Assembly (NCBI GenBank): GCA_025594325.1
Contig: JANHCV010000014.1
Span: forward strand, 930,001-994,000
Source of the DNA: Blastocladiella emersonii ATCC 22665
Lineage: Eukaryota > Fungi > Blastocladiomycota
Direction: 5' to 3'
Length of the DNA stretch: 64,000 nt
Every line of letters starts with the position of its first letter. Positions within the stretch are counted from its first letter, which is position 1. Position numbers and translations under genes: made by a program. Of the stretch, positions 1 to 64,000 are shown piece by piece. The notes below the pieces were generated by a model that was given only the letters and a program-made list of their open reading frames with translations, was not told the DNA's origin and did no database searches.

Positions 1-90
1 CAAATGGGTCGAGGACATGGCTAACAGCGCCAAGCACGAGTTCGATGCAGAGACGGCGCGTGTCGTCGTCCGCGAGCTCCAGCGCGTCGC

Positions 91-303
91 TGTAAGGGTG
101 AGGGTCCCAAGGGTGGTTCGACGGGCGAGTATTACGTGGGTAATAAATGGTCTTGTTCCGTGAGGAGCGAGGACCGGGCGGACCGCTCCTCCGGCTTATG
201 AATCAATCACAAACAGACACGTCCGAGACGGGAAACCGGTGACGCCACTTGCGCCGCGGTCCGCGTGCGCGTTGCGCCACACCTGTCACGCTGCGTCGTG
301 ACA
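91..303 (-). repeat. 3' LTR
   Basis: Matches 2471-2683 except a/g (247 vs 2627) and c/t (270 vs 2650); adjacent to the PPT. Confidence 0.95.
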
Positions 304-306
304 CTA

Positions 307-323
307 TCCCCCTCTCCCCCCCC
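307..323 (-). other. Polypurine tract
   Basis: Plus-strand TCCCCCTCTCCCCCCCC, a G/A-only run on the minus strand, ending 3 nt from the 3' LTR. Confidence 0.85.
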
Positions 324-1004
324 GAGGTCCGTCACGGAGGTCGGGATCGAGGATCGGGGTGCGTCACGACGACGTGATGGACCGTGCGCCGTGGTTGCGC
401 GATGATCGGGTCGGGTCGCCACCTCGCGCGGGATCGGGTGCGCCATGAGGTGCGACGTGATGGTCGGGTCGGGTACTGGTCGGGTACTGGAACGTGTTCT
501 TGGTCTCGTTGACGCACTTGACGTCGTGTCGATCGTCTTCTTGAGCATGAGCCAGCACCGGATGTCGAAGGCCATCTCGACGAGCACGAAGATCGGGTAC
601 CACGCGTCGAGGTGGTAGGCGAGCTGCGGGTCGAGGATGCGGTCGAGCGTCGGCTGCGGCTTGAGCACGGTGATGGCGATGGCGACGACGACGTGTCCTT
701 GAACGTGAGCGACACGTTGAGCGTGAACTTGGTGACGATGAAGGCGAGGACTTGCCCGTGAACTCGATCGGCTAGTCGCGCGTGAACTTGACGATGACGA
801 CGACGTGCCCATGAACTTGAGCGACACGTCGTGCGTGAACTTGGTGTAGGCGATGACGCGCCATTGAACTTGATCGGCGCGCCGTACGTGATCTTGAGGG
901 CGGAGATGACGATGACGATGACGTGGCCATGAACTCGGCCGACATGTTGTCCGTGAACTTGAACGCGAGTACCGAGCACAGCGGCGCGTGCGTGGCCCGC
1001 GGAT

Positions 1005-1200
1005 CGAGACGAACGTGTCGGGCGACTGCTACGAGTCGGGCGACTTCTCGAACCGCGAAAGCTGCAACCCGTGTTGCAGCCCATGCCGGTGCGCGGCGCG
1101 TGCCGTGGCCCGTGGTCCGAGACGAGCGTGTCGGGCGACTGATACGGGTCGGGCGACATCTCGAACCACGTCTGCTGCGACCCGTGTCGCAGCCCGTGCT
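1005..1200. repeat. Diverged tandem duplication, period about 113 bp, in the gag-like region
   Basis: cgagacgaacgtgtcgggcgactgctacgagtcgggcgac... at 1005 versus cgagacgagcgtgtcgggcgactgatacgggtcgggcgac... at 1118. Confidence 0.8.
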
Positions 1201-1675
1201 GGTACTTGGTCATCTTCTGCTGCTGCGCATCTCGTACTTGTCGAGGTGCAGGCCGTGGACCGTCGCCACGCCTGCCGGTCGGCCCCGCGACCGTTGATGT
1301 ACTTGGACGTGTTCTCGCCGTACTTCGCACGGCGCCCCATCCCCCTCCTAACGGCCGACGCCCTCGTCGGCCTCGGCCCCATGGCCCAGCGTCGGCGATG
1401 GTGGGTGGTCTGGAGCAAGGAGTGGGCGCCGTCGAGCGGATCTGGTAGTTGTTGAAGGCCTGCGAGAGATGGCCGCGGATCTTGCGCGACTCGTTCCCGC
1501 AGGGGTTCGCGACGAGGAACAGGAACTCGGTGATCGGAAAAAACGAGGGCCACGACTCGATGTCGGCGGCCTCGAAGCACTTGATCGTGGCGCTCAGTCG
1601 GCGCCCTTGGTCTCGATGAAGTGCACGGCATGCGCAAGCTTAGTCTCAGCGAAGCTGCGCAGCGCCCGCGTGTCG

Positions 1676-1800
1676 TCGGCGTCCGCGACGCCCTCGTGGT
1701 CTCGGCGTCCGCGACGCCCTCGTGGTCTCGGCGTCCGCGACGCCCTCGGTCTCGGCGTCCATGTGCGACGCCAGCTTGGTCTCGGCGTCCAGGCGCGACG
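1676..1800. repeat. Tandem repeat array of tcggcgtcc... units spaced 26, 26, 24 and 30 bp
   Basis: Units start at 1676, 1702, 1728, 1752 and 1782. Confidence 0.85.
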
Positions 1801-2459
1801 CCCGCGCGCGACGCCTGCGTGTTCTTGGCGTCCGCGACGATGCCCGTGGACTCGGCGCCCTTGAACTCGGCGCCCGTGGACTGGTGGTGCCGGCCGACCG
1901 CCGCGATCTCGGCGGTCTCGAACGACGCCCGTGGTCTTGATCATCCCTTGATACCGATGCCTTCGGTCTCGATGCCCATGGTGTTGGCGCGACGTAGCCC
2001 GACGACTGCAGGCGTACGTCTCGGCGCGGTACGGCCCGCCGCCAGCGTGTACGTCTCGGTGCGTCGTCGCCCGACAAGCGCAGGTGCGCGTCTCGGTGCA
2101 AATCCATGCCCGACGACCAGGTACACGTGCGCATCTCGGCGCGACGAGGCCGGCCAACGTCCCCGTACACGGCTCGGCGCCGTACAGCCCGACAACAACA
2201 GGTGCACGTCTTAGCTCCATGCCGACCGTCGACCATGGTGCGTGTGTCTCGGCGTGGGTCGCGTGGAGTCGGCGGGGGACCACGAGCGTGAGCACCGCCA
2301 CGACGACTCGCCGCCCGCCGGCCGCGCGGCGCGACCGCAGGCGGGCCCTCGGCGGCGACGACGACTGCTTGGGGATCCGGGAAGCTGCTGTCGACGCCGT
2401 GGGCGGCTGCGAGTTGAGCCCGACGGGTCGCCCGTCTTGCCACCGGTGGGGAGGGGGTG

Positions 2460-2468
2460 ACGGAACAA
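2460..2468 (-). other. Candidate self-complementary primer-binding site
   Basis: Minus-strand TTGTTCCGT begins 2 nt inside the 5' LTR boundary and is complementary to ACGGAACAA within the LTR (2533-2541). No TGG-starting tRNA-type PBS is present. Confidence 0.6.
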
Positions 2469-2470
2469 AG

Positions 2471-2683
2471 TGTAAGGGTGAGGGTCCCAAGGGTGGTTCG
2501 ACGGGCGAGTATTACGTGGGTAATAAATGGTCTTGTTCCGTGAGGAGCGAGGACCGGGCGGACCGCTCCTCCGGCTTATGAATCAATCACAAACAGACAC
2601 GTCCGAGACGGGAAACCGGTGACGCCGCTTGCGCCGCGGTCCGCGTGCGTGTTGCGCCACACCTGTCACGCTGCGTCGTGACA
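2471..2683 (-). repeat. 5' LTR
   Basis: Direct repeat of 91-303. Confidence 0.95.
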
Positions 2684-3599
2684 GTCGCGCCCGTGGCGTC
2701 GCGGAACTCTGCCGAGCACTTCCTCGCGTCGCTCAACCTCTAATGAATGTCGGACGTGCACCGTGAGGCACAAACGGCCACTCGCTTGTGAATACATGAT
2801 TCTTTGATTTACACTCGCTGCATTGAACACGTTGCTCCTGTTATCGGCTTCAGCGCGCGTGGCTAGGCGAAAACTGATTTACAGGTGACAACGCCAGCAG
2901 GGGGCAATTCTGCAACGTTGCGTTTCGAGGTCGTTTTCATGATTTAGTCGTGAACTCGGTCCTCGGATGAATAGACTAGAGGAAAATCATATACGCGAGA
3001 ACTTCAAAAAAAAGGAGGAAGCAGGTGCTTGGGGCTGGGAGCTGCTGTGTTCTCCGCGCCCTCTGCCACAGAGCAACGGATCTGTTACACCTCTATCCCG
3101 TGGATTCGCCACGATTGCGGGTTGGGTCTGAGAGGACCACCTGGCCACGGGATCTTACGCTAGGCTCCCAATCATGATACGTGTGGGTCTGTCGCGGGAC
3201 ATTCACCGTACGCGGCCCAAGCCTCGTCTGCTCCACTGGGTAGCAAGCCGTCTCGTTCCTAGCATCCCTGGTTCCTGCATTGCTGATGTGGACTGAACGA
3301 GTAGCGACAGGGACTCGAACCCTGCTCGCCAGCCCGGAACCAGAGAGGCACGGCCGATCCGGCTCACTACCCTCCGACTGCACAGAGAACAAATTCGCCC
3401 ACGAGTCTGACCCCACGCGCGAGCATCGGAATGCAGCACAACATGTCACTGTTCGGAATGCTATGCGGTGATTGCGGAGGGGACAAAGCGACGGCTTGCG
3501 TTCTTTCCACGCGCGAGTGTGAGACACGTCTCGAAACGCGTCTCGCATTGGTCACGCGAAAGTCACATGATGCCCGAATGAGCTCCCGATTAGGCTCGC

Positions 3600-6114
3600 A
3601 TGGCGATCGCACGCCTTCCTCCCTCCCCTCGAGCCATGAATCGAATGAAGGAACAAGACTCTATGCAACGGACCATTGAAACCTCCGAGAGTGTCGTCAC
3701 GGCTTCCGCGACACCCTCGTCGTCGGAGCTGGTCGGAGGTGGCGTCGCGCCCAACAAGCTCCTCGATGCCCAGTTCGCCGCGCTTCCCGAGACAATCATT
3801 ACGCTTGTCCTTCAGCTTGCTTTGCCACGTGCTTCTCTCTGTGCGGCCACCCGTGGCTTGGCCGAGACGACACGCGACCCCCGAATTGCACGGATCTGGG
3901 CGCCGATTGCGCTTCGTCGCTTGACCAACCAGGATCTTGCCGAGGAGTCCAAATATGCACGCTGCAACCAAACCCTGTTCGAGTTCGCGGCCGTATTCGA
4001 CCAAGCTTACCTTAACTCGCGGCGGCCGAAGCCACTCGAGGGAATCATCAGCCCTGAGCCGCAGCTGCTTTTCGCTTTCATGAGTGGTTGTCTATTCGAC
4101 CTTCGTCGACTCGCCCACCAAGACCCGCTGCGCTTCAGAATGACCACGATTGTCGCCCTGCGTGATCACCTCGTCACCCCGTTCGACCAACCATTGCAGG
4201 ACCCTGACCAACTGCGCTGCGTCCCACACCCGCTGCTTCTTGCACCCTACCTCGTTCTTGCCGCGGCTGTACACACGAACGATGCGGGGCTACTCGACAA
4301 ACTGCTTGATATCGTCGAGCAGAGCCTTCCCGCTGTCCTTGGTACTCAGCTCTCAGCATCGCTTTGGTGGAATCTTACACTGCAGGGGAGACGTTACTTT
4401 GATGCAGCGGGGCTGCCCAACGCGTTAGCAGCGGAACCCAGGAGCGCTTCGTTCCTTGAGCACCTCCTCATGCTTGCCACCGTTTCATGGAGCGACAAGA
4501 GCTATCACGTTCTCAGCAACCCGCGCTTTGAACTTGACCTCGACGCGGTTGCCCATTTACTCGGTGCCAACGTGCTTGCGGTGTTCGCAATCACAACTCT
4601 TGATCAGCACGGTTCGCGTTCGCCCTTGGAACTCTTGCCCCTCTTTGACTGGCTCTTCCGCTCCAGCAAGCCAGAGCCCATGCGAATTCCCGACGACAAC
4701 CATGTCACGTTCTACCTCGTGCGCAAGGGCGTGCCCCCGCTTTTTTTCGTGTATGCCGCAGAGATGTTCCCTGAATTGATCGAGGCGGACATAGAGCAAG
4801 GGGACCTCGACGCGATTGCACGGCTGATTGAGCAGTGGTCTCACGACGATTTGGACACGGACTACGTTGCGTACCTCGACAAGCTTGATCTCCTTAGCGA
4901 CATGGCATGGGTTCTCCTTCTCGGTGCGGGAATGCTGCAGGACAACGGAGTGGGCGACGGCGATTTTACTCTGTTCGCCGTCAAGCAGCTGGGACCCCGA
5001 TTCCAAGTTGTTCTTTTCAATGGTACACGGGGCAACTTGACTTGTTTCGATAGCTTCACTCATTCGTTTTGATCGCAACGTAGCAATCGGCCTCAGCATG
5101 TTCCACAACTACTGCGACGGCCGTGACGTGGCCCACTTGCTGCGTCTCGGTGCCCGCCACCTTGGCGAAACGGAGCTCGAACGCTCGCTGCGCGACGTGG
5201 CCGTCAGGCTCTTACATGCCTCCGTTTTCCGCGGAAGCCAGGGCATGACTGACACTGGATTTGTCGAGTCGATTCTGAGCCAGCTCTTCACTAGCACGGA
5301 CGATCCGCAGCAGCTGAGCCCGTGGCTGCTATTCTGCCTTGCCAACGAGATTCTCGATGCCTTCATCTTCATGAATCCCCCGGGGTTCTATCAAACGGTC
5401 GGGTGGGTTGTGGCGGCTGTTATTGCCGACCCGTCAACCCGCGACGCGGCTTTGGGTCGCATCGACAACGGCCGCAACGCGCCGCCGTTCCTCGTGGCCA
5501 TGATATATGCCCAGCTGTCGCAGGCCGGCAACACGGACCCTCGGGACCCGCTCACACCAACTGGGCGCTGTACTCTTGAGACCCACGAGTCGTGGTTCGA
5601 TGCAATGCTCAAGGTGCAGCAGATTGTCCGCGCAACTCTTGATAGCAGCACGGAGGAGTGGTTCCCGTTGGACCTCCTTTCCTTGATTCGCGAGAAAATT
5701 CTGCAGGACCCGCAGCCCGGCCTTCGCGCTCTCCTCGATTTGGAGCTTGCAAGCGGTGTTGGCCACTCCACGTGCCCGCACTGCGGCGCCGCGCTGGTCC
5801 CGCCGCTCCGTCGCACGTGCGAGCTCCTTGCCTCGACTGAACTCAACTCCACGCTTGCAGCATGCTTGCGTGATTCCGTGGTTCCGCTTGCGTTCTGGGA
5901 GCTGGTTCCTGATGGCCAACTCGATCAAGTTTGTTCGCCGTCGTGGGTCGTGGACATGTTGCGCAATACCAAGGCTGCGCTTGACAGCGACACGGTCGCG
6001 GCAATCATTCGCGAGTTCCGTCGCATCGCACCCACGGCCGCAAACTCAGTTGAGTTCAACGCCGCGGTGCTCGAGTCGGTCGCATTGAGCGGCGCTGAGC
6101 TTGCGCACGACTAG
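3600..6114 (+). CDS. Lineage-specific protein of about 800 aa with an F-box-like N-terminal motif and helical body; intron about 5023-5083
   Basis: ORFs 3600-5072 and 5098-6114 join in frame across a 61-nt GT(ACAC)...(CGT)AG intron. Motif AQFAALPETIITLVLQLA is shared with the paralogs at 29602 and 35748. Confidence 0.7.
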
Positions 6115-6314
6115 TCGAGCGCATGCCCATTTCCGTTCTGTGTTCTGTTGTGATCGTCCGTCCATATTAGTATCTCTGAATTTCCGCGCGTTGTTCACCC
6201 GCACGTGCTCCAGCCGAGAGATGACGTTCGCCTGTGAGTCGCCGATTTCCCGTGGCGCCCAAACGGAGTCGCCTGGTTCACGCCTCCCGCTCCCACAGCA
6301 ACCACGCGCTTGCA

Positions 6315-7067
6315 ATGAAAGCAACACCGCACATCATGCAAACTCCATGCAATATGCTAGTCAGCTTACCGTCACACTTTGAGCGCGAGATCGCGCAATA
6401 TCTATTGCCTCGAGATGCGGCTGCGCTTCGGGCCGTTAGTCGCTCCGTTGCCGCGTCGGAGCTTTGGCGCTGCAACTCCGACATGCCGTTACGTGTCGCT
6501 CTTGCGGCAGGAGACCTGTCGACATTTTTGGCGCTCGCGCCCGCGTACCATGGAACTAGTACTCGAACCGCGCATGGCGGTCGATCGCGCTCACGTTTGG
6601 AGCGACGCTTGCTCGTTGGGCGAAAGTTGGAGGCAATCGTTCTCCGCGATGCTGGCCCTGGCCCTACGTGGAAGGTCTTGCAGGCGTATTGTCATGGAAA
6701 GCTGCCCTTTGACGGTGCCCTCTACGTCGAGCTTTACAACCTTGCCATCAAGCGAAATGCAGCCAGCGCCATGCATGTCGCAGCCGCGGACGACGTGGTA
6801 ATAGTCAGCTGCCCCGGAATCGGTGACGTTCCAGTTGGTCCAAGAACCGCGTGTTGCGAAGATTGCAAGCGCATCCATGCGCGCTTCGGTGTCGAGTTGC
6901 CGAGACCAGTGTGCGGTGAGAGAGGCGGTGCGGACCGCGCGCGGAACAAAGCGCGTCCAAAGATCATCCAGGACGTGCAACTTGAGATCGAACTGGCCGC
7001 CACACGGCAGTCACCTTCTTGTGGCCAAACACGTTTGCCGCGAGGAACGCGTTCTCCGTGTACTTGA
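6315..7067 (+). CDS. Small protein with an F-box-like motif
   Basis: LVSLPSHFEREIAQYLLPRDAAALRAVSRSV fits the F-box pattern LP.E....I..YL...D...L..VSR. Confidence 0.5.
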   Translation: MKATPHIMQTPCNMLVSLPSHFEREIAQYLLPRDAAALRAVSRSVAASELWRCNSDMPLRVALAAGDLSTFLALAPAYHGTSTRTAHGGRSRSRLERRLLVGRKLEAIVLRDAGPGPTWKVLQAYCHGKLPFDGALYVELYNLAIKRNAASAMHVAAADDVVIVSCPGIGDVPVGPRTACCEDCKRIHARFGVELPRPVCGERGGADRARNKARPKIIQDVQLEIELAATRQSPSCGQTRLPRGTRSPCT

Positions 7068-8219
7068 CTTCGAGCCCCGACTTGAGCCACCACTCGACCA
7101 CCTTATCGTGTCCCTTGGCGCTCGCGCCGTCGAGCGCCGCAGCCGTGTCCCTGAGCGTGAGTCCAGCCTTGTACCACTCCTCGAGGATCTCAACGTCGCC
7201 ATTTCGGCTCACCTTGTCGAGGGTTGTCAGGATCTCCTTGTTCACCTTGGCGTTTGGTTTGAGTGGTTTTGAAGTGACGACGAGGCCCCTGTGCAATACC
7301 ATCGAACAACGGACACATTCCCCGTCTCACTCGCGCGTTCCAGCGCGTAGCCGAGTTGAGCGAACCCGAGACTCGAGAACTTTTCGCACCGCTCCCACCA
7401 CCACTCAAGCACATCCATCTGATTGCCGATGCAAGCCAACACCGTTTGGACCACCATCGGGCTACCAACTGGGAGGTGTCCGTCGGCCTCAAACGCGTCA
7501 AGGATGCTGATCTGGCCCTCGTGTGTTGCCTTGTCCAACACACTTGAATCCGAGTCGCCCGGGGCATAGCCAATGCGCCAAATCAGCCGAACCACTTCCA
7601 CTTACCCGAACCGCACCGCGTTGGCGAGCACCTGCGCCTTGTTGAAGCCCAGGTACGGTGTTTGCAGGAGGTACTCGAGAATCTTCGGCCGCGGCGTTCC
7701 GCGAGCAAACACGAACACATCATCGAGCATCTGGCCCAGCTGAGGTGTAAACTTGCCGGCGAGAACGGCCGCCGACATGCGGTCGGCGCGGTCGTCGCGG
7801 AGAATGTGGACCGGCGACATGTCCGGAATGTAGTCCATGGCGAAGTCGCGCAACTGCGGGGTGCATCGGACTACGTTGAGGTATTCGCGGATCTCGGTTG
7901 CGGCCAGCGTCTCCCGCGCTGTGACTCCTGGGCATGACGGATTCAGGTCGTAGGTGCCGTGTCGCCGCTGGATGTCACAGGTTGCGCGGTGCGAAGGAAC
8001 CCCTTTGCACGAAGCCCTGGCGGCAAAATACAGAATGCACTCAATGAGCTCGATGGGAAGGGATGGGGTAGCGCGGATCGGGTCTGGTACTGCGACGGCC
8101 GCCGGCTTTTTAGGCTTGGGTGTGCCGCGAGGTTTGCGTCGAAAGCTGCCGCGGCGTTTGCTCGCCGTGATGTCGGCGGACACATGGTTCAACTGGGCTC
8201 TGAGGGGTTGAGAGAGCAA
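6964..8219 (-). pseudogene. F-box-like plus ankyrin-like repeat gene (WW..SG family), apparently disrupted
   Basis: SLPIELIECILY motif and repeats ALERASETGNVSVVRW and ALDGASAKGHDKVVEWWLKSGLEVKYTENA. There is an in-frame TAA at 7602-7604 (or a GTAAGT donor) and a frame change near 7290-7300. Start codon unclear. Confidence 0.7.
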
Positions 8220-8767
8220 GGATTGAAAAGACCTAGAATGAAGGGGAGCTTCCGAGCGAAGAGTGAATGCGGCCTCAGGGAAGTGCGCATTATTGAGTTG
8301 CTCCTCTGAACGGCATTAATGACCCCCGCCAACTCTCGATCTAATAACCCATTTCTCTGATACCCATCGCTCTTGAAGTGCAAGACTCGAGAAATCGCCC
8401 AAGAGCGGTGGTTTCGAGACGCGTCTATCTATCATGTGACCTAAGTCAGTGTGGCGCAACGCGTCCGACCCCTGGGAAAGGCGGGCGAGCGGTTCACGAG
8501 CCGGCCATGCAATGGACTTGTTGTTCTTTCTCTCGGGCGGATGCGGAGCGAGCCAGAGCGCCTAAAGGAGACCAAGAGCCAGCTATGCGACGGCCCATTC
8601 GTTTGTTCATTCTGGCGGACGTGTCGCGAACCAGGACGCCCATCGCGCACCAAGGCCCGTACGTGTGCAAAATTCCGGCGAGCAGCTCGCATTTACCCAT
8701 GTCAATTGAATGGTAGCCTAACTATCATGTATTCTTATCCTCCTCGCCAATCGCGCTCCCGCGAGCA

Positions 8768-10100
8768 TCAATGGCGCGTCTTGGCCTTCTTAGCCGCGGG
8801 TCTTGGCGCCGCGGCCGCGTCCGACTCGGCGGGAGCCGCCGCGGCCGCCTTGCGCTTCTGCTTCTTGCCGGCGGCAGCGGTCGCCACCTTAGCAGCAGCG
8901 GATTTTGGTGTCGCGGGGGCGGGCGTCGGCTCGGGCTCGGGCTCCGGCTGGACCTCCTCCTCGACTTCCACCTCCACCTCCGCCTCCGCCTCCGCCTCCT
9001 CGGCAGCAGCCTCCGTCTCCTCGACCTCGTCCTCGTCAACGAGCGCGGCATCGAGCGCGTCGATGGCGAGGCACGTGAGGCGGCACTTGGCGTCGAGCTC
9101 GGCGATCGGCTGGACGGGCTCGCACTTCGCGTCAGCGGGGACCTCCCAGACGGCGATGCCGCCGGTACTGCTGGCGGCGGCGACGTAGTGCAACGTGGTG
9201 CCGTCCTCGGCGGTGAACGAGGTGCACTGGACCGAGCGAATGCGCGAGGTCGGCTTGGCGGTGCGGGCGAAGGTGGCGATGGTGCGGATCGCGCGCTCCT
9301 CCTCCTCCTCCTCCTCGGCGTCGTTGGCGGGCTCGGCCGCCTCCGAGATCTCGATGGCGATGAAGGACCCGTCCTCGGCGCCGATGGCGACGCGGCGCTC
9401 GTCGATAAAGGCGAACGCGTTAAGGCGGACCTGTGGCGACGCGTGGGTCGCGAGCGTCGACGTCGACGCCGTGTCGTACAGCACGACCATGTGGTTGAAC
9501 AGGATCGCGTAGGTCGAGCCCGACGGCGAGAACTGGATGGCGCAGGGGGCTACGTGAGAGGAACAGAGTGGTTAGGGACGAGTTACGGTCGCGATGGCGA
9601 AGCCGCGTACTGTCGGGGAGGCGCGTCTTGGACGCCTTGAGCCCGCGGAGCAGGTTCCAGCAGATGATCTGGCGGTCCGCCGCAACCGTAAGCGCGAGCT
9701 TGCCCGAGGGATGGATCGCGATCCCGGCGATCGCGGCCTTGTGTCCCTTGAGCGTCGTCAGCGGCTCCCAGTCCTTTGTCCGCCACATGACGAGCTTCCC
9801 GTTCTCGTCGCCGGACATGAGGTGCGTGGTCTCGAAGGCGGCGAGGGCGCTGACGGTCGCATTGTGGAGGAACAGCTCGCCCATGGACCGCATGGTGCGG
9901 AGCGAGAAGACCTTGATGAGCTCGTCCTGCCCACCGGTGGCGAGGACGCCGCCGGCGCGCGGCGAGATGGCGACCGACTTGATGCACCCGATGTGCGCGC
10001 CGAACGCGAACAGCTGCTCCGAGGCGGCCGTCGCCGTGTCGAGCGCGTAGCCGAACAGCAGCCGCTCGTACGAGCCCGCGACGATGCGGAGGACGGGCAT
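8768..10100 (-). CDS. MAK11: WD40 60S ribosome biogenesis factor, MAK11/PAK1IP1-like; intron 9550-9610
   Basis: LRIVAGSYERLLFG, AHIGCIKSVA, LATGGQDELIKVF, TLKGHKAAIAGIAIHPSGKLALTVAADRQIICWNLLRG, and a C-terminal CRLTCL motif. Confidence 0.88.
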
Positions 10101-10325
10101 GGTGGTTGCTTTCGTGGGGTGGTGGGGTGTTGATGCGTAGCAACGAACGTCGTCGAGGATGACGGCTTGCGGCGGGTGGGGCGGCGATCAGCGCGGTGGA
10201 ACGCGAGGGACGACAAAGGCGTCGCGGTCACGTGCCGTCACATGACACGTTGTCGCGCCTCTTCTTGACGCGTTTTACTTCTCAGTTGCTCGCCATCGTG
10301 TAGAGGATCAAAAAGAGAGACTATA

Positions 10326-13300
10326 TCACGCTAACGCGATAGTAGTGGCTCGCGCGAGACACTCGCGCACCCGCGCCACGAGGTCCTCCAGCGACTCGCC
10401 ACTCTCGCCCTCCTCGTCCTCGTCCATGGCCGCCGCGAGCTCGCTACTCTTCGCCGCGGCAACATCGAGGATCGACTCGGGAATCCCCGCGAGCCGCGCG
10501 ACGTTGAGCCCGTACGACGCCTTCGCCGCCCCCTCGGCGAGCTGGTACAGGAACGTGATCTCCTTCCCGCCCTCACCATGCTCGAGGAACGCCATATGCG
10601 CGCACCGCGCGTGGTCGGGGTACGTCTCAGCAACTTGCGCGAGCGGCGGGAAGTGCGTGACGAACAGCGTGATCGGCTGGACCTCGCGCACGACGTGGTC
10701 GAGGACCGCGTACGCGATGGCGGTCCCGTCGTGCGTGGCGGTGCCGCGGCCGAGCTCGTCGAGGATCACGAGGGACCGCGAGGTCGCCTGCGCGAGGCAC
10801 TGCTGGGTCTCGCGCAGCTCGACCATGAACGTCGAGGCGCCGCGGACTACGTCGTCGGCGGCGCCCATGCGCACGTACACGCCGTCGAAGACGCCGAGCT
10901 CGCACCGCGCCGCGGGCACGCGGCTCCCGATCTGTGCCAGGATGATGGTCAGCGCGATGTGCCGCACCGCCGACGACTTGCCGCCCATGTTCGGCCCGCT
11001 CAGGATCAGGCAGCGCTGTTTGCGTTGCTACACGCGTTCGGCGGGGCGTCAGTCAGCGCGCACATCTCGCACCCCGCGTCGCGACGCGTACCTCGAGCGT
11101 GACCGAGTTCGGAACATACTCGATAATCGAGTCGAGCACCGGATGCCTCCCCTCCTCGATCCGCACCACCTGCTCGTCCGTGAACTCGGGCCGGACGTAC
11201 CCGGGGTTCCGCGCGAGCGCCGCGAGCGCGAGGAGGCAGTCGAACTCGGCGAGCCGGCGCGTGGCGTGGGCGAGGTCGGCGAACGCAGCCGCCGAGAAGC
11301 CCGCGAGCCGGCCCGCGTAGACCTGCTTGCCGAGCGCGGCCAGCGTCTCCTGCAGCACGTCGCGGTCCTTGAGCAGCGCGACGACGCGCGGCGGGTGGTA
11401 CCGCGTCACCTGCTTGGTCGCGGAAACGCGGAGCCAGTCAGACGGGACCACGCGGGATTTCGGGACTTGCACGAGGAACTACGCGCGGGGCAAGGCGGGT
11501 CAGTTGGGTAGTGTATGCGTGCAGGGGAGCGTGACGTACCGGAACCCCGCTAACCGTCGTAACCGTCCCCGCAACCGGTTTCGCCGCGGCCTTCGCCTCG
11601 CTCTCGAGCGCGCCGACCACGCCCTCGAGCTCCTCGCGCGTCTCGCGGATCGCCTGGTCGTCGGTCCACAGCCGCACCAGATCGCCCTCCGCGGCCGCGT
11701 CGACGTGCATCGACGCGAGGAGGTCCGCGACGCGCGCGCGCGTCTTCGCCACGTCCGCGGCGATCTCGGCGAGAAGTTGGGGGATCCCGTTCGCGCGCGA
11801 GTGCCACGCGAGCACCGCGTCGCACGCCGCGACCCACGCGTGCGCCCAGGACCACAGGGCCGCGGGCCGGATCCGTGCGCAGTGCAGTTTGACGAGGGTG
11901 CGTTCGCCGTCGCCGATGCGGCGCATCGCGGTGACGATGTCGCTGACGCCGGCGGTTTCCCCCAAAAGCAGGTAGTCGACGGCGTCAGCGCGCGCAGCGA
12001 TCCGGTCGGCGTCGACGAGCGGGCGCGCGAGCCACGCGCGGAGCAGGCGGGCTCCGGGCGGGGTCGCGGTCTGGTTGGCGAGCGAGTACAGGCACGGCGA
12101 GGCGTCGGGGCTGAAGACGTCGAGCGAGCGGAGCGCGGTGGACGACAGGTGGAACGTGTACGTGGACGCGTAGTGGTGGATGGTCAGGGGGACGTGGAAG
12201 AGGGTGGTGAGGGAGAATTGGGCCATGTAGTTCTACATGAGGAGGGGTGAGGGGTGAGCGGGGTGGTGGGAGGGGGAGGGGGTGGGAAGGGTACCATGGC
12301 GAGAAGGAAACACTTCTGGATGCCGGGCGACAGGTCGAGGACCTGCGACAGCAGCTCTACACCGCGCCGCGACGCGTCAGTCCGAGCGACAACCCGAGAT
12401 CGAGCAAGAAAGCGTACCCGGCTGCTCCTCGAGCTGCTCGCTCAGCACACTCGCCGCCGCCGCCGCATCCGTCTCCGCCGCGACAATCGCCTCGCACCGC
12501 ACGGGATGCGGCCGACTCTTCGCGTACCGGTCAATCCACGCGCGCGTCTCGCCCGCGACGCCGCACGTGAGGACCTCGATGGGCGCGAGCGACGCGAGGC
12601 GGGCATCGAGCTCGAGCTGGAGCCCAGGCGCCTCGTGCCACTCGTCCACGACGATCTCGGCGGTCGTCGGGTCGAACGCGACCATGCACGTCGACGGCTT
12701 TGCCGCGGTCCCACCCGGTGCGAGGATGAGGATGAACGACTGGCTCCCGCCGCCGGGCAGGTCCGAGGCGGAACCGCCGGCGTCGTCGTCGAGGTCGTCG
12801 ATCAGCGTCGCGGCCGAGTACAGGCGCGTCATCTTGCGGGCGAACGGGCCCTTGGCGTTGGACCCGACAGATTTGAGGGCGGCGGTCTCGGTCTGCTGCA
12901 CCAGGCCGACCTTGTGGCCCTCGCGGACGAGCCGGCGGATGTGGATCCCAATGCGCGGCACGGGGACCGAGGCCGTCAGGAAGTTTTTGTCCATCCACGC
13001 GACGATGTTGAGCAGGTCGGCGGCGATCTGGCGCGCGGGGAGGGAGGGTTAGTGAGGGGTGCGGCACGGGACGTGATGGTCGCGGACGGGTGTACCTGCG
13101 CGTCCTCGCCTACACACAGCGAGTACGATTCAGAGTCAGCCCCGCCGCCAAGCCGTCAAGTCCACTCGAGCGAACGCACCGAAGAACCGATACTTATACC
13201 CGACCTCAAACGCGAGCAGCACGCCGGGATGCATCGCCTTGAGCTCGACGACCTGCTTCTCAAGGGGCGTGTACTTGAGCCCCTGCGGGCCGAGCTCGGC

Positions 13301-13927
13301 CACTGCCGCCTTGCCCTTCCCCTTGGCCGGCGTAGCGCGACCCTTGCCGACCGCGGGCGAGGTTTTCGGCGTCGCCGCCTTCTTGCGCGCCGCGGGTTTC
13401 CGCGTCGAAGACGACGAGGAGGGTGCCGGCTCGTCCACGTCCATGGCGTCATCTTCGGCGTCGGACGGGACGTACGCCGGCTCATCATCGTCGTCCGCGT
13501 CGCGGGAGGCCGAGGCGGCGGCAGCGGCGGCGGGCGCGAACCGCGCGGCGAACTTGGCGCGTTTCCGCGCGCGCTCGGCCTCGGCGTCGACGGCGGGCGC
13601 AGCAGCGGTAGCGGGTGCGGGCGCAGCCCCTTCGTCATCGTCGGCGTCGCGGTCCGATCGCCGGCGCAAACGCGGGCGCGTGGCGGGGGGCGCGTCGTCC
13701 TCGGCGTCGGACAGCTCCATGATCTCGTGCTGGATCGAGAGCGGAGGGGCGGCAAGAGCGGGTGCCGCGACAGGCGCTGATGCGGGTGACGGTGTTGATG
13801 CATGTGGTGCCGGCGCGGCGGCAGGCAGGGCAGCCACGGGCGCGGGCTCAGCGTCCGCCGCCGCGGCCGGCTTCGGTTTGGGCTTGAAGTAGGCCGAGAG
13901 CGTGGTTTGCCGCAACTTTGGTGGCAT
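10326..13927 (-). CDS. MSH3: DNA mismatch repair protein MutS homolog 3, multi-exon
   Basis: N-terminal PIP-like QTTLSAYF; [32 protein letters not shown] (the MSH3-type mismatch-binding motif); ATPase motifs [25 protein letters not shown] and LFVTHF. Confidence 0.93.
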
Positions 13928-14057
13928 TGCAGGGAGTGGTTGGTGTGTAGGAGGAGAGAGGAGGTGCGGAGCGGGGCGGGTCGCCTTGATCACCTCGCTC
14001 ACGCACACGCGGCTGTCAAATCGTTCGCTATATTCAAGACTCACACACGGCGGCGGT

Positions 14058-14661
14058 TCAGGGAGCCGAGGGGTCCTCGGGGGCGAGGAACGGGTTTTCG
14101 GTCTCGACGTTGCCCTCGTTGGGCGCGATCATCATGATGGTGTTGCCGCGCGCCACGATCAGGCCGAGCGAGCGGGTCTTCTCGAGGATCGCGTCGTCGG
14201 TGATCTCTACGCGTGCGAGGCAAGTGGGAGGATGTGAGTGGCGGTCGGTGACGGGTTGGTGAAAGGGAAAACGGACCGCGCAGCGTCTCGACCGTGTCGT
14301 CGAGGACCAGGTTGCTCAATGGGTCGAACCCCTTGAGGACGCCGACCACTACACACCCGAGAACGTCAGTCACCGGTACGATACACCAGCACCAAGTAGC
14401 AGTACCCTCGCGGCCGCCCTGGAACTTGACCTGGATCGCCTTGTCGAGGTACTTGTTGAGGTCGAGAATGTTCTTGCGCTCGGACCCGCCGCCGCCCTCG
14501 CGCCCGCCGCGGCCCCCACCGCCACCGCCGCCGCCACGCCCGCCGCGCGCATTGCCGCCGCCGCGGCCCTGGTTGTAGCCCCCGCGGCCACCGCCCGACC
14601 CGCCGCCGCGACCGCCGCGGTACCCGCCGCCGCCTCCGGACCGGTGCTCGTGCGATGACAT
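14058..14661 (-). CDS. LSM7: U6 snRNA-associated Sm-like protein LSm7 with a Gly/Arg-rich N-terminal extension; two introns
   Basis: [60 protein letters not shown], and ENPF near the C-terminus. Confidence 0.93.
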
Positions 14662-15891
14662 CTTGGTTGTAGGGGTGGTTGATCCGTTGCACAGAGTGGG
14701 GGTGGGTGAGCGCTTGGCTCGAGTGTGGTTCGCGGAGCGGAGGGGGAGCGGGCGGAGAAGTCGGCGATCACGCCGCGCGCGAACGTGGGCGCGCGGAGGT
14801 TCACGTCGCCTCCTCGACAGCGGTCGGTCCTCTCTCCTCCTCTCCTACCGCCCGACTATGAAACTGATGGATTTCGCGAGCTGTTTGACTTCATCACAGA
14901 CTACTGCGTGGGATCGGCCACGCAGGACCCGCTGCGATCGAGCGCGACGCTCGCTGAGGCTCGCTGAGGCTCGCCCGCGGCACACGGCCGCTGCGCCCGA
15001 CGAGAGGATGCTGGTGCACGCTGTTCGGTAGAGGATGCCGGTGTTGATCAGCTTGCACCCGGCTCTTAGTCGTGGATATCTCTGTCACGTGCGCGCTCCG
15101 TTACAATCTCGCTACGAGCCTTCAGGGGCTGGGCTCACGTTGACTCGAGTTTGGGGCGACTTCGCGACGCTCCAGCGAATGAGTTCGCTCGCGCCCACAC
15201 TCATCAGCCCGTTTGTGCCGCGTAATCTGTGCTCTGAGTCTCCTTGACGCGGGTGGGCTCGGACAGCAACAATGGAGCGCGTGCAGCTCTCGCCCCGTCC
15301 GCCTGCCTCGTCGGCTTACGTCGTACATCGCCGCGCGTGGAGATGCATGCATGCTCGCTCGATGCGCCCCGATCTGCACATGCCGAGCTGCTGGTATCCT
15401 TGTTCTGGAACGAGGCCAGGCTCGCTCGCCTCATGGGACTGCGCGTTGCTACTTTCTCCCCTGCCCGCACGGCGTGCCGCTGCCCTGACCGTCAAGAATC
15501 GAGGTTTCTCGATCCTTTGCCAACCCGCTGACCCTTGAAGGCATCTCGCTTCTTTCTGGCAAGTGAGGCGAGCTGTCCCGCTGAGGCGCCGCCTCAGAGT
15601 TGGCGACTCGCGCGCGTCAGCTGGACTTTGGCAGATTCCCGCGCGTCGATCGAGAGTGCCGCCGACTCGGCTCCTAAGTAGCGAGCTCGAGAGGGCACTT
15701 TTTGGACGCTTGATCGCTTTCAACGAGTGAGGATATGCGAAGTGTTGACCACGCGGGCAGTGAATCCCATGCGACGCGTCGCGCGCCAAAACGGCCGGCG
15801 GCCACCCCCATCCTTTGCGCTCTCTTCACCCTCGCTCGCATGCCATGAATACTAAGCTCTTTCGCCGTATTACCCGGCCTCACTTGCTGCA

Positions 15892-16795
15892 ATGTGGTCC
15901 ACGGACTTGGATCGACAGCTCGCGGGAACTCGGCTTCGTGTCACTAAAATCGAAGGTGTCACAACCATGACCACGATGTCATCAAGTCGCTTCTGCACGC
16001 ACTGGACGTTGGGGCTTCTGGCGAGAGTGTGTCACACGGGACGATTACCGGAATGGTACGCGAAACCTGCTCCCCGTCCTTTCTCACAAGTAGCCGCTGA
16101 CTTCCATCGCCTTGTAGCAAGCGACGTGTCGTCACGGGCTAGTGTTGACGTTCGCTTTGAGCTGTCACCATCACTTTCCTTCTGACAATAACTCTGACTC
16201 ATCTCTCTTGGCCGAGTGGCAGCTTCGCCCGCCTCGCGCACCAGCAACTCTTCGCGCTGACTTCTATTTCGGGCTCAACTTGCGGGACGATGGAGCGGTG
16301 AAGAACGTTTCCGACTTGAGGGCGTGGCACGTCTTCCGTAACGTCGAACTTGGCACAAATCTAGCCTTCATCGGCGTTCCAAAGTCTCAATGCTCGCCTC
16401 AAGCTGTCGCAAACTTCCAACTCATCGATCCGATCGCTCGTCACCAAGCTTACGCTTCCAGCACATGTTCTTGGACGGCTATCAAGTCTTCAGACTCGAT
16501 GACTACGTTCAACATTTTGATGCTCGCGCGCTTCTTGATACTCGCAGACAAGTGCACAATGAGCATCCCGCTCGGCACTCAACGCGATTGTTTCGTACGT
16601 GAACACATCGCTGCAGCGCAGTGCACCTCCCGATCCGCGACTGACGCTCACCCACTCCTCGTGCACGCTCGGTTTAGACCGATCCGAACTCATTCAGCTC
16701 GGCTCGCGATCTCGCACACGCGTCGGCATCTCATTCTCGACTCTCAATCGAGAACCTCGCGCTTGCCCGCCCGCTATGCGCGCAAGCCCTGATAA
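15892..16795 (+). other. Possible orphan or degenerate coding region
   Basis: Adjacent overlapping ORFs (15892-16185, 16142-16792) with protein-like composition but no recognisable motif. Confidence 0.2.
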
Positions 16796-17399
16796 CCCGG
16801 GCGCGGGGGCGCGGGTCCGTCGTCAAGAGATCCGAGCGCGGAGCCAACGGGCGCGTGTGCGAGGTCGTGGGTCGATCGAGTTTGCAGGTTGGCGGATCGA
16901 ATTGCTTGGAAATTCTGGAGCCGGGTTCGCGTATGATGAACGGTCGTCACGACGGGTGCTAATAAAGAAGTTGCTTCGCTCAGTCGCTCCGCACAAATCG
17001 ATCTGGGATACGCTTGACCAATGAGGAGCACCGCGGGGGAACACGGCGCTGGTGGTGTCGAGCCCACACGATCCCCGAGATAGCTGTATGATCAGGAAGC
17101 GTGGATTATATTCGAGAGAATGATGGGGGACAAGATGAGGAAGAGACAAGAGGGTGAAGGAGGGTGAGGAGGCCGTACACACACGTGTCTGATCCGGAAA
17201 CGTGAGCGAAAGGGGGATCACGTCCGCGGCGTGGGGTGCAGGCTCCTTTTGAGGGCGATGAGGGGCAGGCGGCGAGTAACTGGCTGTGGCCGGGCGCGAA
17301 CAGCCGTGTTCGCGGTGGTAGGAAATGTGGCGCGATCGACGCTACGCGTGCGCGAGTGACCCAAGCATCGCGTGCGTCGCGCGACACCAGTCGAATTCA

Positions 17400-18733
17400 T
17401 CAGCAGTCACAGCACTCGTCCTCGCTGTAACCCTCTTCTTCGTCGCTGTTCGCGTCGGCTTCCAAATCAGACTCGGATTCGCTTTCATCCATCAAGTCCA
17501 AGACCGAGTCGCGCAGGTCCGCAGTCAAGCCGGTTGCATCGAGAGCTTTGAAGATCTCGCGCTGCTGGCATTTGTCGAGGCGCCCCGATTCGAGCCACCA
17601 CTCGATGACTTCGATGTGACCCAAGTGCGCGGCCTCGAGAACGACATCAAAATCAAACTCGTTGGTGCCGGGGAGCGGTTTAATTGGACGGGTGTTGAGT
17701 TCGCTACGCCACTTCAAGCAGCCAATTGCACACGCCTTGGTTGCCTCGTCCAGGACCGAAATGTCCTCATAGGGGAGAAACGCGAACGGCAGGACTTGGC
17801 CGTGACCTCCATAGCTGCGCTCCATGCAATCTCCGTCAGTGATGGAGTAGAAAGCAGGTTGATCTCCGGACATGCAGTCAAGCATGTGGGGCCAATCCTT
17901 TTTGATGCAATCGACAATCACTTGAGCCCAGTTGACCTCATCAGCCCAGTCTCCGTATGGACAGAACTCGTCGTACGTCGGATTGAGCGGGAAATTGTCA
18001 AGAACACTAGTAAATCCGCGCGCAATGGCTCGATCGACGAGGCCCCAGTTTTTACTGTCTACAAAATCCTTGCGCGCTCCGTACGCGAAATCGTCAAGTT
18101 CGTCCTCAGAGTTGTTCTCGACGTCATCGCCGCTATCGCTGCCAATGTTTTCGGGCCGAGGAGGGCGGTAGCACTCAGCAACCAAGCTCAGGACCGCAGC
18201 CTGATCATTTTCGAACGCAATATCAAACGCGCGGTCGTAGTCAATTTCGAGCTTGCCGTAGCGCCACCACCACTCGAACGAATCGCACTGGCCCGCAGAA
18301 ATCGCGAGTTCAAGAGCTTCCATGGCGAAGGGAACATTGCAAACCTTGTTTACAGACTCGCGCCAGGCGTCGAGGAGCTCGGTCCGACCCGCCATCGACG
18401 CGAGCTTGATGTAGAAAGCACATTCGAGGGCGTTGCTGGGAGAGGGAGGCGGGACAAAGTGCTTGAGGAGCGCTTCGCGATGTCGCTTGTTCGCGGGGCG
18501 CGTCGCGACATCCCGAAGCCCTCGGCCAACGGGTCGCAGGAGATGAACTTGCGCAAGTGCGGAGAAGGTCCAGGGAAGGCTCGGAGCAAGTTGAGAGCCT
18601 GTTTACCCGACTCGGGACTGGTGCCGCTGCAACCGCCAAGCGCGATGAGAATAATTTGCTCGACGATTTCGAGAGGCAAGCGCGGGAGCGGGCGCTCTGC
18701 TTTTTGCAATAAGTCTTCATTCGTTTGCTTCAT
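17400..18733 (-). pseudogene. F-box-like plus ankyrin-like (WW) protein; frame change between the F-box and the repeat region
   Basis: LPRLPLEIVEQIILIAL is in one frame; FEWWWRYGKLEIDYDRAFDIA and AAHLGHIEVIEWWLESG are in another. No clear intron explains the shift. Confidence 0.65.
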
Positions 18734-19110
18734 GGTTTCCGCCGTGGTAGTGTCCTCTGAGGGAGCGGCGAACAAGGCGGACGAGCGAACCTGAAATGAG
18801 GAGCGCCTCACTGATCACCTGACACGTCAGTCAGTCGCGTCACCGCAACGCCCTCGCGCTCCGTTTCCTTTCGCGCAGCGTCGGCTGTGTGCTGCTCACT
18901 TCCGTTCAAAGAAACTCGAGCGATTTGTGTAGACGAACGCATTCACCGCGAGGGAAAGACTTTGGCTGAGCAAAGTCCGAGACAGGAGTGCTACCTTGAT
19001 CACCCCTGCGGGCATGAAAAGTCGGAGCTGCAGGAACGGCCTGCTTCGACCGCAGCCATCGAATGTGAAAAAATCACACTCCTCCGCGACCACGCCATGC
19101 ACACGAGTAA

Positions 19111-20097
19111 TTATGGAAAGATGAATGTCAAATTATCAAATGCAAATGTGACATCAGTTGTTGCTGTCCGCGTCCTCCTCGGATTCGGACTCCGATTCCG
19201 ATTCCGATTCCGACTCTTCCTCGTACTCTGATCTGAGCTGGACTCAAACTCCGATTCAGACTCCAAGTACAAGTCCTCCTCGCGGAGCTCAGTCGAGAAA
19301 CCAGCACTTTCGAGTTCTTCGAAGATCGCCCGCCGCTCGTACTTGTCCATAAGCCCCGATTGGAGCCACCACTCGACGAGTTCGATGTGGTCCAGGCGCG
19401 CGGCCTCACGGACAAGGTCGAGATTAAAGTAGGTCGTGCCAGGCAGCGGTTTGTAGCGCTCGTCGTTCTTTTGCTTGACCCAGTTCAGGCCGCCAATCGC
19501 GCACGACTTGGTGGCCTCGTCCAAAAACAACAAGTGTTTGCGCTCGAATTCATGGAACGGCGAGATGGTGGGGCGTTCAATGCCGCTGCCTCTGACGAGC
19601 GTGAACGGGTCGTCGTAAGCATAGTCGAAGTAGAAGGCCTTGGGAGGTTTGGTCATCCATGCAAGCATGTGCGGCCAGTCCTTTCGAGTGCAATCAAGAA
19701 TCACGTTGGGCCAGTTGACTGCATGAGCCCAATTGTCGTCGCGACAATACTCGTGGTAGTCTTTATCGATGGGATAGTTGTCAAGGACACTTGTGAAGCC
19801 GCGCTCGAGCGCTCGTTTGACCAGGCCTTCGCGTTTACGAGATACAAATTCGTTGCGCTCCTCGGCTTCGAAATCTTCATCGCTGATGCCTGTGTCGCTG
19901 GGGTAATCGGCACGAGGTGGGCGGTAAGAGATAGCGATCCATGAAAGTAGGTCACCTTGGTTGTTATCAACCGCGATGTCGAATGCGCGATCGTAGTCGG
20001 GCTCGAGCCCCACTTGGATCCACCAGTCCATGGACTCGTTTTCGCCCGTGGCAACAGCAGCTTCAAAGGGATGGAGGCTCATGTCTCCCCGAAACAT
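19111..20097 (-). pseudogene. Tandem paralog of 17400-18733 lacking the 5' F-box region
   Basis: Collinear similarity: DYDRAFDIA, YRPPR, LV.RA..RGFTSVLDN.P, VNW..VI.DC..KDWPHML, LDEATK.CAIG.L.W. An in-frame stop lies a few codons upstream. Confidence 0.7.
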
Positions 20098-20171
20098 GTA
20101 AACTAGTGGAACTCATTTCCTCGACGTGAAAATCGGCGAATAACTGCAGTAAAGAAAGAAATACATCGTAT

Positions 20172-23048
20172 TCATGCATCATCACTCTTCGCGCTTGGCT
20201 CGTCCATGATCTCGCGAGGATCAACCGCATCGAGCCCCTCCTCTGTAAACCTGGGCGCGTCGGGATCGCACAACCAGATAAACTCGCGGTTCCATGCGCC
20301 AGTAACCCACGCGTCAAACCACTCAGGGAACGTTGGCGGTGCCACCCGCCCGCGCGCAACCATGCGGTACTCGTGGCGCAAGTCCAAGAGCATGCCCGGT
20401 ACAAACGCAAGAGAGATCAAGAACACGGACATGGCCGTGTCGATGGCGAGCTGCACGCGCGCCGGGTCCGCGCACTGGAACGCGAGCTTGTGCATGGCGT
20501 GATTCATGCTCCTGAGCTGCATCGCATCAGAATGCGTCTTCAGGGTCGTGTACTTCGAGGCCTTTGGTGAGAGCGATCTGATCAGGTCAACGCTGCTTTT
20601 CGCGGCGGCGTACTCGACAACGATCACGGCGCCAAATGGAACGCCCAGCCTCCGCCAAGAAAGACGCGGGCTGAGACGACGCGGTGGAGCGTTGCCCGGC
20701 CGCTCCTCGTAGAAGCAAAGTGGCTGGGAAAAGATACAGCCCGAAAACGTGTCTTTGGAGCGCGACAAGACGTCGACGAGGTCAGAGACGGGACCAGTCG
20801 GATTGACCCAACACGGGAGGTGCATTCGCGGCGCGGAGGGCGCCTGGTAATACTTGATCAGGATGAGAGTTCGGTCGATCATGTAGTTTTGGATGATCGA
20901 CTGAGGGATGGGCAAGGGCACACCTTTCGGCGCCGATGGAGCCGTTTTGAAAGCTTTTTCGCCAAGTGGAGCGCTCAAAACTCGGAGCACTGCAGGAGCG
21001 GCAGAATCAGCATCGTCAGGCGCAACCGAGGTCACGGTCATTGATGCCGTCGCGCGCTTCTGTTTCTTGCCTTTCTTCTTGGCCGGCGGCAGCTTCCCGC
21101 CGTCGCTGCTCACGCTGCTCGCGGCGACAAGCTGGGCGAGCGTAAGGTCGGGATCCGAGAGAAGCCCGTCATTGATCGAGACACGCACATCGACACCCAC
21201 TACGTTACCCGGGAGGCGCCAGTAGACGGGATTCTGCTCCAGGATGCATGGCCCGATCACGCAAGATTCAATGAAATCCTTGGCCGCGCCCCACGTTGCA
21301 TCGGCTGGAGCGACGACAACGTAGTGCCCGCGAATCTTGTCCGAATCAAAGTCCCAGATACCAGGCCCCGCGTAGTACAAGCCAATTGAAGTGGTAAGCA
21401 CCAGGTGAATGTGGACGGTTGGAACGCTGGGAAGGATACCCGGCATATCAAGAACCAAAGGATCAAACCAAGTCGGACCAGCAGTCGTGCCGCATGGCGC
21501 TGGAAGCAAGTGGAACGACGGGAGGCCGTGCTCGTCGAGGTCGCGCACCAAATCGTAATGAGGATCCAAGTTGGTAGAGCCGTGCGGTGCCTCGTCTATT
21601 TCACCTGACTGCAAAGAACCGTTAGTGACGTCCGCGTCCGTCGCAGGAAGCAAGGGACCCAAAGCGGGCAAAGTCTCCGCATCGCGCTCGGGGAAAGTGT
21701 TGCTCGCGTCACCCACACGAGGCGGCGACGAATCGCAACTGCCCGCGCCGCCGAGTCCAGACCCGGCCACGTTGGGCTCGCGCAAACCTGGAAAATCAGG
21801 ATCGCCGTCCACAGTGCGAGAGGGAGTCAGGTCCGCATCGTAGTCAAGCGAATCTGGAGCGACAGGCGCGTCGTGTTCAAGTCTAGCATCGCTCACTTCA
21901 GACTCGAGCGACAGCGACTCCGTGCGGTCAAGCAGGCTTGTAGAACGAGTCGAAGGTGCCGGCAAGATTGAAGGCGGCGGAGGAGTGGGCAAGCGTGCCG
22001 GTGGGCAAGGGGAGTGGGGCATGTCTGCATTGACAAGGAGATCGGCAGTCGCGGCGAGGGCCTGGTCATCGTTGATCGGAGCAAAATCAGAAGTAGTGGT
22101 GGGATCGGCCTCCACGGTTGTCGATGAGTGAGCAGAAGTCAAGTCGTCAACATCCGAGTTGGAAGCAAAATCGTCAGAAAGCGTTGTGTCTAAAGGCAGA
22201 GAAGCGGATTCGCTTTCGTCGTCGCTAATGCTGGTCACCGATGCAGGATCAAGTTCGGGAGCGTGCTCCGCAGCCGGAGAGAATGAAGGGTCGGGTTTTG
22301 AGGTAAGCGAGGGCTCGGGGTCCAAGTCGGATGATTGCGAAAGTGTGGCGACCAACAAACCCCCAGTTGGGGACGAGCCATCACACTGCGAATCGACGGA
22401 TGATGTGAAGGGCTGCGGCTCGCACTCACCCGCTACGGGCGGTGGCTGCTGCTGGTGCTGAGTCGGTGCCGGCCACATCGAGTAACCGTTCGACAAACAT
22501 TCACCAAGCACGGTCGCGGGACCGACCGTTGTCGTCGCACGCAACTTTGAGTCGGGAGGTGCGTACCGAGGAAGTTCGAGAACAGCAGGTCGGATGCCGA
22601 GCTGCCAGAGGTCACCCGTCGCGCCGGCCGCGTCGTATCGTTCCTGCGCTCGGAGCCGCAGCGTTCGCGCGAGATCGCCGTCGGCGTAGCAAAGCGCTGC
22701 AAGATGCCAGAACTGGCGTGGTAGGTTGAGTGCAACGAGGTCCGTCTCCAGTACTCGAAGCCACGTCGCGGGATCGGGGTCGCCGAGCGCGGTCAGGGTC
22801 GGAACGACGAGCCGCTGCTGTGTGAAGAGAAGCAAGTCAAGCTCGGATGGATTAACCGAACTAGAAGCAAATGGTGAAATCTCGGGACCAGATGCAGCCG
22901 GATGAGAGTAAGCTTGGGAGTAAGGCTGCTGCGGCTGTGGGTACGAAGGCACGGGTCCGACGAAGCCGCCCGGCCACCCGGGCGCTTGGCCCGGCGGGTG
23001 GCCCTCGTACAGGTGCGCATATTGCGCCGAGTCCCAGGAAGCTTCCAT
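20172..23048 (-). CDS. Intronless 958-aa orphan: Gag-like N-terminal domain, long P/S/D-rich linker, two candidate ubiquitin-like domains, helical tail
   Basis: Long uninterrupted ATG-initiated ORF with less GC3-biased codons than the core genes. GDPDPATWLRVLETDLVALNLPRQFWHLAALCYADG resembles the Ty3/Gypsy capsid N-terminus. Confidence 0.7.
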   Translation of the reverse strand: MEASWDSAQYAHLYEGHPPGQAPGWPGGFVGPVPSYPQPQQPYSQAYSHPAASGPEISPFASSSVNPSELDLLLFTQQRLVVPTLTALGDPDPATWLRVLETDLVALNLPRQFWHLAALCYADGDLARTLRLRAQERYDAAGATGDLWQLGIRPAVLELPRYAPPDSKLRATTTVGPATVLGECLSNGYSMWPAPTQHQQQPPPVAGECEPQPFTSSVDSQCDGSSPTGGLLVATLSQSSDLDPEPSLTSKPDPSFSPAAEHAPELDPASVTSISDDESESASLPLDTTLSDDFASNSDVDDLTSAHSSTTVEADPTTTSDFAPINDDQALAATADLLVNADMPHSPCPPARLPTPPPPSILPAPSTRSTSLLDRTESLSLESEVSDARLEHDAPVAPDSLDYDADLTPSRTVDGDPDFPGLREPNVAGSGLGGAGSCDSSPPRVGDASNTFPERDAETLPALGPLLPATDADVTNGSLQSGEIDEAPHGSTNLDPHYDLVRDLDEHGLPSFHLLPAPCGTTAGPTWFDPLVLDMPGILPSVPTVHIHLVLTTSIGLYYAGPGIWDFDSDKIRGHYVVVAPADATWGAAKDFIESCVIGPCILEQNPVYWRLPGNVVGVDVRVSINDGLLSDPDLTLAQLVAASSVSSDGGKLPPAKKKGKKQKRATASMTVTSVAPDDADSAAPAVLRVLSAPLGEKAFKTAPSAPKGVPLPIPQSIIQNYMIDRTLILIKYYQAPSAPRMHLPCWVNPTGPVSDLVDVLSRSKDTFSGCIFSQPLCFYEERPGNAPPRRLSPRLSWRRLGVPFGAVIVVEYAAAKSSVDLIRSLSPKASKYTTLKTHSDAMQLRSMNHAMHKLAFQCADPARVQLAIDTAMSVFLISLAFVPGMLLDLRHEYRMVARGRVAPPTFPEWFDAWVTGAWNREFIWLCDPDAPRFTEEGLDAVDPREIMDEPSAKSDDA

Positions 23049-23542
23049 TTGTTTTGCATGCAGTGTAGCGAGCGTTCACGGGAGCCGGAACCCGGAGTCG
23101 CACAGCGACGCCCGATGAAGTTTCAAGTTTCGAACCCAGCCACGCACGTGGGGCCCGTGCACATTAGCAACGCCCACCACACGCCCGTGTTGAAAGGGCC
23201 CGTACCTCTTCTCGCAAGTTCATTGTCGGCCAGTCGGCCGTCCAGCTCATGGATCTACGCTCATCCTGTTCCTCGCCGTCGTCATCAGCTTCGCCATCAG
23301 ACGCGTCAGGCAGTGCTGGCGGCCGAGGTGACGGACGGTGGCGGGTGCGCAGTCCATCGGTGGCCGACTCGACGACGCTCCAAGGTCCGTGCGGTGAAGC
23401 GCACGCGCGTCTCGCCCCTGCCTTGTCCCTCAAAAATAGATGGTCCCGTTTCTGACCTGCAACCTCTCTTCCGCAACGCGACACAAGTCCAGTGGAGTCC
23501 AGATCGAAATTCGAATGAAGGATATCTATGTACACGCAACGA

Positions 23543-26118
23543 TTACGACCGACGCCCGCCACCACCAACAGCGACACCGCCGCGGTGCTGGCTGCTGCGC
23601 ATGCGGGCCTTGCGCGCCGCGTTCTTGTGCCGCTTCTTGAGCTCGGCGTGCAGATCCCACCGGCGCGCCGCCCACGTCTCCTTGACCTGCGCGTCCGTCT
23701 GCGTCCGCACAAACGCCTTGGTCTCGAGGGCGCCGAGCCGGTCGCCGACGAAGAAGAGCGTCGAGGCCAGCGTGGCCGTGCGGCCCGACTTGGCCGACGC
23801 GGGTGCCGCCGTCGACTTGGCCGCGACCGTCGCGAAGAAGGGCTTGGCGTCGGAGTCGCTCGCCGTCGCGGTGGTAGTCGTGGTGGACGAGCCGAACAGG
23901 CTGAACGACGACTTGGACTCGGCCGCGGGACCCGTCTTGCCGAACATGGTCGCAAAGTCGGTGTTGATCATGCTGCCCGACTTGGAGAAGGTCGGCGCGG
24001 CCGCGGAGGCAGACTCGGCGGTGCTGCCGAAGAGGCCGTCGAGGAACGAGGGGGTGGCCACCTCGGGCTTCTGCTTGGCCTCGGCCTCGTCATCGCTGCT
24101 GCTACTTGAGTCGTCGGCGTCCGAGTCCTCCTCGTCCGACGACGACTCCGAGTCCGACGCGTCCGAACCGGCAGCAGCGACCGCGGGCGGCTCGGGCTCG
24201 ACGGGCTTGACCTCGAACCGGTCCGCGTTGGCCGCGTCGGGGTCGTAGAACGACATGCCCGTGAGCTCGAACGTGCGGTCGGCCTGCGCGGCCTCGGCGC
24301 GCGTCGTGCCCTTGGCGGCGCCCGTGTTCGGAGCGGACTTTGACACGTCGCGCTTGGTCACCTCCTCGCCGAACATGCCCGCGAGCACGTCCATGGCCAT
24401 GGACCGCTCCTTGCGCACGTTGCGCGCCGCATTCTCGTCGTCGGGGTCAAGCGCGTCGCCGTCCGCGTCGCGAGACTCGTCGCCCGCGTCCGACTCGGCG
24501 TCGCTCTCCCCCTCACCGTCAGCGTCCGAGCGCGGCTGCTCGTCCTCGTCGGCAGCGGTGGCAAAGTCGGCCGTGAACTGGAAGCGATCGTCGCCGCCCG
24601 CCTTCTTCTGCAGCGCCATGAGCTGCTTGCCCTTGGGCCCCATGAACTGCTCCTTGAACTCTACAACGGTGGCGGGCGAGGCGTGGGTTAGTTCTAGTTC
24701 GGATGGCAAGGTGGCGAGAGGGGTGAAAGCGTACCGAAGCGGTCGGCATCCTCGTCCTCGGATCCAGCATCGGCAGCCGACTTCTCGACCGAAGCGGGCG
24801 ACTCGGCCTCGCCGTCGTCGTCCGAGAACAGGTCCATGGCGTCGGTCGCGGCGGGAGCGGGTGCGGGCGCAGCGGGAGCGGGCTCATCGACCGACATGGC
24901 GTCGGACTCGTCGTCCTCCTCCTCGTCGTTGTCGTCGGACGACGATGTGGGCGCCGACTCGATCTCGACGTGCTCGTAGGCCTTGTGGTACTGGGTGTCG
25001 GGCGTCTCCTCCTCCTCCTCGGCTTCCTCGCCGTACTGATCACCCTCGTCGTAGTGCTCCGCCTCCTCGTAGTACTGCTCCTCGTCGTGGTGGTAGCCGA
25101 CGGGCCCCTCGTGGTGCCGCTTCGACTGCTGCTGCTGCTGCTGGGCGCGCCAGTCCGACTCGGCGCGCGAATCGAAATAGTCGCCGTGGTCGCGCTGATC
25201 GTAGCCGCGGTCGAACCCGTCGCCACCGTAGTCACGGTCGCGGTCGCGAATGACCCACGTGAGCTGCGCGACGGGCTTGTTGCGGGCGTTCAGGTACAGG
25301 CGCTCGAACGTGTCGCGCAGGCGCGTCGGGTCCATGGTGATGGGGCCGAGCGGGGTGCGCAGGCGGCGCATGACGGGCAGGACGCGGCCGAACCGCGCGC
25401 GCTTCCACCACTTGTGCTCGCCCTTGCCGTCGAGCTGCATGTCGTCGTGCATGACCTGCGAGATGGTGCGCTTCTCGGCCCCCGCCAGCGTGCCGCGGGC
25501 CTCGCGCTTGCGCTCGGCGATGCGCTTGCGCTGCCACTCGGCCCAGCCGTCGAGCGGGAACGGGTCGCGCGGTTTTTGGGGGAAGTTGACGGCACGGCGG
25601 GCCTCCTTGGCGGCGCTCGCGGCGCGCTCGGCGGCCAGGCGCGCCTCGTACGACTCGCGCGCCGGGTGCAGGTGGATCACGCCGCCCTTCCACTTGGACC
25701 CGTTGTACGTGTTGAGCAGCTTCTGCACCTGCGCGTCGGTGCCGGCGAGCGTGAAGTGCGCGAACCCGCGCGGCACGCCCGTCTCCGACTGCGGGATGGC
25801 CACGTCCGAGATGGTGCCAAACGAGCGGAACCGCGTGGCAAAGTCCGACGCGGCGACGGAGTCGCGGAAGCCGCCAATGTGCAGCCGGTGCTGCTTGACG
25901 GTCGTGTCGTCGGCCTTCGGGGCCGGTGCCGCCGGTGCGGGTTTCGGCGTAGATGCGGGTTCGGCATCGGCCGTGGTGGTGGTTGTTGGGGTGGGCTTCG
26001 GGGCCGTGCGAGGAGGTCCGCCAGCGGGGCGAGCGCCGCCTCGGCTGCCGCCACGACCGCCGCGAGGGGCGCCGCGAGGAGCACCACCACGCGATCCACC
26101 GCGTGCAGAATTTTCCAT
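23543..26118 (-). CDS. NOL8: Nucleolar protein 8-like RRM protein; intron about 24660-24735
   Basis: RLHIGG, RFRSFGTISDV, RGFAHFTL, and LLNTYNGSKWKGGVIHLHPARESY (typical of NOL8), followed by long acidic low-complexity tracts. Confidence 0.8.
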
Positions 26119-26336
26119 GGTTGTTACGTTTTTTTTCCGTGTGCGTCGTGGTTGGCGGGGTCGAGACGCGTCGAGGACGGCGGCTGGGGTGGCGGAGGTA
26201 TACAGTGTTGATTTGACGTCACGCGACTGCGGCTGACCCGTCGCTACGCCACTCCGACTTCGCTTCTCTCCCAGCAGCTCTCCCGACTCCCCCTCTCATT
26301 CTTGCTGGCCTCGCAATGCAAACAGATTGAAGTCGA

Positions 26337-27386
26337 ATGAACCTGATGCAGTGGTTAGATGCGACAGAATCGATTGTTATGCTCGTTTTCGTCGTGGTGG
26401 TTGGGCTCGCGACCGTCGCCCTCGTTGCCCGCTTCCTGCTGGCGCCCAAACGGCTCGACTGGGACACGCAGCTCGCTCTGCTGACCGGTGGGTCACACGG
26501 TGTCGGTCTTGCGACGGCCAAGCGGCTGCTCGCCAAGTCGCCATCGCTGCGCTTAGTCGTCGTTGACCGCGAGCCGCCCGAGGAGGACTGGGTCCCCGAG
26601 TCGGACGCGCACCGCGTCGATCTTGTGACCTGCGACTTGGCTGGTAGCGCAGGCATGAACGCGGAGCAGCAGCACGCCCATCTGGCTGCCCTCGTTGACC
26701 GAGTCATCGCGAAGCACGGCGTCCCGACCATCCTCATCAACAATGCGGGCGTCGTCTCGGGCAAGTACTTGACGGATCTCGTGCCCGCCGACGTGGACCG
26801 CACGCTCGCCGTGAACTTGCGCGCGCCCATGTTCCTGACCCAGCTGCTCCTCCCGCACTGGATCGCGGCCGACGCGGGCCACGTCCTGCACGTCGGCTCT
26901 GCGGCGGGACTCGTCGGACTCGCGTGGCTGACCGATTACTGCGCGAGCAAGTTTGCGCTGCTCGGGTTCCACGAGTCGCTGCGCCAGGAGTTGCGGCACA
27001 CCAACGTGAAGACGAGCATCGTGTGCCCGTCGCACATCCGCACGCGGCTGTTTGCCTCGGTCACGGTCCCGTTCCAGTTTCTGTGCCCGTCGCTCGAGCC
27101 CGACTACGTCGCGCGTGCCATCGTCGACACGCTGGACCGGAACGCGAGCCAGGACGTGTGGCTGCCGCTCTTCACCTGGACCTCGCTCATCGTCCGCGCC
27201 GCGCCCATCTGGCTCAACGACTTTGGTCACTGGGTACGCTTTTCTCAGTCGCGGCGCTCGGGATCTGGCGGTTCCTGACACTGCTTGCTGTAGTTCATGG
27301 ACACAAACCACTTCCTCCTCGAGTCCAAGGCTCCGCCGCACGGTCAGCGCTCGTGGGCGAAATCGCGCGCCAAGAAACTCGACTAG
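26337..27386 (+). CDS. Membrane-anchored short-chain dehydrogenase/reductase (SDR16C/RDH10-like); intron about 27235-27294
   Basis: N-terminal TM segment, LLTGGSHGVG, ILINNAGV, catalytic YCASK, and VCPSHIRT. Confidence 0.9.
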
Positions 27387-28001
27387 ACGTCCGCACATCA
27401 ATAGACCAACTCCTACACCCACGCTTGGATCCTCGCTCAACCATGTCTTCGTCGTTATCGATGACTGTGCGCTGCCGTTGCCGCTGCCGCCGCCGCTGCC
27501 GCAAGGTTCTGTGCCCACGAGGCCGCACAGCGAGCGATCACACGACGCGGAACTCAAGGCGGATGAACTTGATGCAGCGCGCGAGGAGCGTCGCCGATTC
27601 GAGAGTTGATCCAGCACGCGCCACGACTCTGAAGTGGAATCCGACGTCGACGAGACGTGGCCCACGCGGCTCGTGGCGCACCTGTGGCGCAAAGGAACGC
27701 TGGTCATTGGCCAACTGGTCGTCGCGTGAGTGGCACAGCTGCATGAGCGCCGCGCACCTGCAGCTCGCCGGCACTTCGCGCGTGCGCGCATCTGTCCGGC
27801 TGACCGCCGTCTCCATGTGGGTCGTTGCAGCGCTTGTGTTTTGCACTTCTCGGCGCGTGCGCTCGAGTTGGCGGGCGTGCAGGCGGCGAGCTGTGCGTGT
27901 GCATAACGCAAGCGAGCAACCGGGTATAAGTATCACCCCGATCCCCGACGATGCCCTCGCTCTCGTTCTCACCCGTCCGCTTGCGGCACTCACGAACAAC
28001 C

Positions 28002-29239
28002 ATGTGGAACCAGATCAACCTCCTCGTGTTTGCGGTTCTCGCTATCGCCGTCCAGTCGGTCGCTGCCTCATGGATGGAGCTCGAGTACGGCTCATCCGCC
28101 CAACGGAACCAAGCACGACCGAGCTGCTCACGCAGCGTTCGCCCGCCTTTGTAGCACCGCGCTCTCGATCGTCGGCATGGCGCGCGACAGATCCGACTAC
28201 GTGACAACGGGTCGCTGCGTCGACTTTTCCGATGCCACCGCCAGTACGTTTGCCGTTTCGCTCGAGCCTGAAAAAGGGTCTCGCTGATGACTTGCCGCGC
28301 CATGTACTAGATGGCGTGTCCGCCATGTCGCAGCTCTGGGCCTGCTCGCACACCTGGGACGGTACGGGCTCGCCGCACGAGCACCGGGTCGGTTACGACA
28401 CGAACAGCGGCTGGGCGTGGATCCGCCATCGCTTCCGCGGCGTCGACTACTGCCTCGACGTGCCCGACGGCAACGCGTACGCGGGCGCGATTGTTCGTTG
28501 GTGGAAGTGGTACGATCTGATCGCTTGCTTGCTCGAGCTACCGGCCGCTGGGATCACTCACTCGAGCGCGACTTGTCTGTAGCAACGGCTCCAAGGCCCA
28601 GGCCTGGTACATCCCGACCAGGGCCGAAGGCGGCCCGATTCGCTCGGACCTCAACACGAATCTCTGCCTCGATCCTGACCAGGGTACCATTTCCTTGCCA
28701 AAACGGGTCGCTCATGTCGAAGCTGGGGAACTGACCGATGTGTTCATCCTCGTCCAGGCTTCAACGACGATCGCAACGGGCAGAAGCTCAAGCTGTGGCA
28801 CTGCCACGGCGGGCGTGAGCAGCAGTTTGCCCTCGGTAAGCTCAACACGAACGGCCTTCCTGAGATGAAGCATTGGTGCTCCGCCAAGAACAGCTCGCTC
28901 TTTAAATGCCATCTCAGCTGCTCGCGCTACGACAAGTGGGCATACATGTGGTTCGACGGGGTGACCTACTCGTGTGGCTTCCCGTACGGCACGCAAAACG
29001 GCCCAGTGTGTGTGTCGAGCCTCAACCCGATGCAACATCAGCATGAAAACCCTCCCAAGTACAACATTTGCGGTTGCGAGTGCTACAACCGTAAGTGGCG
29101 AACGCTCATGAGCGTTGGCTCGAGCCCGGCGACCATGGCCGTGGTCGGAAGCCAGACCCGCGCGGCTGCCCTTGCAACGGCACACCCAACGGAGCTGGCG
29201 AACGCTGCGGCCGCGCAGCAAACTCCGGTGCTCGACTGA
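28002..29239 (+). CDS. Secreted ricin-B (beta-trefoil) lectin-domain protein with a Cys-rich C-terminal domain; four short introns
   Basis: Signal peptide MWNQINLLVFAVLAIAVQSVAA; GRCVDF, SQLWAC, YCLDVPDGNAYAGAIVRWWKCNGSKAQAW, LCLDPD, and LKLWHCHGGREQQF. Confidence 0.75.
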
Positions 29240-29601
29240 GTCGTTGACGTTTTTCTTCTTTGAGTTGCAGTTGTGTTGTTGCGTCCAATCAAGTTAAAAT
29301 CTCGCTGTTGAACAGTCTCATTTCTTGGTGGGTTGAGCGTGGGAGTTCAGGTCGTGAGCGTTCACGAGATTGAGAGTGAACCTGACGAGTGCGAACTTAG
29401 TTTACGCACCATCCGCGAGATCTTCGAGTGGTTCTTGAGCGCAACTTGGGGCAAGCGCGGGACGCGAGGCATGAGACGCGTCGATTAATCATCCGACCGC
29501 ACGTGGCCACCGGAGCTGTGGCGCCGTGATTTCCCGCCGCGTTCGTCAGGTCGCTTCCTCGCCTCCCCCCTCTCCAGCCACGGACCTCCCAACCACCCAC
29601 A

Positions 29602-32050
29602 ATGAATAGGAACTCGATGCAATCACATGAACCGGGCCCGGATGCTCGATTCTTCGCTTGGCTCCCAGCGGAACTTGCAACTTGTGTGCTTCGCCTCGCG
29701 GACCCGCGCACCGTCATCGCCGCGGCCTCGGCGACCCTTTGCGTCCTCGCTCGCGATGAGCCGACCTGCTTGCAGTGGAGCGTCGCCGTCGTTGTGCGCC
29801 TCAGCCCGCTTGCCGCTCACAACGTAAAGCCAACGGGCGACGCCTTTGATCGGCTTCTCGAGCTTGCCTCAGACCCCGCGGACGTTTTGCAGTCTCTTCG
29901 GAACGTGACTTGTCAAGAACTTCAAACCAATCAACACACTGCGACCTCGGCGGAAATTCTCGTCAACGTGGCCAAGGTCATGCTTCGCCGCGTCCGGCTG
30001 GACGACATTCGCGCATGGGACCCTCGCAACTGCCGCCATAACGATTCATTTCGCACGCTCGATAATGTTCTCTGGAAGTGCTCACTTCGCGTGCTCGTGC
30101 GGATTATCACAACTGCTCTTATCCGGGGCTGGACAGATATCTTCTGGCCCGTCCTTGACATGGTCGCCGCCGGATCGACCGCAATACTCGGTACTCCCCG
30201 AGAATTCCTCGTCTGGGCGCCTCGCGATCTGATCACCGCGCACTACTCCTTGAACCCAGGAGCTCATGTCGATGACGGTATGGATGTGGACGACGTCGAT
30301 GACGATGACCTTGGGCTTTTGGACTTTCCGATGCGCTTTGCTGACGCAATTACCTGCTGTACGCTTCTGTACGGGAGTCGGTCTGATTTCGAGCGGCTTC
30401 TTGGCGACCCTCGGTACATGGTGGACTCGCATGCCTTTGCCTCGCTGCTTTGCTTCAACGCACCAGCACGCTTCTTCATTCAAACGGTAGTCTATTCCAA
30501 GTTTGCTTCTCGCAACCTTGACATTTCTCCAATTTGCATTCCATACTTAACCATGGTATTTGAAGCGGAATCGCCAATGCGAGAGGCGGTGCGCAACATG
30601 TACGTCAGCGCCGCGGTCGAACTGGGCCCGCAAATCTTCCTCGCTTTGCTGCGCCGCTTCCCCGATCAATTCATGGCCGCGTTGACTGTTGACGACGAGC
30701 TCCACGATGCGCGAGTCGAGCCCGCAGTCCCCTTTTTCTACGAAAGGAAGGACGACTATGACTTCCTCGCCCATGTCCCCGATTTCGATTTCTCCGAGCT
30801 CGGCGGCCACATCGCCCTGTGGTTTGACAGCATGGAGCTCTCCGTCGCCGACTTCGAGCTGCTCAGCGCGCACGATCTCGTGGCGCCCAAGCGCTGGCCG
30901 GCGATTCTTGGTGCCGCGCTTGCCCGCGGGGAATTAGAGTACGTCGCCCAGCTCCGCGAGTGGTATGGTCCCGAGGAGTGGGAGCAGCTGCTTCTGAACG
31001 GCATGTCAACGTTTTCTCTCTCGACTCGAAAGTGGTTCAGCGTAGGTTCTGACGCGTTCGATCGCACCGCTAGCCTTTTGCGACGGTCTTCGTGCCGGGC
31101 GTCCACTCAAGGACATCAACAAGCATGTGTTGAACTTTGCTCTCATTCCGAGCACCCTTATCGGAAGCGACACTCGCTTGACGCTGCCCGATTTCGTCAA
31201 GGCGTTCCAGCAGCACCGTTTGGCGCACGAAGCGTACCCTGAGGCGAAATTCGCCGAGTTTCTCTTCAGCGAGGAGGAAATCCTTCTCCCCACGGAGCTG
31301 CTCGATCTGTTGACTTCGCATACCGCGGACGAGCATTTCGCTTGGGTGACGTCGGTCGACATTTCGCAGCTGCTTGTCTTGGCCTTTGAGCACACTGACT
31401 ATCGACAGTATTTCATGAAACTGATCCGTGATTCGGGCCTGGCTCACCAATTGCTCCACATCTTCATCCTCGCATTGTTCCCACCCGCGGGCGAACAGTT
31501 GACGCGCAATGAGTTTGCCTCCTTGGGCGGCGGCCTTGTCTCCTCGATCTGCAGCAGTTGCCCCTTTGGAGCACAGTTGCACTGGCGCGGGCTTTTTCGC
31601 TCGTTTGCGGAGTACTGCACGTTTCAGACAGCCGAATCAATTGCGTTCGGTGTTGACCGGTTGTGGTCGCGCCTGAGCAAGTCTTGCTTTGCCGAAAACG
31701 ATGTATCTGTTTTGCCGTGCACGCACGACCGCATGGCCTCCACTGGATGCGACCGCCTGGATTCCGCTCGGTGCTTTCTGAAGCTGCTGTTCGACTGTAA
31801 CCCGCAGCGAGCCCTTGATTCGTTGCGGGACGAAGTCGAAGCAGGCACGACCGCGGTTTCGCCGCTCATCCTGTGTATCCTTCCCAACAAGGCGCTGGAC
31901 GGTCTCGCGGACCCTGAAGAACTGCTCACATTTGTGCTCAAACTGAGCGAGCTCGCGGTATCGGATGCACGCGACGACTCCGCTTGGATTGCTCGCGAGG
32001 TTGATCGGGTTGCGCCTGAGGCGTTCAAGATTGTGGGCGGCAGACTGTGA
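29602..32050 (+). CDS. F-box-like helical-family paralog; probable GC-AG intron 31001-31073
   Basis: RFFAWLPAELATCVLRLA motif. The two ORFs join in frame via GCATGT...CTGAC...CTAG at the position equivalent to the 3600 gene's intron. Confidence 0.68.
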
Positions 32051-32628
32051 TTGACGTCAGAAAACTCGGTTTGAATTTATGAACAGTTTTTGAAGGCTGG
32101 ATTACATTTGGACGCACCGGAACTCGCTGTCAATTGCCAGAGGTACTATAGTACCTCTGCAATTGCGCTGCGGGACGCGCTGCGCCACACATCGCTGTCT
32201 CCCAATCATCACATGATGTGGGTTCAGCGACACCGCTGCTGACGAATGCCATCAATCGCGCGAGTCGCGCGCTCCAAGCACCGCTTGCGCTACCGTCCCC
32301 GCTGAAGACCCGTGTCATTTGCGAAATGTGGGTGCATGCTCAGAATGCTCGGCCCGAGTCGAGGGTCAATGCTTGAATATCGAGTTAAATAGGTTTTACC
32401 CTAGCTTCTGCGTCACGATTGTTCTACTCGGTTCGACAGCAGCCTCTGCGACGTTCCTCTCAGTCTCATTCGCGTGGGGCAGTACGGCTGACAGGTCGCC
32501 GGTCAGCACGGCCTGAATCGCTGCCCTCCATTGCTTCAATCGCTGCACTTGAAACTCAACAACTCTATCAGTCAACTAAGAATCACAAAATCCAGAAGAA
32601 ATGTAGCTCACCGTTGAAACCAACACGT

Positions 32629-35600
32629 TCAAAAAAACGTAGCGTGCCGCACAGCGTCTGCACCACTGTCGTCGCCACGGCTCGTGCGTTTGTGCAGGGC
32701 CCTCTCGCGAACACCGGGAGGAAGGATGCGAGTGAGAACTGCCGATCCGCGCGGCGTCGATCCGAACGTGCGCCAGACCCAATTGGGCGTGTGTTGAGTC
32801 CAGGTCACCAAGTAGGCCATGAACACGACATTGTAGCGCGCGAGGCAGGCGAACGTCTGCTGGATATTTTGAAAGCCCGGATTGTCCCTGTTGGACGCAC
32901 CGCCGATCACATCATTGGTGAAGGTTTGTTTGAGAAACACGGCAAACGCCTGTGAAGTTGAAGCCGTCACAGCACCGTTTTGGCCGCCAAGAATTCCAGG
33001 GAACAGCTTGAGAAAGCGCTCGAGAGTATCCACGGCGTCAATGGGGCGCGAATTAAAAGCACCCCAGAGACTGATAGCCTGACGACTCGTTGCTTGGCTG
33101 TGCAAATCGAGGCTAAGCTTTGAGGGACTTGATGGATCCATGGCCGCAAGTACCAAGGCCGAAGAGAGTAGGCCGATGCGTTTGCGACCATTTCGCCGGC
33201 AACATCACCCAAAATGGACGTGACGAAATGCGAGGCCGCACAGACAGGGCGTGGGCCGTCAAGCGAATCGACCATGGCCGCAGCGAGCTGGGCAGCTCGG
33301 GGTGATACATGGACGCGGCGGTCCACATGGCTGACCCATGCCGCAACAAGATCAAAAGGAGGGCTAGTGGACGCCGCGGCATTGACGAGGTTCACAATCG
33401 ACGGATCAGAATCCATCAGCACTGGCAATCCGTCAACCATGGCCTGCTGAACAGAACGACCAAGTTTGGAAATCAGAGCGTACATGTCGAGAACCTTGGT
33501 TGAAGAAACCTTGGCGGCCAACGTAATTCCTAGTGGACTGCAGGTGAGTGAATGTACGTTTTCTATAGGCCAGCGGGGGATGACGTACCAATGGAAAGCG
33601 CAGTCTGGATTTGACTGTCGCCAAGGACCTCGACTGCCTGGGCATGGATAAAGTCGGCAGCAGCAGCTGTACCCGATGCGGCCAGATACAGCTTGGCGAA
33701 ACCGTTCTTGTCCAGAAAACCGAGCTTCGCAAACTTGGAGACCTTGCTCAAGTCGCCCTTACGCGTCATATCCGCCAGGGCTGACGCAACAGCCGCACGT
33801 TCATGCGTGGACGAGGAGGATATGACCGCCAAATAGTATCGTTCGATCATGGCGATCTGGAACGACCCGCCCTACTCGATGCATGTGCACGAGTACCAGC
33901 GGTGCCCAGTGCCAAGCAGTGTCGAGTCCCAGCCGTTTTCAATGAGCCAGTCAAGCATGGGGAGAACTGACGCTGAAGCGTCATGTTGGCCAGCCATGGT
34001 GGATGTCATGATTTCAACTGTGTTCCGATGTGAAAGAAACTTGATTGCGATGGGCAACGTGATGTCGGGATCGTCATTGATCAAATGCTTGAGCACAGGC
34101 AGGTTCCAAGCGGCAGCCGCGGCGAGGATGAGGGCAAAAACCGGAGACGAGTAGCGCTCAGTCAACATAGGATCGACTCGCAAAGTGTCGAGCAAGTCCA
34201 ACGTCTTTCCGTGATCCATGATCCAAAGCGAAAGGAGGCGACGGCAATCTAAACCACGGTCCTCGAGTAAAGGAATCGCCGACTTGAGTTGAGCAAGCAA
34301 GTGACGAAGTGCGTCCACGTCGCGAGCTTGAATGAAAAAGTAAGCTAGCATGAAGCCCTCTGGGAAGGCGCGGACGCGGGACGGCTCAAGGTCCGAGCCA
34401 GGCTCAACTGCAACAAGCTTGCGAGTCGAGTAGAAAACCTTGTCAATGTTGTCGGACGTGAAGGGATGGGCAAGGACGTGGTAAGAAGCCAATTCAAAGC
34501 ACGCCGGGCAGCTCAGGTCCAAGCAACGCAACTTGCCCGGAAACAGCGCTTGGAGGAAGCGGGCGAGGCCATGGCCTCCTCGCGCGATTGAAGTTCCAGC
34601 GCATGATCCCAACCTTGGTCCAGGTCCTGATCCGAATCGGGAGGCTCAAACCACCCGGCAATCGAATCGCTCGCGATACGGAGTTGGTCGGGAGAAAGCG
34701 ATTCGAAAATTCGGTCTGCAAACTGAGGCACAAGGTCAGCGAGAGTCTTGGGGTCGACCACGGCAATGCTGCACACGACTTTGAGAACAAGCGCGCTGGA
34801 AACAGTGCAGCCACATGAGAAGATGGCGGCGAACACACCCAAAATTTCCTCATCCTCGATCACGTACCGGCTGAGAGCGTCGGACATGAGATCGCGCATC
34901 GGTTCGAGCGAAAGGGACTCGAGGACCTCGGCCGGCGTCGTGCCCAACCGCGGAGCAAGTAGGAGCTCGAGCGGACGGGATTTCCAGCATGTGATCGCGG
35001 CGAAAGCAAGAAATTCAGCCAGAGTGGGCTCGTACGATAATGCTATGTCTGTCCCAGGAAACATATGGTCGGTCGCTTTGCGAAAGGTGCGGAACAGAGT
35101 GAGTGCGTCCCACTTTTCTGTTGTAAACCGAGTGCGAGCGAGCAGTTGAGGCCAGCGCAGCTCAATCTTGTCAAGTGCGTGAGCGAGGAAAGACCAGTTA
35201 TTGAGCACCACCGCGGCCACGAGTGTTCGAAGGACTGTCACAACCGGACTTTGATATAGCAAAGCGCGTTGCCGGGATTTCGAAAATGGTTCAAGAATGT
35301 CATTCTGGCACGAGGCGGTTTGGTTGGCGGCCTGGTCAACAAGTTGGCCGTAAGCTCGGGGACTTGCGCACGCGCAAGAGAGGATGGCGCGAAAGAAGGC
35401 ATCGATTTGCTTGGCAAGTCTGTTGCGTGCAGCAGAATCGTCACAGGCGCGTTGCAGCTGTAGCTGAAGCTGAAGCACGGCGTCGACGATCATCAAGTTT
35501 GGCCGCATCGTCCAGTAGCCGGGGCGGTTCGTGTACGCCTCGCTCAGGCAGACAAGTTTCCGCGTCGTCCAAACCAGGAGCACCGGCCAGTCCCGACATA

Positions 35601-35748
35601 CAACCGCGAGCTCACGCGATGCCGCAGGGACGATGGTGCCGTTCTGCGCAAGCTGCACCACGGCGGCGGCCAATTCGGCCGGGAGATCGGCAAACGTCAG
35701 GCCGTGCGTTACAGGTGGTCCTTGATCCCGATGCATGGAGTGATTCAT
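32629..35748 (-). CDS. F-box-like helical-family paralog; multi-exon, possibly frameshifted
   Basis: LTFADLPAELAAAVVQLA and PAASRELAVVCRDWPVLLVW. Successive minus-strand ORFs 34513-35748, 33872-34612, 32967-33521 and 32629-33156. Confidence 0.6.
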
Positions 35749-35904
35749 GGTTGAGTGCTTTGTGGGGTGGTGATTTGAGGAGTGGGCGGGAGAGAGGCGA
35801 GTTGCGACGCGTCGCTCGGCCGTGGGAATCGCGTCGCGTCGCGTACTTGCCGCTCTGACGATGCGCAATAGGGTTCTTATAGGTCAAACAGTTGCGGAGT
35901 GTAT

Positions 35905-37438
35905 TTATCGTGACACGCCGTGCACCGCGTCTACCGCCTTGAGCGAGCCAGCTGAGCGAGCGAACTCGGCGCGTGCGCGCTCGCGAAGCTCTGCGTCCGT
36001 CAGGAGCCGGTACGCGACCATGACGAGGCACGCGATGCGGTCGAGCGTACGGTGGTGCGTTTCCTCGGTCTACACGACAGTGAGGAAGTGAGTGTCATCG
36101 CGGCACGACAGATCGACACGGGCGGACCTTGGCGTGAGCAAGAAACTCGTCCGTGTGGATCTCGGCCTCGCACCCGATATCAATCACCGAGTGGATCGTG
36201 GGCGCGACGAGGTAGCTCACGTTGCCGCAGTCGGTGCTGCCGCGCGACACGCTGCGCTGCACGTCGGGCGACGGGAGCTCGATCCCGAGCTGGGCGCGCA
36301 GCTCGGCCTCGTACACGCGCGCCATGGCGGCGTTCGTGTTCACGTCAAAGTACGGCAGCATCATGTCGACGCGGTACGTGCACCCGGCGCTGCGTGCGCC
36401 GGCCTCGACGCACGCGAGGACCTTGGGCAGGAGGAACGTGCGGAGGTGCGTGGTTGTGAGCGAGCGCGCCTTGATGGTCCCCGTCGTGAGCGCCGGGATG
36501 ATGTTGGGCGCGGCGCCGCCGTTGCGGATGATGCCGTGGATCCGGTCCGTCGGCGTGATCTGCTGCCGCAGGTGCGCGATCCCGTTGAGCGCGTTGATCA
36601 TGGCGTCGAGCGCGTTGATGCCCTCCCACGGCGCGCCCGACGCGTGCGCCTCGCGGCCGTAGTACTCGACGTCAAACGCCTGGTGTGCGAGGTACGTCGG
36701 GAACGCGAGGTCAATGTTGCCCGGGTGCAGCATCAGGTAGAAGTTGACCCCGGTCATGTCGCCCGCGTTGATCATGTGGATCTTCCCGCCGAGGCCCTCC
36801 TCGCCCGGCGTGCCAAAGAGCCGCAGACGAGCGGAGATGCCGAATTTGGTGATCAGGTGCGCTGCAGTCTAGAAAATGCTGCTGCTGTGAGTGCTGGGCG
36901 TTCTTTGATTGCGTCGTCCGCCAGCTATCACGCACCAAAAATGTCCCGACGCCCGAGATGCAGATCAAGTCTATAAATTCAGGTCGAGTGTGAGTTCGAA
37001 CCCAAATAGGGGTCAAAGATCGCGAGCCGTACTGTGCCCGCACGCATGGCCCATGGGCAGCGCGTCGTACTCGGAGCAGAATGCGATGGTGATCGGCTCC
37101 TTGCCTGCAACGAGGTTCTCGAACGTAGCGACAAAGGCCGTCGGAGACTCAATCGCCTTCGAGTCCTCGACGACGACGCCCGGTTTGGACGCGAGGTACT
37201 CGCGGATCGTCGCCGCCGCGTAGAACTCTTCCAGCGACTGTTCCGGATGGTTGTAGATCTACGCGAGCGGATTGCAACCGAGGCTCAGCTGTGGAGTTTA
37301 TATTCTCGACAGCATGGATCTCACCTTGAGTGAGAGCTCGCGGAGCTCGGCTGACAGCAGGGCAAGAAACTCGCGCGCAGAGACGCGGGCGTCCACAGCA
37401 CGGTCCAGCGTGGGTTCTAGAGTCTTCATCGGTTGCAT
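35905..37438 (-). CDS. PM20D2: Peptidase M20 domain-containing protein 2 (amidohydrolase), about 4 introns
   Basis: HPEQSLEEF, FCSEYDALPMGHACGHNLI, FGTPGEEG.GGKI, HASGAPWEGINALDA, NGGAAPNIIP, and GSTDCGNVSY. Confidence 0.88.
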
Positions 37439-37867
37439 TAAGTGGTTGTGGAATCCATGAGCTCAGGTGGCAGCTGCTGTAGGGCTAGAGGGGAGAAGGA
37501 GTGACTGGGGAGGGCCGAACGCCACACTTCTGACCTCACGCGACATGATCGACGCGGTGGACTCGCCGTGATCACGTCGCTCCTCCCGCCTCGACTCAAG
37601 CTCTCCCCTCACAGCATGCTCATGTAATCGGCCTCACGCCACTTTATGCAACGCACTCCTGAGGGCGAGAAATCTCGAATTTTGCTATTCCCACCGAACC
37701 TTTCGACTGAGTGAGCCGACTCGCTCACAGCCTTCCCGTGTCCAACGGACATCCGAACCACACAGCATCCGCCTCGAGCTGTAGCAGCTCTCTTTTTGCT
37801 CGCTCCACCCCGGTCGTACCGACACTCGAGTTTGACGGGAGCTTGCTGCTTGCTTGCCACTCCCAAA

Positions 37868-39132
37868 ATGCTCACAACGCGCCTTCGTGCCACAGCATCC
37901 AGCTGCGCCGCTCGATCTGGATATGCCTCGCGTGCTTTTTTCCACACCACCTCGATTCTTCAAGTGCAAAGAGTGTACTCACGCCGTTCTATTGCGCGCG
38001 GCGAGTTGTCGAGCTTTGCCGTGGCCCACCCTCCAAGTACAGGCACTCTCGCAACATCATTTTCGACGACCGCTTTCGCTCACGCGCCAGATCTTTCCGC
38101 TTCCTCCGATGGTGATGCCAATCAAATCAAGGCTGATCTCGGCCTGACGGCTAACATGAGCGAGCAAGTGCAACAGGTTGAGTTTACAAAAAAACAGTTG
38201 GCTGCCATCGAACGGATTCGCGCTGAACTGGAGCAAGCTCGTGGGTTGTTCGAGCCGAAAGGACTCAGGGATGGAGCGAGCTTAGTACGCGAGGTCCCGA
38301 AGTCCAAGGACGTCTCAAACCGGCTTGTGGTCAGGACTCGCAAACCTCGCAACGGTCAGGTACGACAAAAGAAGCCCACGTCCGTGAACCCGCTCAACTC
38401 TGGCTGACTTCATCTGACCTATAGGACGTGAATCCGGTTGACCCCGACCTGCGCGACGATCTTGACACGGACCATTCCGTGTTGCGCCTCGTGTCCCTCG
38501 ACATGGAGGCATTTGAGCGCAACAGTCGCATGCTCCTCGAGATTGGTTACACGATTGCCGACGTGCTTCCGTTCTCGCATGATCGCTTTGAACGAGAAGA
38601 CGACATCGTGTATCTCCCGCTCGAATTTCCTCGGTCTGCATCGCGTCGCCGCCCGCTGAACTGGACTCTGCGTCTGCGCGCCCGACATATCAAGATCGCC
38701 GAGTATCTCCATATCCGCAACCACGCAAGGGTGCCTGACGGCAAGGATTTGTTTTGCGGAACCTCGGCCGTGCTCCCACTCAAGCAAGCCCTAGCCCACA
38801 CGATTCGTGTCGTTGGCTCTTCGACTGCGGTCGTTGGCCACGCGCTCCCGTCCGATCTCTTCTACTTGCGCGTTTCTGGTGCAGAGGCCGCCGTAAACGA
38901 CTTCTTCCCGCCCCTTCAGTTCGACACACAGCGCATGATCAACGCGGTGAAAGGGCATGGGCCGAGGAAGCGGCTGTCTCATATTCTCAAACTCCTTGAC
39001 GTCAAGCATGACGAGGAGCAGCTCCACAACGCTGGCAACGACGCGTGGTTCACCATGGTCGCGTTCCTGCGCATGGCCGATGTCAAGGTCGATGTTCCCA
39101 ACATTTCGGCCATCGCGCGCTTCAAGAATTGA
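37868..39132 (+). CDS. DEDDh exonuclease-like protein of the Gfd2/YDR514C/QIP type with a predicted mitochondrial presequence; intron 38360-38424
   Basis: LVSLDMEAFER..LLEIG, VVGHALPSDL, FDTQ, and LHNAGNDAWFTM; Arg/Ser/Thr-rich, acid-free N-terminus. Confidence 0.75.
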
Positions 39133-39578
39133 TGCCTGAGGAACGATGCATGCGATGTGTCGACTCTCAGATACGCGTGCGGTGCCCAATTGCGCACCCG
39201 GGTCAATAAATATATTAACGCGATCATTTCTCCCAATCGATCGCTCCAAGCGTGGCCGTTCATGTGCAAGGACTCAAAACTGTGTTCTAGTTCCGCGCCG
39301 TCCGAGGTACAGGTCGCGCCCGGACCGGCGCAACGGCGCCCAGGGAAATTCGCGGTGGAAAAAAGCGTGAGACAAACACGTGACAGGGGTGCGAGACAAA
39401 CGTGATTTCACGACGCGTCTCCCGGCGTCTCCCAACGCCGTGGCCGCGACGATTCGCGCGCGCGACCTCCACAACACGGGAGGAAATGTCTGCGAAGATA
39501 GGCGAAAAATGTCGTGCCAATGAAGGAAAAGGTGAAAGATCCTCGCTCCACGGTCAAGCGTCTTTCGTTCGACCGATG

Positions 39579-39924
39579 CATCACAAAACCCGGAACGGTA
39601 AACTGGGACCATATGAGCTGAAATGGGTGTTGGCCAGCACAATTGACTTCATATGAACTGCCCTGATGAATTGGGCCTCATACAGAGCGAATTGAGGGTC
39701 AGAGACTTGGGCCGAGCTGGACCCAATTCGGGGCCAACGGAGCGACAGGTTCGGCGGCGGGAAGTACTCGATATATGAGCGGCGCGAAATGTGGGATAGC
39801 AGTTGAGGGGGCAGATGTGCGCGCGTAGCGCGCTGCGGCGTGTGAAGCGGCCGCCGCGCGCTAGTGGATTGAGTCCAGGAAGCCTGGAAGCTCGCCGATG
39901 TGGTACTGGTCGCGGCTCACGCAC
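39579..39924 (+). repeat. Orphan inverted copy (346 bp, about 94% identical) of the element right end at 43429-43774
   Basis: Reverse-complement alignment by eye shows about 21 substitutions, mostly transitions. It includes the TIR and the last codons of the transposase-like ORF. Confidence 0.92.
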
Positions 39925-40401
39925 TCATCACAAAACCCGGAGCACCCAAATTGGCGCGAATTGGGCCTCAATTGCGTTCATACGAACGGCGGCCGAATTG
40001 GGGTTTTCATAGCGGTCGAACTCGGCCTCAATTGGGCTGATATTGCCTCAGTTGGGCGAAACGGCTCAATTGATTGCAATCGGCCCCGATTGATCCCGTT
40101 TGGGCCCGTATGACTTGTTTTGGTGCCGACTGGGATCAAGTGATGGCCGGGCGCGTATCACGCGCGAATAGGGCTATGGTGTGCATCCTGATGCCCATTC
40201 TGATGGTTTGATGGCCTGGGTCACGTGCGGCCGGCGTGACCGCGTATGTTCATATCGCAATAGATCAATTGCTTTCACCGTCATGAAGTCACGAGAGTCA
40301 CGAGATGCTGAATAATAATATATCGCGTCATAATCCGACCGCTCGCCCCGCGCCCCACGCCCCGCCCGCTCACCCGACGCCAGGAGCCACACGCGCCGCT
40401 G

Positions 40402-41725
40402 CTACTTCTTCTCGGGGCCGATGGTCACGCCGAGCAGCTCCTCGGCCGCTTCCCGCGCGTCGAAGGCATCCTGGGCGTAGAGCGCGTCGACCACGGCCTT
40501 GTGGGCCGCCGTCGCCTTGTCCTTGTCCATGGACTCGTAGATACCCTCGTGCGCATGCGCCATGACGAACTTGCACGCCTAGCGGTACGAGCGCCGCTGG
40601 TCAGCGGGGGTGGCATCGCCTAGACAGTGAGCGCGTATCAAGACCGCGATGGCCGCAATGATCTCGACCGCGTACTGCTTGATGGTGCCAGCGTCGTCGG
40701 CCGCGACCGTGGGCGCGTGGTCGGGCCGCATCCACGGCTTCATGTCGCGCTCCTTGTTGCGGCTCGGGCAGTGCAGGAGCTGGATCATGGGCGCGAGGTC
40801 CTCGATGAGCTCGTCTGTTTAGAGCGTGCGCACGAAGTGGGGTAGGGTCAGAATCGAGCACATCGCGTACGGGGTCATAGCACGTACCACCCTTGTGCGG
40901 GTTGAGGACGCGGGACCAGCACGTAAGAGATGATCACGGGCGCCTGGGTCGCGCTGCGATCCGACGGCGGCGCGATCGTCATGTTCTGGAGCTGGAGCAC
41001 GTAGTTGCTGGCGGCACTCTTGGCCGAGGTGACCAGCAGGCCGCGCGCGTCGGCAATGGTCATCGAGTCCTACACGGCCGTGCCGTGGTAAGCAAAGGTC
41101 ACTGAGGGCGACCCACGCGCAACGTACCGACTCGTCGCCGCGTTTCCCGCGCTTGGTCTTGTGCGAAAACTTGCAGCGGCGCTTGTGGAACAGCTCGACA
41201 AACGCCTCGTCGCCCGACGGCGTGTAGGGGCCGCGGATGAGGACGAGCGTCTTGCGCGCCAGCGTGAAGGCCTTTCCGGGCGACTTGACCACGCGGGTGG
41301 CGAGCTGGACGCGCGATGGCGTCGGTGGCGATGAGGGCGAGTTCACGCGCGGCGCTTGCGGCGGACGGGGCGGAACACGGCGACCGTCGGCGCCGACGTG
41401 GTCCTGGAGCGAGAAAGGCGGGCAGGTGTGAGTGGACAAGCGTCTTGAGCGCGAAGCTTCGGGTGTAAGGATGCAGGGAGGGGAAGATTACGACGTGGAC
41501 GCCGCACAATCGCGCCGCACCGCGCCGTTCAAGGCAGGCTCGCGGCGACAGCAGCGCGGTAGGCAGCGAGACCAAGTCGAGCGGGAGATGAGATGGGCGG
41601 CGGGCGTGGGAGCAGGGAGCAAAGTGGCGGGCGGGAGCAGGGAGCAGGACGGCGTACCTCGACCTGGCCTTGACCTGAGCCACGGCCACGAGCCGGGTCA
41701 CGGTCGCCTCGAGGGTCGACGGCAT
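40402..41725 (-). CDS. Orphan multi-exon gene inside the TIR element
   Basis: Several GT-AG introns and high-GC3 exons (RVVKSPGKAFTLARKTLVLIRGPY; LIEDLAPMIQLLHCPSR; ACKFVMAHAHEGIYE...VTIGPEKK*). Start position uncertain. Confidence 0.6.
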
Positions 41726-42106
41726 CAGTACCGCAGCCTGTGCCGAAGTTAGTTCCACGGCCGCGACCGCTGCTGCTGCCGCTACGCGACTCGCAGGGCC
41801 AGTCGGGGACCGGCCGCGGTCGTGTCTCGAGCAGCGACACGGTGGCGAGCGAGCGAGCGCTTGAGCCACTGCGACCGCGAGCGTTGCCGTCCGGGGTGCC
41901 ACTACAGCTGCCAGCGCGAGACGCGGAGGGTGAGACCGAGCGGATAGCGTCGCGGCGTCGTGGGCCGCACCTCAGCTACGGCGGCGACGTGCGTCCGTGC
42001 GCGTCACAGATGGAGGAGCGAGGGCGATGCATGGCGCTACATGGAGCCAATGGTCGGCGGCGGAGCGGGAGCGGAAGCGTGGGCGACGCAGCGACTTTGA
42101 GCCGGA

Positions 42107-43492
42107 ATGGATCCAAGACACCGACCACCGGCGCGCGCGCGGCCAAGTCGCTTCGTTCTCAGCGATCAGCTGACCGCCCGATCGCGCCTCGTTCAGGGAG
42201 GACGCGACGTGCCACGGGCGCCACGAGTGCCGCCACCGCCCGCCGACCCCGCCGACCCCATCTTCGCTGCCACAACACTCTGCAACGTCTTTAACTTGAT
42301 GCAAACTCATGAAACTAGCCGGATGCATACGGCTCTGCGTGCAGCTGCGCTCCGCCGCTACTTCACCAAGTCGGCCTTGGACAACGGCGACGTTTGCGCT
42401 TCCTCCTCCCACCGCAGCCTCTTCACCCAATCTGAGACCTGCTCGTCGTCGACCTGCACAATTGGGCGACCAATCTTAGAGTATTCTGCACGGGCGGGTG
42501 CTGACGCGAGCTGTGTGTGAGAAAGTGCGCCTTGCACATCGAATGCCGCCTTCTGCTGCCCACCATCGAGTCAGTTCACATGTGCAACAGGGCCCTGGAC
42601 TGAGAGTAGTTGCTCTGCGCGGCTGAGAGATACGCTCTCGCTTCTGCTGCTTTCAGTTTGTTTGGAGCCACCTTGATCCGCTCGCGCGTCCGTGTTGGGG
42701 CACCCGCGCACCCCCTCGCCCAGCAGCTCAACACGCTCAACAACTTCGAGCAGGTCGCCACGGTGGGCGTCATGAACGTCATCGACGAGGCCGGCGGGAA
42801 CAGCGGCGCACGATGGCGCTACAATCATCGATGCCCGTTGTCGCGTAGCTCATGCCTTACCAGACGCTGATCCTCGCGCGGCACAGCGAGTTCCTCGACG
42901 AAACGGTCCAGGAGTCCATACACGCGCGCGTCGTTACGCTGTACGGCTCGCTTAGCTGGGTTACCATGATCGTACGTTTTCGCGTATGTGACGCGCGCCC
43001 ATCGCTGCGTCGATTCACGCGCGCAGTCGCTGACGGGTGCTCGCATGCTTGTAAGTCCGCCTTGACGATGGCCAGCGGCGCTTTGTCGAGCCGCGCATCT
43101 TCCTCGAGTTTGACTACGAGGATGGAAAGGGCACCATGTACGCCTTCAACGTCGTGTTCGGCTACCACTTTCAGCGGCAACTCAACGGGCCGCACGACGA
43201 CCTGGGCTACCTCAAGCTCACGCGAAGCGCCGCGCCCTTTGCCGTGTCGGCCGCGGCCGTCGCGGTCGCTGCTCATGTCGTGCCCGCGTCCTCGGCGACG
43301 ACGAGCGCGCAAAAGGTGCTCAAGGAGCTCAAGATGCCGTTCGTGCGTCCCGAGAAAGGCGCCCGCTTCAGTGGGTCGCGGGCCACGGCCGCGCGCCAGA
43401 GCCACTTCACGCGCTTCTGGCTCAACCCGTGCGTGAGCCGCGACCAGTACCACATCAGCGAGCTTCCAGGCTTCCTGAACTCGATCCGCTAG
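42107..43492 (+). pseudogene. C-terminal remnant of a Plavaka/EnSpm-like transposase
   Basis: PYQTLILARHSEF...RRFVEPRIFLEF...AVAAHVVP...HFTRFWLNPCVSRDQY matches from memory the fungal Plavaka C-terminal pattern (RAAHLIP...F..YYVN). No catalytic core is visible and the 5' boundary is uncertain. Confidence 0.5.
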
Positions 43493-45539
43493 CGCGCGGC
43501 GGCCGCTTCACACGCCGCAGCGCGCTGCGCGTGCACATCTGCCCCCTCAACTGCTATCCCACATTTCGCGCCGCTCATATATCGAGTACTTCCCGCCGCC
43601 GAACCTGTCGCTCAATTGGCCCCGAATTGGGTCCAGCTCAGCCCGAGTCCCTGACCCTCAATTCGCCCTGTATGAGGCTCAACTCATCAGGGTAGCTCAT
43701 ATGAAGTCAATTGTGCTGACCGATACCCATTTCAGGTCATATGGTCCCAGTTGACCGTTCCGGGTTTTGTGATGACTCTGCCCCACACCCAAGTGCCAGG
43801 CGCATAAAAGCTTTCCAGGCGGCGCAGGTTGATTCTAAGCGTTTGACTGGACCCGTTTGCGCAACGAGGGATCCAAAGACAACTTCGGGTTGCGTCAGGC
43901 GGCTTCAGGTCAAAGCGTGCGTGACACTGGGAGAATAAGCATGGTTGGGTTGAGATCAGTCGCCGGACGAAATAAGTTCGGAGCCGACGACACGCGGCTC
44001 ACGACGCAGGATGGTCGAGTAGAAGAAGACCGAGAGCCGCGTTGTGCAACGCAAGAGCGCGCGGTCGAGCTTAAGTGCTTATTCAAATACATTGCGTCAA
44101 GTGGCGGTGAGTTTCATGCTGGTATAGGGATACATTGGAGGTCGAGCGGGAGAGCGAGTGGCGTGCAGCAATCAGCGGGACGCGGTCACCAAGTTCCCCG
44201 CTGTCGACCCCACGCGGGCCAACGAGATATCGCGACGCGTCTCACCGTCTCACTGTTCATGGATCGAGCCCAGCGTTTGTGCTTGGTTGTAGCCCTGGCG
44301 ACACACCCCGCCCCCGCGAGGCCATCCACGCGCAGCTTTCGCGCGTGACGGCGCCTGGTCATAGACAATCGCGTTTTCCCTGCTGCTCATCCAGCTGAGA
44401 TTGTGCGTTAGGTGCCAATCCGCATGGCTTCGTGATTCGGTCGTGCCTCGCGTGGTTCATCGCCAGCACGTCGATCACGTGTTGCATTGGGCCGCGTTAC
44501 GAATCGCGCGCTCGCGGTCAAGTCCCGCGGCTCGCCTCCCCCTGCGCTCCCGCTCAAGGCAACCATGAAGCAATAACGCACACGACACTTGATGCAACAG
44601 CGTGTCGGCACAACACAGGCCGGGCTGCCACGCTGAGATGTGCAAGACGTCAGTTGAGGTGGAGCTCCGCGGGCCGCGCGAGTGCGCCAAAGCGCCTGCC
44701 AGTTTCACGGACGTCCGCAGTTGTGCTGCTCGTCAATGAAAACCTGCAGCTGATCTGCCGAAGCGCAAGACTCGGGTTTGTGCCCATGTCGCTTGCCAGG
44801 GTGTGCACTACGACCCGCCCATCTCGAAGGACGCTGACCCGCATACCTTGGAACCCTCGGGCACTGTGCAACTGTCTCTTTCCTGCGTCCGGGTTCACTT
44901 CAAGCTCTGGTACCGTCCTTTCGCGACTTGGCGCGGGAGGATCTCCTTATTGCAAAGACCATCTCAACGATCCGCTCCTACTCAACGTACACCTGAGCGA
45001 CCGACCCTGCTCACTCGATGTTCTCACTCACTCCTAGCGGTCGCTAGCCATACGACTGGCGCAATTGCAAGGTCCTACGACGACCGCGACCCGTGGTCGC
45101 TCGCATTCCTGCGGCCGGTCCGCGGCCGCGCCCACGCGCCGGCCCTGCGCCAGTCGCTCCCAATCTCGCTCGTTTCGCCGGCTCGGTGCCGCATGGCGCG
45201 ATCCGCGTTTTGCGCCCCAGCGAGAGGAACGTCGCGTCGTTCTCGCCCATTTGCGCGCGGGGCCGAGTCGGTTGGGGCGAGCGCTGTGCATTGGGTGGTG
45301 TAGGACCATCGGACGCGTGGGCGTGGTCGCGGATCGATTCGAGGTGCGAGGGACCGCGTGGTGGTCGTGTCGCGCGGTTGCGGCGGATCCGGGATGAAGG
45401 ATGTATCGATTCTTGCTCACTCTATCGCGCGATCCTCGCTCCACTCCCTCCGCTAGGGCCTCGCGTACGGGTCCGTCGACTGTTGGGCGTGGGATCCAGA
45501 CGCGCGTTGTGAGGACCTTGCTCGCGACCTCAGACTCGA

Positions 45540-45740
45540 CCACGTTGGACCGCGGCACCTTCTTTGTCAAGCGATACATCGAGATCTCATCGATGAGTAC
45601 AACAGGGCACGGCGTTTGCCGCCAACGCGTCAAGCTACCTGCTGATGTGGTTCATGATGGCCCCTTCGCTGCTGAACGGACTGCTTCCTCCGTGCGAGTC
45701 CAAGGTTTTACCGCACATCCAGACCCATTGGCAACACTTG
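45540..45740 (-). pseudogene. Possible PIF1-type helicase relic
   Basis: TRWRQTPCPVVLIDEISM resembles the PIF1 Walker B motif (W....LIIDEISM). A CGKT fragment lies upstream in a different frame. Confidence 0.2.
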
Positions 45741-46854
45741 TGTTCCAGGAGATTGACCGGGCCTGAGAGATCACTGCCTCTCGCACTTGATGCGAGCATG
45801 CCGACGTAGCCCAGACGCGACCTCTGCGTCGGACGCGACGCACCACACTTGTGTCGACGGACGCGCAACTGCGCTGTCCTCCCACGCTACTTCACCACCA
45901 CAACTTTTTACCAACGTAACTTGCTGCAATCGTCTTTCGACCGACCACCCTTTGTGTTCTTTGACGGCGGCTCGGTGTGATGAGGGGGTGCTCGGCTTCG
46001 CTTGGACCCAGATGAGGTGATCGAGGACGTTTGACACGCCTTGGCGCCGTACGTTCACGCGACTCGGGAAGCACGAGCTGGCCAGTTCACTGACGTTCAA
46101 CCCTACCTTGTGTCACGTTGGGTAGAGTGTGAGACATGTTTGGACCGCGATCCGCAACGCGGCGAGTCGAACGCATGCGTGCTTGTCCGAGCTGACAAGC
46201 ACATGCGCTTTACCCCCTAGCGAAGCAGCGGATCGGGCACCACCGGAAGTCCCAACTTGCCATTATGAAAACCGGACACCAACGACAAGTTCTTCGCACG
46301 GCGCCGTCGTGGCGGGTGCAAGGTTTCTCGCGAATCGCTCATGCGCGAACAGCATGTCGGGACCAAGCACACGGGCCCGCCCACGACAGCCTTTTGGAGC
46401 TAGTCGACGCGTGGCGGGTGTCCGGCGAGGCCGTCTCCGTGACTGGCAGCTTCACGGCATCGTTGGTCGCGATCAAGTTCACCGCCCCTTGCACCAAGTC
46501 TCATGACGCCCGCGGCTCCGAGTTCTCGAGTTCGATCCACGGGCGCGCCCACGTGCCGACCCGACCCCGCTCCCGCAGCACTCGCGCGCGCGGCTCGCTG
46601 GCTCGGCGCAGCAGGACACGGATCGCGTTCCGTAGTCCGGGGGAGCGTTGCGTCGCTTCCCCGCGCGATGCCGATTTAGCGAGACGCGTCGCGAGGGCGG
46701 GTCGGGTTCTCAGGCGCGTGGGCGTGGCCGCAGATCGATCGTCGAGGTTCAGTTGTCGGCGGGAGTGCGAGCTGAATACAGTGGTTCTCGTGAGATGACG
46801 TGTGCGTGTATTCGCGCGAGCGCGGTCAGGTCTCGGGCCGGTGAGCGGACGGGC

Positions 46855-47484
46855 TCAGTCGCTGCCGAACAGGCGCTGGACGCGCTTGAGGACCGAGTCT
46901 ACAGGTTGCGCGTGAGGTAAGAGTGAGCTGGGCGGCGCGAAGCAGCGAGATCCGGCGGGAAGTACCCTTGGAGGGATCGTATGGGTGGTCCTTGGACGGG
47001 ATCTCGAGGATGGTCGGGAACGCGTCCGTGTGCTCGTCGATGAGCTCGCGGATCGTCTCGGCGACCTAGACAGACGGCGCACAGCGCGGGGGCGGTCAGC
47101 AGGTGGCGTGCACCGCCGCGGCGAGAAACGGGCCCACACGCACGTGCTGGTTGATGAGGATAATGGCAATGTCGCGGCGCTTGAGCAGGTCCTGGAACGC
47201 CTCCTCGAGTTGCTGCTTGGACGTCTCTACGCGGTCGGCGGTGTGAGCAGTTGACGGAGCAGCAGCGAGTAGGTCGACGCACTCGAGTCGACGACGAAAA
47301 AGTTCTTCTTCTGCTTGGCGTCAATGTGGCCGATGCCGGCGAGCAGTAGGCCCGTCACCGAGTCCTAGCAGACCGGCCGGGCTGTCAGTTGGCCGGCAGC
47401 GGAGTGCACGAACGCGGGGCGGCGGACCTCGTCGCCGATGATGCCGATCAGGTTGCGGTCCTTGTACTGAGCAGTCGATGTCAT
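46855..47484 (-). CDS. VMA7: V-type proton ATPase subunit F, three introns
   Basis: [32 protein letters not shown], and [27 protein letters not shown]. Confidence 0.95.
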
Positions 47485-47695
47485 GGCGAGTGCGTCAAGC
47501 TATATGCGTTGCTTTGGGCCGATACACGGTCCAGAGAGGGGGGAGAAGAGCGTCGCGTCGCGCGGCGCGTCGGCGGCGTCGGACCGCTCGACCGAGCACA
47601 CGTGAGCGGCGCTCACCTTTCGCCTTTCTCGTCCGGTCCGCTGCCTTCTCTCCCCATCCCTGCACCGCCCATCGCGAGCAGCACCACGTAACTCG

Positions 47696-49359
47696 ATGCA
47701 TCAGCCCGGAAAACAGCCGAAAAAGGCCTCGGGCGCGGCTCCCGCCCGGCGGCCGCCCCCACCGGCCCCTCATGCTGGGCCGCAGGCACCGGTCGACGCG
47801 CGATCGTTCATGCCGCCGCCTGTGGCACCCGGCGCACCTGATGCGATTGCGCCGCCGCTCAAGCTCGCATACAACCCGGCGACGCACGGGACTATCATCC
47901 CCGCCGACTATATCCGCATGCTGTCCGAGTGGCTGCGCCTGTACGCCTTGGGTTGTTGGGAGATGGTGGGCCAGGGCGCTGACGTCTCCGTGTAGCCCCG
48001 TCCCCACGACGTCGACCGCGCTCATCTACTACTACCGCTTCGACCGGTTCCGCAAGGACCAGAAGTCCCTCGCACTCAACCCGGAGCTCAAGGCCATTGA
48101 TCCGCTGGTCCGTTTCTTGCACGCACACCTCCGTCCCACCACCAAACTAACCCAGCCCAAAACAGCTGTTCGCCACCACGTGCGTGTACCTGTCGACCAA
48201 GACGACCGACTGCAACCGCAAGATCCGCGACGTGCTCAACTCGGCGCACCGCGCCCTGAACCCGCACCACGGCAACCTCAAGATCGACTCGGCCTACTGG
48301 AAGTACCGCGACTCGCTGCTCTCGGCCGAGCTCGTCCTGCTGCGCAGCCTCAAGTTCGAGCTCGACGTCGACCTCGCCTACCAGCCCCTCATCGTCTACG
48401 TCCGGTACCTCTTCAACATCCACCCGCCGCTCAGCCCCGAGGCCGAGGCTGCCGCCGAGGCCAAGGCGCGGCTCGAGGCCGAGCTCGCCGCCGATAACAA
48501 CAACGGCCGCTCCCACTTCTCCTCGTCCAATTCGGTGCCGTCCTCGGCCGCGTCCTCGCCGCGGATCGCCATCAAGAGCGCCGGCCTCACCATCAAGAAG
48601 CGGCCCGCCAGCACCGACACCAACGACCTCGAAACGAACGCCGCCGCCATCGCGCGCGCCGCGCGGCACAACGCGCGGTCCGTCAAGGTCGAGCCGGACA
48701 TCGCCATCGCCGCCATCGACCACGACACCCCCGCGCGCGCAAAGCACCCGATCTCGCCCGACGCCCGGTGCGTCTTCGACATCGCGTGGGCGCTGGTCGC
48801 CGACTCGTACCTGCGGTCGTCCGCGACCAACTACGCCGCCGAAGACCTCGCCCTCGCCGCCGTCTGGATCGCACTCAAACTCGTCGCCAACCCCGGCCAG
48901 CTCCCCGTCCCCACCGACTACGTCATGCCGCCCGGCCCGCCCGACGCCGACGGGAACCCGACGCCGCCCGCCCCGCGGCCGTCGCACGTCGCTATCCCGG
49001 CGCGCCAGGCGCCCGGGCTCGACGCGCTGTGTCATAAGTTCCGACGGAGTGTGCAGGACGTGCACTCGGCCGTGTTCTGGATGATCGAGACCCACATGGC
49101 TGCGCCAAATGGGGGCGGGGGCGGGGGTGGAAGCGGCGGTGCCATGGCGGGGTCGGCGTCGGCGTCGGCGTCGTCAAGCGGGAACGGGACGCCGGCAGCA
49201 CCCGGCAGCGGTTCAGCCAGCGCGTCCCGCGGACCGACACCTGGGCGAGGCGGGAGCGGCAGCGATCACAGAAAACAGTCGCTCCGCGCATCGGCCGCTG
49301 CGGCGGCGGGACGCGGGACGCGGAACGGCGCGCCGGGTGCGGCCGTGTCGAAGCCGTAG
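47696..49359 (+). CDS. CCNQ: Transcription-type cyclin, most similar by eye to cyclin Q/M (FAM58A)
   Basis: LFATTCVYLSTK...KIRDVLNSAHRALNP...IDSAYWKYRDSLLSAELVLLRSLKF, comparable to FAM58A RDIINVS.RYFNP...LDSRFWELRDSIVQCEL.MLRVLRF. Confidence 0.7.
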
Positions 49360-50213
49360 GGTGGTACTCGGATGGCTCATGTAATTTATCAACTCAACCC
49401 CCCACTTTCAGTTGGTTTGGTGAGGGAAGTGAGTTGAAGGTCATACCCGTCCGTGCTAACGTGGATGTCGTATCGCATGAACGCGTGCTCAGAACCGGAA
49501 CGAGACCCGACAGGGACATTCCATGACCCGACTGCGTCGGCAACATCTCGAAGTGCTGACTTTGGCTGAAGCTGAGACGCGCGAGACGCGTCGCGATATC
49601 ACGTTGGGCCGCGTGCGGCCGGCGCCGCCTGCGTCCCGTTGATCTGCCAGTGCGACTCGCGCTCCCGCTCGCTCCCCAATGTATCCCTAGACTTGCATGA
49701 ATCTCTCCGCGACTGGCCGCAATGTATTCAGCATCTCATTTATGATCAACAACACGCTCTCGCGTTCGGCAACGGGACTTTCGCGCCAACCCCTCCCAAG
49801 CTCCAGTTCCGCGCGCTGCGCGTTGTCGTCTCCGCTTTCTTCCGCGCCATGTTCGCGGCCGAGTGTGAGTACCGCGGGTTGGATGCGGAGCTGTTTTTGG
49901 GCTGAGTATGACTGTTCCTTTGTCATTTTTGTTCCCATTCCTCTGTCATAAATTTTCTCAACCAATTCGCGCCGTAGAAACTCAATGGAATGTTTTCGTC
50001 GTTTCTTGCATACACGTGGTCGTACTGGAAGTGAGAGCGAAGGCTCCGCCAATGACGCGACGCGAGCCAGAATTGCGCACGCTCCAAGCGCATTGGACGC
50101 AGGTCACGTTGGTGGCGCATCGCGTCTCGCGAATAGTCTTGCACAGCTCGAGCAGTCAATGACGTGGAAGTTGTTAGTGAGAACGTGTATGATGAAATTT
50201 GAATAGAATAGCT

Positions 50214-53200
50214 CTATGCCGTGGGAAACAAAGGCAGGAGGAGTGCGCGCTTAAGCTCAGACCTGAGGTGCCCAAACGCCGCGTTCGTGCCCGGATCGGT
50301 CTTCTGGTGCTTGGTGATGTCCGGGACAGACCGATCGACCATTGCAGTTTGGCAGTAGTCCAAGTACTCGTCAATCGCGCTTGCGCGCGGGCCAGGAAAG
50401 TCGACCACGGGGAACTCCTTGACGCGGTGCACCTGGCGGAACTTGGTCTCAGCGTCTTCGAAGCGCTTGAGCATCTTCTTGACGTGGTTTCGCGTCGCTG
50501 AAGACACCGTCGCGTTGGTCGGCAGCGCTGGGATGCGGACGAAGCTGACATCGAGCGCAATCCTGAGATCCAGCGCCTTGCGCTGAGGCGGAATCAGTAC
50601 AACGCGATTCACAAAAATGACCGCCGCGAGGTTGAAGTGAAGATCGAGGACCTTGAGTACAAATGGACGGGTAAGGCACTCGTTGGCCAGGTCAACAATT
50701 CGCCTGAACAAGGTTTTGAGGGCCAGCGCGTTGCACGCGCTCAAGTTGCTGCCGTCAGCCCTGAGAATTGGGGACACCTCGAGCTCGTAATGTGGAGGCC
50801 GTTCGTCCACGGTAAACATGTTGTAGAACTGGAGCCGGACCGAGTTGAAGAGGAATCGCGAAGTAAGGGGACCACTCGCTGGATAAGGCTCGGCCGCGAA
50901 CCTCGGGGTAAGTAGACCAATGCCAAGCGAGGGAGCAACCGCCTGCGGGGAAAGCTTGACCCATACTCGCACAGCTTGGTGGCTCGACAAGTACTCGACT
51001 GCTACTGCGCGTCCTGGACACGGTAGTCTAATCCGCTGAGATTTCCCGTCAACAAACAGCGTGATATCGCCGCCGTATTGCGCAAGATCGTCCAAGGAAG
51101 CACACTTCACGCGGACCTTGTCACGATTGGACTGGGGGAGGCCCAAAATTAGCCGCGCAGAGCCAGCTTCAAGCATTGCGAGGAAGGGGGCAGGTGCCAA
51201 GGAGCCGCGCGAGCCGCATCACTTGATGCGCGCGCGGAGGCAGCAGATTTCATGATCCCACGAAGCGCGCACTGGAGCTCTGTGAGCGGGACCTGCGTCA
51301 GTTGGATAGAGTCGCAGCCAAGCTCGGTGCTAACAGCGATGGTTTCGTGGTCTTCATTGGAGTCCACGACTTTGGCCAGGTCCAGAAGCGCTGGGCCGGC
51401 AAGGAGTTGGAAACGAGTGTTTGAGGGAGAAATGTCTTCCAGTGGAGAGTACCACACCGCTTGGACGGCACCCAGAGAAACGTTGTGGGTCAAGCGAAGG
51501 TTGGAAAAGAAAGCCATTTGATCACCATTGATTTGCACAACAGAAGCGCAGGCGGCAGAGAAGGGCCATTCCGCTGCTGAAGGCGAGAGCGTAAACGTGG
51601 CCTCGACGCGGTACACGAATTCCGAATCGTGAACGACAGGATCGCGATGAAAGCCATAGACCCGTGCAAGGAGGCGAGATTCAGGGCACTGACCAAATGG
51701 GTACCGAGACAGCTCAGGGATTTGGAAGTCAGGGTTCGCATCAAAGCTCCCTTGGGGCCACGGAAGACTGGAATAGCGCGATGCACTAGACCACGCCAAA
51801 CGACCGCTCGCGAACGCGTACGCAAGCAGCTTGATAGCAAGGGCTTTCGTTTCAAATTTATCACCTAGAAACATCGCGGAAGTTGCGTTAGAAGTGGTCG
51901 TTTGGCAAAGATAGTTGTGAAAAGAAACGCGGCAGAGTGAGACGCACCTGGGAAGCATGTTCCGTCTGGATCGGAATTTGAGTTGTTGAGAACGAAATTG
52001 GCGAGCTCGCTCAACAGGAACGAAGAATCGGCAAGCGAGGCGGGGACTGCGGGAGCTGCAAGTTTGCGGAAAGTGAACTCCGGGTGAAGCCCTCGATGCG
52101 CGCCATGCTGTGTGACAGGAGCAAAGGGCCGCGTTCGTGACTGCCATTCGTCAAAGTCAAAGTCGCCAGCCTCAACAAGCGCGGGCCCAAAAAGGACTGG
52201 AAGTACGTCAACTGACACATCAAGCGCGTTTTCCAAGGCCTTGATTGCGCCTCGGTTTCCGGGACACTGTTTGTCAGATGACACGCGAATAATCGAGTGA
52301 TCGACCGCTTTCGCACTGCTGTACTTCAGGACGGCTGACCCGTGCAGGAGAAGGTTTTTGTACCCGCAGCGATTCGCGAGCATGGACGTCTCCACCACGT
52401 CAAATCGAAGCGGTGTATCCGCGGTCATCTCCTCCATGACAAGCACCGCGTCGCCGAGCACAAAAGTGATTTGACGTTGAGGCACGCCTCGAGCACCTGG
52501 CCCGAACGCAGCAGCAAGCGCGTCCGTCCATTTGCTGAGTTGGTCCGCGAAGCCGTGTGCAACGCGCTCACGGCTCACGTCCACAAAGATTCCAGCGAGC
52601 TGTGCACCCAAAATCGAGCCAAGCTTGCTCGAAACGCTGCTGAGAAAGGTCGGATTCACAACGACAGGGTTTGCGGCATCGGTTGAGCGGCTGGGCTCCA
52701 GCGAATCTGGCTGCGGAGAGGCCTGAAGCCGGCGCTGGTAGTCGCGTACAAAGCAGATTCCTTCGTCAACAAAGCGCTCGATTTCGCAATGAGCACGGGC
52801 CAAAAAGGTGGAACCAACCCGACGCTCTTTGCCGGCAAACGCGCGCAAGTGGTTCCCCGAATTGAAGATGAGAGCCTCGCGAACGGTGCCGGCTTGAGCG
52901 TCGTTGGAAGCGAATCGGTCCCATTCGAGGCGTGTATTGCTCGATGCGTCTGAGGCAAGAAGCTCTGCGCGGTAGGCGGCCTGCTCATTTGAAGAAGGAA
53001 GCGAGTCGCACAGCTCAAGCCAAATTCGCCAGCAGGCGCGAGCGGCTTGGAGCGTCACGTCGTTCATGACTCGGACCCGCAAGGAAGTTGAGAGCCAGTC
53101 GAATTCGAGGCAAGCGCGCATCCGCTCGATCCAGAAATTCAACGCGTCAGCCTCGAGGTGCTCCGAAAACCAGAGCTGTCCAATGAAGCGGTAAAGCGTT

Positions 53201-53523
53201 TTGCGATCGAGTGTCGAGTGCATGAGCGCGTGCAAGATGAGAAGCGAGCGAGCAATCGGCTCGGCATGGAGGTCGTTAAGCGTGAAGGACATGGCGGCGC
53301 GCGACCCCTTGCGCGCGGCTTCGCCGACCGTGTGGGCGACCGAACGCAGGTCGTGGAAGCCGCAGAGCAGCGCGCTGAGCTTGCGGTTGGCATCTTTGGC
53401 ATCGTGGTAGAGAAAGATGTCCGAGGCGTGCGAGTCGCAAAACGGATCGAAGTGCCCTGAGGGGTTTGCATAAAAAACCGTTGCACTGGTCTGCGTCTGG
53501 AGAAACGGCGGTGCTGACACCAT
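50214..53523 (-). CDS. DUF4470-domain protein of the fungal DUF4470(-MYND) family; one clear intron near 51866-51945, frame change near 51150-51250
   Basis: ALLCGFHDLRSVAHT, FTLNDLHAEPIARSLLIL and IGQLWFSEHL match DUF4470; downstream MFTVDER, AVIFVNRVVL and RALLLPLFP match family blocks. Confidence 0.62.
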
Positions 53524-53734
53524 TGCGGCAGGTTATTTCATGAGATTAGCATCGATCGTTCTGAGGGTGGGGGATTCCAGCGAAGGAGTTCGGCGGCGCA
53601 GAAAGAGGGGCGCACGGCCACGCGGCACACGAGATCTCTCGAACACATGATTTCAAAGCGCGCCACGAAAACTCTGAGGCGGCCAGTCGAGAAGCTTTCT
53701 CCGCAAACCTGACTCCTCAACACGAAGCTCACCC

Positions 53735-55289
53735 ATGGAACCTCATGCAACGGACGCTTCAATGCCCGCTTTACATCTGCCGGACCTCGTCCTCGAACAA
53801 ATCTTGCTCTATGCCGTCGCGCTCCACGATGACCCCTACGACACGGTCGGCCTGGCACAGTATGCTCGCGTGATGCAGGAGCACCGTATTTCCCGGGTCC
53901 ACCGCGCGATCCTCTTGGGCATGGACGTGAACATGGCCGAGGCCTCGGCGCTGGGAAACACCCTCCTTCTCGACAAATGGGTTCGGCTTGGCTTGCCAGT
54001 CGACTATTCTGGTGAGAGCCCTATGACCGCACACGACGAGCGACAGCTTGGCTCCGTCGAGTGGTGGCGGCGCTCCGGGCTCGACTCGATGCTCGATTAC
54101 GACGGGAGCGTCCCAAGTGAGGCGTTGACCACCGCGCTTGGGCTCGGCGTGCCCTTGGTCAACGAGCGCGGAGACTGGATGGTACGTGTATTGGTATTCG
54201 GCTCAATGTTTGTTCGGCAGCTCACGCACCAACTAGGGTTGCAAGAATCCACCCGTCGAGGACGCAGCGATTCACGCGGCCGCACCAGGCATCGCCGCGG
54301 GAAGCGACACCGAGCTCGTAGTCGAAGAAGCCATTGTGTCGCTTGACGGGATCCAGCAGCTCAACGACGCTCTTGCCAGTCCAACCCAAGCGCTTACTTT
54401 GCTCGCTTTCCGCTCATAAACCATCGACTTTGACCGACTCTGCGCGCTCCGGCTTCCATCTATGCTCACTACTCTCAATCTGCGCGACGCTTGGTTCCCC
54501 GATCGCGAAGCACCCGACGCACTTGTCAACTGGTCGTGGCCTCCAAAGCTCGAGTCGCTTGTCCTTGCTGACAACCCGATGCGCCGAAACTCCTCGGCTT
54601 TTCTGCAACGGCTTCCTCCTGCGCTGACCAAACTCGATCTCACGCGGTGCTGCCTCGAGGACCAAGCCTTCTGCGACGCGGTCAAAAAGCTGCCGCCGGG
54701 GCTGGAGACGCTCATGGTCGGGTCCAATTCGCTTTCCATCGACGCCGTAGTCAATGCCACCTCTTTCCTCCCGCCTTCGCTCCGCCGCTTCGATCTCTCA
54801 GGAAACCCGCTCGGCTTTCCCAACGGTGTTCCACAGCGCTACCCGGGCATACGGCGACTCCCAGCTGGGCTCGAGGAGCTCGATCTCAGTGGCGAACTTC
54901 CGCTCCTCCCTATGCTTTATCACGCGGTCATCTCGATGTTACCCGCTTCCCTTCAGGTGCTAAACTTCGAGGGCCGCGAGCTCTCGACTATCGCATTGAA
55001 CTTATACCACCAACTGCCCAAAACCATCCGCCTGCTGCGAGTTTCGTGCTCCCACTTTGACAATGGCTTCCTCACGTGCCTTGTCACGGGGTTCCCTTCT
55101 ACGCTCGCCGAATTGCACCTGCTCTCGTGTCGCAGGTTGACGATGGACGGCGTGCAGATGCTCGTTCAGCGGCTGCCGCGCGACCTCAAGAAGCTCGTCG
55201 TCACCAAGTGCAGTGATGCGGTCCTTGACGCACTGCGGACGGCCGCGGCCGCTCTACACTCGGAGGACCTTGAGGTCGCGACGAGTTAG
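53735..55289 (+). pseudogene. F-box-like + ankyrin-like + RNI-like LRR gene with a single in-frame TAA (54417-54419)
   Basis: LHLPDLVLEQILLY; SVEWWRRSG; LRRs LESLVLADNPM, LTKLDLTRCCL, LRRFDLSGNPL and LEELDLSG; intron near 54182-54236. Confidence 0.72.
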
Positions 55290-55867
55290 GCTTTGCCTGC
55301 AGAACGGGCACAATACACATGGACGATCGTGATCCAGCTGCAGCCGCTTCTGAGTGACCAAACGCTTCATAAATCGGGCGCTGTGACCCACGCAGGCTCA
55401 GAACACGCGTTCACGAGATACGTATGTATCCCGCGCGACGGCGTTCGCGTGTCACGCACCATACGCGTGTCAATGCTTTCAACGTACGCCTTTACGGGGC
55501 CAACTCAACGTATCGATGGAACCGGCCAGGGAGGGGGCTGGCAGAACCAGCGGTTTCGGCTGAACGAAGGTCGACGACGCGACGTACAAACGCGTGATTT
55601 CGAAACGCGTTCGCGTTTCTGCGTTCAGCGAGCCAGTTTTCGAGGCCCTTGGCTCTGCGGCTGAAGTGATGCACAGCGAGAAGAAGCTGGAGGTCGTGGG
55701 CCATCTTCTTGTTCCTGCCTCGTAATTCGTGGGCTACTGGCCTGTTCCTGCCTCGTGATTCGCCGCAATACACACTGAAGATCTGATCCATACCCGCGCC
55801 CGCTGCTGAGAAGCCCGCTGCTGAGAAACCATGTATTCACAACCACCGCACCGCGCCCCACTTGCGC

Positions 55868-57753
55868 TCAAAACACGCTCCCGAGCGTCTCGAACCACGA
55901 AATAAGCGTGGGGTCGTTCTCGACGTACGCCTTGAACTCGTCGAACTCAATGTACCCCTTCTCCTCGACGTCGATGTTGTGGAACACGGTGGCCACCATC
56001 TCGACCAGCGCGTCCTGGCTCATCTGCTCCATGATGGGCTGCAGGCGGTCCGGGTTCCCGCTGCTCGCCGCGGCCGCCGCCGCGCTGGCCGCTGCGGCGT
56101 TGTTCCGCGCCGCCACAAGCGCCGCGTGGTGCGCGTCAATGTCGACGGACATGAGCCGGCCGCCAGGCCCTGCGCCGCGCCCGCGCGCGACCGCGGAGGA
56201 AGCCGCGGCCAGCGTCGCGGGGATCGACGCGTGGCCGTACCCGTGGTTGTGCGCCGGGTGCGCGGACGAGGGGGACGCGGCGGTGACGAACGACGCGTGG
56301 ATCGGGGTCGCGGGGACCGAGTCGTCGCCGCCCGATACGAACCCGGACTCGGCCGGGTGCTCCTGGAGCGCGGGTGTCCGAGACGAGGATGCGGCGCTCG
56401 AGGAGGCGGGGCGGCGGTGCGCGTCGGGGTCGTCGCCTTTCTGCCACGGGCGGCCGCCGGGCCCCGTCGAGCTGGAGCCGTCGGCGGCTGCGTCGCCGTC
56501 CTCGCCCGCGTTGCGGTTGCCGTTGTTGGCGTTGTTGTTCCCGACGGCCGATGCGGGGATAGGCGCGGTGAACGCGGCCGAGACGGGCTTGTTGTTATCG
56601 TCGTCAAACGAGGCCATCATCTCCTCCTCCATGGCCTTGACGACGTCGCGGACGAGTTCCATGGACAGGTGGAAGTAGGCCTTGAACATGGCGTGGAGCT
56701 CGGCTTTGGTGATCTTGCCGTCGCCGTCGAGGTCGTACCCGCGGAACGCGCAGGTGATTTTCTCGTCGATCGAGCCCTTGGTGAGCACCGACAGCCCGGC
56801 GACGAGCTCAGGGAACCCGATGTACGCGTCGTCGTCGCGGTCAAAGAACTTGAAGATGCGCTCGGTGATGAGGTTCTTCTCGAGGCCGAGCGGGCCGAGC
56901 GACTGCTCGTAGACGGCGCGCGAAATGCCGCGCGGGTCCGTGGCGAGCGCCTTGAACTGCTCGTACAGCGCCTCGATCTCGAGCTGGTCGAAGTGCGTCG
57001 CGTGCTGCAGCTCGCGTAGCTTGTCGTACGGCAAAATCTCCTCGGCGGCAGTGCCGGGGGCGGCGCGCGCGCCCGGGTAGAAGGGGTTGAGCAGCGCCGT
57101 GCGCGGGTTCGCGAGCGGCGGGATCGGGATCCGGATCTTCAGGAACACGTGCGATTTCTGGTGTACGTCCTGCGCCTCGCAGTTCTCGCACACGTCTACG
57201 CGATGGTGTGGTGTGAGGTCGGGCGCGGGGTCTCGAGAGTGGAGCGTAGTACCAAAGTCGACGCAGTTGGAGCACTTGAACCGGGTGCCGCGGATCGGGC
57301 TCATGCCGCAGTGGTTGCAGGTGATGCCGCGGTGGATGTAGCCCTCTACACACTCAGCGAACATCAGGCCCGCACACGGGACACGGCTCGCGCCTCAAAC
57401 GCACCCTTGCGCGCCTGGTCCTCGGCGATGCTGTACAGGAGGTTGAGCAGGTTTTGGGACTCGGTCTTACCCGCATCCTCGTCGTCCTCGTCCCCCTCCG
57501 CCTCGCCCTTCTTCTTCTTCTTCTTGCCGCCGCTGCCGTCGCTCCCAGCCGATGACCGCCGGCGCGGCGCTGCGGCCGACTCGGACCCGCGCCGCGCGAC
57601 CGCGTCCTCGGGCGTCAGCAGCGGCGCGGTGGAGGCGCCGTCGCGTGTGGCCGGGTTCCGCGCGCCGCCGGCAAAGGCCCAGGCGGCGGTCGACACGGCG
57701 GCGCCGCACACGGCAGAGATGAGGACCGGCACCAGCGTGCTCGTCGTGGACAT
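55868..57753 (-). CDS. ZZ-type zinc finger plus EF-hand protein with an N-terminal hydrophobic anchor
   Basis: HRGITCNHCGMSPIRGTRFKCSNCVDFDVCENC; EF loops DRDDDAYIGFPE, DLDGDGKITKAE and DVEEKGYIEFDE. Confidence 0.9.
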
Positions 57754-57943
57754 TGCAGTGAGTCGGGGGTCGGGTCGGTGTTGATGCGTTGCGTATGGGG
57801 GGTTCGTTGTCGGCGCGGAGAGGGAGGTTGGGTTGAGTGACGCGACGGCGAAACGCGTGCCTCCACCGCCGCCGCGGTCGACGCTTTTTGCGGCGAAGCA
57901 GCGTGAGACACGCCAGCACGACGCACTTACCACCACGAAGCCC

Positions 57944-58684
57944 ATGCAAATGTCGACGTCCACGTCTCCACTCGCTGCAACGTCGTCACGGCAGCGGACC
58001 ACTGCCGCGGCGAGCGCGTCCCCCAAGGCCGACGGATCCGAGGCGGCGCTGCTCGACAACGAGGCGGCGGTGCTCGACGAACAGGAGCAGGAGGAGCTGA
58101 TTGCCAAGTTCCTGCGCGACAACGCCGCCGTCGACCGCGCCTTCAAGGTCGCCATGCTCGCCATGACGCTGCCGCTGTTCGTGCTGTACGTCGCGCCCTC
58201 CCCACTATCGCCCGCCCGCCACTCACCAACCTCCCCACATAGCTCCCTCGCGCAGCTGTGGCAGTACTCCCACGGCGTCACTGGGATCCCGATCCTGTCT
58301 TTCCACACCGCCGTGACCCACCCGTTCCCCGGCCTCGGGTTCGGCACGACCGTCGTCGGATTCCTCGGCCTCGGCCTTCTGCTCGCACACGACCTCGCCG
58401 TGTCGCGGGCGGACCCGTCGGCCGACAGCGTCCCCGCGGTGCAGGCGCGCGCGGGGCGGATCGCTGCGTGGCTGTTCCTGAGCGGCCTCGTGGCGCTCGT
58501 CGTGTTTCTCGCGGGTTTGTTCGCGCCCGCGGACGGGGTGACGCAGACCGGGTGGGAGCGCGTGTTCTGGGCGATCCCCGTGCTCGTCCACGGCGGGTTC
58601 CTGTACTCGGTCCAGGAGATGAAGGCGGTCGTCGCGAGTGTCGTCGGGCTTGAGGAGCTCAAGTTCAAGCTCAAGGGCGCGTGA
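57944..58684 (+). CDS. Small multi-pass membrane protein of unknown function
   Basis: High-GC3 ORF with LDEQEQEELI motif, about 4-5 hydrophobic segments and a probable in-frame intron near 58187-58253. Confidence 0.72.
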   Translation: MQMSTSTSPLAATSSRQRTTAAASASPKADGSEAALLDNEAAVLDEQEQEELIAKFLRDNAAVDRAFKVAMLAMTLPLFVLYVAPSPLSPARHSPTSPHSSLAQLWQYSHGVTGIPILSFHTAVTHPFPGLGFGTTVVGFLGLGLLLAHDLAVSRADPSADSVPAVQARAGRIAAWLFLSGLVALVVFLAGLFAPADGVTQTGWERVFWAIPVLVHGGFLYSVQEMKAVVASVVGLEELKFKLKGA

Positions 58685-58844
58685 GGGAAGGAATATATGC
58701 ACTTGTACCAGCTGGTTTGGATGTCAGGGGGCGCGTCGTTTATGGTCGCTCACACGCCACACCCTCGCTCTCGCTCTCCCAGCGTCAGCAACCGCCCCAC
58801 TTCCATGCACACAGGCTAGACGCGCGACTCGCCGCAACGCAACC

Positions 58845-59473
58845 ATGTCGACGGACCTGACCAAACGCCCCACGCACCCGCTCCGCCCGTTCGCCGCGCG
58901 GCCCGCCGACGCCGTCTTCTTCGGCTACTTTGCGAGCCACATTGGCTTCTCGCTCGTCATGGACTTCCAGGCGGCGCTCGACGGGCTCGTCACGTACCCG
59001 TGGCCGCTGCGCGGGCTGCACAGCTGGTACATCAAGGTATCAGGCGACCCGCTCATGGGCAACCCGTCGGCGGCGCACCACCGGTGGTTCAAGGCGTTCC
59101 TCGTGTGCGAGCTGCTCGTCCAGTTCCCGTTCTTCTTCCTCGCCAGTCGGCGTATCTACGACGGTACACGACGACGCAGCTTCCCGCCCAAACCTCTCGC
59201 TGACCCCGCCATGTAGACCGCGTGGGCGACCGCACCCGCGCGCTGCTGATCGCGTACGGCGCGCACGTCGCGACGACCATGGTGCCCGTGCTCGACGCGC
59301 TGGTGACGACTGACGCCGTCACGCCCATCCAGCGCGCCGGCTTGTTGGGGGTGTACATCCCGTACCTCGCGGTCCCCGCCGCCCTCGTCTGGCACTACGG
59401 GTGGAAGTGGGCCAGCTACACCAAGAAGCGCGCCGCGTATGCTGCGCGGAAGGCGGATAAGGCGAAGTGGTGA
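58845..59473 (+). CDS. TMEM97: EXPERA-domain membrane protein (TMEM97/sigma-2/Ema19-like); intron 59164-59216
   Basis: FFGYFASHI..SLVMDFQ, DPLMG, WFKAFLVCELLVQFPFFF, YGAHVATT, and YIPYL.VP. Confidence 0.85.
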
Positions 59474-59572
59474 GGGTCGTCGAGCGGTTTTGATGGACAC
59501 GGATGACGAGCAGCGAGGAGGAAGCAAAACTTTTATGAGCACAATACAGGACTCCCACTAAACAACGGTTAC

Positions 59573-60613
59573 TCACGGCAGCGGCAGAATATCGACGCCA
59601 AACAACGCCGCGACGACGCGCGCAATGACGCGGTGCGCGCGCGTCGTCAACGCAAAGTTATCGTCCCAGTAGATATGCGCGCCGGGCACCTGGCACATGG
59701 ACAGCGCGCCGGTCGCGGAATTCCGGTGCAGGCACGAGTCGCGGACGGTCCCGTTGATGGACGGCGGCAGGTTGTAGAAGGCGGGCTCCTGGCTCATGTG
59801 CTCGATGCCCATGTCGACGTTCGCGATCTTGATCTCGGGCGCGCCCGCGGGTCGCCGCGTGTTCATGGCGGCGACCTGCGCCGCGAGCTCCTTGTTGAAC
59901 TCGACCGAGAACGCGTTGAAGGCGGGTTTCGCGGCGGGCATGCGGTTGAACATGGGCAGGGTGCCGAGCGGCGGCATGTTGAGGACGACGACGGCGTACG
60001 CGGGGAGCTTGAACTTGGTGAGCGACAGGTAGTCGATGCGCTCGACGGCGCTCATCAGGTTATCGACGACGCGCTTGGGCTGGGCCAGGGTCAGGTTGAA
60101 GAACGCGTCCTGCGCACCCGCCCACACCGCGTACAGCGTGGCGTTGCGCGGGCCGGGGAGCAGCGAGTCCATGTGGCTCTCGTACATGGCGAGCTGCATG
60201 TTGACGCCGGGCGACGCGACCTCGTAGAACTCGCCCGTGTGCCCGTGCACCAGCGAGTCGTTGGTCGTCGCCCCGCCGTGCGCGTAGTTCTGCAGCGCGG
60301 CCCGCGTGCTCACCGCCTTGTCGGCCGTCGACATGAAGTCGGCCAGGTACTCGGGCCACATGGCGCCGTTCGAGAACCGCCCGTTGTCGTACAGCGGCGC
60401 CGCCGGTGGGTACTTGCGGTCCGTCAGCGCATTGTACGCGTTGCCCGTGTCGGTCCACTCGTCGCCGAAGACGACCACGGTCCCGAACGACGGCGCCGCG
60501 CTGCTGCCGGGTGAGTTCTGCGGCATGGGCGCGGGGACCGCCGCGGCGAGCGAGGCCAGGTGCCCGCACAGGAAGGCCGCGGCGACGAGCGTCTGCATGG
60601 ATGGTGTGTGCAT
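59573..60613 (-). CDS. Secreted GDSL/SGNH-fold protein lacking the catalytic Ser and His
   Basis: Signal peptide; VVFGDEWTDTG, GRFSNGAMWPEYLA, NYAHGGAT, WAGAQD, and YWDDNFALTTRAH. Confidence 0.85.
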   Translation of the reverse strand: MHTPSMQTLVAAAFLCGHLASLAAAVPAPMPQNSPGSSAAPSFGTVVVFGDEWTDTGNAYNALTDRKYPPAAPLYDNGRFSNGAMWPEYLADFMSTADKAVSTRAALQNYAHGGATTNDSLVHGHTGEFYEVASPGVNMQLAMYESHMDSLLPGPRNATLYAVWAGAQDAFFNLTLAQPKRVVDNLMSAVERIDYLSLTKFKLPAYAVVVLNMPPLGTLPMFNRMPAAKPAFNAFSVEFNKELAAQVAAMNTRRPAGAPEIKIANVDMGIEHMSQEPAFYNLPPSINGTVRDSCLHRNSATGALSMCQVPGAHIYWDDNFALTTRAHRVIARVVAALFGVDILPLP

Positions 60614-60839
60614 TGCAAGGTGTTTGTCTGTGTTCGTTGCCGCCCGTGCAGAGCAAGAGGGTTGCGGAGCAGGAGAGGGAGGAGGGAGGGGAGAGAAGCG
60701 AAAGTCAACTGCGGTGCCCGGCCGAGGCGAATCTGCGGTCCCTCGCATCGGCGTTATCGCGCCCATCAGCTTACCTCTCAACCCATCCCTCTGATGAAGC
60801 GAATGAATCCTCGACTCGATGCAATGAACCGAGTGTATA

Positions 60840-63643
60840 TTACAGTGTACCGGGCGCTATCCCCGGCCGCCGCGGACCAGCAGGCTCGACGCGCGCTTCG
60901 TTGGCGACACGGTCGTCCCCTTCTTGCCGCTCGCCAACGCCGCTGGGGGCGCTCCTGGTGGTGCGAGTGGGCCCTTCTACACGTCCACACATGCCGTTAG
61001 CTTGCGCTAGTAGCGAGGCGCAGCGGGGGGAACGCACCTTGGTCCCGCGGAACGCGCCGATCATGGCGCCCTGCGCGCCGCCAGTCTCGACCTCGGCGAT
61101 CGTCGACTTGAGCTGCATCTCGTAGCCGTACATCTTGAGTGGCGCGGGTCCACCAGAACTTGGCGTTCCAGGCGCACTTGACGACGACGCAGCTGCCGCT
61201 GCGGCCGCGACCTCGCGCTCGGCCTGGTACACGCGCTGTGCCGCCGTCAGCACCGCGTCGTCCTCGTGCTCCTTGTACAGCGACACGCGCTGGCCCTGCG
61301 GCGACGTCTACCTCCGCACACGCTGTGTCAGTTTTCGCTACCCAAAAACCCGTAGCCCCGCCGTACCGAACCGCCAACCACGCCATCCTCGTTATACCGC
61401 GGCCCGGGGGGCTCGAGCAGGTCGCCCGTGGTCCCGGAATCCCCGTTGCCGCCGAGCTTCTTCAGCTCGCCCGTCGCAAAGGCCCGCGACATGGTCTTGA
61501 ACCGCTTCAGGTACGACTGCGCGCGGTCCATTTCCTGCCGCTCGATCGTCAGCGTCTCGAACTCGTTGGCGCGCATACGCGTCTACACTCACGCGCGCTC
61601 ACGCGAGTTAGCTTTTGGGCGTCGGGGGCGAAAACGTAGAGTACGTACGACGACGTCGGGCACGCGGATCCGGACCGTCTGGTGCATGACGGGCTGCACC
61701 GTGAGGTCGAGCGCGGCGGCCGCGGTGGCCGGTTGTTGTGTACCGTCGGCGCGACCCGCACCACCGCTCGACTTGTCCTCCATGAGCCGCTGCAGCCGCC
61801 GCGCGCGGTCGCGGCGCGCCTGCTTGGACCGCTGGGCGAGAAACTCCTCGAAGGTGGCGACCATGAGCTTGAACTCGTCGTTGCGTTTCGCGACCTCGTT
61901 CTCGAGGAACTCGATCCACTTCTCGCGCTCGCGGATCTGGCGCTCGAGTTTCCCGTTCGTATCGAGCAGCTCCTCGTGCTGCTGGGCGAGCTCGCCGTAG
62001 TTGCGGGCCACCTCGGACGTCTCGCGCGAGATGCGCTTGAGCATGTTCTCGACCGTGTTCTCGCCGGTCCCCTTCGACTCCATGTTGAGGCGGATCACCT
62101 TGTGACGCAGAAACTCCTTCTCCTGCATGACCTGCGCGTACCGCAGGCGCTCCTGGTCGAGCTGCGCGGCGTGCTTGAGCTCGAGGTCGAGCCGCTGCTC
62201 GTCGCGCTCGGCGAGCGCCTTGTTTTTGGACTCGATGGCGACGAGCAGGTCCTTGATCTTGCCCTCGAGCGTCTTGATGTGCGACGAGAGCTTCTCGGCC
62301 TTCCCCTCGAGCGTCGCGTTCTGGCGCTGCAGCAGCGAGATGACGTGCTTCTGCTCCGACTCCTGCTGGGTCTTGATGCGCTCGAGCTCGAGCGTGTACT
62401 CCTTGCGGACGTTCTCGATGTCGAGCTCGTGCTTCTGCAGCAGCGAGGTGAGGTCGCTGCCCTCGATCAGGTTCATGATCTTGGCGTCCTTGGACACCAT
62501 CATGTCCGAGTAGAACTTGTCCTTGGCCTGGATGATGTACAGGATCTCGTGCTCGTACCGCAGCGACTGGTTGATGAGCTCGTCCTCGAGCTTGCTCGAC
62601 TCGGTGTTGAACAGGAACTCGCACGTGCGCCGGTACTCGTCGAACAGCGTCTGCAGCGTGAACAGCATTGCGTGGTGCTCGACCATCATGGCCCGCTTCT
62701 CGTCGTACTGCTCCTTCTTGTGCGCCTCGAACGCGAGCTTCAGCGCCGCGTACTCGCCCGCCTGCTGCTGCCGGTACGCGTCGTTCTCGATCTTGCTGAC
62801 CTGGATGAACTCCTCGTACTGCTGCTTGACCTGCTCGACGAGCGACTCGAGCCCCTGCATCTGCGTCTGCTGCTCCGAGTACTTGCGGCTCGCTTCGGTG
62901 CTGATGTCCTGGATCTGCCGCTTCTGCCGCTCGATGATCGACTCGGACTCGGACAGCAGCTCCTTGAACTGCGCAATCTGCTTGGACACGTTCGTGTCGA
63001 CGACCGATTTCGCGACTTCGAGCCGCTCCACCTTGACCGTCTCGCGCGACGCACGGAACACGTCGAACTCGGTCTGCAGGTCGCTCAGCTCGCCCTCGAG
63101 CCGGTCTACATATGACAGAGTGTGAGCTGCGTCGCGGGAGCGGTGACAATGAAATAGAGTACCGTTGGCGGCCTCCTGGTTCTCGAGATCCATCTGCAGC
63201 TGCTTGAGCTCCTCCTTGAGCTGCCGGATCTCGTTGTTCTTGCGGTCGATCGTGTACATGGCGTCCTCGAGGTCCTTGGCCGCCGACGTCGTCACGTTGC
63301 CGCCCTGTTCCCAAAAAAACGCGTCAGCTCCGCCCTTGCGTCTCCTACGCGTGTGACGTACCAGACCGCCACCCGTTGTCTTCTTGGCCGCCATGGCTTT
63401 CGCGGCCTTGTCGCTGTCGCGCTGCGACCGCAGCGTGCGGACTTCATCCTCGAGCGACTCGAGCTGGAGCGACTTGCTGAACAGCTATCAGCGCGGGGTC
63501 CGACCGTGAGCGGGGCGGCGGGGTGCGAGCGAGAGGGGAGGGCCGGGCGAGCGGACCTCGCGGTTCTGGACGTGCGCCCGCGCGCGCAGCTCGTTGTTCT
63601 CGGCGAACAGCTGTTGCAGCAACTCGGCGTCGCCTTTCTCCAT
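60840..63643 (-). CDS. Long coiled-coil protein, multi-exon, function unknown
   Basis: High-GC3 E/K/Q/L-rich ORF 61589-63394 plus flanking exons with GT-AG introns. Confidence 0.78.
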
Positions 63644-63848
63644 GGTGGTGATACATGTGGTTTTGAGAGACAGGGAGAGGTGAGGGATCAGCGGACAACG
63701 CGTCGAGACGCGACGCGACGCGTGACGCGGTCACGCGGGGGCTGGGAGACAGGTGGGGCGAGACAGGGTTTGGTTTATAGCGACAGGGAGGGGAACGACA
63801 GCAGAGGGAGGGATTAAATAACACAACAACAACAGCACGACGCGCGCC

Positions 63849-64000
63849 TTACTTGAGCGCAGCCCACTTCCCCGGGTGCTCGGGGACATGCGTCTCGTGG
63901 GTCAAGATATTGTACCCGACGGACCGCGCGTTGGCCTTCGCCTCGAGCTTAGCCGCCGACACGCGGCCCGCGAAAAACGTCCCCGGCATCCGCGCGCGCG
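63849..64000 (-). CDS. 3' end of a gene extending beyond the window
   Basis: RMPGTFFAGRVSAAKLEAKANARSVGYNILTHETHVPEHPGKWAALK* with host-like codon bias. Confidence 0.55.
   Translation of the reverse strand, partial: RARMPGTFFAGRVSAAKLEAKANARSVGYNILTHETHVPEHPGKWAALK

Follow-up and report, generated by a model that had tools for sequence, protein, structure and literature searches.

The window, the whole 64,000-nucleotide stretch of Blastocladiella emersonii ATCC 22665 DNA that was analysed, contains a 3,849-bp element at 39926–43774 (in the position numbering of the window) bounded by an exact pair of 16-bp terminal inverted repeats (TIRs). The 16-mer, CATCACAAAACCCGGA, occurs at 39926–39941 and, on the opposite strand, at 43759–43774, with 0.03 matches expected by chance; the exact repeats claimed in an earlier note made from the letters alone were borne out. 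The same note had reported ACT on both sides as a 3-bp target site duplication (TSD), with the caveat that bases of the left ACT lie inside an adjacent duplicated segment; both ACT trinucleotides were found (39923–39925 and 43775–43777), and the caveat was justified, since at least the AC of the left one falls within a neighbouring fragment of the family (fragment O, Table 1). Because the window copy adjoins this older 346-bp fragment of another copy, its own ACT target duplication is ambiguous. In the empty-site check of this copy, which with fragment O occupies C6:969579-973777, the right flank was unique in the genome, and scanning the flanks for family remnants revealed none in either flank.

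Table 1. Features of the element and of its immediate surroundings in the window
Feature	Coordinates	Strand	Description
Fragment O, inverted copy of the family's A (right) end	39579–39924	-	346 bp, adjoins the left TIR directly
Left ACT, candidate 3-bp TSD	39923–39925		AC is part of fragment O
B-end (left) TIR	39926–39941	+	16 bp, starts CATCAC
B-end subterminal zone	39942–40110		Six AATTG (three of them the palindrome CAATTG) and a direct repeat with 60-bp spacing
Orphan spliced gene H9P43_009440	40402–41725	-	NCBI model of 262 aa (P0003); inside five element copies only
Segment between the divergent genes	41726–42851		No coding signature
Orphan spliced gene H9P43_009441	42852–43492	+	NCBI model of 178 aa (P0002)
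A-end subterminal zone	43600–43758		AATTG/CAATT motifs
A-end (right) TIR	43759–43774	-	16 bp, exact partner of the left TIR
Right ACT, candidate 3-bp TSD	43775–43777		

The element carries two divergent genes, as had been proposed, at 40402–41725 (minus strand) and 42852–43492 (plus strand), and the plus-strand gene, expected to end about 280 bp from the right TIR, has its stop codon 282 bp from the element end. Both genes showed the codon-position GC typical of coding DNA, with 0.85–0.96 at position 3, and alignment of the copies described below revealed canonical introns (GTACG..CTGAC..YAG) with single splice sites mutated in some copies, confirming that the orphan gene said to contain introns does so. 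In the window copy of H9P43_009440 the donor of the last intron was changed from GT to AT, and a retained intron would therefore give an in-frame TAG at 40579–40581, while in H9P43_009441 the acceptor of the last intron was changed from TAG to TAA at about 43052. The long open frames of the segment between the genes were compatible with chance for its composition (P = 0.03–0.16) and had flat codon-position GC; frames of 334–408 aa found there in three copies were rejected as a hidden gene, being chance-compatible (P = 0.03–0.08), equally flat and without homology. Within the same segment, 42300–42700 ranked with the best-conserved parts of the family's interior, having 91–95% invariant columns, comparable to the last exon of the plus-strand gene.

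Subterminal zones rich in AATTGG repeats had also been described, and these were recovered as an enrichment of AATTG and CAATTG near both ends. The interval 39579–43774, 6.6% of the window, held 14 of the 37 AATTG and 8 of the 19 CAATTG occurrences, clustered within about 170 bp of each element end, and the direct repeat of the B end lies at 39957 and 40017.

The genome of B. emersonii ATCC 22665 contains five near-full copies of the element, 93–97% identical, together with a single degraded copy and an end fragment. Exact 16-mer pairs were present at four loci, while the fifth copy (C3) has an intact A end, an altered B end and no readable TSD. The three other intact copies are flanked by GC/GC, TC/TC and CG/CG (probability of all matching by chance about 2e-4), so that the readable TSDs measure 2 bp in three of four copies, the window copy being the ambiguous 3-bp ACT match; the usual TSD of the family is 2 bp, and the proposed 3-bp duplication is not its rule. 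All genome-wide matches to the 16-mer with at most one mismatch belonged to the family. Searching with the terminal 11-mer gave six additional matches, all unpaired and near the control count of three, and neither the 11-mer nor the 16-mer was found in another genomic element. When the entire assembly was searched at the DNA and protein level, both genes turned up in five of five near-full copies and only there; the 40402–41725 gene thus always lies between these TIRs, with no TIR-free locus in the genome. The pN/pS ratio between copies was about 0.95, and at present the copies undergo neutral decay.

The autonomous copy that the earlier note recommended looking for was not found in the genome. 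The sole longer copy, a 7.3-kb one on C20, is a 3.9-kb copy whose extra 3,486 bp are a nested, unrelated CACAGTG-ended transposon with its own copies elsewhere. Similarly, the degraded copy at C20:1661573-1663296 was rejected as the remnant of a larger ancestor, since what lies upstream of it is host DNA and the protein that NCBI annotates at this locus is chimeric. Taken together, 39926–43774 is a real but decaying, defective copy of a small cut-and-paste transposon family.

To search for a transposase or other homologues, we used NCBI's own models as spliced protein queries. Pfam gave no match for any ORF or annotated protein at E-values up to 5, and neither Pfam nor hhalign detected a Plavaka DDE transposase (PF18759) or a Transposase_21 (PF02992) transposase in the family. 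Comparison of the orphan proteins with the resident Plavaka ORFs by hhalign gave probabilities below 1%, and the plus-strand protein showed no transposase homology to the Plavaka and Tnp2 ORFs of this genome. For the plus-strand protein alone, an exhaustive phmmer search of 1.84 billion representatives revealed no relative beyond the B. emersonii genome, and a word search with both proteins gave the same result; there was no match for either protein in PDB or for the minus-strand protein in metagenomes, and Rfam gave no match. The reading of the plus-strand gene as a transposase-like remnant consequently found no support in Pfam, phmmer or hhalign against the resident Plavaka/Tnp2 ORFs, and a resemblance of the minus-strand protein to the first-aspartate region of CACTA/Plavaka transposases was dropped when Pfam and hhalign gave no support. 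AlphaFold2 predictions of both proteins had pLDDT values of 31–35, too low to use, and the proteins may therefore still have a cryptic catalytic fold. Since the family encodes no recognisable transposase, it is probably non-autonomous.

PlavakaB elements of Agaricomycotina have 5'-CATCA..TGATG-3' termini and a TSD of 2 or 3 bp (Kojima 2025; PMC12730594). In the present family, four copies begin and end with CATCAC...GTGATG, the C3 copy has the motif at its intact A end, and three copies show 2-bp duplications (GC, TC and CG). These are the termini and TSD lengths by which PlavakaB was described, and for this group such ends are therefore canonical, contrary to their earlier description as non-canonical. 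The Plavaka transposase domain, PF18759, is absent from the family, so that it can be classified no further than as a non-autonomous element whose ends are of PlavakaB type. The assignment to a Plavaka/CACTA (CMC)-kind TIR DNA transposon is thus supported by the ends and TSD length, and it is from these two characters only that the placement as putatively PlavakaB-type within CMC derives.

An intact Plavaka element was found in the same genome at C17:1222860-1229505 (L021:1861-8506). It is 6,646 bp long and single-copy, has a PF18759 ORF, is bounded by CATCGTGA TIRs (8 bp, CATCG ends) and a TT TSD, contains the palindrome GAATTC three times close to one end, and also carries a second spliced gene with no assigned function. 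When CATCA-type TIR pairs were sought around the three PF18759 loci, namely this element and those at C17:~1490000 and C21:~1152000, only this CATCGTGA element was recovered, and the resident Plavaka loci had no more than CATC in common with the family TIR and lacked the CAATTG motif. With no resident Plavaka locus having matching ends, no mobilising partner was identified.

Taken together, these results suggest that the element probably belongs to a non-autonomous PlavakaB-type family mobilised in trans, with two family-only orphan genes and decaying copies. In this model a DDE transposase of Plavaka type, provided in trans, would recognise the 16-bp TIRs and probably also the subterminal CAATTG/AATTGG arrays, and the element would be excised and then reinserted at a cut staggered by 2 nt or, occasionally, 3 nt. 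The two divergent intron-containing genes may encode accessory proteins or be cargo; they moved with the element in every transposition that the genome records.

A Pack-type origin, in which the element would be a deletion derivative carrying one or two captured host genes or gene fragments, appears unlikely. The GC3 and intron signals are host-like, and Plavaka elements are known to acquire accessory genes (PMC12730594; bioRxiv 10.1101/2025.02.11.637652), but neither gene has a parent or paralogue outside the elements in this genome, nor a homologue in the databases searched. Given that the genome holds no parent copy, the host-gene capture proposed as one option in the earlier note is without support.

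Somewhat less likely is that the family belongs to another superfamily with short TSDs (a CMC branch like Mirage, or a PHIS/ISL2EU-type one) and that its CATCA ends are convergent. Ends and TSD length are weak characters without a transposase, and the genome holds other families with 2-bp TSDs and different ends, such as the CACAGTG element; against this, CATCA..TGATG with a 2- or 3-bp TSD is the signature specific to PlavakaB, and the genome's transposase-bearing Plavaka has the same end architecture.

It is improbable that the orphan proteins make up a transposition module that is self-sufficient and has so far escaped recognition, or that they serve as an indispensable TnpA-like partner binding the CAATTG arrays; if they did, a 3.9-kb element in which no known transposase domain occurs would have full or partial autonomy. 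A fully autonomous family, with one or both proteins acting on the ends as an unrecognised transposase or DNA-binding pair, is about equally improbable. The presence of both genes in every full copy and nowhere else, their strong coding signature and canonical introns, and a TIR common to no other genomic element all agree with autonomy, but the proteins are small (about 180–190 aa and 260–300 aa), resemble neither a transposase family nor any PDB chain or resident Plavaka protein, lack a confident fold in the predicted structures, and have a pN/pS of about 1 between copies.

Fragment O begins with a third, intact copy of the 16-mer (39579–39594) and is 94% complementary to 43429–43774, forming an inverted repeat. 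Compared with the A end of the window element it was 93.7% identical, and compared with the C5 copy, the most intact of the five, 95.4%; being nearer to the latter, it is not a recent duplication, and its inner breakpoint is the same point as the deletion junction in the degraded C20 copy. That the mobile unit is the larger 39579–43774, a composite or foldback element whose long inverted ends measure 346 bp, is hardly credible: the arms are complementary to this degree and each ends in an intact 16-mer, but the structure is absent from all other copies, the flanks at 39579 and 43774 have no common 2- or 3-bp duplication (ATG versus ACT), and the left arm resembles other copies more than it does the right arm.

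Returning to the non-autonomous PlavakaB-type reading, this is a new family of a known transposon kind, with two orphan genes and without a recognisable transposase, and otherwise an ordinary, old, defective transposon family. With it, the end signature of PlavakaB, described in 2025 from mushroom-forming fungi, reaches Blastocladiomycota as well, which suggests that the terminal motif and the short TSD are old traits of this lineage. The NCBI annotation is corrected in that five pairs of 'hypothetical protein' models are transposon-borne genes in various states of decay and one further model is a host/transposon chimera. The family, small and well delimited, is suited to testing the role of two element-specific orphan genes and of palindromic subterminal motifs.

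As in Pack-MULE and Pack-CACTA elements, host-like intron-containing genes lie within non-autonomous TIR elements, although here a donor gene for either orphan gene was not found in the B. emersonii genome. Maize En/Spm (CACTA) and its dSpm/I deletion derivatives have short TIRs and subterminal repeat arrays, and the derivatives are mobilised in trans; En/Spm has CACTA termini, a 3-bp TSD, a Transposase_21 transposase, and TnpA and TnpD produced from one transcription unit. The 3.8-kb family resembles En/Spm in its short TIRs and subterminal arrays but differs in having CATCAC ends, a 2-bp TSD in three of four readable copies and no Transposase_21. The giant Plavaka elements of red algae share the Plavaka lineage and the presence of accessory genes (PAG1-3, one with unassigned function), but are 17–19 kb long and transposase-bearing (bioRxiv 10.1101/2025.02.11.637652). 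The C17 Plavaka element is similar in its CATC-type termini, 2-bp TSD, second spliced gene and subterminal palindromic NAATTN hexamers (GAATTC there, CAATTG in the 3.8-kb family), whereas it is single-copy, has its own PF18759 transposase and an 8-bp TIR, and shares no DNA or protein similarity with the family. Finally, PlavakaB of Agaricomycotina is alike in termini, TSD length and the tendency to carry extra genes; the 3.8-kb family differs in its blastocladiomycete host and lack of a Plavaka transposase, and in place of the TET/JBP dioxygenase of PlavakaB it carries the two orphan genes.

Exact matches to the 16-mer CATCACAAAACCCGGA occurred at three positions in the window, 39579 (+), 39926 (+) and 43759 (-), while about 0.03 would be expected by chance. 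As the earlier note had proposed, exact 16-bp TIRs at 39926/43774, with ACT on both sides, delimit an element of 3,849 bp, whose left and right ends we named B and A, respectively, since their sequences diverge past the first 16 bp. The predicted enrichment of AATTG-type repeats in the subterminal zones was also observed: 14 of the 37 AATTG and 8 of the 19 CAATTG motifs of the window lie in 39579-43774, 6.6% of its length, the majority of the element's motifs being within about 170 bp of either end, and the B end carries a direct repeat with a spacing of 60 bp.

Using the 16-mer and the whole element as queries, we searched the assembly (32.65 Mb, 21 contigs; matched by protein searches to Blastocladiella emersonii ATCC 22665), in which the window is C6:930001-994000, and recovered the copies listed in the table. 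Full copies were 93.4-97.2% identical over aligned columns. In the five-copy alignment, 151 of 306 singleton substitutions were C>T or G>A; CpG sites account for 99 of the 151, a bias compatible with methylated-CpG deamination in transposon copies.

Copies of the element, its genes and associated transposons in the assembly (C plus a number, contig and the copy on it; L014, stretch of C20; L021, stretch of C17; TSD, left / right)
Feature	Position	Size or strand	Remarks
Copy C6	window 39926-43774	3,849 bp	Flanks CT / AC at 2 bp, ACT / ACT at 3 bp; match only at 3 bp
Copy C5	426540-430515		Ends intact; TSD GC / GC, 2 bp; 3-bp reading mismatched
Copy C11	1182629-1186667		Ends intact; TSD TC / TC, 2 bp; 3-bp reading mismatched
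Copy C20	981747-989089		Nested insertion inside; TSD CG / CG, 2 bp; 3-bp reading mismatched
Copy C3	1109037-1112845		First three bases of B end CGC, not CAT; TSD not readable (altered B end)
Degraded copy C20	1661573-1663296		Truncated; identity 75-94%
C6 fragment	window 39579-39924	346 bp	A-end fragment
H9P43_009440	window 40402-41725	minus strand	262 aa (window copy)
H9P43_009441	window 42852-43492	plus strand	178 aa (window copy)
Nested transposon	L014:1215-4700 = C20:981961-985446	3,486 bp	CACAGTG-type TIRs
Plavaka element	L021:1861-8506 = C17:1222860-1229505	6,646 bp	PF18759 ORF

The 3-bp ACT duplication inferred at the window copy held as a match at that copy, but the C5, C11 and C20 copies show 2-bp duplications, and the probability that all their 2-bp pairs match by chance is about 2e-4. 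The reservation expressed about the left ACT was justified, as at least its AC is part of the adjoining fragment.

This fragment is an inverted copy of the A end, about 94% identical to 43429-43774 and separated from the B-end TIR by one base. Its identity is higher with the C5 copy (95.4%) than with the A end next to it (93.7%); it is therefore not a fresh duplication but an older, independent piece. A larger mobile unit spanning 39579-43774 is very unlikely, its outer flanks (ATG and ACT) sharing no duplication. The right flank of the window copy occurs once in the genome, and no more family remnants were found nearby. The element may have inserted into an older copy, the rest of which was later lost; alternatively, the abutment could stem from filler DNA captured at a break or from aberrant transposition. 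The inner end of the fragment (39922-39925) corresponds to element position 3504 (window 43429/43430), which is also where an internal deletion of the degraded C20 copy has its right edge (L016:7668-7680, on a second C20 stretch). This common breakpoint could reflect a hotspot or shared ancestry; since the junction is supported by only 1-2 nt, we regard it as an unexplained coincidence.

The 7.3-kb C20 copy was considered as an autonomous element and rejected, because its extra 3,486 bp are a separate transposon nested inside. The latter has subterminal GGTTAGG/CCTAACC motifs and no convincing ORF, and comparison with uninterrupted copies of its host element showed that its insertion duplicated 2 bp, GT. 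At least four other full copies exist in the genome, among them two on C15 that are 99% identical, inverted relative to each other and separated by about 8 kb.

Both genes of the element are annotated by NCBI as hypothetical proteins in every copy. A strong coding signature is evident in their annotated exons, with GC at codon positions 1/2/3 of ~0.6/0.4-0.55/0.85-0.96 (0.65/0.39/0.70 in the adjacent host gene), and the copy alignment shows canonical GTACG..CTGAC..YAG introns, with mutated splice sites in some copies. In the minus-strand gene, the last-intron donor is changed from GT to AT in the window, C11 and C20 copies, and deletions of ~92-95 bp are present in four copies, including that of the window, and absent from the C5 copy; in the plus-strand gene, the last-intron acceptor is changed from TAG to TAA in the window copy only. 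Between copies pN/pS was ~0.95, the pattern that would be expected of neutral decay after insertion. Genome searches placed both genes only inside element copies in the assembly, in answer to the earlier question of whether the 40402-41725 gene always travels between these TIRs. At the degraded copy, the gene model H9P43_006955 (L016:5480-7670, C20:~1660760-1662950) joins a host-gene exon, with a weak match to the TTI1 C-terminal TPR, to exons from the degraded transposon, and looks like a chimera.

To characterize the proteins, we searched the spliced NCBI models and the individual exons. No ORF or annotated protein matched Pfam at E up to 5, and PDB sequences gave no match to a profile of the minus-strand protein or to the open frame of the central segment. 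When the plus-strand protein was compared exhaustively by phmmer with 1.84 billion representatives, the only matches were copies from its own genome; word-based searches with both proteins gave the same result, and neither the ESM Atlas nor a scan of metagenomes added further relatives. The genome does hold Plavaka (PF18759) and Transposase_21 loci, which showed no similarity to the element or its proteins by tblastn, blastn or hhalign. Since these searches came out empty, the description of one gene as a transposase-like C-terminal remnant is not supported. AlphaFold2 models of both proteins (pLDDT 31-35) were too low in confidence for use.

The central segment (41726-42851) showed no coding signature, and the long open frames that other copies have there were discarded as a gene, being within chance for such base composition. 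Positions 42300-42700, with 91-95% invariant columns, rank with the best-conserved internal parts of the family, at a level similar to that of the last plus-gene exon, and lack a coding-type GC pattern; their conservation could reflect a shared promoter or cis element. Within 42508-42637, 9 of 10 substitutions share one position modulo 3.

We found no published description of Plavaka for Blastocladiomycota. No other element in the genome has the terminal 11-mer in pairs, and therefore no mobilising partner was identified. The second PF18759 locus on C17 (~1486280-1493440) is flanked by GTCGCACGAC-like repeat arrays in inverted orientation (2278-2370 and 9285-9440 of L022, a further C17 stretch), and two in-frame stops break its transposase frame.

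The CATCAC ends had been considered non-canonical, whereas 5'-CATCA..TGATG-3' termini, along with 2- or 3-bp TSDs, characterize the PlavakaB families described from Agaricomycotina (Kojima 2025, PMC12730594). The family studied here shares both termini and TSD with PlavakaB, without a transposase. The C17 Plavaka element, which has an 8-bp TIR (CATCGTGA), a TT duplication and a second gene unrelated to H9P43_009440 or H9P43_009441, has the same architecture, with GAATTC as subterminal palindrome (three close to the left end) where the present family has CAATTG. Accessory genes are also carried by Plavaka elements of basidiomycetes (TET/JBP; PMC12730594) and red algae (PAG1-3; bioRxiv 10.1101/2025.02.11.637652). 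Judged from its sequence, the family is a non-autonomous, decaying one that combines PlavakaB-type ends with two element-specific orphan genes; the family is new, but the kind of element is known.
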